DNA of 64,000 nt, taken from Candidatus Bathyarchaeota archaeon. GTDB taxonomy: Archaea; Thermoproteota; Bathyarchaeia; Bathyarchaeales; Bathycorpusculaceae. Shown here piece by piece: positions 1 through 64,000 of the stretch; positions within the stretch are counted from its first letter, which is position 1, and each line of letters begins with the position of its first letter. Location: the NCBI GenBank assembly GCA_963782525.1, contig CAWAKC010000010.1, positions 160,001-224,000 on the forward strand, written 5' to 3'. The notes beneath the pieces were generated by a model. The model made no database searches, was not told the DNA's origin, and was given only the letters and a program-made list of their open reading frames with translations. Made by a program: the position numbers and the translations under genes.

Positions 1-365
1 CTTAGAACTTTCAGTTGATCATTTGTTAGGGCTTTTGTTGGGTAGAGGTATAATGCAGTTGCTTTCGGGTCTTTTGTTAAGGCTTCAAGGATTGGGATGT
101 TGAACGCTAAGGTTTTACCCGAAGCTGTTGGTGTGGCTATAACTACATTTTTGCCTTGTCTAGCTACGTTAATGGCTTGGGCTTGGTGAGAATAGAGCTT
201 GATATTTCGATTTAGAATGCAGGTTTCTAAATTTTTTGGCAGGGGCTTTTCTAACTCGCCAAAGCTTGCTTCTTGTGCAGGCACTTTTTCTATGTGCACA
301 ATTTGTTTTTTGTAAGATTGCATTCGTTTTATGCTCTTGATGAATTCCTCAATCAAAGGTTCCAT
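1..365 (-). CDS. DEAD/DEAH-box helicase, MrfA/YprA-like; N-terminal part, runs off the window edge
   Basis: Manual minus-strand translation from ATG at 365: MEPLIEEFIKS...LYSHQAQAI (Q motif)...VIATPTASGKT (Walker A)...LYLYPTKALTNDQ (motif Ia). Overlaps the end of the upstream exonuclease gene. Confidence 0.85.
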   Translation of the reverse strand, partial: MEPLIEEFIKSIKRMQSYKKQIVHIEKVPAQEASFGELEKPLPKNLETCILNRNIKLYSHQAQAINVARQGKNVVIATPTASGKTLAFNIPILEALTKDPKATALYLYPTKALTNDQLKVL

Positions 366-1585
366 TCCTCATACAACTTGGAGAAGAGGCTTCCAAGTGT
401 CAACAGGTCTTGTTTGTTATGTTCAACTATGGGTACTAAAGGTCCAACGTTTTTAGTTTTAAGATAAGTCTCGTAGAAGTGCGGAACCAATGCCCCCGGT
501 ATGTTTACATCTCTTTTGATGCCGATGTATTTCTCGACAGTGTCCAGTCTGCAATCGGATAATTTGTGGCGTAAAGCGCGTCTGGTAAAATGTAGAACAT
601 CAAAATGAGGGTTATCCAAGGGTGAGTCTAATCCATAGTAGGCTAATCTTTGTTTGATGTATGGAATGTCAAAGCTTCTACCATTAAACGTTATGAGCGA
701 TAAATTAGGTTCAAGTTGGGAAACTAAAGACCAGATGGCGCTGGGTTCATCCCCTATGTCTCTTAGCAAAAACTGGGTCGTACAAATATGGTCTTTTTTT
801 GGTTTTGCTATTCCCAGTAAAATGATAGGTCTTTCCGATAATCCCAGAGTTTCAATGTCTATTATGGCAAAATCTTGGTCTTGACAGAACCCCGCTAAAT
901 AGTGAAGTAGTGGGTGGGATTTTGGAAGCCGTTGCCAAAGCCATCTCTGTATCGAGTCCACTTCTTTGTTATCGATAATTTTCATGTAGTCGCAGGCTTG
1001 TTTTTTCCAGCGTGGATGACGCTGTAAGTCTTCTATTGTTTTGTAGTCTTTGCGCTTTAGCGTCTGTTCACTTACAGGTCCTATTCCTGAGAGGACTTTT
1101 AAGTCTGAGATGATATGCTGTCGGCTTACTTGGTATGGAACTAATTTGAAGTTATTTGTGCAGGAATCTGAGATAGAGTAGCATTCGCCTTGTTCATTTG
1201 AAACTACCTCGCCGGATATGGCATCTTCAAGACTCTTGTCCTGATATTTTTTAACCAGTTCGCCCTCAAGATACAGTGCATCGTTGTATTCAGTACTCCA
1301 TATCCAACTTTCGAAAACAGGTTTTTTAAGCTCCTCCCCAGCAGTTTCAGATACTACCTCATACTCTTTTGAATCGCCCACCCTTTGCCTAAGACTCTTA
1401 GCTGCTTTATTTAGGGCGGATTTTTCTTTGAAAGAATTATCAGATTTAGTTGGCGTGGTTCCCAGATCTTGCACTTTGAAATTAGGCATCAGAAAAGAAC
1501 CACATGACAGGCAGAATTTACTTTGCACAAACTCCTTCTTAGAATAATCTTTGCCGCATTTTCTGCACAAATACGTAACTGGCAA
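353..1585 (-). CDS. RNase H-like (YprB/MrfB-type, RNase_H_2) exonuclease with N-terminal Zn ribbon and HhH
   Basis: CRKC...CLSC ribbon; LSGIGP HhH; DIETLG, TFNGRSFDIPYI, HFDVLH and HNKQDL exonuclease motifs; adjacent to an MrfA-like helicase. Confidence 0.85.
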   Translation of the reverse strand: MPVTYLCRKCGKDYSKKEFVQSKFCLSCGSFLMPNFKVQDLGTTPTKSDNSFKEKSALNKAAKSLRQRVGDSKEYEVVSETAGEELKKPVFESWIWSTEYNDALYLEGELVKKYQDKSLEDAISGEVVSNEQGECYSISDSCTNNFKLVPYQVSRQHIISDLKVLSGIGPVSEQTLKRKDYKTIEDLQRHPRWKKQACDYMKIIDNKEVDSIQRWLWQRLPKSHPLLHYLAGFCQDQDFAIIDIETLGLSERPIILLGIAKPKKDHICTTQFLLRDIGDEPSAIWSLVSQLEPNLSLITFNGRSFDIPYIKQRLAYYGLDSPLDNPHFDVLHFTRRALRHKLSDCRLDTVEKYIGIKRDVNIPGALVPHFYETYLKTKNVGPLVPIVEHNKQDLLTLGSLFSKLYEEWNL

Positions 1586-1706
1586 TTCAGGGTCATCCTA
1601 CAATCTCTGCAATGATTATAAAAGCCCTATGTTATTTGGGAAAAAAGCTTCCAAAAACACCCGTGTGCAACTTAGTGCAGATTTGTAGGTACTGGTTCAG
1701 CTCTGA

Positions 1707-1738
1707 TTGTTGCAACCGGTGTGCAGAATGCAGTTGCA
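1707..1738. repeat. 32-bp dispersed repeat, copy 1 (TTGTTGCAACCGGTGTGCAGAATGCAGTTGCA)
   Basis: Identical to 10720-10751. Confidence 0.85.
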
Positions 1739-1848
1739 ACAACAATTTCTACCGCACCTGGAGTCTCAAAAAAATACCTCGGCGCTACTTTTTGATAATG
1801 AATTTTGGGTTCATAAAGTTTTAAAGTCAAATTTGTCAAGATTGGATT

Positions 1849-1913
1849 GGGTTCAGAGGGAATGCATTTGATGGTTCGCCATCACACTTTGCATCTCCAT
1901 TAACTCTGGACCC
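1849..1913 (+). ncRNA. Candidate structured small RNA (long hairpin with UUCG loop)
   Basis: Nested pairing GGGTTCAGAG/CTCTGGACCC, GGA/TCC, ATGCA/TGCAT and TGATGG-TTCG-CCATCA; TTTTAAA box about 25 nt upstream; T-run downstream. Confidence 0.45.
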
Positions 1914-1979
1914 GCCTTCCATTTTACAAATTTTCAATTAGTATAGACTTAAAGGTAAAATTGGCGTAGATTGTGTTAG

Positions 1980-2177
1980 GTGAAGAATATGTCTTCAGAA
2001 GTGGAAAAAACAGAGTTAATAGCAGCTTCGCATGCTTTGGAAGAATTTGTCAAAATACTTGTAAATGAATATCCGTTAATATTCAAAGATGGGGTATGCG
2101 TCATAAAAGTTGGCCCTTCAATTAATAAACAATTTTTCCCCTACGAAGCTTCCCTAGACATAAAGAAACAGAAATAG
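1980..2177 (+). CDS. Small hypothetical protein
   Basis: 65-aa ORF; a GGTGA SD-like motif sits just before the in-frame ATG at 1989. Confidence 0.5.
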   Translation: MKNMSSEVEKTELIAASHALEEFVKILVNEYPLIFKDGVCVIKVGPSINKQFFPYEASLDIKKQK

Positions 2178-2180
2178 ATG

Positions 2181-3503
2181 CTATTTTGAATTGTTTTTAT
2201 TTTTTGCTTTCTTGAATTTTAAACCTATTACGCTAATTGAGATGGCGATTAGAAGGCTTGCTCCAAGCGTATAAACCAGCAAGGAATTGTATGGTTGAAG
2301 GCTTAGGGTTTGAGTGGGTTGTGTGGTTGCGTTCTGGCTTAACGTTGGCATCGGTGTTGCTATTGGTATAAGTCTTGTGTCGTTCCAGTAAACCACCATT
2401 TTGTATCCTAAAGATTCGGGAGGATGCAAAATATTAGGGTAAATAATATCTAGATTTTTGCCAAATATTTGGAAGAGCGAAGCCATACTCATACTCACTG
2501 CCAGAGTCAGTGAGTCGTTGCTCCATAATCCCCAGATTCTATCTTCTGTTGGAGAGCGAAAACCATATGCATAATCTTGGGGCAGCACATACGCTGACCT
2601 GTCAGATACTGGACTTGTAGATCGAGGGTGACTTTTGGTGTATTGCCAGAATTGTTGCATCGCGGTTAATTGGTCCGGTTGAAGGATGTCTCGTGTCCAG
2701 TTTGGATCGCTGTCAAAAATTACTATGTATTTTGCTCCATTCTCATAGGCAAACACCATATCCTTATAGAGATCCGGACCCGACTCCAAATATGGAAAAT
2801 CAGAAGATGAATGAGTTATCATAACCCCCCAATCTTTGCCTTGAGCTGTAGCTGCACCTCTGCAGAGGTCGATGTTTAGTTCTCGACTGTAGTTTTGGGC
2901 AAACTCTGCAAAAACTGTGTCGTAACCACCCAAATAATCATACCAGTAAAGCGAATAATCTGAAGTAAACAATTGATAGTTTGATGTTCCGAAACTTTGA
3001 GCCATTGATCGGGGGCCATCCTTTAGCCACCAACTTAGAAGACTAACATATTCGTTTGATGCATCACTGTAATTGTATGCTTTTGTAACTAACGGGTAAT
3101 TTGATTGGTCAAGTTGTTTTCCGCCTGGTTCATCATAGAAATAAATCCCCAAAAAACTGCTTCCCCATTTCTGTGCATCACTAAGCCACGTTTTCGAGGG
3201 ATATCTTGTGTCATCAGTATAAACTATGAAAGTCAAACCCTTATGGTAAGCATATTGGCTTATGATAGTAAGCCTTGTTTCATTGTAGTTTCCAGTACAT
3301 CCAATTACCAAGAAATTAGTAAACGAACTAAGATTATCGATCACCTGCTCAGTGTCAGCAACACTCTCAAAAGCAACATCCACACCCACATAAACGCTTG
3401 AAGAAGTCTGAGCGTTAACCCCTTTGGCTGTTAGACTATAGTTTATGAAAAGAGGTAGAATAATAACAAGAATAAGAAGAAATGTTAGATGCTTGAATTT
3501 CAT
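2181..3503 (-). CDS. Secreted, membrane-anchored hypothetical protein (possible glycoside-hydrolase-like barrel)
   Basis: N-terminal signal peptide, GIYFYDEPGG motif, Thr/Pro linker, C-terminal TM helix plus basic tail. Confidence 0.7.
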   Translation of the reverse strand: MKFKHLTFLLILVIILPLFINYSLTAKGVNAQTSSSVYVGVDVAFESVADTEQVIDNLSSFTNFLVIGCTGNYNETRLTIISQYAYHKGLTFIVYTDDTRYPSKTWLSDAQKWGSSFLGIYFYDEPGGKQLDQSNYPLVTKAYNYSDASNEYVSLLSWWLKDGPRSMAQSFGTSNYQLFTSDYSLYWYDYLGGYDTVFAEFAQNYSRELNIDLCRGAATAQGKDWGVMITHSSSDFPYLESGPDLYKDMVFAYENGAKYIVIFDSDPNWTRDILQPDQLTAMQQFWQYTKSHPRSTSPVSDRSAYVLPQDYAYGFRSPTEDRIWGLWSNDSLTLAVSMSMASLFQIFGKNLDIIYPNILHPPESLGYKMVVYWNDTRLIPIATPMPTLSQNATTQPTQTLSLQPYNSLLVYTLGASLLIAISISVIGLKFKKAKNKNNSK

Positions 3504-3729
3504 TAATCTAAAATTAGAAGCTATGCCTTAATACCCCTTTCCCAAATATGCCCGATTAATTAGAAAAGATGATTCGAGCAGATTCTTGAGAATAGTTTGA
3601 AGTAAATTGGAGCATTGATCCTTGTTGTAGTTGAAATGACTCTATATTGCCAAAACATCTACAAGACAGTAATACTGTCAAAGAAGATATCCTTTTATTT
3701 TCTCAAAACTAACCTACTTTGGTGAAATT

Positions 3730-4038
3730 ATGTCTTCGAATCCACTTGACGCTTACAAAGATTTTGATCCAAAACTCATAGAACAATATGAAAAACTGCA
3801 AGGTTTAACTTATTCTGAAGGAGCATTATCCGTTAAGTTCAAACTACTCATTGCTTTAGCAATAGATGTGGAACATGGAGCCTTACAGGGAGCAATCGCT
3901 ATTGGGCATAGAGCCCTCAAAATGGGTGCAACAAAAGAAGAAATCATCAAAGCCCTCAGAATATCTTACCAGATCGAGGGAAATAGAGCTCTCTTCACGT
4001 CTGCACAAGTCTTGCAAGCCTTGTTCAAACAGAAATAA
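3730..4038 (+). CDS. Carboxymuconolactone decarboxylase/AhpD family protein
   Basis: GALSVKFKLLIALAID...ALKMGATKEEI signature; no CxxC. Confidence 0.8.
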   Translation: MSSNPLDAYKDFDPKLIEQYEKLQGLTYSEGALSVKFKLLIALAIDVEHGALQGAIAIGHRALKMGATKEEIIKALRISYQIEGNRALFTSAQVLQALFKQK

Positions 4039-4083
4039 GCTTTTTTGGTTATTCTCTGTTTTGTCTTTGTTCTTAAGCCCATA

Positions 4084-4796
4084 TCAATTAGGTGATGTAT
4101 TAGCCGTTACGCTTTGTTTCTTTTTGTTCTCGGCTGCTGCCCTGATATCGTTTATTCTTTGTTCAATTGTTGGGTAGAGTTTGGGTAGGACCCGTTCTAT
4201 GCGTGTATTTCTTTGGGGCCGCAGGTTGTTTAGCTTGATCATAGCTGTTATCATTGGTTCGCCGTTTAGGTATTTTACTGAGCTGAGGTCGCATTCTGTC
4301 TCTTGGTTTCGGAGCCATTTTGCGTTAGCGAATAAAGCGGCAACTAAACCAAAAAAACCGAAGAATAAGGTTGCAAGCAAACTGGACACGACTTTTCCTA
4401 AACTGCCGACAAGTGGCATGGCATTTATTGCTGTAAAGTTGAAAAACACAATGAAACCCATCAGAACTCCAATTGTCGCTGAAGGAACGGTTAATCGAAA
4501 GAACTTTTTTGTTCCATGTCTTTTTTTTAGGTGCGTTAACTCATGCGCTGCAACAGCTAGCACCTCATCAGGTAATAGCGTATTGAAATAGTTGGTATCA
4601 AAGAAGATTCTGTCTAAGAAAGCCATACCGCTACCCGCAACCTCGCCTTGTAATACCGATCTAACTTGGTTTTTTTCAAAACTCTGGATACATGCATTGT
4701 CTCTGCTATGTTGTCAAGGGATTCAGATGGAAAAGGACTTGCTTTTAGTAACCGCGCAAGAAATGAATTGATGATTCCCATGGTGTTTCTCTTCAC
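4084..4796 (-). pseudogene. M48/HtpX-like Zn metalloprotease, frameshifted near 4620
   Basis: AVAAHELTH (HExxH), two TM helices, QETECD, YPTIEQRI; N-terminus lies in another frame (4614-4796). Confidence 0.7.
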
Positions 4797-5018
4797 TTTA
4801 TTGACTATTATGGCTTCTTTTACATACTTGCGATTTTCATGATTATTTCTCGGTAGGCCTTGTCGTTGAAGTCTCTTTCACAAGCTACCAGAACAAGTCT
4901 GCTCTCCGTTCCCTTACACTGATAAATCGTAAAGTATTTGTCATCTTTGATTTCTTCCCCACATAAACCGCACTTCTTCAATTCTACCCCTCAATGCTCT
5001 TTTCTTTGCTAAAGGAAT

Positions 5019-5858
5019 TTAAGACTTTGTTGCTTCTGAGAGTAGGTTTCTCTCTTTGAAGAACTCTAAGGCTTCTTTCTTGTCTTTATGTTCAAAATCT
5101 TCGTAGAGAATCTCTATGAGGTCTTCGAGGGCAATCCATCTTATTGCTAAAACATTATCTCTAATAGTTGAGAGGGTTCTCCACTCAATGTCTTCCCGTA
5201 TCTTCTCTGGGTTGGTATATTCGCTGATTTTGTAGTAGTAGAGTCTGCTTTTCTTTTCGAAGAATCCGCGAGGAGTTGATAGAATAACTAGAACTTCTTT
5301 TCCATTATGTTCGTTGACTTCTAATCCGACATCTATGAGTCTTGCCAGCTGGTTTCTGGAAGGGTTAAATGCGGTATCATATACGATGTCTGAGGTGAAC
5401 TTGATTTCAAAGAAGATTAGCAACTTATCAGTTTCAATGAATGCGTCGACATGAGTGTTTGACTCCAACGGTTGATTTAACCTATGTGCGTTGGCTTTGT
5501 CTCTGATGTATTTTACAGGATGATTTTTCACTTCATCTTTTATCCATTTGAGGTATCCTTTTGGTGATTTGTATTGCTTTTCCAATGCGATATCTACGAC
5601 GTTTTCTTCGTATGCGCTTACTTTTGCTAAGGATAGGATTCTGTTGACTAAACCTACTCTGTTCAAGCTTAACACTAAGGGCGCAAAGGTGTAGAAGGTT
5701 ATGAGTTCTTCTGCTTTGTCGTATTGGTTTGGGTAAGCCGCCAAGTTTGTAGCTGTTCTTGCCGAGTTTGAGTTATCAACCCATGTATTTAGTTTATTTA
5801 AGCGGTCGTTTGATGGATCGAAACAAGTCTGGATGGCTTCTTTAAAGAGTAATCGCAT
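5019..5858 (-). CDS. PD-(D/E)XK restriction-endonuclease-like protein
   Basis: THVDAFIET...FFEIKF motif followed by RNQLAR. Confidence 0.6.
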   Translation of the reverse strand: MRLLFKEAIQTCFDPSNDRLNKLNTWVDNSNSARTATNLAAYPNQYDKAEELITFYTFAPLVLSLNRVGLVNRILSLAKVSAYEENVVDIALEKQYKSPKGYLKWIKDEVKNHPVKYIRDKANAHRLNQPLESNTHVDAFIETDKLLIFFEIKFTSDIVYDTAFNPSRNQLARLIDVGLEVNEHNGKEVLVILSTPRGFFEKKSRLYYYKISEYTNPEKIREDIEWRTLSTIRDNVLAIRWIALEDLIEILYEDFEHKDKKEALEFFKERNLLSEATKS

Positions 5859-6295
5859 AGAAACCTATTAGTGGATACTAGTATTTCTTTTTTAGCAGAA
5901 CCCCAGAAGCCTAAACTAACAAACAACCAAAACAACTGTAAGAAGAAGTGCAAATAAAATCAGACTGCACTGCTAACCTTGTCTTTATATGAGGGTGTCA
6001 AAGCAATGACTTTGCTTATGTGCTGGTTAGACGATATCGAAGATTCGGCATTGCAAAATAGAGTTAGTCCACAGGTAGTCTCGGCATTAACACGCTCAGT
6101 TGCTGTAAGCAGTATTTCGCCCATCAACTCCTTAGTGTCAAGAGCTTGTTTTGTTTCGTTAGCGTTGCGTTTACTTAACTTCTAGCGCCTCTACCACCAC
6201 TGAAGGTTGATAAAAATTCTTTGTTTTTCTATTACTTTAGTCTCATTTCAAAAAAAGGGATAGTTGGTTTAAAAGCCAACATTGTAGTGGTTTGT

Positions 6296-6841
6296 TTAGC
6301 TGGTTGCGAAAAGTGAATCGGGGAGAGTGGGGTTCGGGCAGATATCATAGATTAGGATAGTTCCGGTACTTGAGGTGTACGTATAGGTCAAGTCACTGCC
6401 ATTCCAGTTGTCGGCTAGGTGAGTTACGTAGTCGTTGAATGGTGTAACCACCATTGAATAATCAGTAGGCCAATCATCCAAAGTCCATGTTGCACCATTA
6501 TCAAAACTGCTGTAGGCTTTTTGGGCACCTGTATCGACAATGTAGGTGTAGTTACCGGCTGAACCGCCCGGGATGTCCATCCTTACGACAAGAGTTGAAG
6601 TATTAAGGTTTTTAGCTGAAAACATGTAAGTTACTGTTCCCGCACTACCAGTTTCGTTAACATTGATCTGTAGAGTACTTGCGCCCACGACTGTTGGAAC
6701 AGAAGTTGGGGCAGGTGTAGGCGTAGCGTTTGTTCCGCCGCCTCCATTATTATTCATTAATATGTATGCAGCAGCGCCAGCAATGATAATAACAACGACT
6801 AAAACCGCTACAATAATGTATATTGTCTTTTTGTTCATCAA
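6296..6841 (-). CDS. Membrane-anchored extracellular hypothetical protein
   Basis: N-terminal TM/signal, Gly/Thr/Pro linker, beta-rich domain. Confidence 0.7.
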   Translation of the reverse strand: MMNKKTIYIIVAVLVVVIIIAGAAAYILMNNNGGGGTNATPTPAPTSVPTVVGASTLQINVNETGSAGTVTYMFSAKNLNTSTLVVRMDIPGGSAGNYTYIVDTGAQKAYSSFDNGATWTLDDWPTDYSMVVTPFNDYVTHLADNWNGSDLTYTYTSSTGTILIYDICPNPTLPDSLFATS

Positions 6842-7118
6842 AAATCACCGAGTTTTCCTAGTTTCAGGTTAATTGGAAATCCATATAAACTTTTCCCATG
6901 AGCCCTAAGAAGCCAGGACAACCTGCACAGATTAATTACTGCTCGATTGAGCTTTTGCTGATTTCGCCTCTTTTTCTAAAAGATGCAACAGTTGATGTAC
7001 AAAATTCGTTTGTATCAGTAGCAGCAACTTCTCTATCTCCCCCAGTGGATTCCGCTTCTTTTGTCATTGGGCAAATTATTAATGCAACTTGCCCGTTAAC
7101 TGGCATTCAGGATAAGCC

Positions 7119-8918
7119 ATGACTGCTAAGCTTACGTTCTACGGTGGAGTCAACGAAATCGGCGGTAACAAGATCCTCCTCCAAACCGAGGATGGTTCGG
7201 TTCTTCTGGATTTTGGCCGTAGAATGGGTGAGTACGGCAAGTTCTTTTCCGAGTTCCTTGTGGGCTCGTTTCAAGAATGCTCTGCGGGATATGCTTCGGC
7301 TGGGGATTTTGCCTAAAATCGACGGCATCTATACGCCATACTTGGTTGATATGACACTTCTGTTTGAGAACGAAGCCGTCAGCGAAAAAGTTCCATTGAC
7401 TGAGGCATTGGATTACTGGAAAACCACCGATGTCTGCCCTTGCAACCCTGGGCATCCAGCAGTGGACGGCGTTTTTGTTTCGCATGCTCATTTTGACCAC
7501 ATTCAAGACGTTAGCTTCCTCGATCCATGCATCCCCGTTTACTGCACCGAAAAAACCAAGGTTCTTGCAAAAGCGATGACGGATGTTTCGGTCTCAGGCG
7601 TGGATGATCAATACTTCAAAATCGCCAAGAAAGTAACCATCAAACAAAAAGCTCCCTTGTTTAAAACCCTCTGTCCAGGAGAATGCGCATGTAGTGAAGA
7701 AAAAGAAGAGGCGCACCCAATTATTGAAGATCCCAAAACTAAATTTAAATTCACTTACGACATAGCGCCTCAGTACCGAACCTTTAACACGGCTTCTGAG
7801 GGGCAGATCAGGGGCATTAAGTACAAGCTGATTCCAGTCGGGCACTCTGTCCCAGGTGCGTGTTCAGTTTTGCTTACTCTTCCAGATAGCAAACGCATCC
7901 TCTATACTGGGATGTGAGGTTTCATGGCGCTGGCGAAGTGTCAATTGATGAATATGTCGGCTCGATTGGTGGTCCGGTTGATGTTTTGATTACAGAAGGA
8001 ACCCGGATCGGAACGGATGAAGTAATAACCGAAGAAGCTGTTGGAAGAGACATAAGCGCTGACATTGGGTGCTCTGAAGGGTTAGTTCTCATTAACTTTG
8101 GTTGGAAGGATCTTTCACGCTTCAACACCATCCACCAAGCAGCAAAAGAAAACGGCCGCACACTCATAATCAATGCCAAACTTGCGTACCTTCTCTATGA
8201 AATGCACAACAATTTCCCATCCGAGTACCCAGATCCACGAACAATACCTAACCTCAAGGTCTACTTGAAACGGGAAGGCGATCTCCTCTACTCAAAAGCA
8301 GACTACGACAAATACAAAATGGGCTACCTACACTACCACGGAAGAAACATCGCCCAAGACGATAGAAACATCATACGCGTGGCAGAAAGACTAGGCGTAG
8401 GCGGCAACCCAAACAACCCCAAAAACCCATTGCCTTCCACAAGCGATGGAGAACCATACGATTACCAAGATCTCTACTCTCTATCGATGCATCATTTAGA
8501 TAACGGCGTTAAAGCCTTCCAAATTAGACAAAGCCCCACAGAATACGTTTTGATGTTTTCGTATTGGGACGCAAACGAACTCTTCGACATAATCCAACTC
8601 GACAGCAACCATAAGACCCGGTATATTTCTGCGTCAACTGAACCCTTCAGCGAAGAAATGGAGATAGACGAAGCTAAAATGGTGAATTGGCTGGACTTTT
8701 TCCATGTTAACTATGACTACGAAATGAAAAAGGACCAAAAAAATTTCGTGCGAAGACACGTTTCCGGGCATGCTTCCAAACCAGAACTCACAGAACTAAT
8801 ACAGAGAATTAATGCAGCAAAAATAATTCCCATACACACCGAACATTGTGAGATCTTTGAAGCATTGTTTGGAGGAAAAATTGTTTTACCTAAATATGGG
8901 CAACCCGTCGAGGTATAA
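7119..8918 (+). pseudogene. MBL-fold beta-CASP (RNase J-like) exonuclease split by two frameshifts
   Basis: LTFYGGVNEIGGNKILL...LLDFG (frame 1); SHAHFDH and VGHSVPGA...YTG (frame 2); ITEGT, HVSGHAS and IPIHTEH (frame 3). Both shifts fall in G runs, so they may be sequencing errors. Confidence 0.8.
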
Positions 8919-9008
8919 TTCTTTACCGCATTTTCTGCAGACTTAACTGGCAATTTAGGGTAAATAAACCATATTTTTTTTTATCATCCATACCGCATTA
9001 GCTATTCA

Positions 9009-9040
9009 GTGAATATTGGTGAATTATGGTGAATATTCAC
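9009..9040. promoter_or_regulatory. Operator-like array upstream of the GNAT TA locus
   Basis: GTGAAT(A/T)(T/A)T at 9009, 9019 and 9029 (10-bp period); palindrome GTGAATATTCAC at 9029-9040. Confidence 0.45.
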
Positions 9041-9059
9041 TAATATTGAACATAGTTTG

Positions 9060-9208
9060 ATGGTGAGTAATGTTCTTCCAAAACCAATACCTGCGTTAAA
9101 TGCAGAGCAGTGGGCTACATGGAGAAAGAAATGAAGCGGAAGTCATCAAAAAAAGATGCGGAGCGTCTCAAGCGAGTAAAGAAAACTTTTAAGAATTGTC
9201 CGTTATAA
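9060..9208 (+). pseudogene. Small putative antitoxin upstream of the GNAT gene, with one frameshift
   Basis: Manual translation: MVSNVLPKPIPALNAEQWA / MEKEMKRKSSKKDAERLKRVKKTFKNCPL*. Ends 12 nt before the GNAT start. Confidence 0.45.
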
Positions 9209-9220
9209 TACAACGTCTAT

Positions 9221-9750
9221 ATGAGCGCTAACAGGATAACTGCTAAAGACTTGTCTCCGCCAAAGATTTTGGACCAAATTGACGACGTTAGTAGCTTTAG
9301 TTGCGGCGTTAAAGACATGGATGAGTTTATACAAAAGGAAGCGTTGGATTTTCAGAAAGAACGCCTCGGTGTAACCTACCTTTTCATGCATGACCAGGAA
9401 TTAGTTGGGTTTGCTGCATTATCAATGGCAGACTTGAAAAGGGAAAAAATGGAAGCAAAGCATAGACCTCAATCTAAAGTTGAGAATTACCCTGCGCTCT
9501 TGATTGGACAGCTATCTGCGAAGAACTTCAAGGTCAAGACGTAGGCACATTCATTTGCGATTTTTGCTTGGACCGAGCTTTAAGGTTCTCGAAGATAATT
9601 GGATGCAGGTTCATGTTTGTAAATGCCCTAAAATCTGCGCTGGGATTTTACTTAAGATATTGTTTTGTGTTGCTTCCAAAGCAGGAAGGAAGAGACCAGA
9701 AAGTTATGTTCTTAGACATATCCAAAGCGACCGAACCACTAACAAATTAG
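9221..9750 (+). pseudogene. GNAT acetyltransferase, TacT/AtaT toxin-like, frameshifted
   Basis: FSCGVKDMDEFI, YPALLIGQL, then QGQDVG and GCRFMFVNA...GFY in a second frame. Confidence 0.75.
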
Positions 9751-9903
9751 GCTTCCCATTTTTTGCTAACGGAATTAGTCCAACCTATGGCAATTTTTAT
9801 CCGGCCAGGTTTGCGGTCGAGAAATAACCAAAGAAGATTATGAACAATACGATGTTATGTGCTGGGAATGCTGGGACGACTACTAACTGAGTTGCTATGC
9901 GCT

Positions 9904-10554
9904 TTAGGGTTTATCTTGGATAACGTGGAATATGTTGGCTAATGTTTCATCGGCAACTGGAAGTTTGCGCCATCCAAACGTTCTGAGAATTTCTTCATCT
10001 GAAGGTGCAGGAACAACAAAATAGTCAGAGAGGTGTATTTTTTCAATCTCTTTTTCTTGTGCGTTTATGATTTTTCTGTCGATTATATCTTGCATTATTC
10101 TGTATCCAACGTACATTCGGATTGTATGTTTAAATTCATCCATGGCTTGTGCGTGTTTAGCCAACAGTATATTCACTCTTTTCAAATCTTCATTGCTTGT
10201 AATGTTGCATTCGGCATGGTTGATGTTGAGGAAGAAAAGTCGCATTAATCCTCTCTCATTTAAACCTGGCGTGAGCGAGAACAACCTGGAATCTTGAAGT
10301 AATCCATGATAAATTTTTTCCGACTCAGAGAGGTCATGGAATAGTTTAGACTTGGAAAGATCTATTTGAAAAATATGCTTAGCTGCAACGAAAATGAAGG
10401 CTTTTTCAAAGACAATGTAGCCACCGAAAGTTGGGATTCCATTTCGCCTATAGAGAACTCGTATTCTTTTGTGCAGCTCGCTTATCTTTGTTATCTCATT
10501 CTGGACTATAAGGTACGCAAGCTCTTGGGCAATGTTCTTCTTAAGATCAAACAT
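9904..10554 (-). CDS. Hypothetical protein
   Basis: 216-aa ORF with no recognised motif. Confidence 0.55.
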   Translation of the reverse strand: MFDLKKNIAQELAYLIVQNEITKISELHKRIRVLYRRNGIPTFGGYIVFEKAFIFVAAKHIFQIDLSKSKLFHDLSESEKIYHGLLQDSRLFSLTPGLNERGLMRLFFLNINHAECNITSNEDLKRVNILLAKHAQAMDEFKHTIRMYVGYRIMQDIIDRKIINAQEKEIEKIHLSDYFVVPAPSDEEILRTFGWRKLPVADETLANIFHVIQDKP

Positions 10555-10719
10555 TTTTCTATTCTTCCAGTTCTATCTTAACATCTTCAATTTCTCGGGG
10601 TAAGGCTGCATGTTCTTTAGCCTTTGAAGCATTTAACATGTCCTTTGTTGCCTTCTTCGCAAATTGGCTCAAAAGAGGAATAAGCTTTTCCTGAGTTCAC
10701 CCTTCTCAAAATATGATAG

Positions 10720-10751
10720 TTGTTGCAACCGGTGTGCAGAATGCAGTTGCA
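10720..10751. repeat. 32-bp dispersed repeat, copy 2
   Basis: Identical to 1707-1738. Confidence 0.85.
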
Positions 10752-11072
10752 GCATCAGCAGCAGCAACTTCTCCAGCCCCGCAGTATATTCAAATTTTGG
10801 GATAAAGAAAGAATGGGCTCATATCTTCCAAGAGATGGATAAAAAAAAGACCTCAAGATGTCTAACAAGGAAATACAAAAAGAAATAGATGCAGCTCAAA
10901 AAAAGACAAATAATTTGATGTTGGAAGGCTTGCGTTTTAACCAACTATTTACAGGAACAGAAAAAGTTGGAGATGGTTTGTTATTCTACTCTTTTGTCAT
11001 ACTCTCCTATCACAGAAACCCTGCGAGCCCAAACTTGCTTATTCTTTTAAGCTTGCAGGTGGAAGGGCTTTT

Positions 11073-11633
11073 ATGCTTAAAGATGCGCATTTTAATATCA
11101 TGGCTACTAATTCTGCGCAGGATGAAAGCCAGAACGAAAAGGGTTCTTCTACAACTCAATACAAAAAATGCTACTTGACAACGGCTATCCGAGAATTCAA
11201 GTTGACAAAATGGCAAATCGAGTGTGCTTTAAGTGATGGCGTCCTTCAGCAGCTTCGAGCCCCAAATCCTCATAACAAAAGCGGACCTTTGGCTGTTATG
11301 CTCTACCGCGCCGAGATAGAACAGAACCTTAATCGACTAAGATCGTACCCAAGATTTTCACCACTAGAGTTGCAGGCAAATAATGCCAAGAGAACAGTTG
11401 TAGTAGCCAGAAAGAAAGCCAGAGACGAAGTTGAATTCTTCTGCGAAACCTGCCAAACCGCAATCAGAGCTCCCAATGGCTACCCTCCCTTTGAATGGTA
11501 CTGTCAAGGCAAGATCCCTCAAAAACGCGCCTCAACGCTACTCCGCAGACACCATGTTAGGCATTGGCACAATAGCTTTGACGAGTTCTCCGTAACCTCA
11601 GGGCTGGAATGGAATTCGACGAAGCCAACATAG
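11073..11633 (+). CDS. Hypothetical protein with XPA-C-like motif, CxxC and DUF2293-like C-terminus (probably extends to 11689 through a frameshift)
   Basis: TTAIREFKL...PNPHNKSGPLAVMLY; CETC; HVRHWHNSFDE; an alternate frame continues GMEFDEANIEANAYAERM. Confidence 0.55.
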   Translation: MLKDAHFNIMATNSAQDESQNEKGSSTTQYKKCYLTTAIREFKLTKWQIECALSDGVLQQLRAPNPHNKSGPLAVMLYRAEIEQNLNRLRSYPRFSPLELQANNAKRTVVVARKKARDEVEFFCETCQTAIRAPNGYPPFEWYCQGKIPQKRASTLLRRHHVRHWHNSFDEFSVTSGLEWNSTKPT

Positions 11634-11759
11634 AAGCCAATGCGTACGCAGAACGGATGATAAGCAGCAAAACAAACCTTAAACACTAAAAAAGAAAAGA
11701 GGAAGAAGAAAAAACCTAATTTTCCAAAAAACGCCAATTTTTTCTTCTTCTACCAGTTA

Positions 11760-11812
11760 GTTCTCGAGTTCCCGACTGCACCGACTTTCTAGGTGTAGAC
11801 CTATCGGTAACG
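11760..11812. repeat. Imperfect ~53-bp direct repeat, copy 1
   Basis: GTTCTCGAGTTC..ACTG.ACC.ACTTTC...GTGTA..CCTATC is shared with 13076-13128. Confidence 0.65.
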
Positions 11813-11847
11813 TGTTTAATTGATTTACTTGTTTTTCAGCTTTTTTA

Positions 11848-12261
11848 TTATGTTTCTTCATTTTCAGAGTTTATTCGCTTGAATGACTGCTTGAATTTTT
11901 CCCCTTCCAGCGATTCAGGCTCAATTAGTTTTGTATATGGATTGGCAATGTTGTCTTTTGTGGGAAATTGTACGCTGCATGGTGGCTGCCGCTTTAGTGC
12001 TGCTTTTTCTTCTTTAGTCATTTTTATGCCAAACTTGTGCACTTCGTCGTGGCACGGTTGTCTGCACAGCCATATGAAAGGTGGCTTATGTTCGCCTGTG
12101 AGTGAATGTTTCGTCATTGCGTCGCCTACTCTGCCGCATTTGGAACACTGTTTTAGTTTCTTTGGGGGTCTTCGTGTTTTGGTTTTTAACCTACTTTTGA
12201 CACCGCTGAACATGCCGTAGTCTTTGTAAACATCTTCTTTGGTAGTTGTGCGCTTAGTCAC
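11848..12261 (-). CDS. HNH-like Zn-finger protein
   Basis: CSKC...TKH...LCRQPCHDEVH resembles the HNH Zn ligands. Confidence 0.5.
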   Translation of the reverse strand: MTKRTTTKEDVYKDYGMFSGVKSRLKTKTRRPPKKLKQCSKCGRVGDAMTKHSLTGEHKPPFIWLCRQPCHDEVHKFGIKMTKEEKAALKRQPPCSVQFPTKDNIANPYTKLIEPESLEGEKFKQSFKRINSENEET

Positions 12262-12342
12262 TTCTTGTCGTCCATCCGTTTCCTCTTAGATTTGAAAATT
12301 TTAGTTCTTTACGATTAAAAGGATAAAATCAACGATTGGGCT

Positions 12343-12759
12343 TTATGGTGTAATGATTTCTAAGTCAGAAATCCTGCTGAAGTGCGCTTGGTTGCGTGTG
12401 GCGACACTGTATTCCCTCGTTAGGGCGATGGCAGCGATGAGGGTGTCTCTTAGTCCAATCGGTTGTCCTTGAAGCTCTAGTTGTGCGTATATGTGGCCTG
12501 CTTTTTGGGCAGCTTTTGATGTAAATGGAAGAATAGATAACCTTCTTATGAGTACGTGGATTGCTTGAAGATTTTTTTCGCTTTCCTGAGATTTATGTGC
12601 TCCATGATGGAGTTCAAAGATATTGACTGCAGTGGTTGCCAAAATGTAGTTTTTTTCTTCAAGCTTGGTGATGAAGGCTGTTGCTTGTTTCTGGTTTCTT
12701 AGCAGGTCAATTAAGAGGTCGGTATCGATGACTGTTTTTACGGTTTCCATGTTTCCCAT
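12343..12759 (-). CDS. vapC: PIN-domain toxin VapC
   Basis: VIDTDLLID, FELHHG, IGLRDTLIAAIAL, ATRNQAHF. Confidence 0.9.
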   Translation of the reverse strand: MGNMETVKTVIDTDLLIDLLRNQKQATAFITKLEEKNYILATTAVNIFELHHGAHKSQESEKNLQAIHVLIRRLSILPFTSKAAQKAGHIYAQLELQGQPIGLRDTLIAAIALTREYSVATRNQAHFSRISDLEIITP

Positions 12760-12986
12760 GCCCTGGCAATTGACTCTTTGACTTCTTTTGCTTCAGTATC
12801 ATTCATACTCCATGAACCTGCTAGATCAGAAATCTTTTTTCCTTTTCTGCTTCGCCGTATTATGTATTTCATTGCTTCATCCATCGATACAGGTCGTTTT
12901 CTTTTGATTTGTAATTCGCCTGCGATAGCGCACAATTCGGAATATGTTTCTTTGCTGATTTTCACTGCTTTAAGCTCAGCGGTCAC
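12738..12986 (-). CDS. VapB-type antitoxin
   Basis: Small ORF overlapping the vapC start; VKISKETY...ISDLAGSW. Confidence 0.75.
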   Translation of the reverse strand: MTAELKAVKISKETYSELCAIAGELQIKRKRPVSMDEAMKYIIRRSRKGKKISDLAGSWSMNDTEAKEVKESIARAWETWKP

Positions 12987-13075
12987 ATCACATCACAGGT
13001 GGTAAAAGTAGTATTAACCCACTTATTAACCAACTGGCAACTTCAATTATTTTTGTTATTTTTCGTCTACGGATT

Positions 13076-13128
13076 GTTCTCGAGTTCTTAACTGAACCAA
13101 CTTTCACAGTGTAAGCCTATCCGGTACG
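13076..13128. repeat. Imperfect ~53-bp direct repeat, copy 2
   Basis: Matches 11760-11812. Confidence 0.65.
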
Positions 13129-13593
13129 CTCGACTGCCAAAACGGGAAAGAAGAACGACAAGCAAGATTTTGGGGAGCTGTTGTTCATTTATCGAAAAAA
13201 GATCCGGGCGGGGCATTCCCCTTCAACCATTGAAACAGGGCTATGAGTTATTATTGAAAGAAGAAGACAGCGCTGTGGGCAGAGATTGTGTCTTCTCTTT
13301 TAGTTACGTGAGCGTTTTGTCTTTGTTGGAAAGAAGAAGAAAAACATGCCCGCAGGAAATCACCCGTTCTTCTTCTTTAATTAGAGAAGTTCGGTTTATT
13401 GATGGAAAAAAAGAATTCTAATTCTGTTGGAGCAGTTTTTTCTTTATTAAGCTTTAGTGGGTAGCAAGGTCAACCGCCAAAGATAAAGCATAAACATTCG
13501 CTGTCGGTACCATTTTAGCTAAATTCAAGAAGGTCCATAGCTACAAATCAGGGGAAATAAGAAAATTAAGGCGCTACTTTGCTGGCCCAATTT

Positions 13594-14229
13594 TTAGAGG
13601 CCGGGTATGTTTATGTCTACCAGGTTTATGTCCATGTTGTAAGATTGTCCTTGAACTGTTGGTGAGGTCATTACCATTTTGATTGGCCATTGGACGGTGT
13701 TGTCAACATAGTATGCTGCGCTCATTCCTTGGCTGCTGTATTCGTAGACGGTGCAGGTTCTTGTTCCAAGGTTTGGTATAGTTATTTGTGCGGTGTATGA
13801 GTTGTTTAGTGGTAGGTTTTCAGGTTGGAAATTCATGTTTTCTCTGCTTACCCAGGTTGTGGTTGTGTTTTCTGTTGCACCGAAAGGTGTTGACATGTTG
13901 TAGTCGGTTGATATTTGTATGTGCGTTTGGTTGACATCAACGATTTCCATTTTTGCGTTGAAGGTGATGCTCATGGATAGGATTTCAGCTTGGCCTGCAT
14001 AAGTGGCATAAGCGCCCTTTTTGATCCAAGATTGCGGGGTATTCTGGTTATCTATTATGCTATTTTGATTGTTAGTTTGGGTATTGGGTGTTTTGTTGCT
14101 TGCTGTTAAAATCGCCGCAGCAGAGGCGACTGTTGCAATTGCTACGACAGCTACTAAAATTATTGCGATTAGTTTTTTGCTAAGAATGTTTTTTTTTGCG
14201 ACTTGTTGATTGCTTTCCAATTGGGCCAC
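13594..14229 (-). CDS. Membrane-anchored secreted hypothetical protein
   Basis: TM/signal, Asn/Thr linker, WIKKGAYATY, beta-rich domain. Confidence 0.7.
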   Translation of the reverse strand: MAQLESNQQVAKKNILSKKLIAIILVAVVAIATVASAAAILTASNKTPNTQTNNQNSIIDNQNTPQSWIKKGAYATYAGQAEILSMSITFNAKMEIVDVNQTHIQISTDYNMSTPFGATENTTTTWVSRENMNFQPENLPLNNSYTAQITIPNLGTRTCTVYEYSSQGMSAAYYVDNTVQWPIKMVMTSPTVQGQSYNMDINLVDINIPGL

Positions 14230-14686
14230 CGTTTGATTGCAAGAATATTAAGATATAATATATATCTTGCGCACACAAAATAAGAACCAGAACAACAACA
14301 ATTTTTTTTAAAGCTGTTGATCTTTCATAGACTTAAATAAACCCTATTTCATTGGGAGAACAACAACACGCCAAAATTCCAGTTTGTTGTTGTTATTTTG
14401 GTAGCGCAGACGTTATCTTGAAAGAAGAAAAAATTGCTATTCGGGAAAAATCGATTTTTATAAGCAAACCTTTGTAGAGACTTCGGAAAATCTTGATTTT
14501 TTTAGGATCGACCACAACTTGGGAAAGATAAAACATTACAGAAAAATAATCCTACTCTTAGTTATCGATGGATCATTCTATTTGTCGCCGTTCTAGGCTT
14601 TTATAGCTTTCACCGTTCACTCAAGGTAAAAACTAAGAAAAGGAAAAGTTGGTTTTCTTAATAACGTCGTGCACCTGTATTATTTA

Positions 14687-15130
14687 TCATCCAACGAAAA
14701 TCATTCTCATGTATACGCCATCAGGATATGAATTTGCTCTTGATGGATCCATCTTCATGCCCATAAGAAACAGTCCGATCATTGAATTAGAATAGTAAAC
14801 CCACGTATTTTCTGGAACGGTAAATATCATAGGTGGTATTGTCGCGTCAATAGCTTGTGGTTTTTCTGCATTGGTTGCACTCAACATTTGAGCTCTTCCT
14901 GATTGGTGAGCAATCGGAGGATTTATCCATTCATTCATTACTCCGCTTGGAAGCCAAAGTTCTGTAAGACTATTTTTGCCCTTATTAGTCGCAAAAGCAT
15001 TCGGATTTTTGTCAACTGCGTTGTCTGGTCCGATTGCAAGAACAGGCGTTGCCAACATGACAAGCAACAGGAACATAATCGTGATTGTAATGATTTTTTT
15101 ATTCATTTCTTTCACCTCTACTAAACCCAT
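14687..15130 (-). CDS. Secreted hypothetical protein
   Basis: Classical signal peptide MNKKIIT...PVLA. Confidence 0.65.
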   Translation of the reverse strand: MGLVEVKEMNKKIITITIMFLLLVMLATPVLAIGPDNAVDKNPNAFATNKGKNSLTELWLPSGVMNEWINPPIAHQSGRAQMLSATNAEKPQAIDATIPPMIFTVPENTWVYYSNSMIGLFLMGMKMDPSRANSYPDGVYMRMIFVG

Positions 15131-15326
15131 AATATGACAAAAAATAGATAGCTTTTTTTAGCACCAAGAAAAGCCTGAAATCAGGAACTAATAATCTTAT
15201 TAAAGATTATTCAAGCTTAAATTAGGTTTTAAAATTAGAATCAGCTGATTTAAACTCACAGAAGCTATTACAAACTCAAAATAGCAGAAAACGTTCAAAA
15301 ATGAGCTATTTATTTTTTGTCTTTAG

Positions 15327-18300
15327 CTACCTAAGATCAATTTGACGTTTCATAGGTTCCTTTTCATAACAAATCCGAAGCTTCATAATATTGCCTCCAC
15401 GACCACGTTCTCCTGGGAAAAAGCGTGTCTCAACTAGACCTCTGCGTTGCAACTCACAAATGACTTTTCCCGACCGACCTTTTCGTCCATATACAGCTGA
15501 AGCAGGCACCTTTCCATGTTTAACTACATCCATCGATGTCCTCCAACCCGACTTTTCCATAGGCAATCTCAACCGCATGTAGTCCTCAACAAAAGAACTG
15601 ACCAAAAAGTCGAATACTTTCCTCGAAGCCTCGCTCTTAAATTCAAATCCCACTGCTGAGACTTCTTTAGACTCAGAAAGCGCATTGACAGGAAGAATGG
15701 AAATTGCCTTTTCACTTGGACTCTCTTTCAATTGATCAACTGGAGATATTTTTATAGTGACCACTTTGGGCACGCAAGTTTTACAATTCCCAGTCTCGTC
15801 TATATAGACGATCTTCGGAGAAAAACTGTAGACACCTTCTTTGGTTGCGTATAGCGAAAATTTAATTGTTAACATTTGGAAAGGCGATATAGACTGTTTT
15901 CTGAACTCTATGGAACCTTTTGCCAAAACATAATTAGTAGGCATCTTAGAGACGCTAAAGCTGGGAGAATACAGGTTATCAACTGCGATAAGAAATCCGT
16001 TACATCTTGAAACGTTAACTATTTCAAGCCATACTTCAAATTCGTCCCCAACCGAACTTTCTTTCTTTAGCATCAAAGATGGCTCTAAATCAAAATATCT
16101 AAATTGACTATCAATTTTCTTAGTAAACATCAGGCTTTTTGCCCTTTGAACCTCGGCATCTGAAGATCGACCTTGTTTATCCAAAGTTGAAGCATAATCT
16201 ATCCTCATCGTTGCTTCAAAAGCTCTTGCGAAAAGTGCACCTTTTAAGAGGTCAAGACTCAAATCAAAAAGCGTATTGCTCTTTTCCCAATCCTTCTTCG
16301 CAGCAAAGAACAGCGCCTTGGCTTTAATCATGGCGGCATAGCCAAGTTTGCTCCCGACTTTAGACTCGTCAGGAAATAGGCGCTTAATTTCAACGTAGTG
16401 CTTTTCAGCGTTTTCCAAATCGCCAAGTTTAGAGTATAAAGCCAAAAGACTAGCCAAACTCTGGCTTTGGATATAATGAGAGTCAGTCTTTTCCGCATAT
16501 TTATTCGCTAGAAGATTCTGGGTAACTGCCGCCTCTAATTCACCCAAAATATCCAGGGTTATAGCCGAATAAACAGCAGCCCAACCAGTTCTATAAATGT
16601 ACCCAATCTTCTCACTGATCTCGAATGCCTTGCCAAAACACGCTCACGCTTCACTAAACAGTCTATAATTGAAGAACACTTGACCAGCATAAAAATAAGC
16701 ATCCACTTGCCCACGAAAATCTCCAATTTCCTCGTTCAATGCAATAGCACGCTTAACAACTACAATGGCTTTTTCAGGATAGCCCTCAGTTTGGTAGAGG
16801 CTAGCACTTTCATTTAGCGCTTGGGCTAAATCTGCTAATGAGTTTTCTTCTTCAAAAACAGCTAATGCATTTTCTAAACATTTCAACGTTTCTTTTGAAT
16901 TTCCAAATGAGCCCATGGCTGCTGCTTTGTTCAGAAGTAGTCGTGCGTATTCTAATCGACCAAATTCCACGAGGTCGTCTGCTTCTTTGGATAATTCTAG
17001 CGAATGGGCAAAATCTCCAAGCCATCGCGATGATGCCACTGATTTTCGTAGTGCTCGCAGCTTTACTACTCCTTTCTCGGTACTATACAAAAGATGATTG
17101 AACATTTTTTGTGCTTCACGGAACTCACCTGTGGCAAAAAATGCGTCTCCCAATCCTTCAATTGCTGAAGCACGTTCATCTAAGTACTGTTCCTTTTCCT
17201 CTGAAATATCCAAAACATATGAGAAAAATTTCTTCGCTTCCAGGTTACTGAATTTTGCTAAAGCCTCTTTACCTGCCCGCAAAGAATACTCCAATGTTTT
17301 GGGGCCATTTCCAGCTTTTTCGTAGTGGAACGATAAATGACTAGCGATACTTTTTTTCTGGTTCTTACTGAGGGTTTCCAATCTCTCAGCAATTAAAAGA
17401 TGGTAACCAGACTTCAACGGTATTGGCAATTCATCGTAGATTATTTCCTGGGACTTCGCGTGGTCAAACGAGTAAGAGCCATCTTCAAACTTTATCCGCA
17501 AAGTTGTTTTAGATATTGAATTCAGTTTTTCTAAAATCTGAATTTGCTCCTGACCCAGCACAGACGCAATCAACTTAAAATCAAACTTTTCTCCAAGAAC
17601 AGAAGCAACATCCAGTATCTTTCTGTGTTTAAGCTTTAAACTGCTGACTCTTTGCAAAATTATATCTTTAACTTTTAAGGGAATTATAACTTTTAAGGGA
17701 ATTACTATTCTATCGGTGGAGGGACGCCATTCACCATTTTCTTGAATGAGACTACCCTCATTACCCAATGTCCTTAAGGATTCAACAACAAAAAGAGCAT
17801 TACCCTGACTTTCAAATGATAATTTTTCCAAAAAAGTAGGTTGTATTTGGCCTCCTAACATACTGGATGCTAACACTCCAACCTCATATGCATTAAGGCT
17901 CGGCAACTTGATTTCCCGATATAGATCCTCTCGACCCATCGCTCGGAGCGTTTCAACAAGCGATGAAGGTTGCCCTTGTAAATCAAAACTTAAACTCTCA
18001 CTCCTAAATGTGGCCAGAACAAAAATCCTCTCAGAATTGACAAACCGAGAAATATAATGAAGTAATGCCAACGATGCAGAATCAGCCCAATGAATATCTT
18101 CAAGAACCAAAACAACAGGCTTTCTAGTAGACAAATTTAGTAATTCCTTAGTTAACTGATGCAAACGTTAAATCCATCCAAGCTTGAGGGGACCTCACCT
18201 CGCCTGTATATTCACTATTTTGAAGAGACACTATTCCATCGATTTGACCCTTAACCTTCGGCATAGCAGAAAGTAATTCTTCCGTATTCGGATAAACTGC

Positions 18301-18558
18301 GCTAAATGCTTCAATTAACGGAAAATAAGGAACGCCGGCATTACTCAAACACCGTCCCAACAAAACGTTAATTTCTTTCTTGCGAGCAATTTCGACAAAC
18401 TCATTAACCCGTCTAGTCTTTCCGCTTCCTGCTTCTCCAGAAATAACGATTGTCTGTCCATTAGCCTCCAGAACGGAATCTAAGGTCTTGTTCAAAGTGC
18501 TTAGTTCATTATTTCTTCCGACTAGGACTGGATTAGAAAGACCCAATCGTTTCACCAA
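15327..18558 (-). pseudogene. AAA_16/STAND-like P-loop NTPase with TPR repeats, Ig-like domain and C-terminal wHTH-like domain; disrupted
   Basis: LVGRNNEL, GEAGSGKT, VLEDIHWAD, SQGNALFV, FDHAKSQE, TPRs, GERGRGG. Frameshift near 18150, in-frame TGA at 16644-16646, 18-bp tandem duplication at 17669-17704. Confidence 0.8.
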
Positions 18559-18758
18559 ATATAATGTATAGTATGAACAATTGATTTTTATTTAACAATT
18601 GTCCATCCTATTGTTGTTCTTTTATTTGACCTTGTCTTAAAAGAAGAAGATTGAAAAAATAGCACTTCTTCTCCTACCAATTAATCGTCTGTTTCTTTAC
18701 AGAACGCTATTTTGAATTGGACTTAATGGCTTTTAATCTCTATGTGGTTTGTTAGGTT

Positions 18759-19508
18759 ATGATAGAGATAAAGCAAGCGTCAGATGGTAATTTTGTTGTT
18801 AAATCGTCGGTTTCTGATTTCTGCGCTTGCATGGGCTACTGTGAAATTAGAGTAAAACATTATTTGAAAGGAATTAAGCCACCTGACACGCAAATTACAA
18901 TCGACGGCGTCAAATCACATGAGAAAGAAGAAGTTTACGAAAAAGAACACTTCACATTTGAACCTGTTACGCCCGAGGCGCTTGCGGATTTATCTAAGGA
19001 TATAGAGTTTGCCCGGGAAGGACTCTTTACACGTTTTCTGAGGGAACTCTGGTTTGGGGCAGAGAGGGTTTCGCTTTTACTCTATGGGCGAGCTGATAAG
19101 GTTATGCGAAGCAACGGGACACTCATCGTTGAAGACTCCAAGTTTCCAGCCACCAAACCCAAATACCACAACCAGTTTGAACCGTTTGATAACCAGAAAC
19201 TCCAAACTCTACTGTATTTGAATTCGAATTTTAATGAAACCGGATCTTTGGAAGAAAAGGAGTATTTTGAGGTTTGCTGTGAGAAGAAGGCGTGGATAAT
19301 TAACATAAAAGATAAGGTGACTTTGGAGAGCATCAAGATCTTTCAAGGCTACCAGACCAAAGAAGCAGAAGATTTCTTGAATGAAAAGATCCAAAGATTT
19401 GCTTTGTTGGCTCTGGGGAAACTTGAGCCCGAACACCATAATAATTCAAAGAAATGCCAAAGCTGCAGATTTGAAGAATGCGAACACCACCTGGAACCTA
19501 AAATTTAA
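18759..19508 (+). CDS. Cas4/Exo5-like PD-(D/E)XK nuclease with Fe-S ligands (not CRISPR-linked)
   Basis: N-terminal YCE, GVKSHE, GRADKV...VEDSK, QTLLY, C-terminal CQSCRFEEC. Confidence 0.7.
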   Translation: MIEIKQASDGNFVVKSSVSDFCACMGYCEIRVKHYLKGIKPPDTQITIDGVKSHEKEEVYEKEHFTFEPVTPEALADLSKDIEFAREGLFTRFLRELWFGAERVSLLLYGRADKVMRSNGTLIVEDSKFPATKPKYHNQFEPFDNQKLQTLLYLNSNFNETGSLEEKEYFEVCCEKKAWIINIKDKVTLESIKIFQGYQTKEAEDFLNEKIQRFALLALGKLEPEHHNNSKKCQSCRFEECEHHLEPKI

Positions 19509-19649
19509 CCCAACCAACTAAACCAAGACCCATAAACCTTCTTTATATCTTATCAAATAATTATCTATACTTCTATTTGTCAGAATCAGTCCGTTAGTTT
19601 TTTTGATTCAATTGCGCAATCTTAATCTTCTACGGCTCATAGTCGAAGT

Positions 19650-19874
19650 GTGGAAAAGCAAATGAAGAAAGAAGAGGCAACAGTTTTATTAAATGAATTA
19701 GGCGCTAACAATCTCGTTAATCCCCGGTTAGTTCTTATTGAACACAATGAACCAGACAGATATCGATTGCAGATTAGAGGCGATTATGACCGTTCCGCAA
19801 TTGCACTATTTGTAAGAAAAAGAGATTTGTCATGCAAAATGAACAACAACTACTTGACTGTTTCCAAGCCATAG
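19650..19874 (+). CDS. Small hypothetical protein, paralog of 39111-39353
   Basis: EATVLLNELGANNLV...YRLQIRGDY aligns with EAITLLSELGANQLV...YQLKIRGNY. Confidence 0.7.
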   Translation: MEKQMKKEEATVLLNELGANNLVNPRLVLIEHNEPDRYRLQIRGDYDRSAIALFVRKRDLSCKMNNNYLTVSKP

Positions 19875-20425
19875 ACTTTTTTTAAATTGAATTTTAATCC
19901 ACCCTTTAGATATTGGTGGCGTCCTAACAGTAAATTCAGAGAAAAGGAAACATCAATTATTTACTATCATTGGTTATTTTTTGGGTGCCTCTTCATTCGA
20001 AATAGGTAAAAATGTCTCAATTCTTTTGTTGGGTCTTTGACTTTTCTTTTGGACCTCTTTGAGTCTATATTTGAAGTCTGTTGTGTGTGTTATGCTATTT
20101 GCTTTGGATTTTTTCGTTGTCATTTCTTTCTACCTCTAAAAATTTTATAATTCGAAGAATTTAATTTCTTATAGGCGGGAAACATTGTTTCCATCTATCC
20201 CTTATCTGATGCGGCGGTGCATAAGCAGTTTTCGGTTTCGCATATTTCGCAAGGAAAAGTATGGATTAAATTTTAATCTTTTTTTTCTCTCTCTCCTCTC
20301 TCTCCTCTCTCAAACGCATACGAACGTACTCTTACTCACACTCACCCACACACACGTGCCTAATGTCAGTCTGTCACCCTGTCACTGTCTGGCAACCACT
20401 CGCAAAAAACAAAATTACTCAATGC

Positions 20426-21484
20426 TTACCGCTTGCGTTTCTTGAAGTAAACCAGTAACCCTATGCCTATAACAGCTATTGATACTATGGATGCCGTGAC
20501 TAATGTTGTTGGGAAAGGCTCTAATTGCTTAGGTTCAGGTGTTGGAGCAGGTTCTTTTGAAGGATTTGGTTGTTCTTCCATAAGACTTGTTGTCGGGTGA
20601 AGCCAAGGAAATAGTGAAGGGTCAAAAGAAATTGAAATAGGACTTGAAAGTGGCGATTTGTCAAAGATATTGCCACTGAATTCTTTGTGGGAGTTGTTCC
20701 AATAGTTAGAATATAAATTGTTGTTAGAGCCTTCTTGGCAGGAGACTCCTATATCATTATTGATGAAATTATTTTCAAAAATATTATTATTTGAATTAGT
20801 GCCATAACAATAGACCCCTATTCCAACATTACTACCGTTGTTATTGGTAATGTTATTTCTGTAAATGTTAGAGTAGCTAATAGTAACCCACGCACCATGC
20901 CAACCGTTTCCTGCGATGGTATTATATGCAATATCCAGAAAACTTGAATCCGAACTAGCAAACCCCGAGAAGAAGTTATCGACTATCTCATTGGCTATAA
21001 TGCTACAGTTAACGCTCGAAGACATACAAATACCTGACATTCCATTGCGTATAATGTTTTGAATAATAACAATATTTGTTGAATGGTCAACACTAATACT
21101 GGTGTAGCATTTATCGAACTTTATGTTTCTGATAGTGATGTTATCTCTATTTGGGATTCGAATGGATGGAAACCAACCAGTTGGCGTCATAAGCCCCTCT
21201 GTGTTAACTACAGGCGGTTTCATGATTGAAAAACCATTTCCATCAATTATGATGTTATCTTTTTGGACTTCTATAGTTTCGTTAATATGCCTAACAAAAG
21301 TGTAGATATCTCCACCTCGCTGTATAGCTCCGTTTCCTCCTTCAATAGTTCCATTTTCTGTTATGTAAATTGGCTTTGGCAGTTCAGGAAGCGGGGTAAA
21401 ATTTGCCCTTGACATAGGTATTGCTGATAACAACGTAATTGCTAATACTATTATGATTGTTGTTGCCAAGAGTTTCTTTGGCAT
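20426..21484 (-). CDS. Right-handed parallel beta-helix (NosD/CASH) surface protein
   Basis: Signal peptide, IEVQKDNIIIDGNGF, Asn-rich repeats, NYW motif, C-terminal TM plus KKRKR. Confidence 0.85.
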   Translation of the reverse strand: MPKKLLATTIIIVLAITLLSAIPMSRANFTPLPELPKPIYITENGTIEGGNGAIQRGGDIYTFVRHINETIEVQKDNIIIDGNGFSIMKPPVVNTEGLMTPTGWFPSIRIPNRDNITIRNIKFDKCYTSISVDHSTNIVIIQNIIRNGMSGICMSSSVNCSIIANEIVDNFFSGFASSDSSFLDIAYNTIAGNGWHGAWVTISYSNIYRNNITNNNGSNVGIGVYCYGTNSNNNIFENNFINNDIGVSCQEGSNNNLYSNYWNNSHKEFSGNIFDKSPLSSPISISFDPSLFPWLHPTTSLMEEQPNPSKEPAPTPEPKQLEPFPTTLVTASIVSIAVIGIGLLVYFKKRKR

Positions 21485-21761
21485 TTGACGTTCCTGAGAT
21501 ATTATGGGGTAGGTTTGTTTAAGTGGTTTTTTGTCAAACTTTCTTGCCTAAGGTTTGTCAAGATTTCTTGGCTGACAAAAAGTTAGAGGGCTGGACTTCT
21601 CGGAGTCCATTCTTTCTTTTCAGTTCCTCAGTAAGCCCGTATACTCGATTCCGACTATACCTATATGATTTATTTTTCTATGTATGTGCGGAACCGTGTC
21701 TAAGCTGATTAGAGCCTTTTTTTGCCTGCCCCTGCCCTACGTGAAGTAGTTGGTTGGTTGG

Positions 21762-21790
21762 TTGGTTGGATTAAAATTTAATCCAACCAA
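21762..21790. repeat. 14-bp perfect inverted repeat preceded by (GTTG)n
   Basis: TTGGTTGGATTAAA-A-TTTAATCCAACCAA. Confidence 0.75.
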
Positions 21791-21816
21791 AAACTCGCTC
21801 CTCTAGTTGTAACGTT

Positions 21817-22098
21817 TTATCCGAATTTCGCTAGCACTTGCCTTCCGAAGTCAGATATTTCGATGGTGTTGAAATCGTAGGGGCCATGTCTTTTTTCCGG
21901 GTCAGGTATGTCGATGAGCTTGGATTTTGACAGGTGCCTCACTGCGTCGTTTAGGGCTTCAGGCATCAAACCTGTTTTTTTGTGTAAGAGGTCCACCGTC
22001 ACCAAGAGGCCTTTCTCAAATTGGGAAAGGGCTATAAGGACTATTTTGGCTGTCGGGTCAATCATGTCAAAATCGTCTTGTTCAAAATCTTCAACCAT
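21817..22098 (-). CDS. Small winged-helix-like hypothetical protein
   Basis: LHKKTGL...LNDAVRHLSKSKLI...ISDFGRQVL pattern. Confidence 0.55.
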   Translation of the reverse strand: MVEDFEQDDFDMIDPTAKIVLIALSQFEKGLLVTVDLLHKKTGLMPEALNDAVRHLSKSKLIDIPDPEKRHGPYDFNTIEISDFGRQVLAKFG

Positions 22099-22305
22099 TC
22101 AAAAACACCACTCGTAACTAGGACAGTCTCACATAAAAACCATTTGAAAAAGCCCAATCGGAAAATAGCCGACAAAAAATGGAAAAAGGTTGCAGCGCCG
22201 TGTCCGCGGTTTGCAGGGTTATGGCGGGTTCTTGTTGAGGGTAAACTTCTAAGCACAATCTTTTGAAACCTTAAATAAAAACACACAAAAAAAATCGCCG
22301 ACTCA

Positions 22306-22709
22306 ATGGCTAACCAAATAGGCTGTGAGGCAATAAGCCTAACAGCAGATAGCCCTCAACCAACTGTAGATTTGGATTTGTACGACTTGGTTTTGGTTGG
22401 AACAGGACTCTTTGCTGGAACCCCCAACGAAGACCTCGTGCGGTATCTGAGGAACCTAAATTTTAAAACCACCAATTGTTTGCTCTGTTCATAACTTGGG
22501 GAGGAACACCAAGAACAGATAAATTGGCCCTAACAAGGCTGAGGACGCTTCTGGAAGGTAAGAGGCAGAAAGTGCTTGAGGACCATTTTGCATGTTATGG
22601 CGGCTGGAAAGGTATTCTAATGAAGAGGGGTCACCCCAAACCTGAAGAAATCAAAGCCGCCGGCGAATGGTCAAAAAAACTCGTTGAGTGTTTGGAAAAA
22701 TCTATTTAA
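22306..22709 (+). pseudogene. Flavodoxin-like protein, 5'-truncated and frameshifted
   Basis: YDLVLVGTG, ALFITWGG and GHPKPEEIKAAGEW spread over two frames; the N-terminal strand and P-loop are missing. Confidence 0.7.
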
Positions 22710-22799
22710 AAAAATAAGAAACACGTACAAGATTAAAATTTAATTAAAAAAATAGCTACTTGGTCACTCAACGGGAAGTTAAGGTTAAGATATGTTGAC

Positions 22800-23267
22800 T
22801 TATTTGCTCAATCCAAGTTGTTGCATGAAGCCCACAACATCGTAGAATAATCGTTCTTCAACGATTTCGCCGTCTTTCCATGTGACAACTGTGCAGAATT
22901 CGAGTTTCGCAGTTTTTCCTGTTGGCGGAATCATTTTTCCGTCTGCGCCTTTCATGGGTCCTTTCATGGGTCCTTTCATGGTTACGGTCCAATCAGCAAC
23001 GGTGCAGGTGTGATCTCCCTCGCCGAAAATGATCTTGTAGGGGTTGTTGGCGAGTTTGTTGTCGAATGTTTTGAAAAATTCTGTGGCTTCGACGTCGTGG
23101 TTGAAGCGTCCAACGGTGGGGAGAGGTTGGGCTGGCCAGAATACTTTGACGTCTTCTCGGTGGCGTTTCTTAAAAGTCTCCCAAAGTGGGCTGTTAGGTC
23201 CGGCATTCCAAGCATCATCAAGAGTCTTCATAAATTCAAGATTTTCTTTAACACCCAAAAAATTCAC
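22800..23267 (-). CDS. SnoaL-like ester/polyketide cyclase family protein
   Basis: DGKMIPPTGK, WKDGEIVEERLFYD; a 12-bp unit is tandemly repeated (MKGP) at 22948-22981. Confidence 0.8.
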   Translation of the reverse strand: MNFLGVKENLEFMKTLDDAWNAGPNSPLWETFKKRHREDVKVFWPAQPLPTVGRFNHDVEATEFFKTFDNKLANNPYKIIFGEGDHTCTVADWTVTMKGPMKGPMKGADGKMIPPTGKTAKLEFCTVVTWKDGEIVEERLFYDVVGFMQQLGLSK

Positions 23268-23706
23268 CTATTCTCTATAATCCTAACCAAGCATAATAAC
23301 CTTGTTTTTTCGGATAAAACTTGAAAAAAACCTTGAGTGGCTGAGTAGAATTAAATTTATTCCGCATCTACCCAACTTCAATAAATTTCAGCGTTTTTCC
23401 AGTAGACTTATAACAAGATTCCAAGAATGGATGAAGCATGAGATGTAAGAACTGCGGACACCTTATCTGGATTGAAAAGGAAGATGCCAACAGAAACCCG
23501 GTTTATAAACACAAACAATCTAACCATAGCATGTACTGCCCCTGCAGGAAACCTGAACCAGCATAGTTTTATTTTCAACCGTTCATTTTTGTGCATTAAA
23601 ATTTAATTCAACCAACCACTCCCTTTACCAATTTAGGGTAATCGTATGGTCGGAATCGAGACTACGGCAATGACTCAGGATTCAGAAACCTTAAATCAAA
23701 TTCGCT

Positions 23707-24411
23707 TTGATACAAATGAAACCTATTGTGAAATATTCTACTCTAATTTTCGGATTCATCGCAACTTTGGGAATTGCATTACTCACATTTTTCCTAACGG
23801 CTGCATATTTGGCATGTACTTATTCATCTGAAATCTTAACGCTCGAAGCTCTAGTACCAAGTTCAATTTTAGGACATTTTTGGGTGCTCTTTTTAATCTT
23901 TGGAACAGGCTTTTTGATGGTTGGAATATTGGGCATTGGAAGGCAACGCATAAAGAATAAGAGGACACTTTTTACGGTACTTACGGTTGCATTGACTCCA
24001 ATTCTAGTTTTTGCCTTGTTTTTTTCAGTGGTTCTTGCCACTACCTATCCCGTATTAAGCGATCCCCCAGAAAGGATGGCTATAATCAACGTTTCATTAA
24101 TTTCTACTAATCCTCTCGTTATCTCGCTCGACGCAAAATCATTCTACATGGCTGACATATGGTTTGACTATGCATGCGTCAAAGACTGCAATCAAACCAC
24201 GGTAGGGTCAATTATAGGTGAAATGGTTGAGGCTCAAAAGCCAAATAGCACACCATATTGGACATTTCAATTTGCAGCTCGATTACCCGCTGCATCAGAA
24301 AAGATACTGACTCTAAATTTCAACACTACGCTGCCTTCAGGAGAGTACAGTGTATGGCTTCACAGTTATAGACAAAGTACATTCACTACTCTTTATTTCA
24401 GCATACCATAA
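23707..24411 (+). CDS. Membrane protein with three TM helices and an Ig-like C-terminus
   Basis: Three hydrophobic segments, then a beta-rich domain ending LPSGEYSVWL. Confidence 0.65.
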   Translation: MIQMKPIVKYSTLIFGFIATLGIALLTFFLTAAYLACTYSSEILTLEALVPSSILGHFWVLFLIFGTGFLMVGILGIGRQRIKNKRTLFTVLTVALTPILVFALFFSVVLATTYPVLSDPPERMAIINVSLISTNPLVISLDAKSFYMADIWFDYACVKDCNQTTVGSIIGEMVEAQKPNSTPYWTFQFAARLPAASEKILTLNFNTTLPSGEYSVWLHSYRQSTFTTLYFSIP

Positions 24412-24549
24412 CTCCAAACTCATTAAGAGATAATGATGATGGTGATGATGCAAACCAATTTTGTATAACAGTGTCATCTATCAGAATTAAACACAAATTA
24501 TACAATTTAGCCCTCTTGCTAAATTTAAAATTGGATAAAAACTTTGGGA

Positions 24550-27153
24550 TTATTTATTTTTGAATATGAGTTGACCGTTTTTTTCATCCACGATAATCGT
24601 TGTGTCTTTGTTGACTTTTTCAGATAACATCATCTTTGAAAGTTCGTTTAGGATGTCTTTTTGGATAACACGTTTTATTGGTCTGGCGCCGAATTGAGGA
24701 TCAAATCCAACATTGGCAATGTAGTCTATGGCTTTTTTGGTGGCTGAAAGTTTTATGTTGTTTTTTTCAAGCATTTGCTCAACTTGTCGTAGCTGCAACT
24801 CCACTATTTTCCGAATTTCCTCTTGGGTGAGGGGTTGAAACATAATTATTTCGTCGATTCGGTTGAGGAATTCTGGTTTGATGCTTTTCTTGAGTAACTC
24901 AAAAACTTGCTCTTTGGTTTGATTTAGGATGTGCTCTCGGTTTTCAGATGTAATTTTTTCCAGGTTTTCTTGGATGAGGTGGGAGCCTATGTTTGACGTC
25001 ATAATGATGATGGTGTTTTTGAAATCGACTGTTCGACCTTTATTATCAGTCAATCGACCATCATCGAGAACCTGCAGTAAAATATTGAAAACATCCGGAT
25101 GGGCCTTCTCGATTTCATCAAGCAAAACAACAGCGTAAGGCTTTCTTCGCACCGCTTCAGTTAACTGTCCGCTTTCTTCATAGCCAACATAACCCGGCGG
25201 GGCACCCACAAGCCGAGAAACGGTATGCCGCTCCTGATACTCCGACATATCAATCCGAACCATATTGTTCTCGTTGTTGAATAGAAACTCTGCTAAAGCC
25301 TTGGCTAATTCAGTTTTTCCAACCCCAGTGGTACCTAAGAAAATAAAAGACCCAATTGGGCGCTTAGGATCTTGCAGGCCAGCGCGACTCCGCCGCAACG
25401 CATCAGAAACCGCTTGGATTGCTTCATCCTGCCCAACAACCCTCATGTGAAGCTCAGTTTCTATGTTTAGCAGCTTTTGCTTCTCAGTCTGTAGCATACG
25501 ACTAACAGGAATTCCCGTCCAGCAAGAAACAACCTCAGCAATTTCCTCCCCACCTACCTCTTCATTTACCAGCGCTGAATCCTTCTGTAACTCTGTTAAT
25601 TTTTTCTTCAAATCCTCAATCGCTTTAGTCGCATTGGGAATTCTGCCATACCGAATCTCGGCAACCCTTCCAAGATCGCCCCGACGGTTAGCATTTTCCT
25701 CTTCAAATTTTAACTGTTCAATCTCATTTTTCTTTGCTTGAATCTGATCAACAATTTCTTTCTCAGCATGCCACTTTGCCCGTAAACTATTGCGTTGCTC
25801 AGTTAAATTTGAGATTTCCTGATTTAGCGACTTGAGCTTAACTTCATTTTTTTCTTGTTTGATGGCTTCACGTTCAATTTCCAACTGCCGAATCTTCCGA
25901 TCAACATCCTCAAGTTCCTGAGGCTCAGAATTGATTTCAAGCTCCAACTTAGAAGCCGCTTCATCAATCAAATCAATCGCTTTATCGGGCAGAAAACGCT
26001 CAGTAATATACCGAGAAGATAACTCAGCAGCTGCAATTATTGCATCATCTCTAATTCGAACGTGATGATACACTTCGTAACGCTCTTTTAAACCTCGAAG
26101 GATAGAGATGGTGTCCAAAACATTAGGTTCATTAACCATAACAGGCTGAAAACGTCTCTCTAAAGCCTTGTCTTTCTCAAAATACTTCTGATATTCCTTC
26201 AAAGTCGTTGCACCAATAGCACGCAACTCGCCTCGCGCCAACGCAGGCTTAAGAATATTAGCCGCATCCATAGCGCCCTCGCCGCCGCCTGCCCCAACAA
26301 GCGTATGAATCTCATCGATGAAAAGCAAGATATCACCCTCTGCTCCCACGACTTCCTTAATTACACTCTTCAAACGCTCCTCAAATTCTCCCTTGTACTT
26401 GGCACCAGCAATCAAAGCACCCATATCAAGAGAAAAAACCTGCTTTGACTTCAAATTCTCAGGAACATCACCATTAATTATGCGCTGAGCAAGGCCCTCA
26501 ACGATAGCTGTTTTACCCACACCCGGCTCGCCGATCAATATAGGATTGTTCTTTGTCCGTCTAGACAGAATCTGAAGAACCCGCCGAATTTCACTGTCAC
26601 GGCCTATAACTGGATCTAATTTTCCAGCCTGAGCCATACTGTTTAAGTTGATGGCGTACTTGTTGAGGGCATTGTAAGTTTCTTCTGCAGTCGCCGAATT
26701 AACAGAAGACCCCTTACGCAACTGACTAATCGCAGACTTGAGATCTTTTTCATTAACACCACTACTTTTGAGCAAACGCGAAGCAGAATCATTCAACGAC
26801 AATATAGCCAACAACAATTGCTCTATCGAAACAAACTCATCCTTAGCAGCCGAAGCCAACTCTTGAGCCTTATGAACTGCCTTATTGGAATTTGATGAAA
26901 GATACTGTTCTCCCCCGCTAACTTTAGGTAAAGAATCAATTTCCTTATCAAGCAACCCTGAGAAAGAGTCAGAGTTGACACCAAGTTTTCTAAGCAAGAA
27001 AGGAACCACATTCTCATCAACAAGCAAGATCCCCTTTAGCAAATGAAGCGGCTCAACAGCCTGATTGCGACCTACAGAAGCAATTTCTACAGCCTTCTGA
27101 ATAGCTTCCTGCGATTTAACCGTAAAATTATTCAAACTCATGCTAACCACCAA
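24550..27153 (-). CDS. clpB: ATP-dependent chaperone ClpB
   Basis: Clp N domain, LDPVIGRD, GEPGVGKT, coiled-coil middle domain, GTTGVGKT, GAPPGYVGYEE, FGARPIKR. Confidence 0.95.
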   Translation of the reverse strand: MVVSMSLNNFTVKSQEAIQKAVEIASVGRNQAVEPLHLLKGILLVDENVVPFLLRKLGVNSDSFSGLLDKEIDSLPKVSGGEQYLSSNSNKAVHKAQELASAAKDEFVSIEQLLLAILSLNDSASRLLKSSGVNEKDLKSAISQLRKGSSVNSATAEETYNALNKYAINLNSMAQAGKLDPVIGRDSEIRRVLQILSRRTKNNPILIGEPGVGKTAIVEGLAQRIINGDVPENLKSKQVFSLDMGALIAGAKYKGEFEERLKSVIKEVVGAEGDILLFIDEIHTLVGAGGGEGAMDAANILKPALARGELRAIGATTLKEYQKYFEKDKALERRFQPVMVNEPNVLDTISILRGLKERYEVYHHVRIRDDAIIAAAELSSRYITERFLPDKAIDLIDEAASKLELEINSEPQELEDVDRKIRQLEIEREAIKQEKNEVKLKSLNQEISNLTEQRNSLRAKWHAEKEIVDQIQAKKNEIEQLKFEEENANRRGDLGRVAEIRYGRIPNATKAIEDLKKKLTELQKDSALVNEEVGGEEIAEVVSCWTGIPVSRMLQTEKQKLLNIETELHMRVVGQDEAIQAVSDALRRSRAGLQDPKRPIGSFIFLGTTGVGKTELAKALAEFLFNNENNMVRIDMSEYQERHTVSRLVGAPPGYVGYEESGQLTEAVRRKPYAVVLLDEIEKAHPDVFNILLQVLDDGRLTDNKGRTVDFKNTIIIMTSNIGSHLIQENLEKITSENREHILNQTKEQVFELLKKSIKPEFLNRIDEIIMFQPLTQEEIRKIVELQLRQVEQMLEKNNIKLSATKKAIDYIANVGFDPQFGARPIKRVIQKDILNELSKMMLSEKVNKDTTIIVDEKNGQLIFKNK

Positions 27154-27438
27154 AATTATTGGTAAGTCGACTAAACTCTACAAAACCAGAAATGATTTCC
27201 CCCAATTAAAGTTTTAGGCAAAAACCACAAAAAAACTGGATACTAAAAAGCCATCCAGCATCACAATCCTGATGCTTTCTTTTAACTTCAAGATGGTTGA
27301 TAGTTCGCTTCTTCCACCAATTAACTAACGTTCGCGTTAAAAAATTAGCCAAGTTAAAAGAAGAAAAAACTGGTCTATATATAAGACGTTTTTTTCCTTA
27401 AAAGAATCCTTATATGCCATTTTCTGTAGTAGGCTTGC

Positions 27439-27906
27439 ATGGCAGAACCAAAAGATGGTCGACCTATTTTCTTCCCTAAAAAATTAGTTTTGCTCGGCAA
27501 TCTCGCCCTTTTTGTGTGGATTGTTCTTGACGCAGTCGCCTTTCTACTATTTGATTTAACGGTTGGCATTGTGTTTCTTTTGGCGACGCTGATCTTAATT
27601 TATGGTTTACTGCACATTCTCGGTTGTCTGCGACCATGCTACAACTGCATAAAATGCACTCACGGCATGGGACGCCTGGCTGCATTGTACTTTGGCAAAC
27701 GCATCTTCAAAGACTACAAATACAGCTACAAACTGCCCACAGCAATATTCTTCACTCTATATATTGGGGCGTTTCCAGCAGCATTCGCACTCTACTCAGC
27801 AGTCATAGATTTCACAGTCGTCAAAGTAGCGATTTTTGTGGTTCTTTTGGTGTTTACAATCTATAGCGCCTTAACCTGGCAAACCAAAAAACGCTCGAGC
27901 CCATAG
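27439..27906 (+). CDS. Four-TM membrane protein with Cys cluster
   Basis: Hydrophobic helices flanking CLRPCYNCIKC. Confidence 0.7.
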   Translation: MAEPKDGRPIFFPKKLVLLGNLALFVWIVLDAVAFLLFDLTVGIVFLLATLILIYGLLHILGCLRPCYNCIKCTHGMGRLAALYFGKRIFKDYKYSYKLPTAIFFTLYIGAFPAAFALYSAVIDFTVVKVAIFVVLLVFTIYSALTWQTKKRSSP

Positions 27907-27958
27907 AGACAAAATTTTCACTGAAGCTGCAAATCCATAACTTGAAAACATGACGTTT

Positions 27959-28414
27959 CTATGCTAATTTTGCTCCGCAATTAATGCATTTGGAAGCGTC
28001 GGGTTGATTTTTGGTTCCGCAGTATGAGCAGATTATCATAGCTGGAGTTGTTTCTTTAATTAACGCTTGGGTTTGAGCTTTGTAGATGTTGTCTCTTATT
28101 GTTCTGTAGGCTTTTTCTGCGTCATCTTTAGGTACATCGATTAGTATTAGCTGTGGTGCTGCGGATTTGAAGGTGCATCTGATTGTTGAACGCAGTATTC
28201 CCTTGTCTATGATTACATTTTCAAAATCTAAGTAGTTGTAGTCAGTGAAGTCTTTTTTTAATCCGAGTGCGTGAGGATGGCGCAAGATTACTCTCTGGTT
28301 GGTTATAACGACCGAGTCAATGTCAATCGCGAGATGGTAAAACTTTTGTTTAATGTAGAGTTCAATGGTCTCGTTAGGATCAAGTATATCTTTCATATCA
28401 TCAGGAGTCGCCAT
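27959..28414 (-). CDS. Bacterial-PH-domain protein with C-terminal Zn ribbon
   Basis: VVITNQRVIL PH motif; CSYCG...CINCG. Confidence 0.8.
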   Translation of the reverse strand: MATPDDMKDILDPNETIELYIKQKFYHLAIDIDSVVITNQRVILRHPHALGLKKDFTDYNYLDFENVIIDKGILRSTIRCTFKSAAPQLILIDVPKDDAEKAYRTIRDNIYKAQTQALIKETTPAMIICSYCGTKNQPDASKCINCGAKLA

Positions 28415-28633
28415 AAATCATCAACCAATTTTAAAAAATCTTGACAATTATTTATTTCATGAATAAATACGGGAATATAAACGATTTTATTAACTGGCTT
28501 AGATTAAGTTTTCAAAAAACAAAATAAAGTACCTTCCTGATTTTCTTGGCAGCTATCAAGGAACCACCAACAGAATTTAGGAAAGACTTTAATAATTTAC
28601 CAGTTTAAGACATTCAAGGTCGTTTCTTTTTCG

Positions 28634-30058
28634 ATGCGCAAATTGAATACAAAACAACCCAATGAACCAAATCCACTTGCATCTAAAAACCAGACAACTG
28701 AGCAATTAAACCACCAAGAACTAGCCCAATCAATACTTTCACCGTTTATCCACCTATTCAACATTAATGAAACGACGAAGTGCCTTTTCAACTCTTTAAC
28801 TCTAAAAAAAGTATACTTAACCAATGATATGTACGCTAAGCTTTTAACAGATCTAAGTTTGGGAAACCGCAGTAAAGACGTTGAAAGTTTAATCGATCTG
28901 AAATTTATAGTGCCTCGAGGTTTTGATGAGATAAAAGTGTTTGACAGCATTGCAAACAGCGTGCTCAGAAAAAAACCTTCAACCAACCTTGCATACATTT
29001 TGGTAACGGACTTTTGCAACTTCAGATGCGGTTACTGCTTCATTGAAAACTCTCTAAAAGGGCCAAGCATTTCAATGTCTAAGGATTTGGCAGATAAAGT
29101 CATAAACGTTCTGATCAACGAAGCAAAACAAGTCCCAGAATACAGAGTCACATTTTATGGAGGAGAACCATTCAGCAACAGCGAAATCGTCTTCCACATC
29201 ATCGAAAAACTTGAGCAGGCAGCTAAAGACAAATTCAAATTTTCCTGCGTCACCAACGGAAGTCTAGTAACCGAAGATTTAGCTAAAAAACTCAAACAAC
29301 ACAACGTTACAGTAGGATTATCGCTTGACGGATGGGCCAACATCGACAAAAACCGTGTGTTTACCAATGGAAAAGAAACCTTTTACTCAGCACTTAAAGC
29401 GTTAACGCTCTTAAAAGAAGCCGAAGTAAATGTGGGAATATCATGCACAATCACAAAACAGAACTACCAATACGCAGAAGAAGTAGTTGAATTTATCCAA
29501 AAATTAGGAATCAGAACCATAGGGTTCAATTTGTTAACTAGACTCAAAGAGCCAAGCGAATATGAAGTTCCAGACCCAAAACAACTCGCCCACCACCTCT
29601 TTAACGCATACTTAAAAGCAAACGACTTGCACATGTTTGAAGATCGCATAGGGAATCGGCGAGCAAATTATTTTTTCAAAGAAATATTTCATTTGTACGA
29701 TTGCCCCGCGTTTGGTCAACTAATATTTTTTTCACCAGCTGGAACAGTTGGACCTTGCCACGCGTTCTATCCGTCAGGAAAATATCAAATTCCAATTAAA
29801 GATAATTTGAAAGTCCCAGAAGAACCATTGTTTTACAAATGGTTGGAACTTGGCACCCTAAAGAATAAAGACTGCATGAGGTGTCCTGCCATCGGAATTT
29901 GCGGAGGAGGATGCGCATACGATATATACGTTAAAACAGGTCAACTTGGCATCAAAGAAGACTATTTTTGCACCTTTCAAAATGAAATACTCAAGCTCCT
30001 TCTATCCTACAATTTCCTGATGACCCCTCAAAATAAGCGCAGAAAAACGAAAAGTTGA
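28634..30058 (+). CDS. Radical SAM/SPASM-domain peptide maturase with probable N-terminal RRE
   Basis: CNFRCGYC, FYGGEP, VTNG, SLDG; seven-Cys SPASM region DCPAF...GPCH...CMRCPAIGICGGGC...FC; N-terminal beta/helix extension. Confidence 0.9.
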   Translation: MRKLNTKQPNEPNPLASKNQTTEQLNHQELAQSILSPFIHLFNINETTKCLFNSLTLKKVYLTNDMYAKLLTDLSLGNRSKDVESLIDLKFIVPRGFDEIKVFDSIANSVLRKKPSTNLAYILVTDFCNFRCGYCFIENSLKGPSISMSKDLADKVINVLINEAKQVPEYRVTFYGGEPFSNSEIVFHIIEKLEQAAKDKFKFSCVTNGSLVTEDLAKKLKQHNVTVGLSLDGWANIDKNRVFTNGKETFYSALKALTLLKEAEVNVGISCTITKQNYQYAEEVVEFIQKLGIRTIGFNLLTRLKEPSEYEVPDPKQLAHHLFNAYLKANDLHMFEDRIGNRRANYFFKEIFHLYDCPAFGQLIFFSPAGTVGPCHAFYPSGKYQIPIKDNLKVPEEPLFYKWLELGTLKNKDCMRCPAIGICGGGCAYDIYVKTGQLGIKEDYFCTFQNEILKLLLSYNFLMTPQNKRRKTKS

Positions 30059-30206
30059 AAACTTTCATCTCCAAACAGCAAGAAACCCGCGACCAAGCTA
30101 AATCAAAAAAGCCCGGCAAACAATTGCCAATCTACCAATGTAATAAATGAAAAAGACATGCACACTTTTGACCTTAACTTTGCGCCAGATTAATTTTTAC
30201 AATAAA

Positions 30207-30214
30207 TATAAATA
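30207..30214 (+). promoter_or_regulatory. Putative TATA box for the precursor gene
   Basis: TATAAATA about 35-40 nt upstream of the TTG starts, with GTGAT SD-like motif at 30238. Confidence 0.45.
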
Positions 30215-30241
30215 TTGTTACTCACTACAACAATGTAGTGA

Positions 30242-30685
30242 TTGTTTTTGTCAAAAAATAAATCAAAAGCTAAAGCTCCCTCCAAAAAACCCACTTCTAC
30301 AATGCTTAATAAAAATCAAACCCGCGCGGCGCCAAAAAAAATGACCCCAGCCCAAACTAAACGGTTAAAAACAATTTTAGCAAAAATGCCACCTATCGAG
30401 AAAATAGATCCTGCAATGTATGCGAAGCTACAGTCAACGATTCATGATGTAGTAGTTAAAGCGTTGCCTGAATACCAGCAATGGGTGGGCGCAAACCTGG
30501 TAGCTGATGACTGTCCGACACCCTTGTGTAGCTCATGCGGCAACGATTGCCCAACTCCGTTATGTAGTTCATGTGGAAATGACTGTCCGACGCCAATTAA
30601 AGACATTGATGATCTTGTCAATTCGGCTGTCGAAAAGGCAATGACCGCGGCAATTCGTCAAGCTTTGGAAAAACAATTCAAATAA
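30242..30685 (+). CDS. Putative RiPP precursor with repeated Cys-rich core (DCPTPLCSSCGN x2.4)
   Basis: Lies between two radical SAM genes; Lys-rich N-terminus, helical leader, repeated core, helical follower. Start may be TTG 30248. Confidence 0.75.
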   Translation: MFLSKNKSKAKAPSKKPTSTMLNKNQTRAAPKKMTPAQTKRLKTILAKMPPIEKIDPAMYAKLQSTIHDVVVKALPEYQQWVGANLVADDCPTPLCSSCGNDCPTPLCSSCGNDCPTPIKDIDDLVNSAVEKAMTAAIRQALEKQFK

Positions 30686-30786
30686 AGATTATTTTCCAAC
30701 CAGAAACACAAACGCTCAATGAACAACAGTTAGCAAAATATTTCGCCTATTGCGCTATAACGCAATAGGTATTCTAAAAACCCCCT

Positions 30787-30827
30787 TCAGGCAAGACCAG
30801 GCAGGCTGGTCCTCTGCCTGAGTTTTT
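30787..30827 (+). terminator. Hairpin plus T-tract after the precursor gene
   Basis: TCAGGCA-A-GACCAG...CTGGTC-CTC-TGCCTGA then GTTTTT; a second hairpin GCCTATTGCG/CGCAATAGGT lies at 30745-30770. Confidence 0.55.
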
Positions 30828-30987
30828 AATCGTAAAAAACGCTTAATATTATTACAGAAAATTTGATAAATACACTAACTTCGGTTGCCTATCGTTCGAT
30901 CAATGTTTTGTAATAATAGAACAAGATTAAATCTATGTGTAGCATATTTGGAAGTTCTCCCACAAACAATCTTAGAAAGGTTACAAA

Positions 30988-32577
30988 ATGCGTGTAATTC
31001 TTTGTATCCCTCCAGTTTCTTCGTTAGTTCCTTATCCTGCAATTCCATACTTAACAAGTAGTCTGAAGGCAAATAATCAAAAGGTTAGTACTTTTGATCT
31101 GAACATTAAGGCTTTTAATTCAACTCTTTTTCGCATAGGCGTGGATATTAAGCCCGGAAAAATTTTACGTAACATTAATCCTGGCGTAAGCGCGAAATGG
31201 ACCAAAGTTCCTGAGGCAAATATTTACTCGACCATGCGAGAGAGCAAAGAAATTTTCGAAGAAATTATGTCAGAAGAGGCGGCTGATCAATTAGGTTGTC
31301 CCCATTCAAACTTAAAGTCCAGATATACCATAACCACAGAAGTAAAACAGCAAATAATTTCGGATGTTTGGAAAACTTGTAACAATTGGTTATCGGAGCT
31401 TGCCAGTGATACCAAAGAACAAAGTATTATAGGCTTCCATGTAATTAGTCAAACTGGATTGTTGTGGAGCATACTTCTTTCGCGAAAATTAAAGAAAATT
31501 CTTCCCAGGATTTTAACAGTCTTGGGAGGTCCGGCATTCCTCGCATGGGGCAAAGTTCTCTCTACCCATCCCGAAATTGACATAATAGTTCGAGGGGAAG
31601 GCGAGACAACAATCTCTGAAATAGCAAATTTCTATGACGGAAGCTTAGAATCAATAAAAGGAATCAACGGAATTTCATACCGAAACAGAGAAAATAAAAT
31701 TATTACCGTTGCGGACCGCCCATTAATAAAATCTCTTAATGCTTTGCCTTTTCCCAATTATGATGATTTGCCATTAAAAGAATACCCTCAGAACAAGTTC
31801 GAGATGCCTATAATTCCAGTTGTCGGCTCTAGAGGATGCATTGGAAACTGCGTTTTTTGTGTTGAAAAACGCTTATGGGGGAACACCTATCGGATGCGTA
31901 CACCTGAAAATATCTTATCCGAATTCAAAAATATTAAAGAAAAATGTGGGCCTTCTTTTATTCGCTTCAACGACAGTTTAATTAATTGTAATATAAAGTC
32001 GCTAGAAACATTCTGCAATTTATTGATTAAAGAGAATATCAGAATGCAGTGGATGGGTAATGCTCGAATCCGACCTGAGATGACCGATAAATTGCTTAAA
32101 AAAATGCACCAAGCAGGTTGTGTAGGATTATGGTATGGCATAGAATCTGGGTCTCAAAGAATATTGAATAAAATGAAAAAAGGGTATAATTTGGAAACGG
32201 CGAAACAAGTGATCCAAGATACTGCAAGAAACTCCATTCGCGTTCTAATATTCATGATAGTGGATTTTCCGGGAGAAACACCACACGATTTTAAACAATC
32301 AGTTGACTTCTTACAGCAGAATCAAGTTAACATTGATCAAGTCAGCATTTCACGTTTCGGGATCTTGCATGATTCAGAAATATCTCTCAACCCACAAAAA
32401 TATGGACTTAAAGTTACTGAGAAAAAAGTGGGCGTAAATTACAATTATACATATTCACCTAGACCCATAAGCAATCGATATGAAATCTTAGATTCTGCCT
32501 GGAAGCATTTGAGCATGCTAAAAACGGCGAACCACGTTAGAAGAAATCCTGTAAAAATAATCGTTCCTTATTTCTGA
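30988..32577 (+). CDS. Cobalamin (B12)-binding radical SAM protein (class B methyltransferase-like)
   Basis: N-terminal B12 domain (IPP...AIPYLTSSL, VLGGP, VRGEGE), GSRGCIGNCVFC, YGIESGSQRIL, FPGET. Confidence 0.9.
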   Translation: MRVILCIPPVSSLVPYPAIPYLTSSLKANNQKVSTFDLNIKAFNSTLFRIGVDIKPGKILRNINPGVSAKWTKVPEANIYSTMRESKEIFEEIMSEEAADQLGCPHSNLKSRYTITTEVKQQIISDVWKTCNNWLSELASDTKEQSIIGFHVISQTGLLWSILLSRKLKKILPRILTVLGGPAFLAWGKVLSTHPEIDIIVRGEGETTISEIANFYDGSLESIKGINGISYRNRENKIITVADRPLIKSLNALPFPNYDDLPLKEYPQNKFEMPIIPVVGSRGCIGNCVFCVEKRLWGNTYRMRTPENILSEFKNIKEKCGPSFIRFNDSLINCNIKSLETFCNLLIKENIRMQWMGNARIRPEMTDKLLKKMHQAGCVGLWYGIESGSQRILNKMKKGYNLETAKQVIQDTARNSIRVLIFMIVDFPGETPHDFKQSVDFLQQNQVNIDQVSISRFGILHDSEISLNPQKYGLKVTEKKVGVNYNYTYSPRPISNRYEILDSAWKHLSMLKTANHVRRNPVKIIVPYF

Positions 32578-32647
32578 ACAAGTTTATCGCCAGAGATGCC
32601 TTCTGGCTATGTCTTTAGTTTAGTTCACTAAACCCATAAATATTGTT

Positions 32648-33856
32648 TTGAGAGATCTTAAAGTAGAGCAGCGATTATTTTTGCCAAAAAACAAATCAGC
32701 AACTAAACCCCTCTCTAAAAAACCTGCAAAAACTGGTTCTAAGACAAAAACAAATGCAGCTGTTTCAAAGAAAAGACAAACCAAGAAGCAAAATGAAACC
32801 CCACAAACACCTTTAGACAAAAATCAACCCTTTGCAAAATTGAACCCAGAAATATATGCGAAGCTTCAATCAACAATAGATGAACTCGTTATAGAAACCG
32901 TACCCAAGTACAATGAATGGTTAAATTCTGCATTTAGCGAAAAAATTATAGTAGAGGATTCTTCCAAGGACGACCCTGCCTCCATCAAAGTAGGCGGGTC
33001 TGGTGCGAAAATTGATCAGATGGTAGTTACTGCTTTCACTAAAGTTATTAATGAGGCAATTAAGAAAGCTTTGGAAAAAAATGATCATTCGGGAATTATG
33101 GAAAAATGGTTCAAAAAGAAATTTTGTGATGACCTTTCTGACATTCGTCCTGAAAGCAGGAATTATTACAAGTATTGTGTAAATAATTTCGTTACAAATT
33201 TTTTTTCTAAAGACCGAATATCGGGAAAGAAGATTCTCGACTTTGGATGTGGCCCAGGATACTATTCCGCGATTTTGGCCCAACGTGGATCATACGTAAT
33301 TGGAATTGACAGAAGTGCGTTTCTAATTCACAAAGCAAACGAACTCAAACAAAAACTAGGACTTAAAAATGTAGATTTCATTCAAGGAGATTTTCTTGAT
33401 TTTGCGGCAAATGTGATGCCTAAGGAGTTTGACTACATCATTGCAGTAGACACGATTGTGAGTTTTGACTATTCAAGACAAAAACATAACCATGAGGAAT
33501 TTTCCCAAGCATTGAGCAGAATCAACAGAATTCTGAAAGATCGTGGCAGATTCTTTATTATTGAAGCGCATCCTTTTTTTGGTCAACTTGCTAAAGGAAT
33601 AAAATTCTCAAGCGAAGGACATTTTCACGGTCGTTTACCCAATTATAAAATAGAATATAAAGGTAAAAATAATCCTCACCATTGGTTTACTCTTAACGAA
33701 ATAACCAGTGCTCTTAGTGAGAACTGCTTAGCAATTTGTAGGATTTATGAGCCCGATCCAAGCGTTGAATTAAAAAAAGAAAACGCCCAATTATTCAAAT
33801 TTTTCCTAAAGTATCCCCACATGATTGTATACGAAATATGCAAAGTAAGATCCTGA
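32648..33856 (+). CDS. Class I SAM-dependent methyltransferase fused to a precursor-homologous N-terminal domain
   Basis: KILDFGCGPG, GIDRS, FIQGD, LKDRGRF; N-terminus shares YAKLQSTI and ID..V..A..K....AI..ALEK with 30242-30685. Probable start TTG 32681. Confidence 0.85.
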   Translation: MRDLKVEQRLFLPKNKSATKPLSKKPAKTGSKTKTNAAVSKKRQTKKQNETPQTPLDKNQPFAKLNPEIYAKLQSTIDELVIETVPKYNEWLNSAFSEKIIVEDSSKDDPASIKVGGSGAKIDQMVVTAFTKVINEAIKKALEKNDHSGIMEKWFKKKFCDDLSDIRPESRNYYKYCVNNFVTNFFSKDRISGKKILDFGCGPGYYSAILAQRGSYVIGIDRSAFLIHKANELKQKLGLKNVDFIQGDFLDFAANVMPKEFDYIIAVDTIVSFDYSRQKHNHEEFSQALSRINRILKDRGRFFIIEAHPFFGQLAKGIKFSSEGHFHGRLPNYKIEYKGKNNPHHWFTLNEITSALSENCLAICRIYEPDPSVELKKENAQLFKFFLKYPHMIVYEICKVRS

Positions 33857-34046
33857 TTAATATGCCATCTAGTATTCATCATGAGTTTGCTCTTTTTTAT
33901 TGCTTAAACTAACCTATCTTTTATCCACAAATCAATAAGTTACGGGTTAATTTCCGTTTGATTGACTAATATAAACTTTCAACAGCAACATATCCATAAA
34001 TATAGTACCCAAAGATATCCTAACTTAATATGTTTCTGCTGGAGTT

Positions 34047-35210
34047 TTGAAGAGGTGGACTGGGAGCAACATTTTTTTCCAGCTGCTCGTTTTATATATG
34101 CGATTGAGTATGTCGGTTTTCCTTTTTGACCAAGAAACGATAGGTATGATTCGCTACATTCTGGCACTTCGACGTTTTAAGGAGTATTCAGTTGGACCTC
34201 AAGGCTTAGATGAGTATCTTTGTGCCGTATCTTTCAATAGGGTGCTAATCCAGACGGGGCTAAAATTTTCCAAGTTTCAGAAAGATAATCCGGGAGATAT
34301 CCGAGTGTATGAGGTTATCCGTTTCTTAGAGCAGAAAAGCCACATAAATCCTCCAACGGCGCAGAAACTGAGAGAATACGTGGATTTTTATGACTCCCTG
34401 ATGAATACCAATTGTCAAACAGCTCCAATAAAGGCTAATTCTAAAGCTCAGGAAATCTTGCGGTTTCTCTGTATTGAAGCGGGCTTGGACCAAGATGAGG
34501 AACTCAAAAATAGGACATTCGAGGACATAGCAACTCTTGCAACAAGGCAATCTGCTGCAAACCAGAATTACGAGAAGCTTGTTGAATCTGATTTTGACAA
34601 TTTTGATAAACTCTACGAGAAGTGTCCGTCTTTGAAGCTGGAAATAGAAAAAAGATTAACGACCTCATTGCGGGGTGCACAAATATCGGGTTTCACTCCT
34701 AATACTGGTGGGATATGGCTGCCTTTTGTTACGCTTGAAACAAATGATAGTAGAGCACATATTGATAGGGCAAGTGTTGGAGTAATCTTTACGCCTCTTG
34801 ATGTTAGGATAGGATTGAATTTTGGTAGTCAGGCTCACAAGTTTAGGATGAGATATTATGGAATGCTTTTGAATGGGGAATTGATGAATGAGTTGGAGTT
34901 TCTTAACCGCAGAGATACGGGATACTGTTTCTGTGACACTTTTTGGAATTATCATATAAGGAATTTGCAGTCTCTTCAATGGTGTCTTACTCTTTATGGC
35001 AGTACTAAGATTAGTATTGAAAACGCTATTGAAGAGACTAGACAGCTTGAGGGAACTTTTTTGACGGCAAACAAGTACTTAATTAGTAAAGTGATTAGGA
35101 GAAGTCGGGAAGATTTTGCTTATGTTTTAAACGGACTTGTTGATGAGATTTCTAAGACTTTAAATGAACTTTATCCAACAATAGAGCGTATTAACAAAGC
35201 TCAAGCCTGA
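34047..35210 (+). CDS. Hypothetical protein
   Basis: 387-aa ORF with no motif recognised; true start is probably downstream. Confidence 0.65.
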   Translation: MKRWTGSNIFFQLLVLYMRLSMSVFLFDQETIGMIRYILALRRFKEYSVGPQGLDEYLCAVSFNRVLIQTGLKFSKFQKDNPGDIRVYEVIRFLEQKSHINPPTAQKLREYVDFYDSLMNTNCQTAPIKANSKAQEILRFLCIEAGLDQDEELKNRTFEDIATLATRQSAANQNYEKLVESDFDNFDKLYEKCPSLKLEIEKRLTTSLRGAQISGFTPNTGGIWLPFVTLETNDSRAHIDRASVGVIFTPLDVRIGLNFGSQAHKFRMRYYGMLLNGELMNELEFLNRRDTGYCFCDTFWNYHIRNLQSLQWCLTLYGSTKISIENAIEETRQLEGTFLTANKYLISKVIRRSREDFAYVLNGLVDEISKTLNELYPTIERINKAQA

Positions 35211-35246
35211 ACTCTTGGACGTGGATCATAAGTTATTCTGAGTTAA

Positions 35247-35774
35247 TCACGGGATGTTTTGAAGAACCCAAATCAGAGTGTCTCTTTCAATTCTTCTCTT
35301 CTCGTTTGAGCGGTCGTTTGGAGTTTCCGCAATTAGAGTATTTAGTTGATTGAGCTTTTCATCGATTTTGCTTCTCAATTCTCCAAGGTTGACCTTTTCG
35401 TAAACCTCTCTTTCTGACTTTTCGGGGTGATCAAAGTTGTTGTTTTCTGTTTTCTTTTCTATTTTTTCCGCAGATTTTTCTCGATTTCTGTTTGGTGTTT
35501 CGGGTATTAAGCTACCAAGTTTACTTGTTAAGTTGTTTAATGTGGCAGTTGTTATTCCTCTATCAGTTAAATTGTATTTTTTCGTGAACTTTTTGATTGT
35601 GCCTGAAATTCTGTCTGCTTCTTCTTTGTCATCTACTTTTATCAGGATTTTATTATGTGGGTAACCGAGTTGGTAGCCCGCGTTGTATCCTCTTTCCTCA
35701 AGAATTTTTACTATAAGTTGGGCAAGGTTTTCATCGTTCGGTTTAAAAACTTCATAGTCCTTCGGCATATTCAT
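35247..35774 (-). CDS. Hypothetical protein
   Basis: 175-aa charged ORF. Confidence 0.6.
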   Translation of the reverse strand: MNMPKDYEVFKPNDENLAQLIVKILEERGYNAGYQLGYPHNKILIKVDDKEEADRISGTIKKFTKKYNLTDRGITTATLNNLTSKLGSLIPETPNRNREKSAEKIEKKTENNNFDHPEKSEREVYEKVNLGELRSKIDEKLNQLNTLIAETPNDRSNEKRRIERDTLIWVLQNIP

Positions 35775-35906
35775 TCACAACTTGCTTGTTTATTTCTAAG
35801 CTTTACGGATTTAAGATTTGTTAAAAACCCAAATTTGTTTTCTGAATTTATAAGAGCTAAACTTAAAATGTGAAGTATCTTAGCAGAGAACTTTTATCCA
35901 TTTGTT

Positions 35907-36239
35907 TTATTTTGACCTATAATCGCTAGAGATTGAGCTGTAGGGATTCTCTTTCTCTCTTCTCTCAGCAGTTTCTTTCATTTCTTCAACAACTTGACCT
36001 ATACTTGCCATGGGCAACACGTCTCTAGAAACGATTGACCGGGATAATAGTTCAATTTTTTCATTAAGTGCGCTGACCTTAATCTCAAAAATCGTCAGGT
36101 CTTTATCTGTCACATAAAGTTCTACGATACAGTCTTTTGGGTGTTCTTCGGGAATTCCTCGGACAATGATTGCGTAATAATCATGTTTTCCCCTTGAAAA
36201 GAGGCTTCCAACTGAGTCAACGATTGTCCAGTTTAACAT
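35907..36239 (-). CDS. Hypothetical protein
   Basis: 110-aa ORF. Confidence 0.55.
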   Translation of the reverse strand: MLNWTIVDSVGSLFSRGKHDYYAIIVRGIPEEHPKDCIVELYVTDKDLTIFEIKVSALNEKIELLSRSIVSRDVLPMASIGQVVEEMKETAERREKENPYSSISSDYRSK

Positions 36240-36438
36240 TCAGATCATTATGTCTATTGTAATACCGGTCTTTTATTTTTAGTTAAACAGAAATTAACCG
36301 TATTCAAAATCTGGATTGAACGTTAACAGCAAATCAGACTTAAATGGCTTTATTTTCAGTAATGCAGGCAGCTACACCGTTTGTGGTAGTGTGACATTAC
36401 ACACAATAGTTTATGATTGAGTCTAAGGGCAGTTAAGT

Positions 36439-36816
36439 ATGCCTCGATCTTGTTCGGGGTCTACGAAGAATAGGCTGAAAATAATCATGATGCCCAGTTT
36501 ATATCTGCTTAAGAAAAGTAGTGGTCGATCAGAATACTCAAAGAAAACGGAAGTTCAAGTGGTAGTGGTAGATCTGGACAAATCAAAGCAGTACCCCTTA
36601 AACTTTGTCTGCATTCTTCCTCAAGCAACAGCGTCGTTGGGAAAGCCAATACATATTTTCGGCAAGGTTTTTGGTGCAAGCAGCTTGGAAGTTGCCAATA
36701 AACTCTTGCATAGAGCTTTGAAAAAAGAAAAAGATGAAGACATCAGAAAAGAGCTCACTAAACGGTTGAGGGCACTTAAAACCTACTCTGACAGCCAAAT
36801 TATGATTGCTAACTAA
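36439..36816 (+). CDS. Hypothetical protein
   Basis: ORF with VVVDLDKSKQYPLNFVCILP; likely start at MMPSL. Confidence 0.6.
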   Translation: MPRSCSGSTKNRLKIIMMPSLYLLKKSSGRSEYSKKTEVQVVVVDLDKSKQYPLNFVCILPQATASLGKPIHIFGKVFGASSLEVANKLLHRALKKEKDEDIRKELTKRLRALKTYSDSQIMIAN

Positions 36817-37188
36817 AAAATCCTGACTATTCTAACGCATATGAGAAAGCGAAGGAAAAAAACAAGCCTCTAGGAAATTCGTTTTTTCTTCTTCTAAATT
36901 TTTGAGATATTGCCAAACTTGAAACATACCTTTTATGCCTTGCAGATAACTTTAAGAAGAAAAGATGACCTTCTCAGGCAGGCGAGGCGAACACTTCCCT
37001 TCTCAACTTGTCCTCTTGTCAGCGCTTAATTGCGCAAATAAAAAAGACTCTAAAAATGCCTCCTTAATTTCGCAAAAACATCAAGAATCCCATAAATTGA
37101 TTTGGAGCAAGGCTGAACCGAACCGGGTTTACCCCAAAATACGTGAAAGCCTTTTAAACAAAATTAGAAATGTGGAAATGTAGGTTTC

Positions 37189-37488
37189 CTATGGTTTGGT
37201 AAGCACGATTTCTATTGTTGAAACCATTCGTGATCTACTTTCGCCTTCTCTTGGCGGCATCTCTTCCGTTGCTATCTGGATTTTGCTAACTTTCAGGTCC
37301 TTTATGAAGCGATTTCTCGTTATTTCAGCGGCGTCAACTGCTGTAGTTATTGCCTGTCCTCTAGCTTTCAAAGTTATTTCTTTAGCGTTGCTTGCAGACA
37401 GACCTGTAATTATCGCTAGAACATAATCCATGGGCATTTTATTTCCGACGAAAACAATTCCCGATCTTTCAACCATTTCATTCACCAT
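37189..37488 (-). CDS. albA: DNA/RNA-binding protein Alba
   Basis: VFVGNK.PMDYVLA, ITLKARGQAITTAVDAAEI, VSTIEIVL. Confidence 0.95.
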   Translation of the reverse strand: MVNEMVERSGIVFVGNKMPMDYVLAIITGLSASNAKEITLKARGQAITTAVDAAEITRNRFIKDLKVSKIQIATEEMPPREGESRSRMVSTIEIVLTKP

Positions 37489-38160
37489 TATAAAGCATTA
37501 CTGATCTATACATGCAACCTTACTTATAAGCGATTAAATAGAATCTGAGAAAGAACTGAAATTAATTGTATAGGCATATTCTGACTTTTGCCTTTAGCTA
37601 TTTAGTGAGCTGGAATCTTGAAATAGTGGATTCGAGGCTAAAACGATTTGAGTTACTGTGAGGGTTTTATGATATTATTTCTCGAAAGCTGAACTTTAAT
37701 GAGTCAGCATTCTGCTAATTAATGCAAGCGGTGAATAACTTTGAAGGCTGTTAATGAATCGCTAAGCGTCAGCATGAGAACTGCAGTCGGTTTGCTCGAG
37801 TTATTTCTTGTTGCAATTATTCTTGCTTTCTTGACTACTTTTCAACGGGCACGACTGAAATGCGACTTCTATCGGTAGTCTTCATAACTCCAATCGCTAT
37901 CTTGAGTGGAGTTTTCATCTATTATTGCAGAAGAAAGAATGTTTGGAGTTAGCAGGAGCTTCAATTTTGGGGGCATTAGGAGTCATTCTCCGAGTAGCCG
38001 TTAGTACTCAACCGGGTCTTTAGGTAGGTGGTGGTCTGCCGGCGGGTGTCACTGCTCTATACATAGTTCTAGGTGCCCTTGTTTCAATGAAGAATTACGC
38101 GTCAAAGCTTGAATTAAGGAAAATATAGACGACTAAAGGTTAGGCCAGAGTGTCCAGGCG

Positions 38161-38736
38161 TTGTCACACGCTCAAAGCAAAATGCCATTTACATTTGAGC
38201 GCCTGAATTTATATTCAGATTTTATGACACAAATAGAATTTAAAGCAACAATTCAGATAAACGGATTAAATCCGTTCGTACTCGTAAGTAAGCAAAACGT
38301 TGAAGATTTGAAAAAAGGCTGGAAAAAACCCATGCCTGTATTCGCCCAAATTAATGGGGCTCCGGAAAAGCCGTGGAGGATTAATTTGATGCCTAAAGGT
38401 GACGGTAACTTTTACTTTTACCTTAATGGCACTATTCGGAAATCATCGGGCACGAAGGTCGGCGACGAAGTTTTGGTGCATTTGAGCTTTGATGAGTCAT
38501 ATCGAGGCGGACCAGCTTATCTAATGCCGCCATGGTTCAGCGTTTCACTTTCAAAGAACATGAAAGCACAAGCTGCTTGGAATGCGCTTTCCGCAAGCCG
38601 GAAAAAAGAGATTCTTCGCTACTTTTCCTGGCTCAAGTCAGACGAAGCCCGCGAACGAAATGTTACGCGGGCACTTTTAGTTCTGTCGGGCAACGAAGGC
38701 AGGTTTATGGCTCGGACCCGGAAGAATGGCAAATAA
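38161..38736 (+). CDS. DUF1905 plus YdeI/OmpD-associated domain protein
   Basis: NLMPKGDG...KVGDEV; AWNALSASRKKEILRY...KSDEARERNV. Confidence 0.8.
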   Translation: MSHAQSKMPFTFERLNLYSDFMTQIEFKATIQINGLNPFVLVSKQNVEDLKKGWKKPMPVFAQINGAPEKPWRINLMPKGDGNFYFYLNGTIRKSSGTKVGDEVLVHLSFDESYRGGPAYLMPPWFSVSLSKNMKAQAAWNALSASRKKEILRYFSWLKSDEARERNVTRALLVLSGNEGRFMARTRKNGK

Positions 38737-39077
38737 AAGAAATAGCTGGACACTTTTCTATCATTGACAAAAAAATTTTGTTTAACAAAAAGAAACCGCC
38801 ATAATATAGCGGTTTGCTTGGTTATTGGCCGTCCACGAGGTGAGCTGTGCCGTCTGGGCAGAATACTTTTTCGAATAGGGTGACTTTTGCAAAGCGACGT
38901 TGGCATTCGTGGAGTTGCCTTTCACATCCGTCACAATCACGGGATAACATTTTTTCATTTCGCCTACTAATATGACACCTGTCATAAGTTGCTTATACGC
39001 ATTTCTAAACAGAATTCAAGGTTATATGATCTTACTCTTGATTCTCCAACCTTAGGTGAATCAATACGAGGAACACC

Positions 39078-39101
39078 AAATCCTCTTTTTTAAGAGGATT
39101 T
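39078..39101. terminator. Intergenic hairpin
   Basis: AAATCCTCTT-TTTT-AAGAGGATTT perfect stem just after the 39111 stop. Confidence 0.45.
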
Positions 39102-39110
39102 TACCCTTTT

Positions 39111-39353
39111 CTACGGTGAATAAATAACCAAAAAATTTCTAATCTCTTCCACTAAAAACCGTCTCTTAAGAAAATTTCCAATTTCATGAAGGTTATAGTT
39201 GCCCCTTATTTTCAGTTGATAGCTACCTATTTTATCTAGTTCCAGAATAACAAAACTTGGACAAACAAGTTGGTTAGCGCCTAATTCGCTTAGTAGAGTT
39301 ATTGCTTCTTTGCGGTTCATTTGTTTCCCCATCCATTCACATTGAAGGTTCAA
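39111..39353 (-). CDS. Small hypothetical protein, paralog of 19650-19874
   Basis: Direct alignment with the 19650 ORF. Confidence 0.7.
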   Translation of the reverse strand: MNLQCEWMGKQMNRKEAITLLSELGANQLVCPSFVILELDKIGSYQLKIRGNYNLHEIGNFLKRRFLVEEIRNFLVIYSP

Positions 39354-39497
39354 AGTTTATAACATTTTTTTACAGACTTCGGGCAAGTTGTTTAGCTCAA
39401 ACCTCTAAAGGGATGATTAGTTGTTGAGTTATTGCGGCAAACGAAATGGGGATTAAAAGAAAATTTACGTGCAGGATAAATCAACGTTAATATATTT

Positions 39498-40061
39498 TTA
39501 AGTTTTCCGTTTGCTTGCTTCATCAGGTTTAGGCAGGGAACCAATCCATTCAGCTAGGTCCTTGAACATCATGGCAAAAACTACATCCTCACTTGACAAC
39601 ATCTGCGAATACTGAGCTATCGCATTGTCGTCGAGTTCTTCAGTCAGGTTTGGCAACTTAAAATCGTATTTTTCAATTATTCTCGGTCCAAAATCAAACG
39701 CTGGATCAGAAAGCAGCGATTCGAACTCCCGCCTCTTTTCCCTCATCTGTGCGTAAATGTCTTTTCTTATGTCCGAAATCATCGCTTTAATTTTTTCGTT
39801 AACCTCTGGAATCCCTTGTATGATTTCTTGACTGACTTTGTCTTGGGCTTTTCCGTCCATCGCTTCTGCCATTCCTGAAGCCATAGCGCTTGTTGCATCC
39901 ACCATTAAATTTGTAAATGCACCCATCATCGTGCTCATCAGAAGAACGCTCGTGTTAGCCATTGCGTTTAAGATTTTAGTTTCTCGACCTGACTTGCTAA
40001 GCAAAGCTGCATGTTCAATTTTTGTATTTTCTTTTTCTGTCCCACGTTTTTTTCTTGCCAT
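39498..40061 (-). CDS. Helical hypothetical protein
   Basis: 187-aa Met-rich ORF with GAGGA SD-like motif. Confidence 0.65.
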   Translation of the reverse strand: MARKKRGTEKENTKIEHAALLSKSGRETKILNAMANTSVLLMSTMMGAFTNLMVDATSAMASGMAEAMDGKAQDKVSQEIIQGIPEVNEKIKAMISDIRKDIYAQMREKRREFESLLSDPAFDFGPRIIEKYDFKLPNLTEELDDNAIAQYSQMLSSEDVVFAMMFKDLAEWIGSLPKPDEASKRKT

Positions 40062-40183
40062 GAAGCTATCCTCGTTTTAGATAACTAATAACCTTATCAC
40101 AAACAAAAAGATTCGGAGGAAAAAAACGAGTAGGGGAACATTAATTACCAGATCTATCGTTTATCCATAATGGAGTTTTTTAG

Positions 40184-40831
40184 TTGTCAACTCCTATAGA
40201 TGTGGTTCTTTGTTTTCATAATGCTTTTCGCAAAGATATGGCAGAGATAGATTATCAAGTCCTCACCATTGCTCAGCACGGGGGAAATCTGTTGCCTGTT
40301 TTAGACCGGTTGCATGTCATGGATGAAATCTTAGATTATCATGCTCGAGGTGAGGAAGCTGCGGTCTTTCCTGCTGTCGACAACGTCGCACCCCTCGTAG
40401 CCAGAGCGTACTTGATGGATCATCGAGAACTTGACAAGATGGTCGAGACCCTGAAAGATATGCGGCTACAAAAATCGCCAGACCCGCTCCTCGCGTCCAG
40501 AGCTACGGCGGTTCTAAATTCGCACTTGCGGATTCATTTAGATAAAGAAGACGCTCACCTCTACCCGATTCTAAGAGAGAAAACAACAGTAACCCAACAA
40601 GTGGCGATTGGTGGAATTATGTCGAGTAAGATCCCGCCAGACCGGTTCCCCGCAGCGATTGCGTGGCTGTTCCCCCTGCTCAACCTCAACGACCGAGTAA
40701 CAATCACGAGGGGCTGGATGATGTTTATGCCTCCGCAAGTGTTCGCGGGCGTTAAGCCGATCATAAAAAATGCTGTTGCGGAAGACTGGGATGCGATTGT
40801 GCAGCGAATCCCAGAATTGGATGACAAATAA
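40184..40831 (+). CDS. Hemerythrin-like (HHE) domain protein
   Basis: FHNAFRKD, YHARGEE...FP, DHRE, HLDKED..LYP. Confidence 0.85.
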   Translation: MSTPIDVVLCFHNAFRKDMAEIDYQVLTIAQHGGNLLPVLDRLHVMDEILDYHARGEEAAVFPAVDNVAPLVARAYLMDHRELDKMVETLKDMRLQKSPDPLLASRATAVLNSHLRIHLDKEDAHLYPILREKTTVTQQVAIGGIMSSKIPPDRFPAAIAWLFPLLNLNDRVTITRGWMMFMPPQVFAGVKPIIKNAVAEDWDAIVQRIPELDDK

Positions 40832-40880
40832 TCAGTTTTTGTGCAAGTGTTTTTCTTCTTTTAGAAGTACCAGCATTTCA

Positions 40881-41036
40881 TCAATGTTTAAGGTTCTTCT
40901 TTTTCGCTCTGTAATCATGGATTATTTCATTAATCTCTTCGATGGATAACTCGGAGGTGTTCTCAACTTCTTTATTTAGGCATTTGCTTATTTCTGTCAA
41001 TTCTTTGGTTAGGTCTGCTTTCTCATTCTTTGCCAT
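40881..41036 (-). CDS. 51-aa hypothetical protein
   Basis: Manual translation MAKNEKADL...LSIEEINEIIHDYRAKKKNLKH* with GGTGG SD-like motif. Confidence 0.4.
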   Translation of the reverse strand: MAKNEKADLTKELTEISKCLNKEVENTSELSIEEINEIIHDYRAKKKNLKH

Positions 41037-41162
41037 AGACTAAACCACCCATATTTTTACTTTCTTCCCTAAAAAGATGCGTAACAAGCACACCAATGAG
41101 ATCTATTCTGAAAGAAGAAAAACACAATCCTGTAGGAACAGCTGTTTTTCTTCTTCTAAGAG

Positions 41163-42329
41163 CTAAGGTTTCTTTCTCTTCTTCTTCATAGTCAATGCCA
41201 AGCTTACAACAACCACCGCCACAACGGCGACTAAAACCAAAATTAGCAAAGACATGTCGACTCCGACATTATTGCCTGGACTATTTGGTGTTGATGTGGA
41301 ACCTCCCGTTGAGGTTGTTTGGGGTGTGGTTGGCTGAGGGATAGCTGTTGTTGAGGGAGTGGGGTAACTCTGGAGGTTTGGGCTTCCCTGTTGCTGGGTG
41401 TATACTGAGGATGGTACTGAGCCAGGTCCTGGAGCACTGCTTGCGCCTGATGAATTGGGAACAGCCATTGTCCCAGATGGAGTTGCAGTACCCACGTACG
41501 GTGTTACCCAATAGTTTGGTTGTTGAGCCTGAAGAGTTATTGTCGCGTTTGTTTGAGGTGGAAGGACTATTGCTGAACCCGCCAGACCAGTATAAATTGG
41601 ATATGCGATTATCACCCCGTTCACAGCTTGGCCAGAAGCGCCAACATTTGGCGGCGTTAAAGAACCGGTTTCGTTAGACGGAATCCAAATCCAAGCATTA
41701 ATTTGAACGGGCGCGGTAGGTGCGATTAGATTTGCAACGCCGTCCGCTCCGGTCGTAGCCCAAGTAACAACGTTCGGTTCATATCCCCAGTAATATGAGG
41801 AACCAATTACTGACGCCGATACTGAGGCACCTACGGCAGATGTTCCATTGGCATATTGAACGGTCACGGCAAGCGGGTTTGTTGGGAATTGAGTGACGTT
41901 TTGGGTAGTAATAGTGAATGTTGTTGAGCTTGAAATCTGCTTCACCGAAAAACCGTATTCAACGGCTGGAGCTATGTAAATGGGCAACGAGGGAATACTC
42001 GAAGAGCTCGCCACGCCACTGGACGCAGACAGCAGCGGAACAGGATAGACCGAATTAGATTCATTATTTGCAGTCACAGTGAAAATGAATTGACCATTGG
42101 GCAGGTCAAAAGAGGCTGCAGAATAATGGGTCTGAACTGATGAATCCAGATAGCCGCTCATGTTGAAGGCGTTAACGACGAAATAGTCTGCTTGGATGCT
42201 TGAGGTTTGAATGCTGACCTCTACATTGTTAAGTGTGACTGCGCTAACTGGCGAAAAAGAACCTAAACCAAGAATACCTAAACCTACGATGCTGACGACC
42301 GTGATTAAAAGCAAAAAATTTCTTTGCAT
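41163..42329 (-). CDS. Secreted Ser/Thr/Pro-rich cell-surface protein with C-terminal TM anchor
   Basis: Signal peptide, Ig-like beta segments, TM plus KKKRKK. Confidence 0.75.
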   Translation of the reverse strand: MQRNFLLLITVVSIVGLGILGLGSFSPVSAVTLNNVEVSIQTSSIQADYFVVNAFNMSGYLDSSVQTHYSAASFDLPNGQFIFTVTANNESNSVYPVPLLSASSGVASSSSIPSLPIYIAPAVEYGFSVKQISSSTTFTITTQNVTQFPTNPLAVTVQYANGTSAVGASVSASVIGSSYYWGYEPNVVTWATTGADGVANLIAPTAPVQINAWIWIPSNETGSLTPPNVGASGQAVNGVIIAYPIYTGLAGSAIVLPPQTNATITLQAQQPNYWVTPYVGTATPSGTMAVPNSSGASSAPGPGSVPSSVYTQQQGSPNLQSYPTPSTTAIPQPTTPQTTSTGGSTSTPNSPGNNVGVDMSLLILVLVAVVAVVVVSLALTMKKKRKKP

Positions 42330-42449
42330 AAGAGCCCTCTGATACTTAATTTCTTGGGTTGATATAAAGTTCGCTAAAAATTCCTACCTATTGACACCCT
42401 TTGGCGGTATAGCAGAACCACGAAGACGTTTGCACAAATATTGATCTAT

Positions 42450-42581
42450 CTAAGCCTGTCTTGTCTGTTGTCTTTCGAGTCTGCCGAGTTTTTTCTTTTT
42501 GCGTGCATCGTCTCTATCTTTCTTTTTTCGAGGCTGAGGCTTTCCCCGATCTTGTTCACCTGTTTCGCCCTTCTTACTCAT
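42450..42581 (-). CDS. 43-aa highly basic peptide
   Basis: Manual translation MSKKGETGEQDRGKPQPRKKKDRDDARKKKKLGRLERQQTRQA*; GGAGA upstream; directly downstream of the fasciclin gene. Confidence 0.4.
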   Translation of the reverse strand: MSKKGETGEQDRGKPQPRKKKDRDDARKKKKLGRLERQQTRQA

Positions 42582-42613
42582 CTCACAGTCTCCTTCTGAT
42601 TGTTAGTCTATTC

Positions 42614-43315
42614 TTAATGCCCTTTTGACTCATGATGAGTTGAATCAAGATGTCTCTCCATCTCTGCGTGACTCTTGAAGGGTCTTCCGCAGATTGGACA
42701 AAGAATCTGATTAGGGTCTAATCCTCTCAAGGGAACTTCTCTAGTGATTGGCATTTGTTCCATGTTTTTTGCAGCTACAAGCGTGGTCTCGGTGGGTACC
42801 ATTAGTTCTTGCTCTTTCTCTTCTTTATGGCCCATTTTGGTGTGGGTATTCAACGCTTCCATGTTCATGAAGCCCATTCCGCATACGGGGCAGGTTAAAA
42901 TCATGTTTGGCATAAGAACCCTGTCTAAAACATGAATTAACCCGTTGTCTGCTACGATGCCGGTGTCCGTTATGTTTGCGTCGTTGATTTTGGGGTTCAC
43001 GTGGAGATGCAATTTTTGGGCGTTAATTTTGACTTCTTGCCCCTGAATTGTTTTGACTGAATCCATTTTGCTGATTTCGTCAATGGTTAGTTTTCCCGCA
43101 ACGATGTGGTACATTAGAACTGCTGTCAACTTAGGCACGTCCTTTAGAAGACCGTCAACTGCGCCTGGGGGAAGTTTGGCGAAAGCTTCATCGTCGGGCG
43201 CAAAAACAGTGAAAAGGCCGCCTCTGAGCGTGTCAACTAGTTCTGCTGCTTGAACTGCTGAAACAAACCTCTTGAAAGTTCCAGCCACCATAATTGTGTC
43301 AAGTATGTCTCCCAT
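42614..43315 (-). CDS. Fasciclin (FAS1) domain protein with two C2H2 zinc fingers
   Basis: FTVFAPDDEAF, LMYHIV, NGLIHVLDRVLMP; CPVC...H..H and CPIC...H...H. Confidence 0.9.
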   Translation of the reverse strand: MGDILDTIMVAGTFKRFVSAVQAAELVDTLRGGLFTVFAPDDEAFAKLPPGAVDGLLKDVPKLTAVLMYHIVAGKLTIDEISKMDSVKTIQGQEVKINAQKLHLHVNPKINDANITDTGIVADNGLIHVLDRVLMPNMILTCPVCGMGFMNMEALNTHTKMGHKEEKEQELMVPTETTLVAAKNMEQMPITREVPLRGLDPNQILCPICGRPFKSHAEMERHLDSTHHESKGH

Positions 43316-44154
43316 TCATTTTTCCTCCAAAGAAATAATCGGGTAACTGTTATGCCGATTGCTTGGCAATATGAGTGAAGCCAGAAGGCTACATATAGTA
43401 TTGTGACTGTGGTTAATCAACAACAAAACAAATTTTTGTTTTTTTAATTCTTTAAGAATCGTTTTTGAGGTTGTTAAGACCCGTAAAATTCTTTTTTGTT
43501 CTTTTTGTGTGGGTGTGGCGCTGTAAAGTTGGACACTACACTTGGGGCTTTGGAAATGGTTGCTTTTTTGGTTTGGGTTGTTTTTTATTTGTGGTTTTGG
43601 TGTGGGCGGTTGGATTTGTGCTCACGGTCAACATGGGTTCTATGTTGAGTAGTGTGAGTGTGAGTGTGGGAGTATGTTGGCGATTCTATTTTTGTGTCAT
43701 GTGTATGATTTTTCTTTCTGTCATCCTAAACTATGGTAATCCTTCTTTACCGAATGTTATTAGTCTAGGTTAACTGCACTGTCGCTTAACTTTGGGTCTT
43801 GGTCTCCAAACGTGCTGGTTATCTGTTTCTTTATCGGATAGACATGTCGCATTTCTGCAATTATAACTTTGAAAACGAACGAATTCCACTTAGCAACAGC
43901 CAAGACAGTTCTAGATGCTTCGAGGCTTGTTGAAGCAGGCTTTGATCATGGCTGCGATTTCGGTGAACTCAAATTATTCAGAAAGCACAAGTAGACCCTA
44001 TTTAAAACAGGGGCATAGATTATCGCTGTGGCGGCTGGGATTTGAAACCTCTAGTCCCTGGAGATGTCACCTGCAAATCCTCTTTTTTATTGTCAAAGAA
44101 AAGAACTACTGATTTATGTGACTAACGAATGAAACAAGGATGGCTCCAAAGGTG

Positions 44155-44595
44155 TTATTTGACGGAGTATACTTTGAAGGTGTATTCGCCTGTCGCCATG
44201 TTGTAGGTAGCTTCTGACCAGCCTTTGGTTGTATTCAGGTATGCGAGTTTTTGGGAAGGCGTTTGAAAAGTCAGGTTTGCCTCAATCTTTCCAATCGGAG
44301 TTGGGTCAATAAGTTTACCGCTGGCCTTTCCCATTACGAAGATAGGTTCGCCGTTGCTAAATATGATTGATTTGAGGTCAAGATCACTTATTCCGCCTGG
44401 CTTCATGAGAATGTTATGCGTGGACATAATTTGTCCAGTGACTTTGCCACTTACTTTTCCAGCAACCGTGATGTCAAGCCTTACGCCTTCAGGAGTGAAT
44501 TCCTTTATATTGACTGAGCTGGTGTTCTCTGTTCCTTCAAAAAGCAGTTCTTTTTCCATAGTGTTTACCTTTAAAGTTTGATTGAAGGTTAGCAA
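44155..44595 (-). CDS. Hypothetical beta-barrel-like protein
   Basis: 146-aa ORF; FQTPSQKLAYLN motif. Confidence 0.65.
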   Translation of the reverse strand: MLTFNQTLKVNTMEKELLFEGTENTSSVNIKEFTPEGVRLDITVAGKVSGKVTGQIMSTHNILMKPGGISDLDLKSIIFSNGEPIFVMGKASGKLIDPTPIGKIEANLTFQTPSQKLAYLNTTKGWSEATYNMATGEYTFKVYSVK

Positions 44596-45210
44596 GTTAA
44601 GCGTTTGTGATTGTTTGTGGGCTACTACAAGAGATCGTCGAAGCGGCTATGAAGTTTGAGGAGGCTCTTTTCGGAACCCACCCCTGAACATTATGTCAGG
44701 ATGGGCTTTTGCCTGAAGCATGATTTCCTTCCCTGTTATGGGTTTAAGAAAGTTGTTTGCTTGCGAATTGCCTTGGATTCTTTCCAATTATTGATAAACT
44801 AATCACTAATGCCTTTCAAAATTTCAGATGAATCAAATCACTTATTGGATGAACTTCAACTAGTTTCATTTTAGACAAAATAAGCTCAAAAACAACACTA
44901 ACTTGTAAAATGGCGCGGGAGGGGGATATAGTCCCAATTTACCAGTAAAACGATCTTAAGGATTAGACCGACAAGAGTATATCAAACTTGGTAAGTCCTA
45001 GTGCTTAATCTGAAAACTTACTTTAAAGACTCCAGCTCTACGTTTCCAAAGGTTCATTCAACCCATAGAAGATGTTTGTTCAGTGAAAATTACAACCTGG
45101 TTATCGACGTAACCTTTAATGACCGATACTTAATCGAGAGGATGTTACTAGCAAAAAGAAAACATAAAAAGATTGAAAGATTTTCTAAATCAGAGTTTCT
45201 TTTACCACGC

Positions 45211-45503
45211 CTAAGTTAGTCTCAAGTAGAGGGATACTTGATCTTTTGTTACTTTAAGGTTTAATCCATTTTCGGTGCAACATAACGCGCCTTTTTCTAA
45301 CGCAGAAATTGCCAATGTGTTTCTGGGAAGGTCAAACAACGCGGGTTTTACACCAAGGATTTGTTCGCTAGCTTCCTTGGTTAATTCGATTTCAAGGTGA
45401 GTTATTTTCCACTCTTCGGATCTATAATGGCGTCTTTTACTTTGCCCACGACAAAACCGTTTGCGCCCGTTAAAATTTGGTTAACTAATTGATTAAATTT
45501 CAT
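45211..45503 (-). pseudogene. PRC-barrel domain protein, frameshifted
   Basis: Manual translation MKFNQLVNQILTGANGFVVGKVKDAIIDP / EWKITHLEIELTKEA...; 293 nt, one base short of frame. Confidence 0.65.
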
Positions 45504-45959
45504 CAAAATCTACTCCAATTAAAATATAACTGTTTTTTTCTTATAAAGTATTTCGGTTGCCAAACACACGCACCGACAACTACCGACCCCATAAAAATCA
45601 AAACCACCTTTAGCCTAGCAATATACATAATTAAAGCAGTTGGTGAATACGGAAACGATAGACAAATAGTTAACAAAAATAGAAAACTCGCCGATATTAC
45701 CCATTAAGACGTCATAAAGCTAGCTCAAAACCCAAGAAACAAAGATTTGTCTAAAAACCTTTAATACGCTTTAGATTTGTCGGACAGGCGCAAATATGGA
45801 GGATGATGATTTCGGTCTACGGTATTTTCCTCTATAATATTGCCTCTTCCATCTTAAAGCTATTTCCAACTCGAGTTGGAACCTTCCAAATTTGTTGGAT
45901 CCAAGTTCTGATAATAAACTTGGAAAAAACGCTGATAAATCTTGGTTTTTTCGATGTGC

Positions 45960-46190
45960 CTATCTTTTTTCTGGCAAGATTGGGTCACCTGGCAGGTAAA
46001 CTGCTTTTTTACTGATTTCTGCACTGCAGGATCCAGCGTGGGCTCTGCAATAATCTTCGCAGTCTTGTGCTATGTTTTTTTCTGAGTATCCAAGACCGCA
46101 AATATCACATAGAAAAACCGTTTTGTTTCCGATCTTTTTTTCTGTAACCAACAGAAACGCTTCCATAAGAATTACTAATACGTCTGGCAT
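45960..46190 (-). CDS. Small Zn-finger protein
   Basis: FLCDICGLGY...AQDCEDYC...C. Confidence 0.65.
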   Translation of the reverse strand: MPDVLVILMEAFLLVTEKKIGNKTVFLCDICGLGYSEKNIAQDCEDYCRAHAGSCSAEISKKAVYLPGDPILPEKR

Positions 46191-46410
46191 TTAAAAATAA
46201 GTTGACCCAAGTAGCTGAAAAATTCGATCTAACTATCAGGAGAAAGAGCAGGAGACAAGTCTTTGAACATTCTAATAACGTATCAAGTCATACTCTTTTT
46301 CTCCACGAACCTTTTTGACTTCGGTTGCCTTGTTGCGTAGCCGTGAAAGAAATACTTCGAGATAGCTTTTTGTTAAGAATTTTGCTTGGATAGAGGTTTC
46401 TTATTGTTCA

Positions 46411-48729
46411 ATGCTAGTAACACCTGTATTAGTTCAATGTTGGGTGACGAAGTTGGCGATTGATTCTTTAGCTGCCGGATGGACGAAAGCACTCAGTGTC
46501 GATAGGAAACAGTTTAACTTATTTGTCGAGAAGATGATGGATGGATTTGCCTATCATAGAATTGTGGTCGATACGAATGGTAAACCTGTTGATTATGTTT
46601 TTCTTGAGGTTAACGATGCTTTTGAAAGAATGACAGGACTAAAAAAAGAGAGACTCTTAGGTAAGAAAGTAACTGAAGTTCTCAATGGAATACAGAACGA
46701 CCCCGCAAACTGGATTGGAGTTTACGGGCGAGTTGCAATTACTGGAGAGGCAATTCAATTTGAGAACTATGCTGAATCTCTTGATATGTGGTTTAATGTT
46801 TCTGCTTACTGCCCAGAAAAAGGCTATTTTGTTGCTCTTTTTGAGGACATTACAGAACGCAAAAGATCAGAACGAGAGCTTTTGAGGACAAAGAACGATT
46901 GGGAACGTACGTTCGATAGCGTTCCCGATCTCATCGCCATTATCGATAATAAGCACAAGATTGTGCGCGCAAACAAAGCCATGGCTCAGCGGTTGGGAGT
47001 CACTCCTGAAAAAGCCATCGGACTCGATTGTTTCACTTGTGTTCACGGAGATACGGCGCCGCCAGAATTCTGCCCTCACTCCAAATCCATCAAAGATGGA
47101 AAAGAACACATCGCCGAAGTCCATGAGCCACATCTCGGAGGCGACTTTCTCGTAAGCACTACGCCGCTGTTTGACGAAAAAGGGTGTATAGTAGGCTCTG
47201 TCCATGTGGCTAGAAACATAACAGACCGCAAGAAGGCTGAAGAAGAAATTAAACGGGTAAACGAAGAGTTGGAAGAGATGGTTCTCAAACGCACAGAAGA
47301 GATTTATGGCGAACGCCACCGCCTTTATAGCATTCTTGAAGCGCTTCTTGTTTATGTTATATTACTTGACAAGAATTATTGTGTGCCATTTGCTAACAAG
47401 GTCTTCCGCGAGCGTTTCGGTGAGTCGCATGGAAGACGCTGCCATGAGTTCTTGTTTAAACGTGACTTACCTTGTGAAAATTGCGAATCCTACAAGGTCC
47501 TGAAAAATAATGGGCCTCATCACTGGGAATGGACCGGTCCAGATGGCCGCGATTATGACATTTATGACTTTCCGTTCGTGGAAGCGGACGGCTCAACTCT
47601 TATCCTCGAGATGGGAATCGACATTACAGAGCGCAAACGCGCTGAAAAACAAATACGCGATGTTTCTCTATACTCACGTAGCCTCATAGAAGCAAGTTTG
47701 GACCCTCTGGTCACCTTCAATGTTGAGGGTAAAATCACCGATGTTAATCAAGCAACAGAATTTGTCACAGGTTGCTCAAGAGAAGAATTGATTGGCAGCG
47801 ACTTCGCGGATTACTTTACTGAACCTGAAAAAGCCAAGATGGGATATAAACGGGTCTTCAATGAGGGGTTTGTACGAGATTACCCACTGGCAATTAGACA
47901 TAAATCTGCAAAAATAACCGATGTATTATACAATGCTGCCCTTTACACAAATGAAGCAGGCGAGATGCAAGGTGTTTTTGCAGCGGCAAGAGACATTACA
48001 CAACTAAAGAAGGCTGAACAACAAGCTGAGGAAAGCGCTAAGAAACTAAAAGATGCTGAGCGTTTAGCTGCGATTGGGGCTACTGCAGGTATGGTTGGTC
48101 ATGACATTCGTAACCCGTTGCAAGCAATAACAAGCGACGTTTTCCTAGCTAAAACTGAATTGGCCTCGACTCCAGAAAGTGATGAGAAAGCAAATGCGTT
48201 AGAAAGCTTAATAGAAATTGAGAAGAATGTTGATTATATTAACAAGATTGTAGCGGATCTTCAAGATTTTGCCAGACCCCTAAAACCAAATGTAGAAGAA
48301 ACCGACATAAAACTCGTAATTGACGAATTATTGGCAAAGAACGGTTTGCCTGAAAACGTGAAGGTGAGTGTTAGAGTGGAATCTGATGCTCGAAAAGTTT
48401 TGGCTGACTCCGCTTACATAAACCGTATCATGTACAATTTAGTGAATAATTCAGTTCAAGCAATGCCCAAAGGCGGAAAACTAACCATAAATGCTTACAA
48501 AGAAACGAACGATTCTATCATAACAGTTGAAGACACAGGTGTTGGGATTGCTGAAAGCGTGAAGGGCAAGTTGTTTACACCAATATTCACAACAAAAGCG
48601 AAAGGTCAAGGATTTGGCTTAGCTGTGATCAAACGTATGACTGAAGCGTTAGGCGAAACCGTCTCTTTTGAGAGTCAAGAAGGCAAGGGAACAACTTTCA
48701 TGATACGTTTGCCCTCACCAAAGGGCTAA
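46411..48729 (+). CDS. Multi-PAS sensor histidine kinase
   Basis: Four PAS/PAC units ending in DITE/NITD motifs; H-box GHDIRNPL; N-box NLVNNS; G boxes DTGVG and GQGFGL. Confidence 0.95.
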   Translation: MLVTPVLVQCWVTKLAIDSLAAGWTKALSVDRKQFNLFVEKMMDGFAYHRIVVDTNGKPVDYVFLEVNDAFERMTGLKKERLLGKKVTEVLNGIQNDPANWIGVYGRVAITGEAIQFENYAESLDMWFNVSAYCPEKGYFVALFEDITERKRSERELLRTKNDWERTFDSVPDLIAIIDNKHKIVRANKAMAQRLGVTPEKAIGLDCFTCVHGDTAPPEFCPHSKSIKDGKEHIAEVHEPHLGGDFLVSTTPLFDEKGCIVGSVHVARNITDRKKAEEEIKRVNEELEEMVLKRTEEIYGERHRLYSILEALLVYVILLDKNYCVPFANKVFRERFGESHGRRCHEFLFKRDLPCENCESYKVLKNNGPHHWEWTGPDGRDYDIYDFPFVEADGSTLILEMGIDITERKRAEKQIRDVSLYSRSLIEASLDPLVTFNVEGKITDVNQATEFVTGCSREELIGSDFADYFTEPEKAKMGYKRVFNEGFVRDYPLAIRHKSAKITDVLYNAALYTNEAGEMQGVFAAARDITQLKKAEQQAEESAKKLKDAERLAAIGATAGMVGHDIRNPLQAITSDVFLAKTELASTPESDEKANALESLIEIEKNVDYINKIVADLQDFARPLKPNVEETDIKLVIDELLAKNGLPENVKVSVRVESDARKVLADSAYINRIMYNLVNNSVQAMPKGGKLTINAYKETNDSIITVEDTGVGIAESVKGKLFTPIFTTKAKGQGFGLAVIKRMTEALGETVSFESQEGKGTTFMIRLPSPKG

Positions 48730-48797
48730 ACGGTATGCCGTCAAAGAAATTGTAAAAACTAACTGAAAGGCTAACATAACCCACGCCAAATAACCAT

Positions 48798-49190
48798 GTG
48801 GATGGTATTGCCATAGTAATTGAGTTGTGTTTTATGTCAAAGAATTTGCCTAATAAAAAGCAGCACCAAGCAGTTGAAAGAATTTTGAGGACGGTGCCAT
48901 ACGAGGAAGGTTTCAATTTCTATATTAATATTGGTCAACCGACTAAATATACTGCATCAAGTCTGGAACAACTCGCTAATGAACTTGAAGTTGTAGAGAC
49001 AACGTCAGTTAACTTTCATTTTAATAGAGCAAACTTTCAAGAATGGATCAGTAAAATATTGGAAGATATTGAATTATCCCGCAGATTGGACAGAATTCCA
49101 AAGGATATTGTTGGCAAACAGCTGAGAAAAAAGATTATTGAATTTGTAAAAGCACGAAAAGATGAACTTAGCAAGTTTCAACTTTCATAG
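48798..49190 (+). CDS. DUF5752-like protein
   Basis: ILRTVPYEEGFNFY...ASSL...SVNFHFNRANFQEWI. Confidence 0.7.
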   Translation: MDGIAIVIELCFMSKNLPNKKQHQAVERILRTVPYEEGFNFYINIGQPTKYTASSLEQLANELEVVETTSVNFHFNRANFQEWISKILEDIELSRRLDRIPKDIVGKQLRKKIIEFVKARKDELSKFQLS

Positions 49191-49833
49191 CTCCACGCAT
49201 CTTAGAAACAGGACTGTAATGAGTGTCTTTGGTGTAGTGGCGAGTTAATTTCTTGCAGCCAAGACACATTAGCCATCCTGCAAAGTGCGCGTAAGCCAAA
49301 TGCGCGCTATGTCTTAATCAATACGTGGGTTCAAATCAGTCCACTGCCTAATTGCCAAAATAACACACGCTAAAACCTCAAACAAGTGAAGTTTCGCAAA
49401 TTTTGACATAGGTTCGAATCTGCCCGTCTATATAGAATAGCGCTTCTATCTCGTCGCTTTGAGAAAATTACTCCCGTTCGCATTGACCCCTTTTTCGGTA
49501 GGGATTAAAGGAAAAACAGAATTGAAAACGCTACACTAAATGTCCCAACGAATAGACTGTAGGGTACAGCGATTAATGGAATGCTAAAACTAAACCCAAG
49601 AAGGAAGATATGCCGAGCAAAGCCAAACCATCAAGAGCATTTAATTCCAGTGACTATTATTATGTCTTTTTTCATCTTAGAATCTTGAAAAAGAGTTTAG
49701 CTATTCTTATGTTAGAGAGGTCATTGAAAAAACCAGGTATTGCTAAGGTTGAAAGGGCTTTTAAAAATAAAATAAAACCATCTGCATTTGTTTGTGCTTA
49801 ACCATTTTGTTCATTATGGTGCAAACCGCTAAA

Positions 49834-51099
49834 TTAAAGCGGATAAGTTGGTATGTAGTCGGGCGCGTTTACGTCTTCATCAGTCGACGGCATTTCTTCA
49901 AATGGGTCTTTTTCGTATGCTCTTCTTAGGAGGAGTGGCGCCAAAATAGTCGTAAACATAATCATTCCCAAAATAGCAGCGTAAGTACTTCGAGTAATGG
50001 CTCCTGCAGAGATGGCAACTCCCGCCACTATAAGTCCTACTTCTCCTCGCGAAATCATTCCATAACCTACCTTAAGTCCTTTAGAACGGTCTTTCAAAAA
50101 GAAGACAGCAGGCAAACCACATCCAATCATTTTGCTAATTACTGCCACTATTACAAGCGCTATGAAAAACAGATAGAAGAACCAGTCAGAAGTAATAAAG
50201 CTCCTAAGATCAAGCTGAGCGCCAGCCAAACCAAAGAAAACAGGTGAAAAAATAACGCTGATCTTTTTGGTATAATCGCGTATCTTCTCAATCGTATGAG
50301 AACTCGCAACAGCCATACCAGCAGCAAAAGCACCTACAATAGGCGATAATCCTAAAACAGCTGCCAACGCAGATGCACCAAAACATGCCGCCGTAGCTGC
50401 CGCCTCAGTTGTTGCCTCGGAACCTTTTGAGAAAAAATCAATTATTTTTGGAAGGATAAAGGCTGCGAAAACTGTCAAAGCAAGCCACAATCCAAGTGAC
50501 GTAAGAATTACAACAACCACGTTTATTGCCGTAATTGGAGTTGAGGTGGAAATGAATGAAACGATTACGCCTAGGATTGCAAGCCCCAACACGTCATCTA
50601 TAACACCAGCACTGATCATCATTTTTGATTCGATGTTTCTGCTTCGGTTAAGTTCCTGCAGCACGAGAGCGGTTATAGAAATACTGGTGGCTACAAGCGC
50701 GGCTCCAACCACTAAACCCGTTATCGTTCCTAATCCAAGAACAAGCGAGAGCCCGTAACCCATAATGAAGGGAATAATGACACCGATCGTTCCAATGACA
50801 AAACCAGGTGCGCCGACTTTTCGGAAATCTCTAAAGGTCATTTCTAAGCCTGCGACAAACAGGATAAGTATGCCGCCTATTTCTCCGAATGCTAGAACTA
50901 TTTCATTTATTTGAATTATCGGCGTTCCATTTATTGCTATTATGGAACCTAAAGCGAAAGGACCGAGAATAATTCCAGCAGCTAACTCGCCTAAAACTGA
51001 TGGAATTTTTCTCCAAGAAAAAATCTCGCCAAGCACCTTGGCTGAGAAAACCAAGATGCAAATCGTCACAATCGCTCTCAGCACAGGGTCTAATGCCAT
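49834..51099 (-). CDS. CPA2 cation:proton antiporter (NapA/KefB-like)
   Basis: GELAAGIILGP, LFVAGLE, ATSISIT, IDDV, SRGEVG. Confidence 0.9.
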   Translation of the reverse strand: MALDPVLRAIVTICILVFSAKVLGEIFSWRKIPSVLGELAAGIILGPFALGSIIAINGTPIIQINEIVLAFGEIGGILILFVAGLEMTFRDFRKVGAPGFVIGTIGVIIPFIMGYGLSLVLGLGTITGLVVGAALVATSISITALVLQELNRSRNIESKMMISAGVIDDVLGLAILGVIVSFISTSTPITAINVVVVILTSLGLWLALTVFAAFILPKIIDFFSKGSEATTEAAATAACFGASALAAVLGLSPIVGAFAAGMAVASSHTIEKIRDYTKKISVIFSPVFFGLAGAQLDLRSFITSDWFFYLFFIALVIVAVISKMIGCGLPAVFFLKDRSKGLKVGYGMISRGEVGLIVAGVAISAGAITRSTYAAILGMIMFTTILAPLLLRRAYEKDPFEEMPSTDEDVNAPDYIPTYPL

Positions 51100-51251
51100 T
51101 AACTACACCTATCTAATTGGAAGGCACAAGGACACTTTCATATTTAAATTTGCTAGCGTGACGTGTTTTTTCTAAATGTTCAAAAACGATCGAAATTGAA
51201 AGTGAGCGATGGTTAAGCGCAATAACTTGGTGGGTTTCGATGGTAAGTAAA

Positions 51252-52508
51252 CTATTGTTCTATCGTTTTGGTTTTTGCTTTAGTGTTTTTGTCTTTGATT
51301 TTGCGGTTGGGAATTCTTGGCAAAGAAGCGTATAATTTTGATGCTCTGGGAATCCTTATTCTTTTTGTTTCATACAATTTCTTTATAATTGGCATAGCTA
51401 TGAAGGTTGTTAAGATAACAGCCATTACAGCTACAGAATACGTTCCTGTCGAAATTAATCCGCTTGTTAATCCAAGGCTTGCAATAATAAGACCCATTTC
51501 ACCTCTAGGAGTCATGCTAATGCCTATTTTGAGAGAGTCTTTAGTCGAGAACTTTGTCATGCGTGCAGCTACAAAACTACCAATTATCTTGCCTATGAAA
51601 GCCATAGCTGTGATGACCAATCCTAAGAATGCGGCTTGACCGAATACTCTAAGGTTTACTAGAGTACCTATGGAAATGAAGAATATGGGTACGAAGAACA
51701 TGTACAGGCTCTTTGTTTTTTCAAGAACCATCTTAACTTTCACTTGTCTTGTTGATAATGGTAAACCTGCCGCAAACGCCCCAACTATTGCGGACAATCC
51801 AATTGCTGCAGAGATGTAGGCTGCGAAGAAGCCGTATGCTAGCAACAAGAGAATCATGTATTCGTCATCAAGTCTGACTTTGTCGATGGTTCGAACCAGA
51901 ACCTTTGAGCCTAGTAGAACTATTATAACCCAAAATATTACGGCTTTTACAACAACAAGCCCTACATCAAGGCCATTGACTCCACCGGCAGATAAAATGC
52001 TTAGAACAACTGATAGAAGAATTACTGCTACAACATCATCAACAATTCCTGCTCCCAGAATAGTTAACCCGACTGGATTGTTTAGTTTACCCATGTCCTT
52101 TAACAATCGAATAGTGATGCCAATGCTTGTTGCCGTAAAGACAACGCCAAGGAAAAGTGCTTCATTGTTTGAAATTCCAAAAGCCAGTGCTGTATAGTAG
52201 CAGAGGCCTAATGGTATTATTGCACCAAGCACACCAACGGAAAGCGAAGGCAAGAGTTGCTTTCTAAGGTCACCCATCTCTGTTTCTAGACCAATATAGA
52301 ACAACAAAATAATGGCGCCTAACTCGGCAAAGACGCTTACTGTTGCTTGGTCCGAAATTAAATTAAAAATCGAGGGTCAAAGGATGATTCCGACTAAAAG
52401 CTCACCTAAAGCAACGGGGTAGCCAAACCGTTTTATGAGTAAGCCGCCGACGATGGCAGCAACTAAGAGTATGGATAGTTGGAGGACAAAGGAAGTCGGG
52501 TCAGCCAT
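51252..52508 (-). pseudogene. Second CPA2 antiporter with an in-frame TGA at 52377-52379
   Basis: MADPTSF...GELLVGIIL*PS continues in the same frame to LFYIGLE, ATSIGIT, VDDV and PRGEMG. Confidence 0.8.
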
Positions 52509-52563
52509 AAATTTCACTTGAACTTTTCTTATTAATCTATTTTTTTGATGAAAACGGCCTTGC

Positions 52564-54465
52564 CTACAACAACCTGTATGTTTCCATAGCAGCGGGAACG
52601 ATTGTCTTGATTCTCCCCTGCCTGTGTATGAAGTCAGCCATGTTGATCGTCTTTGATTTTTCTCCGTGGCATACAAAGATCCTTTCTGGCTTAGGTGTGA
52701 ATTGAGACAGATAGTTAATCAGTTGTCGTCTGTCAGAGTGCCCTGAAAAGCCGACTATGGTTTCGGTGCGAAGTTTCGTTTGAACTGCTGCCATTCTGCC
52801 TTGATTATCCATCATAGTAACTTCGCTTATGCCCTTTTGCACTCTTCGACCCATGGTGCCTTCAATTTGGTAACTGACGAAAATTATCGTGTTCTTAGGA
52901 TTATCCGCCCAATTTTTAAAGTACTCAATCACGGGACCGCCTTCGAGCATTCCGGACGTAGCTAAAACGACGCATGGTTCACCCTCAATTATGCTTTGTC
53001 TAAGATCGGGATGCTTAACTATCGTAAAGTAATCTGACTGGAACGGGTTGGCTTCTTGGTGGAGGATATTGTGTCGAACTTCTCTGCTTAAGTATTCGGG
53101 GTAGGCTGTGTGGATGGCTGTGGCCTCGCTAATCATGCCTTCGAGGAATACTGGCGCTTCTTTCATAACTTTTCTTTTCATGTAATCGTTGATAATTAGC
53201 ATTATTTCTTGTGCTCTTCCAACTGCTGGCACCGGGATCAAAACTTTTCCCTTATTTTCCAAGGTTTCATTTATTATTCGTGCCAAGAGTTGTTCTGATT
53301 CGGCTCTAGAAGGCATGACATCATCTGGTCCACCATAGGTGCTTTCAGTAATTATGGTTTCAACGCGCGGAAACTGGGTTGCGGCTGCTTCTAGTAACAT
53401 AGATTGCCCAAATTTGTAGTCTCCAGTGTAAACTAAATTATGTAAGCCTTCACCTATGTGAAGATGTACAATAGCTGAGCCAAGGATGTGGCCAGCGTTG
53501 TGAAGGGTCAAACGAATATCTGGAGCTATGTCAGTAACGACGCCGTAACGTAATGGAATGGTGTGCAAAACAGTTTCTCGAATGTCTTTTTGATCGTAGT
53601 GTGGGGTTATTCCCTGTTTGCTTGCAACATCAAGGTAGTCAAGCTGAAGCATGGTCATTAGATTGGAAGTGGGCGCTGAGCAGTAGACTGGGCCGTCATA
53701 GCCATATTTGAATAGGAATGGTACTAAGCCACAATGGTCAAGGTGCGAGTGGCTTATGACCACTGCATCTAGAGAATCTATTTGGAATTGTGGGGAATCG
53801 AAACGTGGAAATGCGTCAAATGGCTTTTGTGAACCCGGATTTATGCCGCAGTCCAGTAAAACGCTGCTTTCTCTTGTTTTTAGAAGCCAAGCTGAACGGC
53901 CTACTTCTTGGGTTCCGCCAAGTACAGTTATAGCAACGTCTCCAACTTCAAAGGCGAGGGGTCTGAAAATTCTCTCGCCGACAGCGCGAAGTATTCTTTC
54001 TCTTTCTTTGCTTTCTGAATTAAGATAATGTCGTATTTGAGCGATTGTTTTTGAGCGTATAGGCGGGCTTCTCACAACGTTAGGTCGCCATTTAGTTTTG
54101 CATATGATTTCTTGAAGGCCTGCGCCATTTTTTCCTATTGCCAAGCCGGGCTTTTTTGCTTCAATAATTATTTCGCCAAGAGTAGGATCAAACGCAATAT
54201 CAGTTATTTCTGCCTCAACTGTAATGATTCGTCGTGTTATTTTTTCTGCTTCTGCTTCTGAGAGTCTAACTGACGGGTCGGAACGAATTACTATTCTTTT
54301 TCGTATGGTGCCTACAATTTCTGCAACAACGCTGCTTTGCTCAGCTAGAATTTCAGGTTTCTTTGTGTAAATAGAAAGCATGGGGCCTTCGTATTCGATT
54401 CTAGTTACTTCTGTTTCCTTTGGTATTTTTTCCAGAATATATTGGGTAATTTCTGCTTTATTCAT
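52564..54465 (-). CDS. fttA: Beta-CASP ribonuclease aCPSF1 / transcription termination factor FttA
   Basis: N-terminal KH domains (IEYEGP, KKPGLAIGKNG), HSHLDH, NAGHILG, ESTYG, GFSGHSD, CHGE. Confidence 0.92.
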   Translation of the reverse strand: MNKAEITQYILEKIPKETEVTRIEYEGPMLSIYTKKPEILAEQSSVVAEIVGTIRKRIVIRSDPSVRLSEAEAEKITRRIITVEAEITDIAFDPTLGEIIIEAKKPGLAIGKNGAGLQEIICKTKWRPNVVRSPPIRSKTIAQIRHYLNSESKERERILRAVGERIFRPLAFEVGDVAITVLGGTQEVGRSAWLLKTRESSVLLDCGINPGSQKPFDAFPRFDSPQFQIDSLDAVVISHSHLDHCGLVPFLFKYGYDGPVYCSAPTSNLMTMLQLDYLDVASKQGITPHYDQKDIRETVLHTIPLRYGVVTDIAPDIRLTLHNAGHILGSAIVHLHIGEGLHNLVYTGDYKFGQSMLLEAAATQFPRVETIITESTYGGPDDVMPSRAESEQLLARIINETLENKGKVLIPVPAVGRAQEIMLIINDYMKRKVMKEAPVFLEGMISEATAIHTAYPEYLSREVRHNILHQEANPFQSDYFTIVKHPDLRQSIIEGEPCVVLATSGMLEGGPVIEYFKNWADNPKNTIIFVSYQIEGTMGRRVQKGISEVTMMDNQGRMAAVQTKLRTETIVGFSGHSDRRQLINYLSQFTPKPERIFVCHGEKSKTINMADFIHRQGRIKTIVPAAMETYRLL

Positions 54466-54987
54466 AATAACTTTTCTCCTTTAAGCAGCAGAGCGATTGC
54501 GTTTTTTGTATTCCAAAAAGTCGCAAAAATTCTTGCTGCCATTTACTTTAATATTGTAATTTTGTCGTTGTTTGTGCAAAACAAAAGCTATGAGCGAACT
54601 GAACCATGTTATAACTGAATTATTTTTCCTCAAACTTGACAAGCCCAAAGAAAATCCTTGAGTTATAAGGTTTTCAGGATTTCCTGTATGAGTTTGGGCA
54701 AGTCGGTTACTTGCGCGGTAGTTTAGGGGTGCTCGCGCCTCTGAGGTAGACGGGGTCAGGTCTATGTAAACGAGGCCGATGGAGTTATTCTCATCTAATA
54801 GTATTGAGTTAGCAAAAACATTGAATAACAATTTTTGACCCCTAAAATATTCTGAAATTTAGCTATGCACAGGTCACGAATGGTTAATAATAATCATTAA
54901 TTAATGTTATGCTTTAATATTCATAAATTTTTACTTTACTTCTAGTTCCATTAGGTTGTGCACGAAACTGGAAAATAGAGAATGGTG

Positions 54988-55719
54988 TTATTTTGTTACT
55001 TTTCTTGGCTTCAAACGTGTGTAGTAGTATTCGCCGATTTCTTTTTGCATAAGATCTATTCTTGAGCATTCTTTGTTTACACGGGGTCTTCTTGTGGTGG
55101 GATCTCGGCGGAATGTCACTCCCATATCCTTTAGGAAAATGTTCATGCCTTTTCTTAAGCTAACAGGCGCGTTAGCTGTGCCCTTTATTCCTGCTTCACC
55201 TTTAAACACCATTAGCTTATCTGCAATAAAGTCCTGCGTTACTACGTCATGTTCAACTACAAACGCAGTTATTCCCAACATCTCGGTTACTCGCCGAAGA
55301 ATTTTAGCCACATTTAACCGCTCTTCTACATCTAAATATACACTTGGCTCATCGAGCAAAAACAAATCTGCCTTTCTAGATAGGCATGCCGCAATAGCAA
55401 CTTTTTGCAGTTCTCCGCCGCTCAACTCTATAACATTTCTATCCATAAGCAGACTCATGCGCAGAGGGGTTTTCTCCGAAGCATGGCTGCAGTCTTTTTC
55501 TAGTTCGTCTGGCAAGTTTATGATGGTGATTGCTTGGAAGGGGCATTTTTTGACGCATATACCACATCCAGCACACAGGGCTTCAGAGATTATGGCTTTC
55601 TTTTGTTCTATGCGGATAGCTTCAATTTTGCTTCTTACTTTTGGGCAGTACCGAACGCACATTTCTTGACATTTTTCTGATTTGCATTTGTTAGCGTCTA
55701 GCGTAGCAACACGTGTCAT
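54988..55719 (-). pseudogene. ABCE1/Rli1 ribosome recycling ATPase with a large internal deletion
   Basis: N-terminal Fe-S domain (C...C...CP; CAGCGICVKKCP) joined directly to the NBD2 signature LSGGELQ, LLDEPS, VVEHD, TFRRD..RPRVNK; no Walker A remains. Confidence 0.85.
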
Positions 55720-55889
55720 GATTAAAAACCGACAACTACTTCAGTTTGTGATTTATTAATTTAACTGATAAAAGAAGTTAATACCTGCTTCAAGACCTAA
55801 AAATTTTGCAAGTTGATTGTGCTCTCATTAAAATTAGGGGGATTTGAACCAAAAACGGTTTGGGTATCTATGGTTCCAACAAGAAATTG

Positions 55890-55910
55890 TGGTGAGGCCG
55901 CTGGGATTTG
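55890..55910 (-). other. tRNA 3'-end-like fragment (possible att remnant)
   Basis: Minus strand reads CAAATCCCAGCGGCCTCACCA (partial T loop, acceptor strand, CCA); no 5' half present. Confidence 0.45.
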
Positions 55911-56346
55911 TTCCTCCCTCCGCCACAGGTTATCAGACAAAAATAGTTTCTTCGCGGCTACTCTCTCTTTTTTCTTTCTTTTGGAGGCTTCTAATTGAAA
56001 GATCAGTCGTTGAATATTATTTATCGCCGAGACGAGAACGGCCAGCTTTATGTTTTCATCTACCGGGGGCAATTGCACGTCGGTACTGTTGAAGTCAACT
56101 CGTTTAATTGCATGAAGGTTTTTCGAGGAATAGAGAACCCTTCACCTGTCTTGGTGCAGTATTTGCCCGTGGAGCCAACCTAAAATGGTTGCGCTTTCCA
56201 GAGAAGTTTTTGAGTGTTTAGATTGCGCCTTTTGGTGTGCGCCGCTGCTCAGACCCAACTCAGCAAGGCAGAGGGCATGTTAACCACGTTGCGTCTTCTG
56301 CAGCATGTGAAAGATTCTCATTGAAAGCGAACGGAGACTAATTTTT

Positions 56347-57294
56347 TTGGATAAGCAATTAGTTGATAGAAGTCAAAATATTTCGCTTTCAAAGTCCAAA
56401 GTCAAATTTGACTTCTCTACCGTTCGCTCTCGAGTTCTTCCTATCCTCAAGGGCATTGAGGTGAAGATGTATCCTGCCAAGATTGGACGTGTACGTGGAT
56501 GGAGCAAGCAGCATGTCGATTATTACGTAAAGAAGTTGGAAAAGGCAGGTTTAATCCACAGACTTAAGCGCAGCAACTTTGTTGATTATGAGTTGACTGA
56601 GCAAGGTCAAAACTTTCTCATATCATGTGAGGGAGTACTTTTCAGCAGCGGCGTCTTTCGTCTTCATCGATGTTTTTTCAAGTTCCCAGTTTTGCGGGAG
56701 GGCGTTTATCCATCGGGGGATTTTAAGCGAATTGAGATGCAGAATTGGACTGCTCTTTTGGGTTTAGAGCAAGGTGTCAAAGTTAGGCATACGACAACTT
56801 CTTGGATTGTCCATGTGGAAACCTTGTATGGTCGCAGTCCCGGAGAGTTGGTGACGACTGCTAAAACCTTGGCTGACCGAGTCGCTAAGGGTTTGATGAG
56901 CAAGTATGGCTGCGTTTTAGGCGATGGCAAAATTAATAAACGCCATGAGTTAGGCGTTGATGATCCTGTCGCTAATCTGCTCAACCGCTATTTCACTGTG
57001 AGCACTCCCAAACGAGTAATCGATGATAGTCCAGGAGAAGATGAGGGTGAGCTTGATCACCTTGGTCGCGATGCTGCAGTCGAGTACTTGCTGATGCCTG
57101 AGCGAGTGAAAAAGCTTGAGGGTCAAGTGGACAATGTCTTAACTGATTTAGCAAAGATTTCAGGCAGCCTTGAGAAACTAGAAAAAATAGGTTACAACCT
57201 ATCCAAAGTTGCCGAAGCCCTGGGCAAGCTGACAGATTTTCAAACTAACCAAGAATTACCGACTGGTCCTGGAGGCAAAGAATACATTGCTTAA
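56347..57294 (+). CDS. Winged-helix (MarR/ArsR-like) protein with uncharacterised C-terminal domain and coiled coil
   Basis: WSKQHVDYYVKKLEKAGLI...YELTEQG wHTH; FRLH motif. Confidence 0.75.
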   Translation: MDKQLVDRSQNISLSKSKVKFDFSTVRSRVLPILKGIEVKMYPAKIGRVRGWSKQHVDYYVKKLEKAGLIHRLKRSNFVDYELTEQGQNFLISCEGVLFSSGVFRLHRCFFKFPVLREGVYPSGDFKRIEMQNWTALLGLEQGVKVRHTTTSWIVHVETLYGRSPGELVTTAKTLADRVAKGLMSKYGCVLGDGKINKRHELGVDDPVANLLNRYFTVSTPKRVIDDSPGEDEGELDHLGRDAAVEYLLMPERVKKLEGQVDNVLTDLAKISGSLEKLEKIGYNLSKVAEALGKLTDFQTNQELPTGPGGKEYIA

Positions 57295-57595
57295 CTTAGC
57301 CTTAAGGCAAGAAATTAGTTCTCTTAAAGGAAAAACCTGCAAACGGATCATAAAGGCAGCCTCACTAAATGACACGTGGAGTATGAAACGCTACTCCGCA
57401 ATCAATAGTTATCTGGCTGATTTGAATGGGAGCGGTGTTTAATGTCTGTAAAAATGTGTTCAAAAGCACTTTTGGCAGTTGCTTTAGGGCATGGGAAAAG
57501 TCCATGCTTTTTACAAGTAGCTCTTCTGCAGTTAGTTGGTCCTGATTACCCACAGCTAATTTTGCTCTGTGTTAATGGAGAAGAATTCTTAGAGT

Positions 57596-58102
57596 GTGCA
57601 TTTTGATATGGAAGAGTCCGAAAAACCTGTTCAAACCCAGAAAAAGAAGCGCAGCCAGAGCGATAAGATAGGTCGATTGAAGTATAACCAGCAGCTCCTC
57701 AAACAGACACTTTCAGAAATTGAAGAAATCAAGTTGATGCTGCGAACCATTCTTGCTGGTCTTAAGGGATCATTTAATTTTAGTCAGTCATTAATCGAGC
57801 AAACCGCGTGTTTTGATGAAGTTGACAAAGAAATTTTACGTTTGCTCTTTGAAGTCGGTTATTCAGGTATATTACCAAAAGACATAGCAGATAAACTTGA
57901 AAGATTCAAAATTACCCGACACCACGTAAGTCGTCGACTAATTCGAATGAACAAAAGGTTGAGTAAGGAGATTGGTGAGGATGCAGCTGAGCAGCGAGGT
58001 TGGCATTGGGCTATGACAAGTTTCGCACTAGGCGCTTATGGCGCAACTGAAGAGGACCTGCAAATTAATTCCGCTTTATCTGGAGAGGAGACTAAAGAAT
58101 AA
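57596..58102 (+). CDS. Winged-helix-like hypothetical protein
   Basis: DEVDKEILRLL...GILPKDIA...VSRRLIRMN. Confidence 0.65.
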   Translation: MHFDMEESEKPVQTQKKKRSQSDKIGRLKYNQQLLKQTLSEIEEIKLMLRTILAGLKGSFNFSQSLIEQTACFDEVDKEILRLLFEVGYSGILPKDIADKLERFKITRHHVSRRLIRMNKRLSKEIGEDAAEQRGWHWAMTSFALGAYGATEEDLQINSALSGEETKE

Positions 58103-58118
58103 GTGCTAAATAATTTGC

Positions 58119-58580
58119 TTAATTTGAAATAAAATAAAACTTGAACAAATTAACCGTGTCAAAGCTCGCGTTGTCCATCTCGTAAAGTTTAGCAAGACTC
58201 ATTCGTCTGTTTTCCATTTTCATTGCCACCAACGGAAGCAACAGGTGTCTGGTTTCCTCACTTTTATGTGGAATAATAATCCACAAACGTTCAAATTCTG
58301 TTAAAACCAAACGCCTCTTGGCTTTTTTGCTGATTGCCGCCTGTGCAGAGGTACCAGCAATTAAAAGAGCTGTTAAGGAAATGCCCAACGGCAACCATTG
58401 AAGAATGGGAAGCGCAAAAATGAATCCTACCACCAAGATGGTTGATACTCCCAACATTAAAAACATCGGTGGTAATGTCTTGTCAGCCATAATTTCATCC
58501 TTTCGAGTTGGAAATCGGAAATTCGTATCAATGAAATTTGTCAATTCCTGCGTTATTTCCTTGTATGCCATGCGGGACAC
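58119..58580 (-). CDS. Two-TM membrane protein
   Basis: Two adjacent hydrophobic helices. Confidence 0.6.
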   Translation of the reverse strand: MSRMAYKEITQELTNFIDTNFRFPTRKDEIMADKTLPPMFLMLGVSTILVVGFIFALPILQWLPLGISLTALLIAGTSAQAAISKKAKRRLVLTEFERLWIIIPHKSEETRHLLLPLVAMKMENRRMSLAKLYEMDNASFDTVNLFKFYFISN

Positions 58581-58725
58581 CTTAGTTTAGTATAGTCTCA
58601 ATTTTCTTTTTAAGATTTTTTGCCAAATTCCAATAGACTTGCTTAAAAAAACATCGAATTAGTGATAATAAGACAAAGCTTATCAAGAGAAGCAACCTGA
58701 AAAGAACTTCGGAGATACAAGTAAC

Positions 58726-59139
58726 GTGTACGGTGCCCATTACTCAGATAAACCTCCCAAAGTGAGCGGAGATGATTGGGAAGAACAAACTCTTCAACTT
58801 CTCAAACAAGTCTTTCCGACCGAAAAAATTGAAAGCCAAGTAAGGTTTCCTGAACTGCCAAGGGCAATAGTTGATTTTTATATCCCCAGATTCAAGGTGG
58901 TCATTGAGTGTAAGGCATGCGGTTTAACGCCTGTCCAAGATAAGGTCCTGATAAATCACAAAAATCGACAGGATACTTTGAAGTCTCTTGGAATAACCTA
59001 CATTTGGTGGGTTGACAGAGAAAGGGCAAGTTTGGTTCCCCGAACTCGAAAATATCTTGAAAATGCGTTTTACAATTGTCTTGGCGAACGGACTAAATTA
59101 ATAGACTTATTAACTAGCCTCAAACAGGGTTCTAAATGA
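58726..59139 (+). CDS. Small PD-(D/E)XK nuclease (Vsr/DUF559-like)
   Basis: WEEQT...ESQV...IVDFYIP...VVIECK; RQDTLKSLG. Confidence 0.65.
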   Translation: MYGAHYSDKPPKVSGDDWEEQTLQLLKQVFPTEKIESQVRFPELPRAIVDFYIPRFKVVIECKACGLTPVQDKVLINHKNRQDTLKSLGITYIWWVDRERASLVPRTRKYLENAFYNCLGERTKLIDLLTSLKQGSK

Positions 59140-59261
59140 ATTAGAATCACATAATTGAGTTGAAACATTGATCGAAGAAGAACCATATGATCCATTCGGG
59201 AATGACGACAACGAAGAGGATAACCCAGAAAATGAACCTTAGAACATAGGAGAGATAAAAA

Positions 59262-60476
59262 ATGAGCAACGACCTTAGAGGAGAGCAATTAGTATATGGC
59301 GATTTTTCTCGCTTAATGAATCTTCATGTATCTGGTGATATGGAACAAATTTCACATACATACAGAACACTGAGAAACTTGGACAAGTCATTATACATCG
59401 GTTTTGTAACGTATGTTCTTACACGGGCTGGATACTGCAATAAAACCATTTGCGAAAAGTGGCAGATAAGTGCAAAAATGTACGACCTGGAATTTGAAGG
59501 ATGCTCTTCCTGCATCATTAATCCCCAACTTGCTAGAGCAGGAAAGGTAAGCTGGTCAAATTTGATTGATGTTTCTTTTGCTTGGGCTGAAGAAGTTAAT
59601 GAACTATGGGCAAAATTTGGCGAAATAGACAAGGTAATTTATGACCTATTGAGCGTAATGGGGACATGGAGTCACTATTACGAAAACCCTGATACCAAAA
59701 AACGGATTAAAGTAATTTTTACAGAAGATCTTCCACTTGAGCAAATGAAAGATATTAAGAATTTGAAGAAATGGGCTCCTGTATTAGCTATTGACCCTTC
59801 TTGCTCAAATCTGATTTTAGTCAGACCATCGGTTTTCAAGGAAGCCAGAAGAAAAAATGAAACAATATTGAAAGATCTTTGTAAACTATTGCAAGATGAA
59901 AACGTAACTCTTTTGTCCATTGACGAGTTTTTTGATAAGTTTGTTTCCAGAGCTGAAAAAGAAAGCGAAGTAAAAAATTGGCTTGCCATCAAAGCTGAAA
60001 ATTTGGAAAACCTCTTGGTACACAACCCGATTTTGATTATTGCTTTGGAATCAAAAAAATTAAATGAAGTTGAGCGTTACCTCAAAACAGCAAGGCAAGA
60101 GTACGAAAATGCCAAGGATGACTTGGATTATGAGCATTCTGTTCGCGATGCAACCAAGGCATGTGAAGCTATTCTTCAAATACTCTATCACAAGCACTTC
60201 GGAAAAAAGGATGCAAATTTGACCTGGGAACCCTTGCAAAATCAACTTCAAGACATGATAAAGAATGAATTCGGTGAAATGGTATACATCGATCTTAAAT
60301 TCTTACAAATATGGAGAAATTATGAGAGTCATCCGAATCCAGTAATTCCCACTAAGCAAATAGTCTTTCAGATTCTTAAGAGAAGCGAGTCTTTCTATGA
60401 GTCCGTAAAGACAACTTTGAGCGAGTTTGATTTCTCGAGACTTTGGTTGAATGAAAAATCTATTGGTAAGAGTTAA
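59262..60476 (+). CDS. Hypothetical protein with C-terminal HEPN domain
   Basis: YLKTARQEY...SVRDATKACEAILQ helix and RNYESH (Rx4H). Confidence 0.65.
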   Translation: MSNDLRGEQLVYGDFSRLMNLHVSGDMEQISHTYRTLRNLDKSLYIGFVTYVLTRAGYCNKTICEKWQISAKMYDLEFEGCSSCIINPQLARAGKVSWSNLIDVSFAWAEEVNELWAKFGEIDKVIYDLLSVMGTWSHYYENPDTKKRIKVIFTEDLPLEQMKDIKNLKKWAPVLAIDPSCSNLILVRPSVFKEARRKNETILKDLCKLLQDENVTLLSIDEFFDKFVSRAEKESEVKNWLAIKAENLENLLVHNPILIIALESKKLNEVERYLKTARQEYENAKDDLDYEHSVRDATKACEAILQILYHKHFGKKDANLTWEPLQNQLQDMIKNEFGEMVYIDLKFLQIWRNYESHPNPVIPTKQIVFQILKRSESFYESVKTTLSEFDFSRLWLNEKSIGKS

Positions 60477-60699
60477 GCAAAATTGCACCAAGTATGGACT
60501 TGATTGCCGATTTTTATTTAAGACTACAATTTAGAATATAAGTTGGAGATAAAATTGAGCGAAAAAGCACCAACACCAAATGACCAACGATCTACCGTCC
60601 TAAACCCAAATAGCACACAACATCAACAAGCCCTTAACAATTATAGCAGACAAGTCAACCCTAAAGATTCAGTCCACCAATCTTCGAGATCTGGAAGCC

Positions 60700-62214
60700 A
60701 TGGAAAAAGATAACTCCGAAAGCTTCCAACCTCCTTTTTTCTTCTCCAAAGAACAATACAACTCATTTAGCGAGTTAGAAAAAGCTGAAGTGAATAATAT
60801 CGCAGATTCTATCATGAAAGCTTTTGACAGATACGGTCAAAGGTATCTTGAACGATTATTTGGGGGAATGGATCGAGCAAGTCCTGGATGGAAGTCTGAA
60901 TTAAATGAGTTCGCAGGGCAAATAGGTTTGTTGCTTTCCAAGAGAGCCTGCATACCTGGTTTCTACTTGTACGTTCTCAAAGAAGTGACAACTGATAAGA
61001 AACTAAAAAGACAGAGACCTACCCTTGTCAAAGCTTTTCTTCTTTCCATGTTAAAACAAGATGGGGTAAAAATAAGTGAGCTCATTGAAAAGCCTTTAAC
61101 GGTACCGGAAGAAGGTGACTTTGAACTTTATACTCGCAGAACTGTCCAGCAAATTATGCATGATAATGTCTGCGATGCTTTTTATGAAATCCAGGAATCT
61201 CGATCAAGAAGAAAAGAGGACTCTAGAGTCAAATCTTTTACTAGTATATTTGGAATTGAAGAATTGCCAGTCAACGCATATTCAGAAAACGTTACAGACT
61301 TTCTTGCTCTAGAAGGAAAAGCCTGGGGTTCGAATAACGCAGCAAAAGAAATGATATCTTTTAACGCTAAAATAAACCCAGTTATGCCAGAATATGTTCA
61401 AGACATGATTTCCTTTAAGGAAGAATGCCGAAAAATAATTTTAAAAGAAAACTTCCTCGTTCGCGAGAAATATAGTAAATACTTTTGTAATGATGAGGGT
61501 GATTTTACTCTACTTTTTGAAGTATTCTATAGGCAAGTTTCTTCAATTCTGGCGCAAGAATGGTTTAGAGATCAATCTCCTACAATAAGGAAAACCCTCA
61601 TTGAAAGAGGATATCCATTTAGACTCACCAAAGAAGATGCATCTCAAATAAAGGATCTGCTTTTGAAATTAAATGGACGTGAAGAATGGGTCAAATCTCT
61701 CTTAGCCTCTTGTGCTATTGTGTTTCAAAATCGAGGATTTTTTAACGAATCCATAATTCTATACAAAGAGCTTCTGAATTCAATTAACCTTTCAATTGAT
61801 GAAAAAGCAAGAGTCCTCGAAGATATTGCAATTGTCTACAGAAAAAACAAGAAATTCAAACTTATGGTAAGTTACATGAAAAAAGCGCTAAATCAATACA
61901 GGGTCACAGGGGAACAGTATAGAGTGTGTGTTGCTTTGAAGAACATCGGAGAAGCAGAGTGGAATATGGGCTTCAAAGAAAAGGCAAACAATTTTTTCAA
62001 ACAAGCCGAAGAACTAGGTGAAAATTTGCCCGATCAGGGAGACCGATTTGGCGTTTTGTGGAATTTGGCTTCTGCTTTCAAACGAATAGGTGATGTAAAA
62101 GTCGAGAGGAATTTTCTTTCAAAATGTTTAGTTGCCCTGAGTGATGATGAAACGGATAAAATATTGCAAATTGAGGCTCGTTTGCATCAACTGGACCGAT
62201 TTAGCTTTAGATAG
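60700..62214 (+). CDS. TPR-containing protein
   Basis: C-terminal TPR-like helices (LEDIAIVY, LKNIGEAE, LWNLASAF). Confidence 0.75.
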   Translation: MEKDNSESFQPPFFFSKEQYNSFSELEKAEVNNIADSIMKAFDRYGQRYLERLFGGMDRASPGWKSELNEFAGQIGLLLSKRACIPGFYLYVLKEVTTDKKLKRQRPTLVKAFLLSMLKQDGVKISELIEKPLTVPEEGDFELYTRRTVQQIMHDNVCDAFYEIQESRSRRKEDSRVKSFTSIFGIEELPVNAYSENVTDFLALEGKAWGSNNAAKEMISFNAKINPVMPEYVQDMISFKEECRKIILKENFLVREKYSKYFCNDEGDFTLLFEVFYRQVSSILAQEWFRDQSPTIRKTLIERGYPFRLTKEDASQIKDLLLKLNGREEWVKSLLASCAIVFQNRGFFNESIILYKELLNSINLSIDEKARVLEDIAIVYRKNKKFKLMVSYMKKALNQYRVTGEQYRVCVALKNIGEAEWNMGFKEKANNFFKQAEELGENLPDQGDRFGVLWNLASAFKRIGDVKVERNFLSKCLVALSDDETDKILQIEARLHQLDRFSFR

Positions 62215-62402
62215 GTGTGAACGATGTTGAATAATGAAGAAAGAATTAGGTCTGTTAATTGGCATCTAACCGCAAAATGTAAGCTATCATTGATGAGCTA
62301 GTATTTTGGAAATGAAGCAATTTACCCTGGTAACTTAAAGATTTGATTTCTTTTTCTTATATTCTTTTGATTTAAACTTCACTAGTTATAAATACGGATA
62401 GG

Positions 62403-63155
62403 ATGGATAGGCTGCTTGGGGTAATAATGGAATTTAAGAATATTAACAATGTTGGACAATTAGGAATAGAACTGCTTTTGGAAGATTCTGAAGGAACCCG
62501 AGTAACCAGAGACCTCGTAGAACAACTAATAGAGGGTATAGTAAAAAGGTCAGTTGACTATTACGATTCTACCGGCGATTACTCTTTTTGTTATAGGGAG
62601 AAACAATTGCATTCAGTTGTTTGTCCATCTATTGCAGCTTTTACACCAGCTTATTTAATGGAGTGCCCCCTTAGAAGAAAACCTGCTGGCGAGGATGATC
62701 ACGCAGGGCTAGCTGACTATTGGATTAGTTATCGTAACTACGGTTTTGTATTGGAGTTAAAGCACGGTTATTTTGCTTACACTAGACCAAACGATCCTCG
62801 GCAAAACCTACTAGCTAAATTTAATTCAGCAATTGATCAACTAAAAAGTATTCGGAAGGACCAAGTTGAATATCTTGGAGGAGGAGACAGAGGATTATTC
62901 AAGATAGCCCTAATGGCAATTACTTTCTTTAGTGGAGCAAAAGAAGAAATGACAGCACATAACAACAAGGAAGAGGAACTAAAATCTTCTTTTAATAAAA
63001 TGTTGACCATAAGTGGATTGGTCAAAAAAACAAATCTACGTGCGCTATGGCTTCTGAATAAAAGGCTTGTCATTCCCATGGAATATTCAAATGGTTCTGA
63101 AATTTATCCGGCAGTTGCTTTTGTTGGAAATATTCCATCATGCATAAGTCTTTAA
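62403..63155 (+). CDS. PD-(D/E)XK nuclease-like protein
   Basis: REKQL...MECP...LADYWI...VLELKH. Confidence 0.55.
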   Translation: MDRLLGVIMEFKNINNVGQLGIELLLEDSEGTRVTRDLVEQLIEGIVKRSVDYYDSTGDYSFCYREKQLHSVVCPSIAAFTPAYLMECPLRRKPAGEDDHAGLADYWISYRNYGFVLELKHGYFAYTRPNDPRQNLLAKFNSAIDQLKSIRKDQVEYLGGGDRGLFKIALMAITFFSGAKEEMTAHNNKEEELKSSFNKMLTISGLVKKTNLRALWLLNKRLVIPMEYSNGSEIYPAVAFVGNIPSCISL

Positions 63156-63542
63156 CAATTAGTTTCTAATTCTTTTTGTGAAAATAAGGCTTCAAAATGG
63201 AGTTCTACGTATTCGCTTCTTGATCTTTTCTGTCTTGAGGCTTCTTTGTCTATTTTCTCTAATACTCGGTTAGAAAGGGCTATGCTTACTGGGTGTTTGT
63301 GCACTGTACTGGAGCCTCTGATTATTTACCGCTTGTAAATATTACCCGAAAGCGAGGATGACATTAGGCACTAACAAAGTTTCTAATTGAATCTGGGAGA
63401 AACTGAGATACCGACTAAATGAAATGATTTTCACACACGTATTCCTGCATCAAATCGCAAAAAAATGAGTTTTCTATTATCAAAATATAAAACTATAGAT
63501 TATCTGCAAAATGTTAAATTAACGAGTTGACTATTGTGTTTT

Positions 63543-64000
63543 ATGTCTTCAACAGAACGACGTCCTAATGGGATATTTTCGTTCTATGCAGAAACTTGGT
63601 TTAATAAAGGTGAAGCGTTAGCAATTTTGGGGTATAATGAAGATGCTTTATGCTACTTTGATATTGCCACCTTGCTAGATTCAAGCCTCAAGAAAGCTTG
63701 GTTTATGAAATGCGCTATCTTACGCAAACTTGACAGAAACTTTGAGGCGCTAGATTGCTTAGATAAAATGATGAAACTTGACTCTAATGATGCATTTGGC
63801 TGGATTAACAAAGGTTTAGTTCTAAAATCGATAAAACGGGATGAGGAAGCCATAGAATGTTTTGGAAGAGCAATCGAAATATGTCCAACTTTTGCTAGTG
63901 CTTGGTACGAGAAAGCTGCTGGTTTAGAGAACATAAAAAAGATAAACGAAGCTGCTGAGTGTTTTCAAAAAGCTGCGGAACTAGACCCAACAAATATTAA
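63543..64000 (+). CDS. TPR repeat protein (partial, runs off the window)
   Basis: Manual translation: WFNKGEAL..., WINKGLVL...EAIECFGRAIEICP..AWYEKA...ELDP. Confidence 0.85.
   Translation, partial: MSSTERRPNGIFSFYAETWFNKGEALAILGYNEDALCYFDIATLLDSSLKKAWFMKCAILRKLDRNFEALDCLDKMMKLDSNDAFGWINKGLVLKSIKRDEEAIECFGRAIEICPTFASAWYEKAAGLENIKKINEAAECFQKAAELDPTNI

Follow-up and report, generated by a model that had tools for sequence, protein, structure and literature searches.

A Bathyarchaeia four-gene cassette whose two radical SAM enzymes and methyltransferase probably modify a small Cys-repeat protein

The window analysed here is a stretch of 64,000 nucleotides from a Candidatus Bathyarchaeota archaeon. 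Positions 28634-33856 hold four intact, uninterrupted ORFs on the + strand, in the same orientation. In order, they code for a radical SAM/SPASM peptide-maturase homologue (ORF 1, 28634-30058, 474 aa), a small Cys-repeat protein (ORF 2, 30242-30685, 147 aa), a class B-type radical SAM enzyme with a B12-binding domain (ORF 3, 30988-32577, 529 aa) and a class I methyltransferase (ORF 4, 32648-33856, 402 aa). The initial annotation had described four co-oriented intact genes, with a small Cys-rich repeat ORF between two radical SAM genes; the ORF listing and the domain searches bear out the former, and the position of ORF 2 between ORF 1 and ORF 3 the latter. It had also described many neighbouring genes as disrupted. 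In a spot check, this held for one AAA_16/TPR ATPase gene, broken into 18148-18558 and 16644-18164, and the other ORF pairs checked in the window had no Pfam match.

ORF 2 opens with a TTG at 30242, and the start codon is likely the second TTG, at 30248, which lies 6 nt after a Shine-Dalgarno-like GTGAT and gives a protein of 145 aa (30248-30685, + strand). From its N-terminus, the protein consists of a Lys-rich tail, helices, the Cys-repeat loop and a further helix at the C-terminus. It belongs to no Pfam or NCBIfam family and has no apparent membrane or signal segment (maximum 19-residue Kyte-Doolittle mean, 0.63). The loop (30509-30595, + strand) holds two and a half DCPTPLCSSCGN units, that is, two full 12-residue units (30509-30544 and 30545-30580) and a terminal DCPTP (30581-30595), with 7 Cys in all. 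A codon comparison of the two full units showed that 10 of the 12 codons differ, all synonymously; selection therefore acts on the peptide sequence of each unit, and the repeat results neither from recent DNA duplication nor from chance. We found 128 homologues of the small protein. In this family, one to four units of the form [DQ]-C-P-x-x-x-C-S-x-C-x-N lie between the two long helices of the scaffold, and the members contain 3n+1 Cys (4, 7, 10 or 13). Over 249 units from 120 proteins the consensus is [DQ]CP[TV][EPQ][LVI]CS[SA]C[GS]N; the invariant residues are the three Cys, Pro3 (249 units), Ser8 and Asn12 (243 units), position 1 is D, Q or E in 248 units, and position 6 is L, V, I, Q or M. 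An AF2 model predicts helices 36-47, 57-90 and 122-146 with confidence and gives residues 89-117 a pLDDT below 50. Hence, the initial view of a precursor with DCPTPLCSSCGN-type cores was not upheld: in the alignment and the model, the substrate looks like a folded helical protein of about 145 aa that carries the Cys units as an internal loop, and not like a leader-core peptide.

Linkage of the small ORF to the enzymes, a check named beforehand in the initial annotation, was confirmed in a comparison set of 28 related loci from 19 assemblies. The SPASM gene is the immediate upstream neighbour of the small gene in 24 of these, the B12-type radical SAM gene downstream in 20, and the methyltransferase gene accompanies it in 22; the complete gene order of the window is kept in 20. 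Within flanks of +/-8 kb, the four cassette families are the only conserved ones, and no protease or exporter/transporter family is conserved with the cassette in the window and 29 clustered loci (the 28 related loci and L005, the locus of a paralogue in the window's own genome). In several genomes there are two or three cassettes as well as additional precursor copies. Within one genus, the small protein is present in 22 of 120 genomes, and the SPASM orthologue in exactly the same 22. The B12-type enzyme (18 genomes) and the methyltransferase (20 genomes) occur only among these 22, and none of the four genes was found in any of the 120 genomes that lacks the small protein. A sample of 300 other genomes of the class yielded no small protein and no SPASM orthologue. 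The cassette is confined to part of one Bathyarchaeia genus, and its carriers are some soil and sediment Bathyarchaeia.

The product of ORF 1 matches Pfam Radical_SAM (78.6 bits), and no cassette enzyme attains the cut-off of any curated NCBIfam family. The best NCBIfam models for the SPASM enzyme describe Cys-peptide maturases: FibroRumin TIGR04136, at 179 bits with a cut-off of 400, and PapB, at 150 bits with a cut-off of 340, with cyclophane-forming enzymes and QhpD also listed at 90-114 bits; the anaerobic sulfatase maturase model scores 103 bits. A PDB profile search gave CteB (112.8 bits), TigE (108.9), anSME (92.8) and SkfB (24.6). A grouping with sulfatase maturases, which the initial annotation had set against its own reading, was not seen in these scores, and no sulfatase gene is conserved beside the enzyme in the related loci. 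In all 19 full-length orthologues, the CX3CX2C residues C128, C132 and C135 are invariant, as are seven C-terminal SPASM Cys (357, 375, 414, 417, 423, 427 and 446). Searched on their own, the termini matched neither PqqD/RRE nor SPASM in Pfam. Positions 33-457 of the orthologue profile align to TigE residues 7-457, spanning the TigE RRE region, and the ~115 N-terminal residues of the enzyme correspond to the N-terminal part of TigE that bears its RRE. The product of ORF 3 also matches Pfam Radical_SAM (60.3 bits) and falls just below the cut-off for Pfam B12-binding (28.9 bits against 32.1). Residues C284, C288 and C291 are invariant in 15 of 15 orthologues, and the PDB relatives are 9ccb, CysS and TokK. 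Among NCBIfam models, ApyD (144 bits, cut-off 750), TIGR03975 (140 bits, cut-off 282) and HpnJ (141 bits, sub-cut-off) score about the same; since HpnJ and BchE, enzymes with non-peptide substrates, do so too, these scores do not single out a substrate class.

ORF 4 opens at 32648, and its start is likely the second TTG, at 32681, because the first position is TTA, not a start codon, in most orthologues. The gene (32681-33856, + strand) would thus code for an N-domain (32681-33094) followed by a class I SAM-dependent methyltransferase domain (33095-33856; Methyltransf_31, 80.4 bits), whose PDB relatives are generic class I methyltransferases. By BLASTP, the small protein and the methyltransferase share 34% identity across 152 columns (E 4e-19), and the alignment has a gap where the Cys units lie. 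The first ~145 residues of the methyltransferase are a paralogue of the scaffold of the small protein, minus the repeats. The N-domain is kept in 17 of 17 aligned orthologues, and sister methyltransferases (46-64% identity) lack it. A predicted complex between residues 30-147 of the small protein and 55-150 of the methyltransferase scored a median of 0.41, with 0.00 for the best of three controls, a partner pLDDT of at least 50 and agreement between runs in at least 53% of contacts. This lends weak support to contact: in the calibration, 58 of 80 solved complexes and 2 of 110 mismatched pairs reached the mark, and at scores of 0.60 or below only 7 of the 80 solved complexes did so, plus both passing mismatches.

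Putative regulatory elements flank the small gene. A TATA-like A/T-rich box, read by eye, lies upstream (30202-30217, + strand), and the 60 nt upstream are conserved among first-copy small genes of related loci. Between the small gene and the B12-type radical SAM gene, RNA folding placed two stem-loops (30745-30770 and 30788-30820, + strand), the second followed by TTTTT (30823-30827), a putative terminator or attenuator. The segment 30680-30850 folds with -42.2 kcal/mol (z = -5.0), and none of 200 shuffles was as good; a stem-loop and a T-run were seen by eye, with no formal count, after most first-copy small genes. Another TATA-like box, also read by eye, precedes the methyltransferase gene (32635-32645, + strand), and the 60 nt upstream of methyltransferase genes are near-identical to those of second-copy small genes at other loci.

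We consider it reasonably likely that the genes form a self-contained cassette that modifies the ~145-aa protein post-translationally by RiPP-like chemistry, with the intact modified protein as the product. The two radical SAM enzymes and the methyltransferase probably cross-link and methylate the small protein. From the gene content, conservation, linkage and domain homologies we infer the following course. The RRE-like N-terminal domain of the SPASM enzyme would bind the small protein at its conserved part outside the repeats, after which the enzyme would join Cys sulfurs to side-chain carbons of neighbouring residues. Each unit contains C-x-x-[D/Q/E], the type of motif on which PapB and CrpC act, and the loop would accordingly turn into a rigid polycyclic thioether structure. 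The B12-type enzyme may then methylate unactivated carbons, and the methyltransferase may put a further methyl on O, S or N, reaching the substrate via its own copy of the scaffold, which could pair with the substrate scaffold or use the same docking site. As protease, exporter, signal peptide and membrane segment are all absent, the product in all likelihood remains in the cell, as do CrpA and the quinohemoprotein amine dehydrogenase subunit QhpC, and it may have a role linked to metals or redox. Several observations count against this reading, among them the sub-cut-off scores of the enzymes, the negative Pfam search of the isolated SPASM-enzyme termini and the weak support from the complex prediction. 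At four of the 28 related loci the small gene stands as an orphan with no enzymes, and so does the paralogue on contig 3 of the window's own genome; modification of these would have to take place in trans, if it is needed. Of the 22 genomes, 4 lack the B12-type enzyme and 2 the methyltransferase, so that either the methylations can be dispensed with or the assemblies concerned are incomplete or broken. In several related assemblies enzyme genes are in frame-shifted pieces, which could reflect decay as opposed to sequencing error, and the predicted model of the methyltransferase is poor (mean pLDDT 52.9).

A classical multi-core RiPP, the picture of the initial annotation, would have its modified 12-residue units excised and released as small thioether peptides (antimicrobials or signals). 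The tandem, near-identical units resemble those of multi-core precursors, the relatives of the SPASM enzyme are RiPP maturases, and the multiple cassettes and extra precursor copies of several genomes would also fit. However, the units are contiguous, without spacers or recognisable cleavage sites, the C-terminal helix past them is conserved as much as the N-terminal part, and they are nearly invariant among paralogues, whereas cores are typically hypervariable. Together with the missing signal or membrane segment and the lack of a conserved protease or transporter, which makes a released natural product less likely than a modified protein, this leads us to regard excision as improbable.

Other SPASM chemistry could act on the same loop, namely C-alpha thioethers (sactionine), C-C crosslinks, cyclopropanation of the hydrophobic residue at position 6, or epimerisation, with the Cys serving, for example, in metal binding. 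The SPASM enzyme is below every family cut-off, and its list of matches includes the cyclophane-forming enzymes and QhpD. TigE, its second-best solved relative and nearly as close as CteB, is in the available text a synthase making cyclopropanes, not thioethers, on a repeated motif, which also counts against the reading we prefer. Yet the window enzyme lacks the GYW signature that the available text on TigE reports for cyclopropyl synthases, the sactisynthase SkfB is a much weaker relative, and it is the Cys, Pro3, Ser8 and Asn12 that are invariant in the unit while position 6 varies; we therefore see such chemistry as unlikely. Less probable still is an unmodified small protein that binds metal or Fe-S as a partner (electron carrier or cluster donor) of radical SAM enzymes acting elsewhere. 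Its spacing, Cx4Cx2Cx3CP, is reminiscent of the ferredoxin motif CxxCxxCxxxCP in its C-terminal part, members with a single unit contain exactly 4 Cys, and all three cassette enzymes require reducing equivalents. But Fer4 or another Fe-S family matched none of 30 members scanned, 3n+1 Cys are inconsistent with whole clusters, a cofactor site would not usually vary in unit number or lie in a loop of low confidence, and the nearest relatives of the SPASM enzyme all act on an adjacent peptide.

Cross-linking and methylation of the small protein, the reading we favour, can be set against several known systems. The top curated model for the SPASM enzyme, the FibroRumin maturase (aligned 36-453), is also the top model for a sister enzyme (218 bits) on a metagenome contig, L035, both scores being far under the cut-off; a literature search found no paper using the name FibroRumin. 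On that contig, a gene for an unrelated Cys-repeat protein comes first, then one for a SPASM enzyme with 30% identity to that of the window (E 9e-55), then one for a sister methyltransferase. The best named matches, PapB/freyrasin and CteB/thermocellin (ranthipeptides), share the radical SAM/SPASM architecture, and their substrates likewise repeat a Cys motif in which an acidic or polar acceptor follows the Cys by a few residues (CX3D for PapB). In contrast to the window, where the scores are sub-cut-off, these substrates are short leader-core peptides, and the clusters have neither a B12-type radical SAM enzyme nor a scaffold-bearing methyltransferase. Borosin-type fusions covalently join a SAM methyltransferase to its own precursor. 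The window methyltransferase is likewise joined to precursor-derived sequence, but here the fused part is an N-terminal scaffold without core, and a separate substrate gene exists. QhpD is a radical SAM/SPASM enzyme that forms Cys-to-Asp/Glu thioethers in a small protein kept in the machinery of the cell; the window SPASM enzyme scores 114 bits with its model TIGR03906 (cut-off 453), and unlike in the QhpC system no amine dehydrogenase subunits are encoded near the cassette. The B12-type enzyme shares a B12-like N-terminal domain and a CX3CX2C core with the ApyD, TIGR03975 and PoyC-type C-methyltransferases; ApyD is described, in the available text, as beta-methylating a Tyr in a RiPP (PMC10635010).

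The initial annotation had called this an uncharacterised archaeal pathway. The general idea now has a precedent, since a paper of 2026 described an analogous system in archaea, CrpABC (PMC13692751). In the accessible part of that paper, which cites QhpD/QhpC as a parallel, CrpC puts thioethers on the repeat protein CrpA of Methanococcus voltae, whose repeats have C-X-X-Q/D, and CrpB has an N-terminus in common with CrpA. As far as that text goes, the CrpA substrate is unrelated, with 17-residue C-terminal units as opposed to 12-residue units in an internal loop; the window SPASM enzyme scores 94 bits with the CrpC family TIGR04463 (cut-off 525), and the window adds a B12-type radical SAM enzyme and a methyltransferase, its protein sharing the N-terminal region of the substrate being itself an enzyme. 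To the same extent, the two are alike: both systems are archaeal, and in each a protein longer than 100 aa, whose tandem Cys motifs contain C-x-x-D/Q, is encoded beside an RRE-bearing radical SAM/SPASM enzyme, a second protein carries the N-terminal region of the substrate, and the cluster is without protease or exporter, the product being thought to stay a protein.

As the initial annotation had it, the four genes of the cassette were co-oriented and uninterrupted, with a small Cys-repeat ORF between two radical SAM genes; all lie on the + strand. ORF 1 (28634-30058) encodes the SPASM enzyme (474 aa; Pfam Radical_SAM, 78.6 bits); ORF 2 (30242-30685) encodes the small protein (147 aa), the putative substrate, which had no match in Pfam or NCBIfam; ORF 3 (30988-32577) encodes the B12-rSAM (529 aa; Radical_SAM, 60.3 bits); and ORF 4 (32648-33856) encodes the methyltransferase (402 aa; Methyltransf_31, 80.4 bits against a cut-off of 27). 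For the small gene as well as the methyltransferase gene, the conserved N-terminus opens at the second TTG (30248 and 32681, respectively), and a GTGAT or GCGAT word is found 6 nt 5' of it. The codon two positions upstream of this TTG is mostly TTG in the small genes, with TTA in three loci, and is TTA in most methyltransferase genes. On this sequence, the starts of the two genes should be moved to 30248 and 32681. Conserved A/T-rich boxes were detected by eye about 45 nt 5' of both genes, and the first eight codons are conserved in nucleotides across first-copy small, second-copy small and methyltransferase genes. Folding revealed two strong stem-loops 3' of the small gene (30745-30827), the second followed by TTTTT; the region 30680-30850 folds with z = -5.0, and none of 200 shuffles folded as well. 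A stem-loop with a T-run was also seen by eye 3' of most first-copy small genes. These elements would yield more substrate transcript than enzyme transcript, an excess that is common for precursor genes.

A scan of the genome collection gave 28 loci in 19 assemblies, all but one labelled Candidatus Bathyarchaeota, and the gene content around them was read by tblastn. The SPASM gene lies directly upstream of the small gene in 24 of the 28 loci (once as a remnant), the B12-rSAM gene downstream of it in 20 and the methyltransferase gene downstream in 22. The full four-gene order was found in 20 loci, eight have a second small gene between the B12-rSAM and methyltransferase genes, and in four the small gene is an orphan without enzymes. 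Within the GTDB genus of the window, the small protein was present in 22 of 120 genomes and the SPASM orthologue in the same 22; the B12-rSAM (18/120) and the methyltransferase (20/120) occurred always in subsets of these. The co-occurrence of the small ORF with the enzymes, implied by the initial annotation, is thus borne out both by gene order and by genome content. Several genomes carry two or three cassettes. A sample of 300 further genomes of the class, 14 of them of the same genus, yielded neither the small protein nor the methyltransferase domain or its sister methyltransferases. As some cassette-free genomes are near-complete with few contigs, absence of the cassette from these is probably real. 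We conclude that the cassette is real, conserved and limited to one lineage.

No further conserved family was found among all the clustered ORFs of the cassette loci; the other recurrent clusters were antisense shadows, transposases and surface proteins. Two neighbours in the window, an ORF of 387 aa (34047-35210) and the bacterial-PH (bPH)/zinc-ribbon gene (27959-28414, - strand), were rejected as members for their lack of conservation among the loci. The latter lies upstream of the cassette together with ClpB (24550-27153, - strand); ClpB also adjoins the cassette in two further loci (L006 and L031) and the bPH gene in one (L016), with neither doing so in the rest. A transposase-like family (about 330-490 aa, starting MSEHV.GTHRDQTVLFP) occurs in the flanks of L007, L009, L020 and L024. 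The claim that many neighbours of the cassette are disrupted was only spot-checked and holds for one gene, an AAA_16 and TPR (STAND-like) ATPase split at 16644-18558 (- strand) into two ORFs that cover profile positions 2-75 and 119-166. Elsewhere, SPASM, B12-rSAM or methyltransferase genes were recovered in two to five frame-shifted tblastn pieces (L007, L008, L017, L022, L023, L027, L032 and others), and matches to cassette genes in several genomes of the genus contain internal stop codons; assembly error and gene decay are the two candidate causes. One locus, L030, is a 10.4-kb contig titled Candidatus Sulfotelmatobacter with a Bathyarchaeal-type small gene and a SPASM gene of 75% identity; upstream there is a further SPASM gene, which is StsB-like, and downstream one for an alpha-amylase, and B12-rSAM and methyltransferase are absent. 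Its cassette could stem from a binning error or from gene transfer.

The SPASM enzyme carries a CX3CX2C motif (C128, C132, C135) and seven C-terminal Cys in the SPASM pattern (C357, C375, C414, C417, C423, C427, C446), all invariant in the 19 full-length orthologues. In alignments these seven Cys match up with the SPASM regions of CteB and TigE, and the Pfam SPASM model gave no match on residues 343-474. The leading curated NCBIfam models were Cys-peptide maturases, although every named family was missed at its cut-off: FibroRumin TIGR04136 (179 bits against 400), PapB (150 against 340), CefB (126) and QhpD (114), with SCIFF TIGR03974 (102 against 425) and TIGR04463 (94.3 against 525) also missed. 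The anaerobic sulfatase maturase model scored 103 bits. Searched against the PDB, the orthologue profile scored 112.8 bits with CteB, 108.9 with TigE, 92.8 with anSME and 24.6 with SkfB. By both measures, the enzyme is nearer to peptide maturases than to the sulfatase maturase, in line with the initial annotation. Profile positions 33-457 align to TigE residues 7-457 and so cover the RRE of TigE (residues 3-85; PMC10878394). An N-terminal RRE is therefore likely from the alignment, and is graded no higher because Pfam sees neither a PqqD-like domain in residues 1-121 nor a SPASM domain in the isolated termini.

The small ORF reads DCPTPLCSSCGN twice, followed by DCPTP. The two full units differ in 10 of 12 codons, all synonymously; selection therefore acts on the peptide sequence of each unit, and neither chance nor a recent duplication accounts for the repeat. 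A word-based search returned 128 homologues of 100-208 aa, and only 19 reached E <= 0.001 when 1.84 billion representatives were searched exhaustively with a profile; the family is narrow. Four parts follow one another in its alignment: first a Lys-rich tail, then a strongly conserved segment (PPIEKLDPxMYAKLQSTI...LPEYQQW), next the Cys units and last a C-terminal helix (AIRQALKEQFK), which is conserved too. Among 120 members we counted 249 units, with two units in 61 proteins, three in 34, one in 21, four in one and none in three. The unit consensus is [DQ]CP[TV][EPQ][LVI]CS[SA]C[GS]N, in which P3 is found in all 249 units, N12 in 243 and D, Q or E at position 1 in 248. The C-[GS]-N at the end of a unit, followed by D/Q/E, makes a C-x-x-D/Q/E motif (248/249 units). 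An AlphaFold2 model built from this alignment has a mean pLDDT of 65.5, with confident helices at residues 36-47, 57-90 and 122-146 and values below 50 across the Cys units (residues 89-117). In the model, therefore, the core forms a loop inside the protein that joins two long helices, and does not follow a leader at the C-terminus. Divergent members, such as P0122 and P0127, bear other Cys-rich loops on the same scaffold.

The only Pfam matches among 30 members scanned were LppA (8/30, best E 3.5e-5) and 56B_RHH (3/30), both of which we took to be compositional. Foldseek found nothing in the PDB at E <= 0.001 with the small-protein model (best E 6.7), the ESM Atlas search gave no usable match, and a search for longer, fused forms gave none at E <= 0.001, which is weak evidence against such forms, as the search also missed the existing methyltransferase fusion described below. 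An orphan paralogue of 196 aa (G000 contig 3, 83137-83625, - strand; L005:9036-9626), in the window's own genome, bears three DCPVEICSSCGN units and, at its C-terminus, a Lys-rich extension; it is surrounded by XPB helicase/DUF790, a PIN gene, an aminotransferase and a flavodiiron-type protein, without modifying enzymes. L028 and L029 contain orphans with similar extensions.

The CX3CX2C Cys of the B12-rSAM are invariant in 15 of 15 orthologues, and the B12-binding domain PF02310 scored 28.9 bits (E 1.1e-6), just under the cut-off of 32.1. The NCBIfam scores were nearly equal for ApyD (144 bits), HpnJ (141), TIGR03975 (140) and BchE (130), and the protein falls under the cut-off of every class B model. 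ApyD is the beta-C-methyltransferase of a RiPP (PMC10635010).

The methyltransferase domain has a generic class I fold, with Rossmann-type SAM binding, and its GCGPG motif is invariant among the orthologues. By BLASTP, residues 10-144 of the methyltransferase match the small protein (34% identity, E 4e-19), with the Cys units falling in a gap. This scaffold domain is present in 17 of 17 aligned orthologues, and the loop of most of them retains a vestigial GNDC-like word whose Cys is not conserved. Over the 60 nt 5' of the gene, methyltransferase genes are almost identical to second-copy small genes and unlike first-copy small genes (window 30182-30271 and 32615-32704; L006-L033), which suggests that the fusion was born from a duplicated small gene. 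The predicted structure of the methyltransferase (mean pLDDT 52.9) is too low in confidence to show how the N-domain packs. In a complex prediction, small-protein residues 30-147 and methyltransferase residues 55-150 gave a median of 0.41 against 0.00 for the best control, with partner pLDDT of at least 50 and runs agreeing in at least 53% of contacts. This result was classed as 'weak support', a mark reached by 58 of 80 solved complexes and 2 of 110 mismatches in calibration; at 0.60 or below, it was reached by 7 of the 80 and by both passing mismatches. The prediction hints that the small protein may pair with the N-domain of the methyltransferase.

Sister methyltransferases (46-64% identity, 250-330 aa) have no scaffold domain. 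A metagenome scan for them was swamped by generic methyltransferases, which left L035 as the one true sister among 80 retained loci. This high-GC contig encodes, in order, a Cys-repeat protein, a SPASM enzyme and a methyltransferase (L035:4760-7894). The SPASM enzyme is 30% identical to that of the window (E 9e-55), with TIGR04136 again the best model; the Cys-repeat protein (194 aa) has CxC runs and seven CAPPVDCA units; and the methyltransferase belongs to the same family as the window's, without the scaffold domain. No similarity was found between the L035 precursor and either its own methyltransferase or the window small protein. This methyltransferase family, together with a SPASM enzyme and a Cys-repeat protein, thus forms a wider module that, on an unrelated contig, reaches beyond the genus; in the Bathyarchaeal version a scaffold domain and the B12-rSAM are added to it.

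The evidence best supports a reading in which a protein undergoes RiPP-like maturation. The SPASM enzyme is predicted to crosslink Cys of the loop, where side-chain (ranthionine-type) thioethers at the C-x-x-D/Q/E motifs are the likeliest product; the B12-rSAM would C-methylate the small protein, and the class I methyltransferase would add another methyl. Three other readings remain. The repeated units could belong to a released multi-core peptide; the modified small protein, however, probably stays intact in the cell, because the cassette has no protease, exporter or signal sequence. In addition, no hydrophobic segment was found in the small protein (maximum Kyte-Doolittle 19-residue mean, 0.63). 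The small protein could also be an unmodified metal or Fe-S protein; Fer4 matched none of the 30 family members scanned, and the Cys spacing, Cx4Cx2Cx3CP, departs from the ferredoxin motif CxxCxxCxxxCP. Finally, the enzymes could carry out other radical chemistry on the small protein; GYW, given in the available text of PMC10878394 as the signature of cyclopropyl synthases, is absent from the window SPASM enzyme.

Within the reading as a matured protein, it seems possible, if rather unlikely, that a loop core on a small helical scaffold, docking by a substrate mimic and a functional site embedded in a protein together make up a new organisation of RiPP-like chemistry. The core-less scaffold copy of the tailoring enzyme would then pair with the substrate in place of a leader-binding RRE, and the thioether-bridged, methylated Cys loop would serve inside the archaea, for example as a metal- or redox-active centre, and not as an antibiotic. 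The scaffold-bearing methyltransferase suggests a testable recognition principle which, if true, could be reused for engineering, and the cassette is a compact, heterologously expressible four-gene test case.

Bathyarchaeia are abundant uncultured archaea of sediment and soil. Our literature search found no paper that joins Bathyarchaeota or Bathyarchaeia with radical SAM and RiPP, or with rSAM peptide or protein maturation; none that uses 'FibroRumin'; and none that joins cobalamin-dependent radical SAM, ranthipeptide and methyltransferase. In a survey of archaeal RiPPs, rSAM-modified classes are treated only in general terms and, in the available text, Bathyarchaeia go unmentioned (PMC12144867). 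The closest precedent is the Crp system of Methanococcus voltae. As described in the available text of PMC13692751, CrpA is a repeat protein with C-X-X-Q/D in its repeats, on which CrpC (TIGR04463) forms thioethers; CrpB shares its N-terminus with CrpA and improves processing, and recognition between domains and a role related to metals are proposed by the authors. The present family might be among the rSAM-associated Cys-rich proteins listed in the supplementary tables of that paper. Like CrpA, the small protein is at least 100 aa long (145 aa) and has C-x-x-D/Q motifs as defined in PMC13692751. Unlike in the Crp system, the SPASM enzyme lies outside TIGR04463 (94.3 against 525 bits), and the small protein is unrelated to CrpA. 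The cassette would widen a newly recognised class, in which proteins rather than peptides receive RiPP-type crosslinks, and would bring to it two more tailoring enzymes; it may work like Crp without being Crp.

Follow-up and report, generated by a model that had tools for sequence, protein, structure and literature searches.

A codon-scrambled cysteine-repeat protein of Bathyarchaeia as a probable substrate of an undescribed radical SAM cross-linking pathway

What does a small protein do whose cysteine-rich repeat is identical in amino acids, scrambled in codons, and encoded between two radical SAM enzymes? In the window analyzed here, a 64,000-nucleotide stretch of a Bathyarchaeota genome, such a gene follows that of a radical SAM/SPASM enzyme and precedes that of a B12-binding radical SAM enzyme, with a methyltransferase gene after it (Table 1). 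We propose, at a probability of roughly two in three, that it encodes the ribosomally made substrate of the surrounding cassette. Because codon-scrambled, protein-identical units occur together with a conserved peptide-modifying cluster, the protein is most likely the substrate of an undescribed cross-linking pathway, and the best reading of the sequences is a new ranthipeptide-like or CrpA-like substrate whose cysteines would be cross-linked and then methylated.

Table 1. Coordinates, in window positions, of the repeat gene, its parts and the neighboring genes.
Feature	Position	Strand	Basis
Radical SAM/SPASM peptide-maturase homologue, 474 aa	28634..30058	+	Pfam, NCBIfam, orthologue alignment
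Upstream element: A/T-rich TATA-like box 30200-30216, then GTAGTGATTGTTTTTG 30235-30250	30200..30250	+	conservation
Candidate substrate (repeat) gene, 147 aa, stop included	30242..30685	+	ORF translation, homologues
N-terminal 'leader'	30242..30508	+	AlphaFold2, conserved columns
Cysteine-rich core: unit 1, unit 2, closing DCPTP	30509..30595	+	sequence, codon comparison, family alignment
C-terminal 'follower' helix, residues 120-145	30596..30682	+	AlphaFold2, family alignment
B12-binding radical SAM enzyme, 529 aa	30988..32577	+	Pfam, NCBIfam, PDB matches
Methyltransferase N-terminal domain, homologue of the leader and follower	32675..33079	+	BLASTP, orthologues
Class I SAM-dependent methyltransferase domain	33080..33856	+	Methyltransf_31, LDFGCGPGY

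The sequence GTAGTGATTGTTTTTG (30235-30250) holds two candidate TTG starts, which give the repeat protein 147 residues (TTG 30242) or 145 residues (TTG 30248). The upstream element is nearly identical before most of the 33 family genes compared and before the paralogue on contig C3 of the same genome, and a related form precedes the methyltransferase fusion; we infer that it comprises a promoter, a Shine-Dalgarno-like GTGAT and a TTG start. In the AlphaFold2 model (91 sequences, mean pLDDT 64.4), the leader begins with a lysine-rich disordered tail (residues 1-29, pLDDT below 50) and continues with predicted helices at residues 36-48, 52-55 and 57-85. Ten-residue blocks average 75-89 over residues 31-80 and 67 over residues 81-90, and many alignment columns of the leader are nearly invariant. 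Within the core, pLDDT is below 50 at residues 90-92, 94-101 and 103-116, and in the follower helix block means are 75-79. Residues A129, A133, I138, R139, A141 and L142 of this helix, which also occurs in the methyltransferase fusion, are kept in at least 90% of the family.

Two complete units and a closing piece make up the core, all in the frame of ORF 30242-30685. Unit 1 (30509-30544; GAC TGT CCG ACA CCC TTG TGT AGC TCA TGC GGC AAC) and unit 2 (30545-30580; GAT TGC CCA ACT CCG TTA TGT AGT TCA TGT GGA AAT) both encode DCPTPLCSSCGN. When recomputed, the comparison yielded zero amino-acid differences and agreed with the first-pass annotation that 10 of the 12 codons differ, at the third base only and always synonymously, as it did with the count of seven cysteines; at the DNA level, 26 of 36 bases agree. 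A unit allows 108 single-base changes, of which only 23 are synonymous, so that ten random substitutions would all be silent with P ~2e-7 under a simple model without multiple hits or transition bias. The ten differing codons fit complete synonymous saturation, given an expectation of 7.8 differing codons of 12 and P(>=10) = 0.14 for independent draws from the codon usage of the window. Selection for DNA dissimilarity between the units was considered and dropped; it is not needed because the observed divergence matches saturation. The repeat is visible at the protein level only, and Tandem Repeats Finder reported no repeat in 30200-30750 at a minimum score of 30. As evidence, the codons are unusually clean proof of separate selection on each unit.

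That the repeat is old and under purifying selection, as first supposed, is upheld by silent-site saturation and by codon signatures that are specific to unit position across species; purifying selection on the core is strong. Six genes carry identical-peptide units DCPTPLCSSCGN (the window gene and those at loci L005, L006, L010, L011 and L016), and in their 12 within-gene pairs of units, 4-10 of the 12 codons differ and no amino acid does. Among the three 3-unit genes, units at the same position are on average 4.89 nt apart across species (9 pairs) and units at different positions 7.83 nt (18 pairs). The duplication therefore predates those species, and the repeat is old. The accompanying claim that recent slippage plays no part holds for the window gene only: units are just 0-2 nt apart in the C3 paralogue and at loci L008, L022 and L025, and the DNA-identical units in some relatives, the C3 paralogue included, are recent duplications. 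Copy number is therefore still changing. Unit 1 of the window gene is nearest to unit 3 of the 3-unit genes and unit 2 is nearest to their unit 2; with 12 silent sites, a unit-to-unit correspondence was too noisy to claim.

The repeat protein has 128 homologues at E <= 0.01. We looked for poor conservation of the core among its relatives and found the core near-invariant, and this conservation, together with that of the enzyme cassette around the gene, supports the earlier suggestion of a functional, sequence-specific substrate. The search pattern of our script found 240 units in 115 distinct proteins, at 0-5 units per protein: 22, 58, 31, 1 and 1 proteins had 1, 2, 3, 4 and 5 units, respectively, and 2 had none. 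The unit cysteines are not counted as evidence because the pattern fixes them. Beyond the cysteines, P3 is conserved in 239 of the 240 units and N12 in 230, and the position after N12 holds D in 154 units, Q in 75 and E in 7, 236 in total. Residues covary, with SCGND in 142 units versus AC[S/D/A]NQ in 72. In the distant members P0123, P0126 and P0135 the flanks are kept and the core is changed, which is the usual leader/core pattern.

The 12-residue unit was first read in a phase that is arbitrary. In 23 of 114 proteins the first cysteine is missing or displaced, but the equivalent position is a cysteine in 148 of 152 later modules, the last module ends in cysteine in 107 of 114 proteins, and the array always closes with CPTP. 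This distribution suggests PxxxCSxCxN[D/Q/E]C as the working module, and the pattern of loss fits a first cysteine that works with the preceding module. The piece after unit 2 (30581-30595; GAC TGT CCG ACG CCA) is present as first described, but instead of a partial third unit it would be the DCPTP that closes the last module. Natural variation thus points to the key module residues (three cysteines, the proline, the asparagine and the Asp/Gln/Glu), with the first cysteine dispensable.

Neither Pfam nor NCBIfam has a family model that matches the repeat protein, Foldseek returned 0 matches of its model in the PDB at E <= 10, and the ESM Atlas gave no usable match. A search for longer fused relatives found none, which is weak evidence because it also missed the known methyltransferase fusion. 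An exhaustive profile search of 1.84 billion cluster representatives gave 17 matches; the only one longer than 260 aa was a methyltransferase fusion (P0132), and none of the 17 was a fusion to another enzyme type. None of the accessible papers contains four core motif strings, a literature search on Bathyarchaeia, RiPP and radical SAM found none on the peptide family, and 'Bathyarchae' is absent from the main text of a survey of archaeal RiPPs (PMC12144867).

Gene order was compared across 28 related loci from 18 genome records of Bathyarchaeota. The SPASM enzyme ends within 300 bp of the repeat gene at 23 of these loci and lies 2.4 kb away at one more (L032), the B12 enzyme is present at 18 and the methyltransferase fusion at 20, and 8 have a second repeat gene inside the cassette. 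Four loci have no enzymes (L009, L012, L026 and L027), and each shares its genome record with a full cassette (L015, L010, L008 and L005, respectively); the source genome of the window likewise has one cassette and one orphan paralogue. Of 119 other species in the genus, 21 have the cassette, and a family-level taxon search found the peptide family in 22 of 331 genomes; a class-level sample of 300 other genomes, 14 of them from the same genus, had none. A search of sequencing runs listed no RNA run with the sequence, and the best DNA run contained 0.25 of its words. The cassette is not accompanied by any protease or exporter. A scan of 44 ORFs flanking 6 cassette-bearing loci of the 28 revealed no peptidase gene, nor is there one among the window neighbors.

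The SPASM enzyme, of which the source genome has a single close copy, matches Pfam Radical_SAM (78.6 bits, cut-off 29.5) and Fer4_12. The CX3CX2C cysteines C128, C132 and C135 are invariant in 16 of 16 orthologues, as are seven C-terminal cysteines in a pattern that may serve two auxiliary clusters (C357...C375...C414-x2-C417-x5-C423-x3-C427...C446). NCBIfam SPASM-maturase models align up to about residue 453, and the Pfam SPASM model had no match on the C-terminal 152 residues even at E <= 10. No named NCBIfam family reaches its curated cut-off: bit scores against cut-offs were 179.3/400 for the FibroRumin maturase, 150.5/340 for PapB, 126.3/600 for CefB, 113.8/453 for the QhpD-type family, 102.1/425 for the SCIFF maturase and 94.3/525 for TIGR04463. 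Other matches were AmcB (104.2 bits), anaerobic sulfatase maturase (103.1), GrrM/OscB (93.8) and YhhB (92.7). The best match to a solved structure is CteB (5wgg, E 4.8e-24); anSME is among the matches too, with 4k37 and 4k36. Ahead of the cluster motif lie about 120 residues, with the FibroRumin model aligning from residue 36; we searched this region for an RRE domain, and residues 1-129 gave no Pfam domain at E <= 10. AlphaFold2, given 16 close orthologues, modeled the enzyme too poorly (mean pLDDT 52.4, residues 1-64 below 50) for the presence of an RRE fold to be judged.

Downstream, the B12 enzyme exceeds the Pfam cut-off for Radical_SAM (60.3 bits) and falls under it for B12-binding (28.9, cut-off 32.1). 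Its domain layout fits a B12-dependent RiPP C-methyltransferase, although its score against that family (TIGR03975, 139.8/281.85) is under the cut-off, as are those for ApyD (144.2/750) and HpnJ (141.1/577.6); PDB matches are 9ccb (E 2.2e-19) and CysS (E 2.7e-10). The 402-aa methyltransferase ORF can be read from TTG 32648, and orthologues begin at the equivalent of 32675. Its N-terminal 135 residues are homologous to the leader and follower of the repeat protein, without the cysteine core (BLASTP 34% identity over residues 10-144 of the 402-aa ORF, E 4e-19), and this domain is kept in 14 orthologues. The remainder matches Methyltransf_31 (80.4 bits, residues 192-308) and related models and has an LDFGCGPGY motif. 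Complex prediction of the fusion with the repeat protein scored 0.43 and the best of 3 controls 0.00, with at least 68% of contacts agreeing between runs and partner pLDDT of at least 54. Of 80 solved complexes, 58 passed the mark, as did 2 of 110 mismatched pairs, and passing scores of 0.60 or less came from only 7 of the 80 solved complexes and from both passing mismatches, counts that hold only roughly because we used our own alignments. The prediction weakly supports a pairing of fusion and repeat protein, and homology of the two chains alone could make the model pair them.

We propose that these proteins act in the following pathway. The putative substrate has a tail rich in lysine, then a leader made of helices, a core of two PxxxC-S-x-C-x-N-[D/Q/E]-C modules that is predicted to be disordered, and the follower helix, and the SPASM enzyme would recognize its conserved flanks. 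The 5'-deoxyadenosyl radical of that enzyme would couple the sulfur atoms of cysteines to carbon atoms in acceptor side chains close by, the best candidates being the conserved Asn and the next Asp/Gln/Glu, which form a C-x-x-[D/Q/E] motif; each module would contribute its own set of small thioether rings to a ladder-like product. The B12 enzyme would then C-methylate unactivated carbons, and the class I methyltransferase would add more methyl groups, being brought to the substrate or to an enzyme complex by its own copy of the leader/follower scaffold. Such chemistry would be in keeping with the best matches of the SPASM enzyme, the peptide thioether maturases FibroRumin, PapB, CefB and QhpD-type together with CteB. 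With a conserved follower and neither protease nor exporter in the cassette, the product may remain a small modified protein and not become a cleaved, secreted peptide. A fuller hypothesis, of a RiPP-like system, holds that the core-less copy in the methyltransferase docks like with like onto the substrate, that the product is a thioether-stapled, methylated intracellular protein, and that the cassette moves as a unit almost wholly within one soil/peat genus of Bathyarchaeia; taken together we consider this doubtful. The leader-like domain on the methyltransferase offers a new, testable idea of tailoring-enzyme recruitment.

Two rival explanations seem to us improbable, to about the same degree. 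In the first, the protein binds a metal or an iron-sulfur cluster through its cysteine triads, perhaps with Asp/Gln/Glu or Asn as further ligands, is never covalently modified, and serves both radical SAM enzymes as electron carrier, cluster donor or sensor. The module spacing C-x-x-C-x-x-x-C-P resembles the end of the ferredoxin motif CxxCxxCxxxCP, and one-module members (e.g., P0100, P0117 and P0120) have exactly four cysteines; yet the spacing in the protein is C-x4-C-x2-C-x3-C-P, the cysteine count follows 3n+1 and not 4n, Pro, Ser and Gly abound in the core, which is predicted to be disordered, and neither Fer4 nor any other metal-binding Pfam family matches at E <= 10. The Crp report notes that cysteine-rich proteins of archaea are, for the most part, predicted to ligate metal (PMC13692751). 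Metal binding would nevertheless leave two peptide-type radical SAM enzymes and a methyltransferase without a nearby encoded substrate, and a cofactor protein would have little evident reason to share a scaffold with a methyltransferase. In the second, the protein is the cassette substrate, but the SPASM enzyme performs other chemistry, such as oxidation of Cys/Ser to formylglycine, epimerization, or carbon-carbon or carbon-oxygen cross-linking. This would accord with family matches that are all under cut-off and that include anaerobic sulfatase maturase (with the anSME structures) and the cyclophane formers AmcB, GrrM/OscB and YhhB. The top four matches, however, comprise two thioether formers, PapB and QhpD-type, along with the FibroRumin maturase and with CefB, a maturase of peptides with Cys at every fifth residue; the core offers no aromatic residue for a cyclophane, and its modules, each with three conserved cysteines next to conserved Asn and Asp/Gln/Glu, match the substrates known for thioether formation. 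Least probable of all is a multi-core precursor from which each 12-residue unit is cut as a separate peptide with copy number setting the dose: units within a gene are often protein-identical and vary from 0 to 5 by our script's pattern, but they abut without spacer or recognition site, the 6 flanks and the window neighborhood hold no peptidase gene, the follower helix is conserved, and the constant CPTP closure with a dispensable first cysteine suggests modules that share residues across unit borders.

To our knowledge, archaeal radical SAM peptide chemistry is almost uncharted, and the proposed cross-linking cassette would be a second, unrelated archaeal case, with a compact, regular substrate (12-residue modules, 0-5 copies). 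CrpC, reported in September 2026, is the first SPASM enzyme from an archaeon for which cross-linking of a cysteine-repeat protein was shown; it puts ranthionine links on a protein with C-X-X-Q/D motifs, and its neighbor CrpB shares that protein's N-terminus (PMC13692751). The Crp system of Methanococcus voltae resembles the one here in layout, an analogy that makes no claim of sequence homology: both are archaeal, place a tandem cysteine-motif protein beside a radical SAM/SPASM enzyme, use a C-X-X-Q/D motif in a substrate larger than the usual RiPP precursor, and include a second protein that shares the substrate's N-terminal region. Here, however, the SPASM enzyme is outside the CrpC family (TIGR04463, for which it scores 94.3 bits against 525), the unit has 12 residues in 0-5 copies and not 17 in 10, the core is internal with a conserved helix after it and not C-terminal, the N-terminus-sharing protein is a methyltransferase, and a B12-radical SAM enzyme is present. 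The screen described in the Crp paper required at least 10% cysteine, which the repeat protein, at 4.8% (7/147), would fail (PMC13692751).

The ranthipeptide systems PapA/PapB (freyrasin) and SCIFF/CteB are alike in a maturase with CX3CX2C and a further seven cysteines, here putative auxiliary-cluster ligands, and in a precursor that strings together several short Cys-Xn-Asp/Glu motifs in line. Among the matches of the SPASM enzyme, PapB ranks second in NCBIfam and CteB first in the PDB. The two systems differ in that scores here are under the cut-offs (PapB 150.5/340, SCIFF maturase 102.1/425), in the C-x-x-[D/Q/E] spacing with frequent Gln and three cysteines per module, and in a leader of ~90 residues plus a follower, no protease or transporter in the cassette, and an archaeal host. 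According to the PapB paper, the enzyme links Cys to Asp or Glu, tolerates 0-6 intervening residues and needs a carboxylate in the acceptor (PMC9413430). The C-x-N-[D/Q/E] donor-acceptor motif occurs in 236 of 240 units, of which those with Gln are not PapB-type carboxylate acceptors. Two observations run against the thioether reading: the proposed acceptor position is a Gln, without carboxylate, in 75 of 240 units, and the three cysteines of each module have just two well-conserved polar acceptors.

A thioether substrate that stays a small protein, and is not secreted as a peptide, is QhpC, the gamma subunit of quinohemoprotein amine dehydrogenase, in which the SPASM radical SAM enzyme QhpD installs Cys-to-Asp/Glu thioethers. 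The present locus differs in having no dehydrogenase subunits nearby, a score of 113.8 bits for TIGR03906 (cut-off 453) and a repetitive core. Borosins also combine a RiPP methyltransferase with precursor-derived sequence in one polypeptide, but the fused piece here is the N-terminal leader plus follower without core, the substrate is a separate gene, and the enzyme is a class I Rossmann methyltransferase (Methyltransf_31), whereas borosin enzymes are backbone N-methyltransferases of another fold. Because the host organisms are uncultured, heterologous expression is the only route to the putative product, and the small size of the system makes it practical.

The substrate gene encodes DCPTPLCSSCGN twice in direct succession and, immediately after the second unit, DCPTP, all in the frame of an open reading frame that begins with TTG. 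According to the first-pass annotation, the two units are identical in protein and differ at 10 of 12 codons solely by synonymous third-position changes, and recomputation by script confirmed each element of this statement. Single-base changes are silent in 23 of 108 possible cases per unit, and under a simple model that ignores multiple hits the chance of ten random changes being silent without exception is ~2 × 10−7. If each codon were an independent draw from the codon usage of the window, 7.8 of 12 codons would be expected to differ (P = 0.14 for ten or more); the ten differing codons equal the level given by saturation. Tandem Repeats Finder detected no DNA-level repeat in this gene.

Coordinates of the cassette, its repeat units, neighboring features and the orphan paralogue (window positions unless stated)
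Feature	Position	Strand
Membrane protein, 155 aa	27439-27906	+
Bacterial-PH/zinc-ribbon protein	27959-28414	-
Radical SAM/SPASM enzyme	28634-30058	+
TATA-like box and GTAGTGATTGTTTTTG	30200-30250	
Substrate gene (TTG to stop)	30242-30685	+
Unit 1	30509-30544	+
Unit 2	30545-30580	+
DCPTP	30581-30595	+
B12-binding radical SAM enzyme	30988-32577	+
Class I methyltransferase	32648-33856	+
ORF, 387 aa	34047-35210	+
Alba gene	37189-37488	
Orphan paralogue	contig C3 of the window's genome (G000), 83134-83625 (locus L002, 1279-1869)	-

Identical-peptide DCPTPLCSSCGN units occur in six genes, in which the 12 within-gene unit pairs differ at 4–10 of 12 codons and by 4–11 nt (mean 7.67) with no amino-acid difference. 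Among the three genes with three units, units at the same position in different species are closer (mean 4.89 nt, 9 pairs) than units at different positions (mean 7.83 nt, 18 pairs), indicating that the units' own codon histories are older than the split of those species; the second units of L006 and L010, both loci of relatives in other genomes, are 1 nt apart. The earlier view of an old repeat with no recent slippage thus holds for the window gene but not family-wide, as new duplications are seen in the orphan paralogue of the window's genome (196 aa, three DCPVEICSSCGN units 0–1 nt apart) and in loci L008 and L022 (0 nt) and L025 (2 nt). In the family as a whole, new units arise and old ones are kept unchanged. 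Counted with the script's pattern, 0, 1, 2, 3, 4 and 5 units are present in 2, 22, 58, 31, 1 and 1 proteins.

Residue counts covered 240 units, drawn from 115 distinct proteins, and left out the three cysteines as evidence because the search pattern fixes them. The residue after the first cysteine is proline in 239 units and that after the second is serine in 220; asparagine occupies position 12 in 230, followed by Asp (154), Gln (75) or Glu (7). Two alternative unit types, SCGND and AC[S/D/A]NQ, account for 142 versus 72 units, and of 108 listed array endings, 105 read CPTP. The cysteine before proline is kept in 91 of 114 first modules; 13 of the others have I, T, S, G or F in its place, and in 10 it has moved or changed in another way. 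Later modules have it in 148 of 152 cases, and 107 of 114 last modules end with a cysteine. These counts suggest PxxxC-S-x-C-x-N-[D/Q/E]-C, a shifted phase of the 12-residue unit, as the working module. DCPTP, previously described as a partial third unit, is indeed present but would instead close module two, and the very first cysteine would be a remnant of the repeat. In distant members the flanks are retained around other cysteine cores, for example CPTPICDCNT units and a CMECDCDCTNCSSCGSCGSCIC stretch; conserved flanks around a variable core are the usual leader/core pattern.

The window is archaeal and also encodes Alba; in its cassette, four genes share one direction and the substrate gene comes second. 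The best NCBIfam matches of the SPASM enzyme are peptide maturases (FibroRumin, 179.3 bits; PapB, 150.5; CefB, 126.3; QhpD type, 113.8), all under their cut-offs (400, 340, 600 and 453, respectively). All 16 orthologues compared retain the CX3CX2C cysteines and seven C-terminal cysteines of this enzyme, whose closest solved relative is CteB (5wgg, E 4.8e-24). The B12 enzyme resembles the C-methyltransferases ApyD, TIGR03975 and CysS, with NCBIfam scores below cut-offs. Residues 10–144 of the methyltransferase (402-aa ORF) are 34% identical to the substrate flanks (E 4e-19), with a short cysteine-free linker where the substrate has its core, and this N-domain is kept in 14 orthologues.

The best-supported account of these genes is cross-linking followed by methylation: the SPASM enzyme would join core cysteines to nearby side chains, and the B12 enzyme and class I methyltransferase would then methylate the core. 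Each module holds three cysteines versus two clear acceptors, and the conserved Asn is a candidate second acceptor. Asn-Cys thioethers are made by NxxcB-type enzymes. Published precedents make the cross-linking account plausible: PapB links Cys to Asp or Glu with 0–6 residues allowed in between (PMC9413430), and the archaeal CrpC forms ranthionine links in CrpA, a cysteine-repeat protein that has C-X-X-Q/D motifs and shares its first 47 residues with CrpB, a neighbor of CrpC (PMC13692751). C-x-N-[D/Q/E] in the window's family is exactly such a C-X-X-Q/D motif. Gln at the acceptor site lacks the carboxylate that PapB needs. With 4.8% cysteine, the substrate lies below the ≥10% screen of PMC13692751.

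That every family score of the SPASM enzyme is under its cut-off would also fit a cassette that acts on this substrate by other radical chemistry, which we consider improbable. It is similarly doubtful that the protein is metal- or cluster-binding: the C-x-x-C-x-x-x-C-P spacing fits, but no profile supports such a role, which would leave the cassette enzymes without a substrate. Release of the units as separate 12-mers is unlikely because the units abut, neighboring modules have common borders, and no peptidase was found in the flanks of six scanned loci (44 ORFs).

In the cross-linking and methylation account, the N-domain may serve to dock the methyltransferase to the substrate or to the SPASM enzyme. 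The predicted complex of methyltransferase fusion and substrate scored 0.43 (best of three controls, 0.00), with at least 68% of contacts agreeing between runs and partner pLDDT of at least 54. Of 80 solved complexes, 58 passed the benchmark mark, compared with 2 of 110 mismatches; only 7 of the 80, plus both passing mismatches, did so with scores ≤0.60. Our prediction used its own alignments, so these counts hold only roughly. As the two chains are homologous, the prediction is only a lead, lending weak support to fusion–substrate docking.

At E ≤ 0.01 the substrate has 128 relatives, all but two unnamed or "hypothetical"; the two named labels are evidently spurious. A profile search over 1.84 billion representatives returned only 17 clusters, and the substrate was without a match in Pfam, in NCBIfam, among PDB folds and among Atlas clusters. 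Literature searches with core motif strings and on Bathyarchaeia, RiPPs and radical SAM enzymes did not find the family. Cysteine-rich substrates with SPASM maturases are known already; new here are the set of enzymes, the methyltransferase with its leader-like domain, and a core that lies internally and has a conserved follower behind it. AlphaFold2 (91 sequences) predicts helices at residues 36–48, 52–55, 57–85 and 120–145 with moderate confidence (mean pLDDT 64.4) and a disordered tail (1–29) and core (90–116). Substrate, orphan and methyltransferase fusion all begin with a conserved lysine-rich tail (FLSKNKS...SKKP...) that is predicted to be disordered (30242–30330 and 32675–32790 in the window).

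Of 29 loci fetched from species-representative genomes, 28 were counted; L033 (E 3e-4) gave no match in a later context search and was left out. Twenty-seven are labelled Bathyarchaeota, and the other, L028, a 10-kb contig (10,426 bases) with a SPASM enzyme of 75% identity and a substrate gene, is binned as the acidobacterium Candidatus Sulfotelmatobacter (Acidobacteriota) and is probably a mis-binned Bathyarchaeia contig. The window's GTDB family has the substrate family in 22 of 331 other genomes, 21 among the 119 other species of the window's genus and one in a second genus; a class-wide sample had it in none of 300 genomes. The SPASM gene ends <300 bp from the substrate gene in 23 of the 28 loci and 2.4 kb away in one more. 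The B12 enzyme is present in 18 and the methyltransferase fusion in 20, with a second substrate gene between them in 8. Four loci are orphan substrate genes, each, by record title, from a genome that also yielded a full cassette; the window's genome has one of each.

Most of the 33 family genes compared (L002–L032), orphans included, have upstream of them an A/T-rich TATA-like box and then the near-invariant GTAGTGATTGTTTTTG, and a related form of the element precedes the methyltransferase fusions. The element sets a Shine-Dalgarno-like GTGAT a few bases before the TTG start, so the genes seem to have one common predicted promoter/start design, and the true substrate start may be TTG 30248 instead of 30242.

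The six scanned loci, picked from the cassette-bearing ones among the 28, had nothing in common in their flanks, which points to a four- or five-gene cassette as the unit of inheritance; two have ABC ATPase genes, each ~4 kb from the cassette. In L008 (3470–4120, 13123–14583) and L022 (4489–5763) the cassette is bordered by transposase genes (DUF772, DDE_Tnp_1_6), in line with its patchy presence in the genus and suggesting movement of the whole cassette as one unit. For the 387-aa ORF that directly follows the methyltransferase, neither Pfam nor NCBIfam gave a family, and related loci have no counterpart. Just upstream of the cassette lie the membrane protein, which has a CLRPCYNCIKC stretch and no family, and the bacterial-PH/zinc-ribbon protein; the latter is shared with L015 only, so both genes seem to be outside the cassette. 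Cassette genes are split over frames in L016 (8522–10113, B12 enzyme in five pieces) and L030 (6387–7902, 8575–9695), as is the SPASM enzyme in L006, L007, L020 and L021, reflecting either assembly errors in long-read bins or real decay. The orphan on C3 has a long basic C-terminal extension and lies far from any maturase, beside genes that, judged by eye, resemble a pair of a PIN-type toxin and its small antitoxin.

Follow-up and report, generated by a model that had tools for sequence, protein, structure and literature searches.

A methyltransferase (MT) encoded in a gene cluster of Candidatus Bathyarchaeota archaeon carries at its N terminus a domesticated paralogue of the cluster's own precursor peptide: residues 1 to 135 retain the basic tail and the leader and follower helices of the precursor, with helix 0 and the entire Cys-repeat core lost, and residues 136 to 391 constitute an intact class I SAM-dependent methyltransferase. 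We tentatively propose, as the best explanation overall if somewhat short of a probable one, that this N-domain mimics the substrate and serves as a docking module, pairing with the helices of the precursor. Slightly more doubtful is the broader proposition that a RiPP tailoring enzyme here uses a domesticated copy of its own substrate, stripped of the core, to find that substrate by homotypic, RRE-independent helix pairing (“substrate-paralogue docking”), and that SPASM and B12 radical-SAM enzymes here produce an archaeal family of central-core, Cys-triad-repeat peptides that has not been described before. The window, i.e., the whole stretch of 64,000 nucleotides that was analysed (assembly GCA_963782525.1, contig CAWAKC010000010.1, positions 160,001 to 224,000 of the forward strand), contains the following four genes and their principal parts.

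28634 to 30058, + strand: radical SAM/SPASM peptide maturase, 474 aa (Pfam PF04055 and PF13353)
30248 to 30685, + strand: precursor, 145 aa from the TTG at 30248, in an ORF of 147 aa open from 30242 (sequence and AF2 model)
30512 to 30595, + strand: precursor core, C91 to P118 of the 147-aa ORF, with 2.3 copies of the 12-residue unit CPTPLCSSCGND
30988 to 32577, + strand: B12-binding radical SAM enzyme, 529 aa, a putative C-methyltransferase (Pfam PF04055 and PF02310, the latter below cut-off)
32648 to 33856, + strand: MT ORF, 402 aa, with its start at a conserved TTG (32681)
33086 to 33856, + strand: class I SAM-dependent methyltransferase domain, residues 136 to 391 and the stop codon (Pfam, all matches above cut-off)

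The first-pass annotation had claimed that the first ~135 residues of the MT align end to end with the precursor and had singled out three pairs of matching motifs. The alignment is recovered by BLASTP (69.3 bits, E=4e-19, 52/152 identical, 34%; precursor residues 1 to 144 against residues 10 to 144 of the MT ORF) and again for the same pair in a six-frame search of the genome (E=1.6e-14, 38% identity), and all three motif pairs are present in the sequence. The limits that had been given to the N-domain hold as well, 32681 being the conserved TTG and 33085 fitting the end of the second helix. So does the replacement of the Cys core by a Cys-free segment: the MT has VEDSSKDDPASIKVGGSGAK at this position and no Cys anywhere in the N-domain, which can be divided into four parts.

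32681 to 32830, + strand: basic Lys/Ser/Thr-rich tail, residues 1 to 50 (predicted disordered, pLDDT 27-43; dN/dS 0.44)
32831 to 32959, + strand: copy of the leader helix (helix 1), residues 51 to 93, containing KLNPEIYAKLQSTIDELVIETVPKYNEWLNSAF (predicted helices at 56-81 and 84-93; dN/dS 0.18)
32960 to 32998, + strand: loop in place of the Cys core, residues 94 to 106 (homologue alignment; dN/dS 0.60)
32999 to 33085, + strand: copy of the follower helix (helix 2), residues 107 to 135 (predicted helix at 107-132; dN/dS 0.55)

The residues that are invariant in the leader helix of the precursors (P, Y, L, Q, K, P-E-Y and W) are kept in the MT copy too. The loop that takes the place of the core is 5 to 19 residues long, has no conserved Cys (one is found in 9/26 homologues) and in some homologues holds the vestiges GNDC or DCPTPL. 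The catalytic part matches PF13847 with 80.4 bits (cut-off 27; E=1.3e-22), PF13649 with 54.9 (27) and PF08241 with 54.1 (21.2), matches that span residues ~192 to 308 of the 402-aa ORF, and it includes DFGCGPGY, which we take to be the glycine-rich SAM-binding motif and of which D187, G189, C190, G191, P192, G193 and Y194 show no variation across 26 sequences. Foldseek searches with the MT model retrieved generic class I methyltransferases only (3l8d, UbiG 4kdr and ChlM 4qdk, with CypM 7wzg at rank 12); these matches point to no substrate atom, the N-domain part was uninformative, and an ESM Atlas search with the N-domain returned no usable match.

The fold of an RRE is a winged helix with a three-stranded sheet. 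The MT has no PqqD/RRE match in Pfam or NCBIfam at E<=0.01, and in the AF2 model of its N-domain (pLDDT <50) DSSP assigns no secondary structure other than helices to residues 1 to 135. The earlier suggestion that recognition here is distinct from that by RREs is thus plausible: its sequence side stands in the lack of a PqqD match, and its structural side is an all-helical fold predicted from low-confidence models. Like the PqqD-like RREs, the N-domain would presumably bring a tailoring enzyme to the leader of a precursor; unlike them, it has its homologue in the substrate and not in any binding domain, and it is predicted, at low confidence, to be all-helical.

Whether the fusion recurs had been left as a question, and it does, in 22/22 related Candidatus Bathyarchaeota MAG loci and in 12 metagenome proteins, which clearly contradicts the refuting condition named beforehand, a fusion confined to the one assembly. 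In each of the 22 loci the N-domain is joined directly to the MT domain and a SPASM enzyme and a Cys-core precursor lie upstream, with the B12 radical SAM enzyme present in 20 of them, and all 12 metagenome proteins that were retrieved with the N-domain alone bear MT Pfam domains. Proteins at least 71% identical to the MT domain are mostly of fused length (43/55 have at least 338 aa), and the four short homologues that were inspected either begin within the N-domain or represent the second half of a frame-broken gene. Median dN/dS over 16 genes is 0.18 for helix 1 (119 gene pairs, dS about 0.42) and 0.13 for the MT domain, so that purifying selection is as strong on the leader helix as on the catalytic domain, and the loop and helix 2, like the tail (0.60, 0.55 and 0.44), are weakly constrained. 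This recurrence, the constant neighbours and the purifying selection argue that the fusion is not an accident of assembly. The MT reading frame is broken in 7/22 loci, within the loop in three of them (L043, L046 and L049); we read these breaks as assembly errors because neighbouring genes of the same assemblies are broken too, and a real split form of the MT is possible. In eight loci, tblastn matches of ~1.6 kb that had been candidates for an MT with a full core proved to be a separate second precursor gene of 133 aa followed by the fused MT.

In a phylogenetic tree the N-domains form one clade (98/96) apart from the in-cluster precursors (100/99), which shows a single origin of the fusion, in which a promoter-plus-precursor unit was duplicated upstream of the MT and fused to it in frame. 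No known member of the MT clade has lost the fusion, which occurs in a small group of soil archaea. It is absent from 100 other genomes of the same family, whose MTs are ~26-32% identical, ~250 aa long and have no SPASM enzyme or precursor nearby; a single precursor locus was found among them, in genome G077. A class-level search with a sister-clade MT matched 3/400 other genomes, all three of them in the genus of the window (3/40 sampled) and all with the fusion. The sister-clade MTs themselves (48-64% identical) are also encoded after a SPASM enzyme and a precursor with Cys repeats, yet they lack the precursor-like N-domain and have either no extension or a different one of ~45 aa, which is unrelated to their own precursor (E=39). 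These differences suggest, from sequence, that the N terminus of this MT family may be an exchangeable adaptor. A scan of metagenome contigs for the sister clade yielded one useful locus (L121) among the 80 that were kept.

The precursor is probably the peptide that the MT modifies. Under the docking proposal, the two helices of the N-domain would fold into the helical hairpin that the precursor itself forms, and this hairpin would pair homotypically with the leader and follower helices of the precursor, holding its Cys-repeat loop beside the MT active site after or during SPASM cross-linking; the MT would thereby recognise the precursor without an RRE. Complex prediction for MT residues 45 to 140 with precursor residues 28 to 145 gave a score of 0.40 (runs 0.40, 0.35 and 0.41) against 0.02 for the best control, a pass of the class that is rated as wrong in the majority of cases unless the pairing was likely beforehand; the runs have at least 70% of their contacts in common, with a partner pLDDT of at least 57. 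The mark for such scores is passed by 58/80 solved complexes and 2/110 mismatched pairs, and passes with scores of up to 0.60 comprise 7/80 solved complexes together with both of these mismatches. Moreover, the MT N-domain and the precursor are paralogues, a relationship that may by itself bias the prediction towards a symmetric-looking model. Of the earlier claim that a leader-plus-follower scaffold docks the MT onto the precursor, the core-less copy of both helices stands, whereas the docking is weakly supported by the complex prediction. Hydrophobic moments rise above those of shuffled sequences in helix 2 of the MT only (z 2.8), with z of 1.1-1.2 for helix 1a in both proteins, -0.8 and -0.5 for helix 1b, 0.1 for helix 0 of the precursor and 0.2 for its follower helix. 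The strong conservation of helix 1 would be explained just as well if it bound a different protein, be it the radical SAM enzymes or the MT domain itself.

The first of these options, close to the decoy for the rSAM enzymes that had been suggested earlier as an alternative, would make helix 1 the element by which the SPASM enzyme, the B12 enzyme or both recognise the precursor, so that the copy in the MT tethers it to them and the cross-linked product is handed over. We consider this unlikely, though several observations accord with it: helix 1 is the best-conserved part of the precursors and of the MT N-domain alike, the MT itself lacks an RRE, the MT and the SPASM enzyme co-occur in 22/22 loci, and the latter has, ahead of its radical SAM core, ~120 additional N-terminal residues that can be aligned with the corresponding regions of RiPP maturase models and of chain 8vpo. 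However, a tethered copy would compete with the true substrate for a single site, and the MT copy is devoid of helix 0, which could just as well be the enzyme-binding site and in the precursors has the motif (T/S)xAQxKRLxxxLAxxPxIE with invariant R, L and P.

The second option is that the N-domain acts in cis by folding back on its own MT domain. As a built-in activator it could allow the MT to work on a substrate that has lost its own leader or has it already occupied; as a displaceable pseudosubstrate it could keep the MT off until the real precursor displaces it. A parallel is offered by the engineered fusions LctCE (leader-LctM) and HalCE2, in which a leader is covalently attached to the modifying enzyme and which are reported to be constitutively active (PMC5141572), implying that the logic of a leader fusion works in RiPP enzymes. 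Those fusions are man-made and their leader replaces that of the substrate, whereas the present one arose naturally and long ago, comprises a follower helix as well and leaves the substrate with its own leader. The constraint on helix 1, like that on the catalytic domain, and the core-junction vestiges at the position of a substrate loop would also suit a role in cis. Against it, conservation is lowest in the very loop that would sit in the active site, which varies in length and in the window lacks Cys; no leader-removing protease was found in the four-gene cluster; and AF2 shows no confident packing of the N-domain against the MT domain. On balance we give such a role only a small chance.

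A further possibility is that the 5' part of a precursor gene was co-opted solely for its promoter and start context, leaving the encoded peptide as a relic with no role in binding. The elements that bear on it are the following.

30202 to 30209, + strand: ATAAATAT box upstream of the precursor (sequence; related boxes at equal distance in other loci)
30240 to 30262, + strand: 23-nt start-context motif GATTGTTTTTGTCAAAAAATAAA with the precursor TTG start at 30248 (genome pattern search)
32636 to 32643, + strand: ATAAATAT box upstream of the MT gene (sequence)
32673 to 32695, + strand: 23-nt start-context motif GATTATTTTTGCCAAAAAACAAA with the MT TTG start at 32681 (genome pattern search and related loci)

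The start contexts of precursor and MT had been called similar, and the likeness goes further than that: the genome of 2.87 Mb contains exactly three copies of the 23-nt motif GATTRTTTTTGYCAAAAAAYAAA, one each at the precursor, the MT and an orphan second precursor, and the reversed control pattern has no match genome-wide. TTG is conserved as the start codon of the precursors in related loci, and the relatives of the MT have an in-frame stop a few codons upstream of their TTG, at which several gene calls begin with M. The box, possibly an archaeal TATA element, lies about 38-46 nt before both starts and is present at about -45 to -37 in 16/16 intact MT genes, and the sequence upstream of the MT gene is also found ahead of the “second precursor” genes in other loci. 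Scans with bacterial models, which are not meaningful for an archaeon, showed no enrichment, with 14 promoter-like sites where 16.4 were expected and 5 terminator-like sites where 4.5 were expected. Box and motif are conserved even at synonymous sites and were duplicated together with the coding sequence. This common regulatory context and the weak constraint on tail, loop and helix 2 are what a mere expression device would predict; the low dN/dS of helix 1 is not, and the first few codons would suffice for such a device, yet a stretch of ~135 codons has remained open in 15/22 loci as well as in 43 metagenome proteins. Hence, we regard it as improbable.

In borosins the precursor part lies C-terminal to the MT domain, in contrast to the N-terminal position (residues 1 to 135) seen here. 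The fused self-substrate put forward earlier as an alternative, under which the MT would methylate its own N-terminal segment and this would then be released as the product, is highly improbable: the core is absent, the variable loop without a conserved Cys argues against a self-substrate (17/26 homologues, including that of the window, have no loop Cys, against the nine that keep one), a separate core-bearing precursor accompanies the MT in 22/22 loci, and the MT is a class I Rossmann enzyme with the precursor-like part N-terminal. What the fusion has in common with types I-III borosins (OphMA), in which a precursor is fused to its methyltransferase (PMC11285071), is that a RiPP methyltransferase and a precursor-derived sequence form one polypeptide; in borosins, however, the fused part holds the core and is the substrate of a self-modifying enzyme. 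The self-methylation of borosins takes place on backbone amides.

In RiPP biosynthesis it is an open problem how a tailoring enzyme that lacks an RRE locates its peptide, a problem that also limits the engineering of pathways, and the MT offers a natural, conserved case of an enzyme that bears a core-less paralogue of its presumed substrate. If the docking proposal is true, it would represent a new and simple recognition logic in which like binds like, a natural counterpart of the engineered leader-enzyme fusions, and a module that could be transplanted to other enzymes. The unfused sister-clade MTs from similar clusters provide a built-in comparator, and the four-gene system is directly testable. 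A literature search, thin on subscription journals and confined to main texts, uncovered neither a tailoring enzyme that bears a precursor-like domain nor any account of RiPP chemistry in Bathyarchaeota, in which the present cluster documents peptide modification. The precursor resembles the Nif11-like and NHLP/proteusin peptides in its long, helical and probably folded leader that acts via protein-protein contacts (bioRxiv 10.64898/2026.10.04.756588, PMC10858898), and the texts consulted describe no enzyme with a copy of such a leader. Unlike these peptides, it belongs to no Pfam or NCBIfam family at E<=0.01, the Nif11 and NHLP leader models included, and has a follower helix after a central core.

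The adjacency of a SPASM maturase and a Cys-rich precursor, kept in 22/22 loci, recalls the ranthipeptide and SCIFF clusters (CteB, PapB), a class marked by thioether cross-links at non-alpha carbons. The present maturase, whose closest solved chain is 5wgg (E=4.8e-24), reaches no NCBIfam equivalog cut-off, scoring 179 bits with the FibroRumin maturase TIGR04136 as the best (cut-off 400), 150 bits with the PapB ranthipeptide maturase model (340) and 102 bits with the SCIFF maturase TIGR03974 (425); likewise, the B12 radical SAM enzyme scores 144 bits with ApyD and 140 bits with TIGR03975, below their respective cut-offs of 750 and 282. The system further differs from ranthipeptide and SCIFF clusters in the central placement of the core between leader and follower helices and in being an archaeal cluster with an added B12 radical SAM enzyme and a fused MT, and with neither a protease nor a transporter found among the four genes by Pfam annotation and comparison of related loci. 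The precursor, 190 nt downstream of the maturase, consists in order of a basic tail, helix 0 (residues 34-46), the leader helix (55-84), the Cys-repeat core and the follower helix (118-144), in an AF2 model of low confidence (mean pLDDT 53.6). Its core has 7 Cys in 28 residues, and the family consensus of the repeat unit is C-P-x-x-[LIV]-C-S-[SA]-C-x-N-[DQ], in 2-4 copies.

Four plus-strand genes lie between 28.6 and 33.9 kb of the window, the last of which encodes a methyltransferase (MT) carrying at its N terminus (residues 1-135, the N-domain) a core-less copy of the precursor peptide of the same cluster:

Genes of the cluster (window coordinates)
28634-30058, plus strand, radical-SAM/SPASM enzyme (SPASM enzyme)
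30242/30248-30685, plus strand, Cys-repeat precursor, 145/147 aa
30988-32577, plus strand, B12-binding radical-SAM enzyme (B12 enzyme)
32648-33856, plus strand, MT ORF, 402 aa, with residues ~170-400 forming a class I SAM methyltransferase

The precursor-like MT N terminus described in the first-pass annotation is real and lies far beyond chance: BLASTP aligns the precursor with the MT ORF from its first residues through its last helix (52/152 identical, 69.3 bits, E=4e-19). With the precursor as query, a six-frame search of the window's genome recovers the same MT stretch (38% identity, E=1.6e-14) and one more precursor paralogue on a different contig. The precursor core (C91-P118, 2.3 copies of CPTPLCSSCGND) lacks a counterpart in the MT, where a 19-residue Cys-free loop takes its place. 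The SAM motif DFGCGPGY is intact and invariant in the MTs; Foldseek matches of the MT are generic class I MTs, and family matches fall below curated cut-offs.

The fusion is real and conserved, and its architecture is unusual. Its possible restriction to the window's assembly, a concern of the same annotation, does not hold. A word-based search, limited to query residues 1-150 and targets of 221-704 aa, retrieved 12 proteins (367-402 aa; N-domain identity 44-63%), all with MT Pfam domains, and scanning a single genome for each species yielded 79 retained loci, 22 of which (L031-L052, all titled Candidatus Bathyarchaeota MAGs) contain the fused MT; the other 57 match the MT core only, mostly at 24-42% identity. 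By tblastn mapping, the N-domain is joined directly to the MT domain in 22/22 loci, each of which has the SPASM enzyme and then the Cys-core precursor upstream, and the B12 enzyme is present in 20 (absent from L041 and L049). The MT domain alone as query finds 92 proteins, 55 of them at 71% identity or more; 43 of these 55 are at least 338 aa long. Among the twelve shorter ones, the four inspected begin inside the N-domain or represent the downstream half of broken genes, and several of the other eight come from contigs of about 1-2 kb.

The precursor/fused-MT family has a narrow distribution. When a profile built from 26 precursors is run against 1.84 billion representative proteins, 20 match at E<=0.001; the sole match above 200 aa that includes the leader-helix region is an MT (P0026, 367 aa), and a 1410-aa match (E=3e-4) covers profile positions 79-124 only. 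Among 100 other genomes sampled from the same family we found no fused MT; among 400 others from the class there were three, all belonging to the window's genus, of which 40 genomes had been sampled.

The start at 32681 proposed in the first-pass annotation is a TTG, and every one of the 15 intact MT genes in the related loci likewise has TTG at this codon, preceded within a few codons by an in-frame stop. TTG and the upstream stop also occur in 24 of 26 listed precursor-type ORFs; of the remaining two, one has TTG by eye and the other has lost its 5' part to a frame break. The TTG position is where several gene calls of external origin place their initial M. The database call for the window's own MT (P0033, 278 aa) begins at an internal ATG, making the fusion easy to miss. 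A 23-nt start motif, GATTRTTTTTGYCAAAAAAYAAA, is present in exactly three copies in the genome (2.87 Mb), where the reversed control pattern has no match; the copies lie at the precursor, the MT, and an orphan precursor. All 16 of 16 MT genes have a ATAAATAT box at about -45..-37. Thus, the promoter-like region and the start context were duplicated together with the N-domain. The start motif (window 30240-30262 and 32673-32695) reads as a near-palindrome centered on the TTG (TTTTTG-YC-AAAAAA), and its synonymous positions are conserved; it could serve as an operator or fold into an RNA hairpin that covers the start codon. Immediately 5' of its precursor copy is an 8-bp hairpin, TCACTACAACAATGTAGTGA (window 30222-30241), which was flagged by a terminator scan and is kept in part in other loci.

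By eye, the MT copy most resembles precursors of a second type, marked by the motif EKTMPEYKKWLNSAFGE and found in the window's genome (G000) as the orphan and also in G077, a genome of another genus:

Second-type precursors and neighboring genes
L005:10036-10626 (G000 contig 3, about 83035-83625), minus strand, orphan precursor, 196 aa
G077 contig 10 (L026), 5339-5863, minus strand, second-type precursor, 174 aa
G077 contig 10, 6004-7503, minus strand, SPASM orthologue, 75% identical
G077 contig 10, 7695-9083, minus strand, second SPASM-type radical-SAM enzyme
G077 contig 10, 9160-9510, minus strand, 116-aa ORF

In the orphan there are 3.5 CPVEICSSCGND units, and an additional Lys-rich tail extends the C terminus; no modifying enzymes lie near the gene at the L005 locus. 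Only one SPASM orthologue of the cluster type exists in the genome, so the same enzymes presumably serve both precursors. In G077 the second-type precursor adjoins the SPASM orthologue, and neither an MT nor a B12 enzyme is found on that contig. Further, 8 of the 22 fused-MT loci (L035, L037, L038, L040, L044, L047, L048, and L052) have an extra 133-aa precursor between the B12 enzyme and the MT, at about 7900-8400 in each, preceded by MT-type upstream sequence where read (L037, L040, L044, L047, and L048). This upstream sequence suggests recurrent tandem duplication or unequal recombination among paralogues, namely, the precursor genes and the MT N-domain.

The precursor comprises, in order, a basic tail, helix 0 [(T/S)xAQxKRLxxxLAxxPxIE], a leader helix (DPxxYAKLQSTIxDxVxKxLPEYQxW), a core of 2-4 units (C-P-x-x-[LIV]-C-S-[SA]-C-x-N-[DQ]), and a follower helix. 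The N-domain retains the tail and the leader helix (helix 1), in which the invariant residues are those of the precursor; the follower helix (helix 2) is preserved less strictly, and helix 0 and the core are lost. Its loop spans 5-19 residues, with one Cys in 9/26 sequences and core-junction vestiges (GNDC or DCPTPL) in some. Median pairwise dN/dS (16 genes, 72-119 pairs per segment) is 0.18 for helix 1, 0.13 for the MT domain, 0.44 for the tail, 0.55 for helix 2, and 0.60 for the loop. In a tree of the leader-helix region, from a short alignment of 51 columns with many forks open, the 25 distinct MT copies group into a single clade (98/96) and the in-cluster precursors into another (100/99). 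We regard as established the homology, the fusion, its single origin, purifying selection on helix 1, the intact SAM motif, and the invariable presence of a core-bearing precursor and the SPASM enzyme beside the MT.

Seven of the 22 loci have a disrupted MT reading frame; the break falls in the loop in the three genome loci nearest to the window's MT and elsewhere in L047, L048, L050, and L052:

Frame breaks in the loop
L043, ~8245-8333
L046, ~8272-8399
L049, ~8312-8410

SPASM and B12 genes are also broken in those assemblies; hence, the MT breaks are probably assembly errors. Less probably, they reflect a real split form. In L043 and L046, a shifted-frame ATG (reading MIVP) could allow an MT of 299 aa or similar length, lacking helix 1, to be translated.

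We tentatively propose that the N-domain would serve for docking, by pairing with the helices of the precursor itself. AlphaFold2 predicts MT helices at 56-81, 84-93, and 107-132 (N-domain confidence below 50) and precursor helices at 34-46, 55-72, 74-84, and 118-144 (mean confidence low, 53.6). The docking postulated in the first-pass annotation was modeled with MT 45-140 and precursor 28-145, giving a score of 0.40 (runs 0.40, 0.35, and 0.41) versus 0.02 for the best control, with at least 70% of contacts agreeing between runs and partner pLDDT of at least 57. The mark for such scores is reached by 58/80 solved complexes and 2/110 mismatched pairs, and scores of 0.60 or less, as here, include 7 of the 80 solved complexes and both passing mismatches; the model is thus consistent with docking to a limited degree.

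Helix 1, being common to the precursor and the N-domain, might instead recruit the radical-SAM enzymes, which we consider unlikely. A similarly doubtful reading is that the N-domain is a cis-acting leader or pseudosubstrate; engineered leader-LctM and leader-HalM2 fusions show that covalent attachment of a leader can activate an enzyme (PMC5141572), and the literature searched holds no natural counterpart. A mere expression or relic role seems distinctly improbable. The borosin-like self-substrate, also raised in the first-pass annotation, is very improbable, given the loss of the core and the lack of conservation in the loop. In types I-III borosins, according to PMC11285071, the substrate itself is fused to the MT, whereas the fused part here lacks a core and lies at the opposite end.

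Related known kinds are RiPP-type clusters that have enzyme-precursor fusions or rely on leader recognition. PqqD-like RiPP recognition elements are binding domains unrelated to the substrate, and no model of them matches here. Accounts of folded Nif11 and proteusin leaders (bioRxiv 10.64898/2026.10.04.756588; PMC10858898) indicate that leader tertiary structure can mediate protein-protein recognition. Neither a tailoring enzyme bearing a precursor-derived domain nor this archaeal cluster is described in the literature searched (few subscription journals).

A sister clade of MTs (251-328 aa; 48-64% MT-domain identity) has an N-extension that is absent or different (~45 aa). Its context comes from one locus:

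Genes of L121, a high-GC metagenome contig
4760-5344, plus strand, Cys-rich repeat precursor, 194 aa
5412-7004, plus strand, SPASM enzyme
7001-7894, plus strand, unfused MT

This precursor is very Cys-rich, with CxC runs followed by CAPPVDCA repeats. The L121 MT is 81% identical to the sister-clade protein P0078, itself 59% identical to the window's MT domain, and its N-extension is unrelated to its own precursor (E=39). From this single context, the whole MT family appears to tailor SPASM-modified Cys-repeat peptides, and the precursor-like domain appears to be a derived feature of the archaeal clade.

Two plus-strand ORFs flanking the window's cluster, at 34047-35210 (387 aa) and 27439-27906 (155 aa), match no Pfam or NCBIfam family and were not found beside the cluster in the 22 related loci; hence, they are probably not cluster members. 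A bPH/zinc-ribbon gene (window 27959-28414, minus strand) recurs in L039 only. An Alba DNA/RNA-binding protein (window 37189-37488, minus strand; 100.3 bits, above the family cut-off of 90) marks the genome as archaeal.
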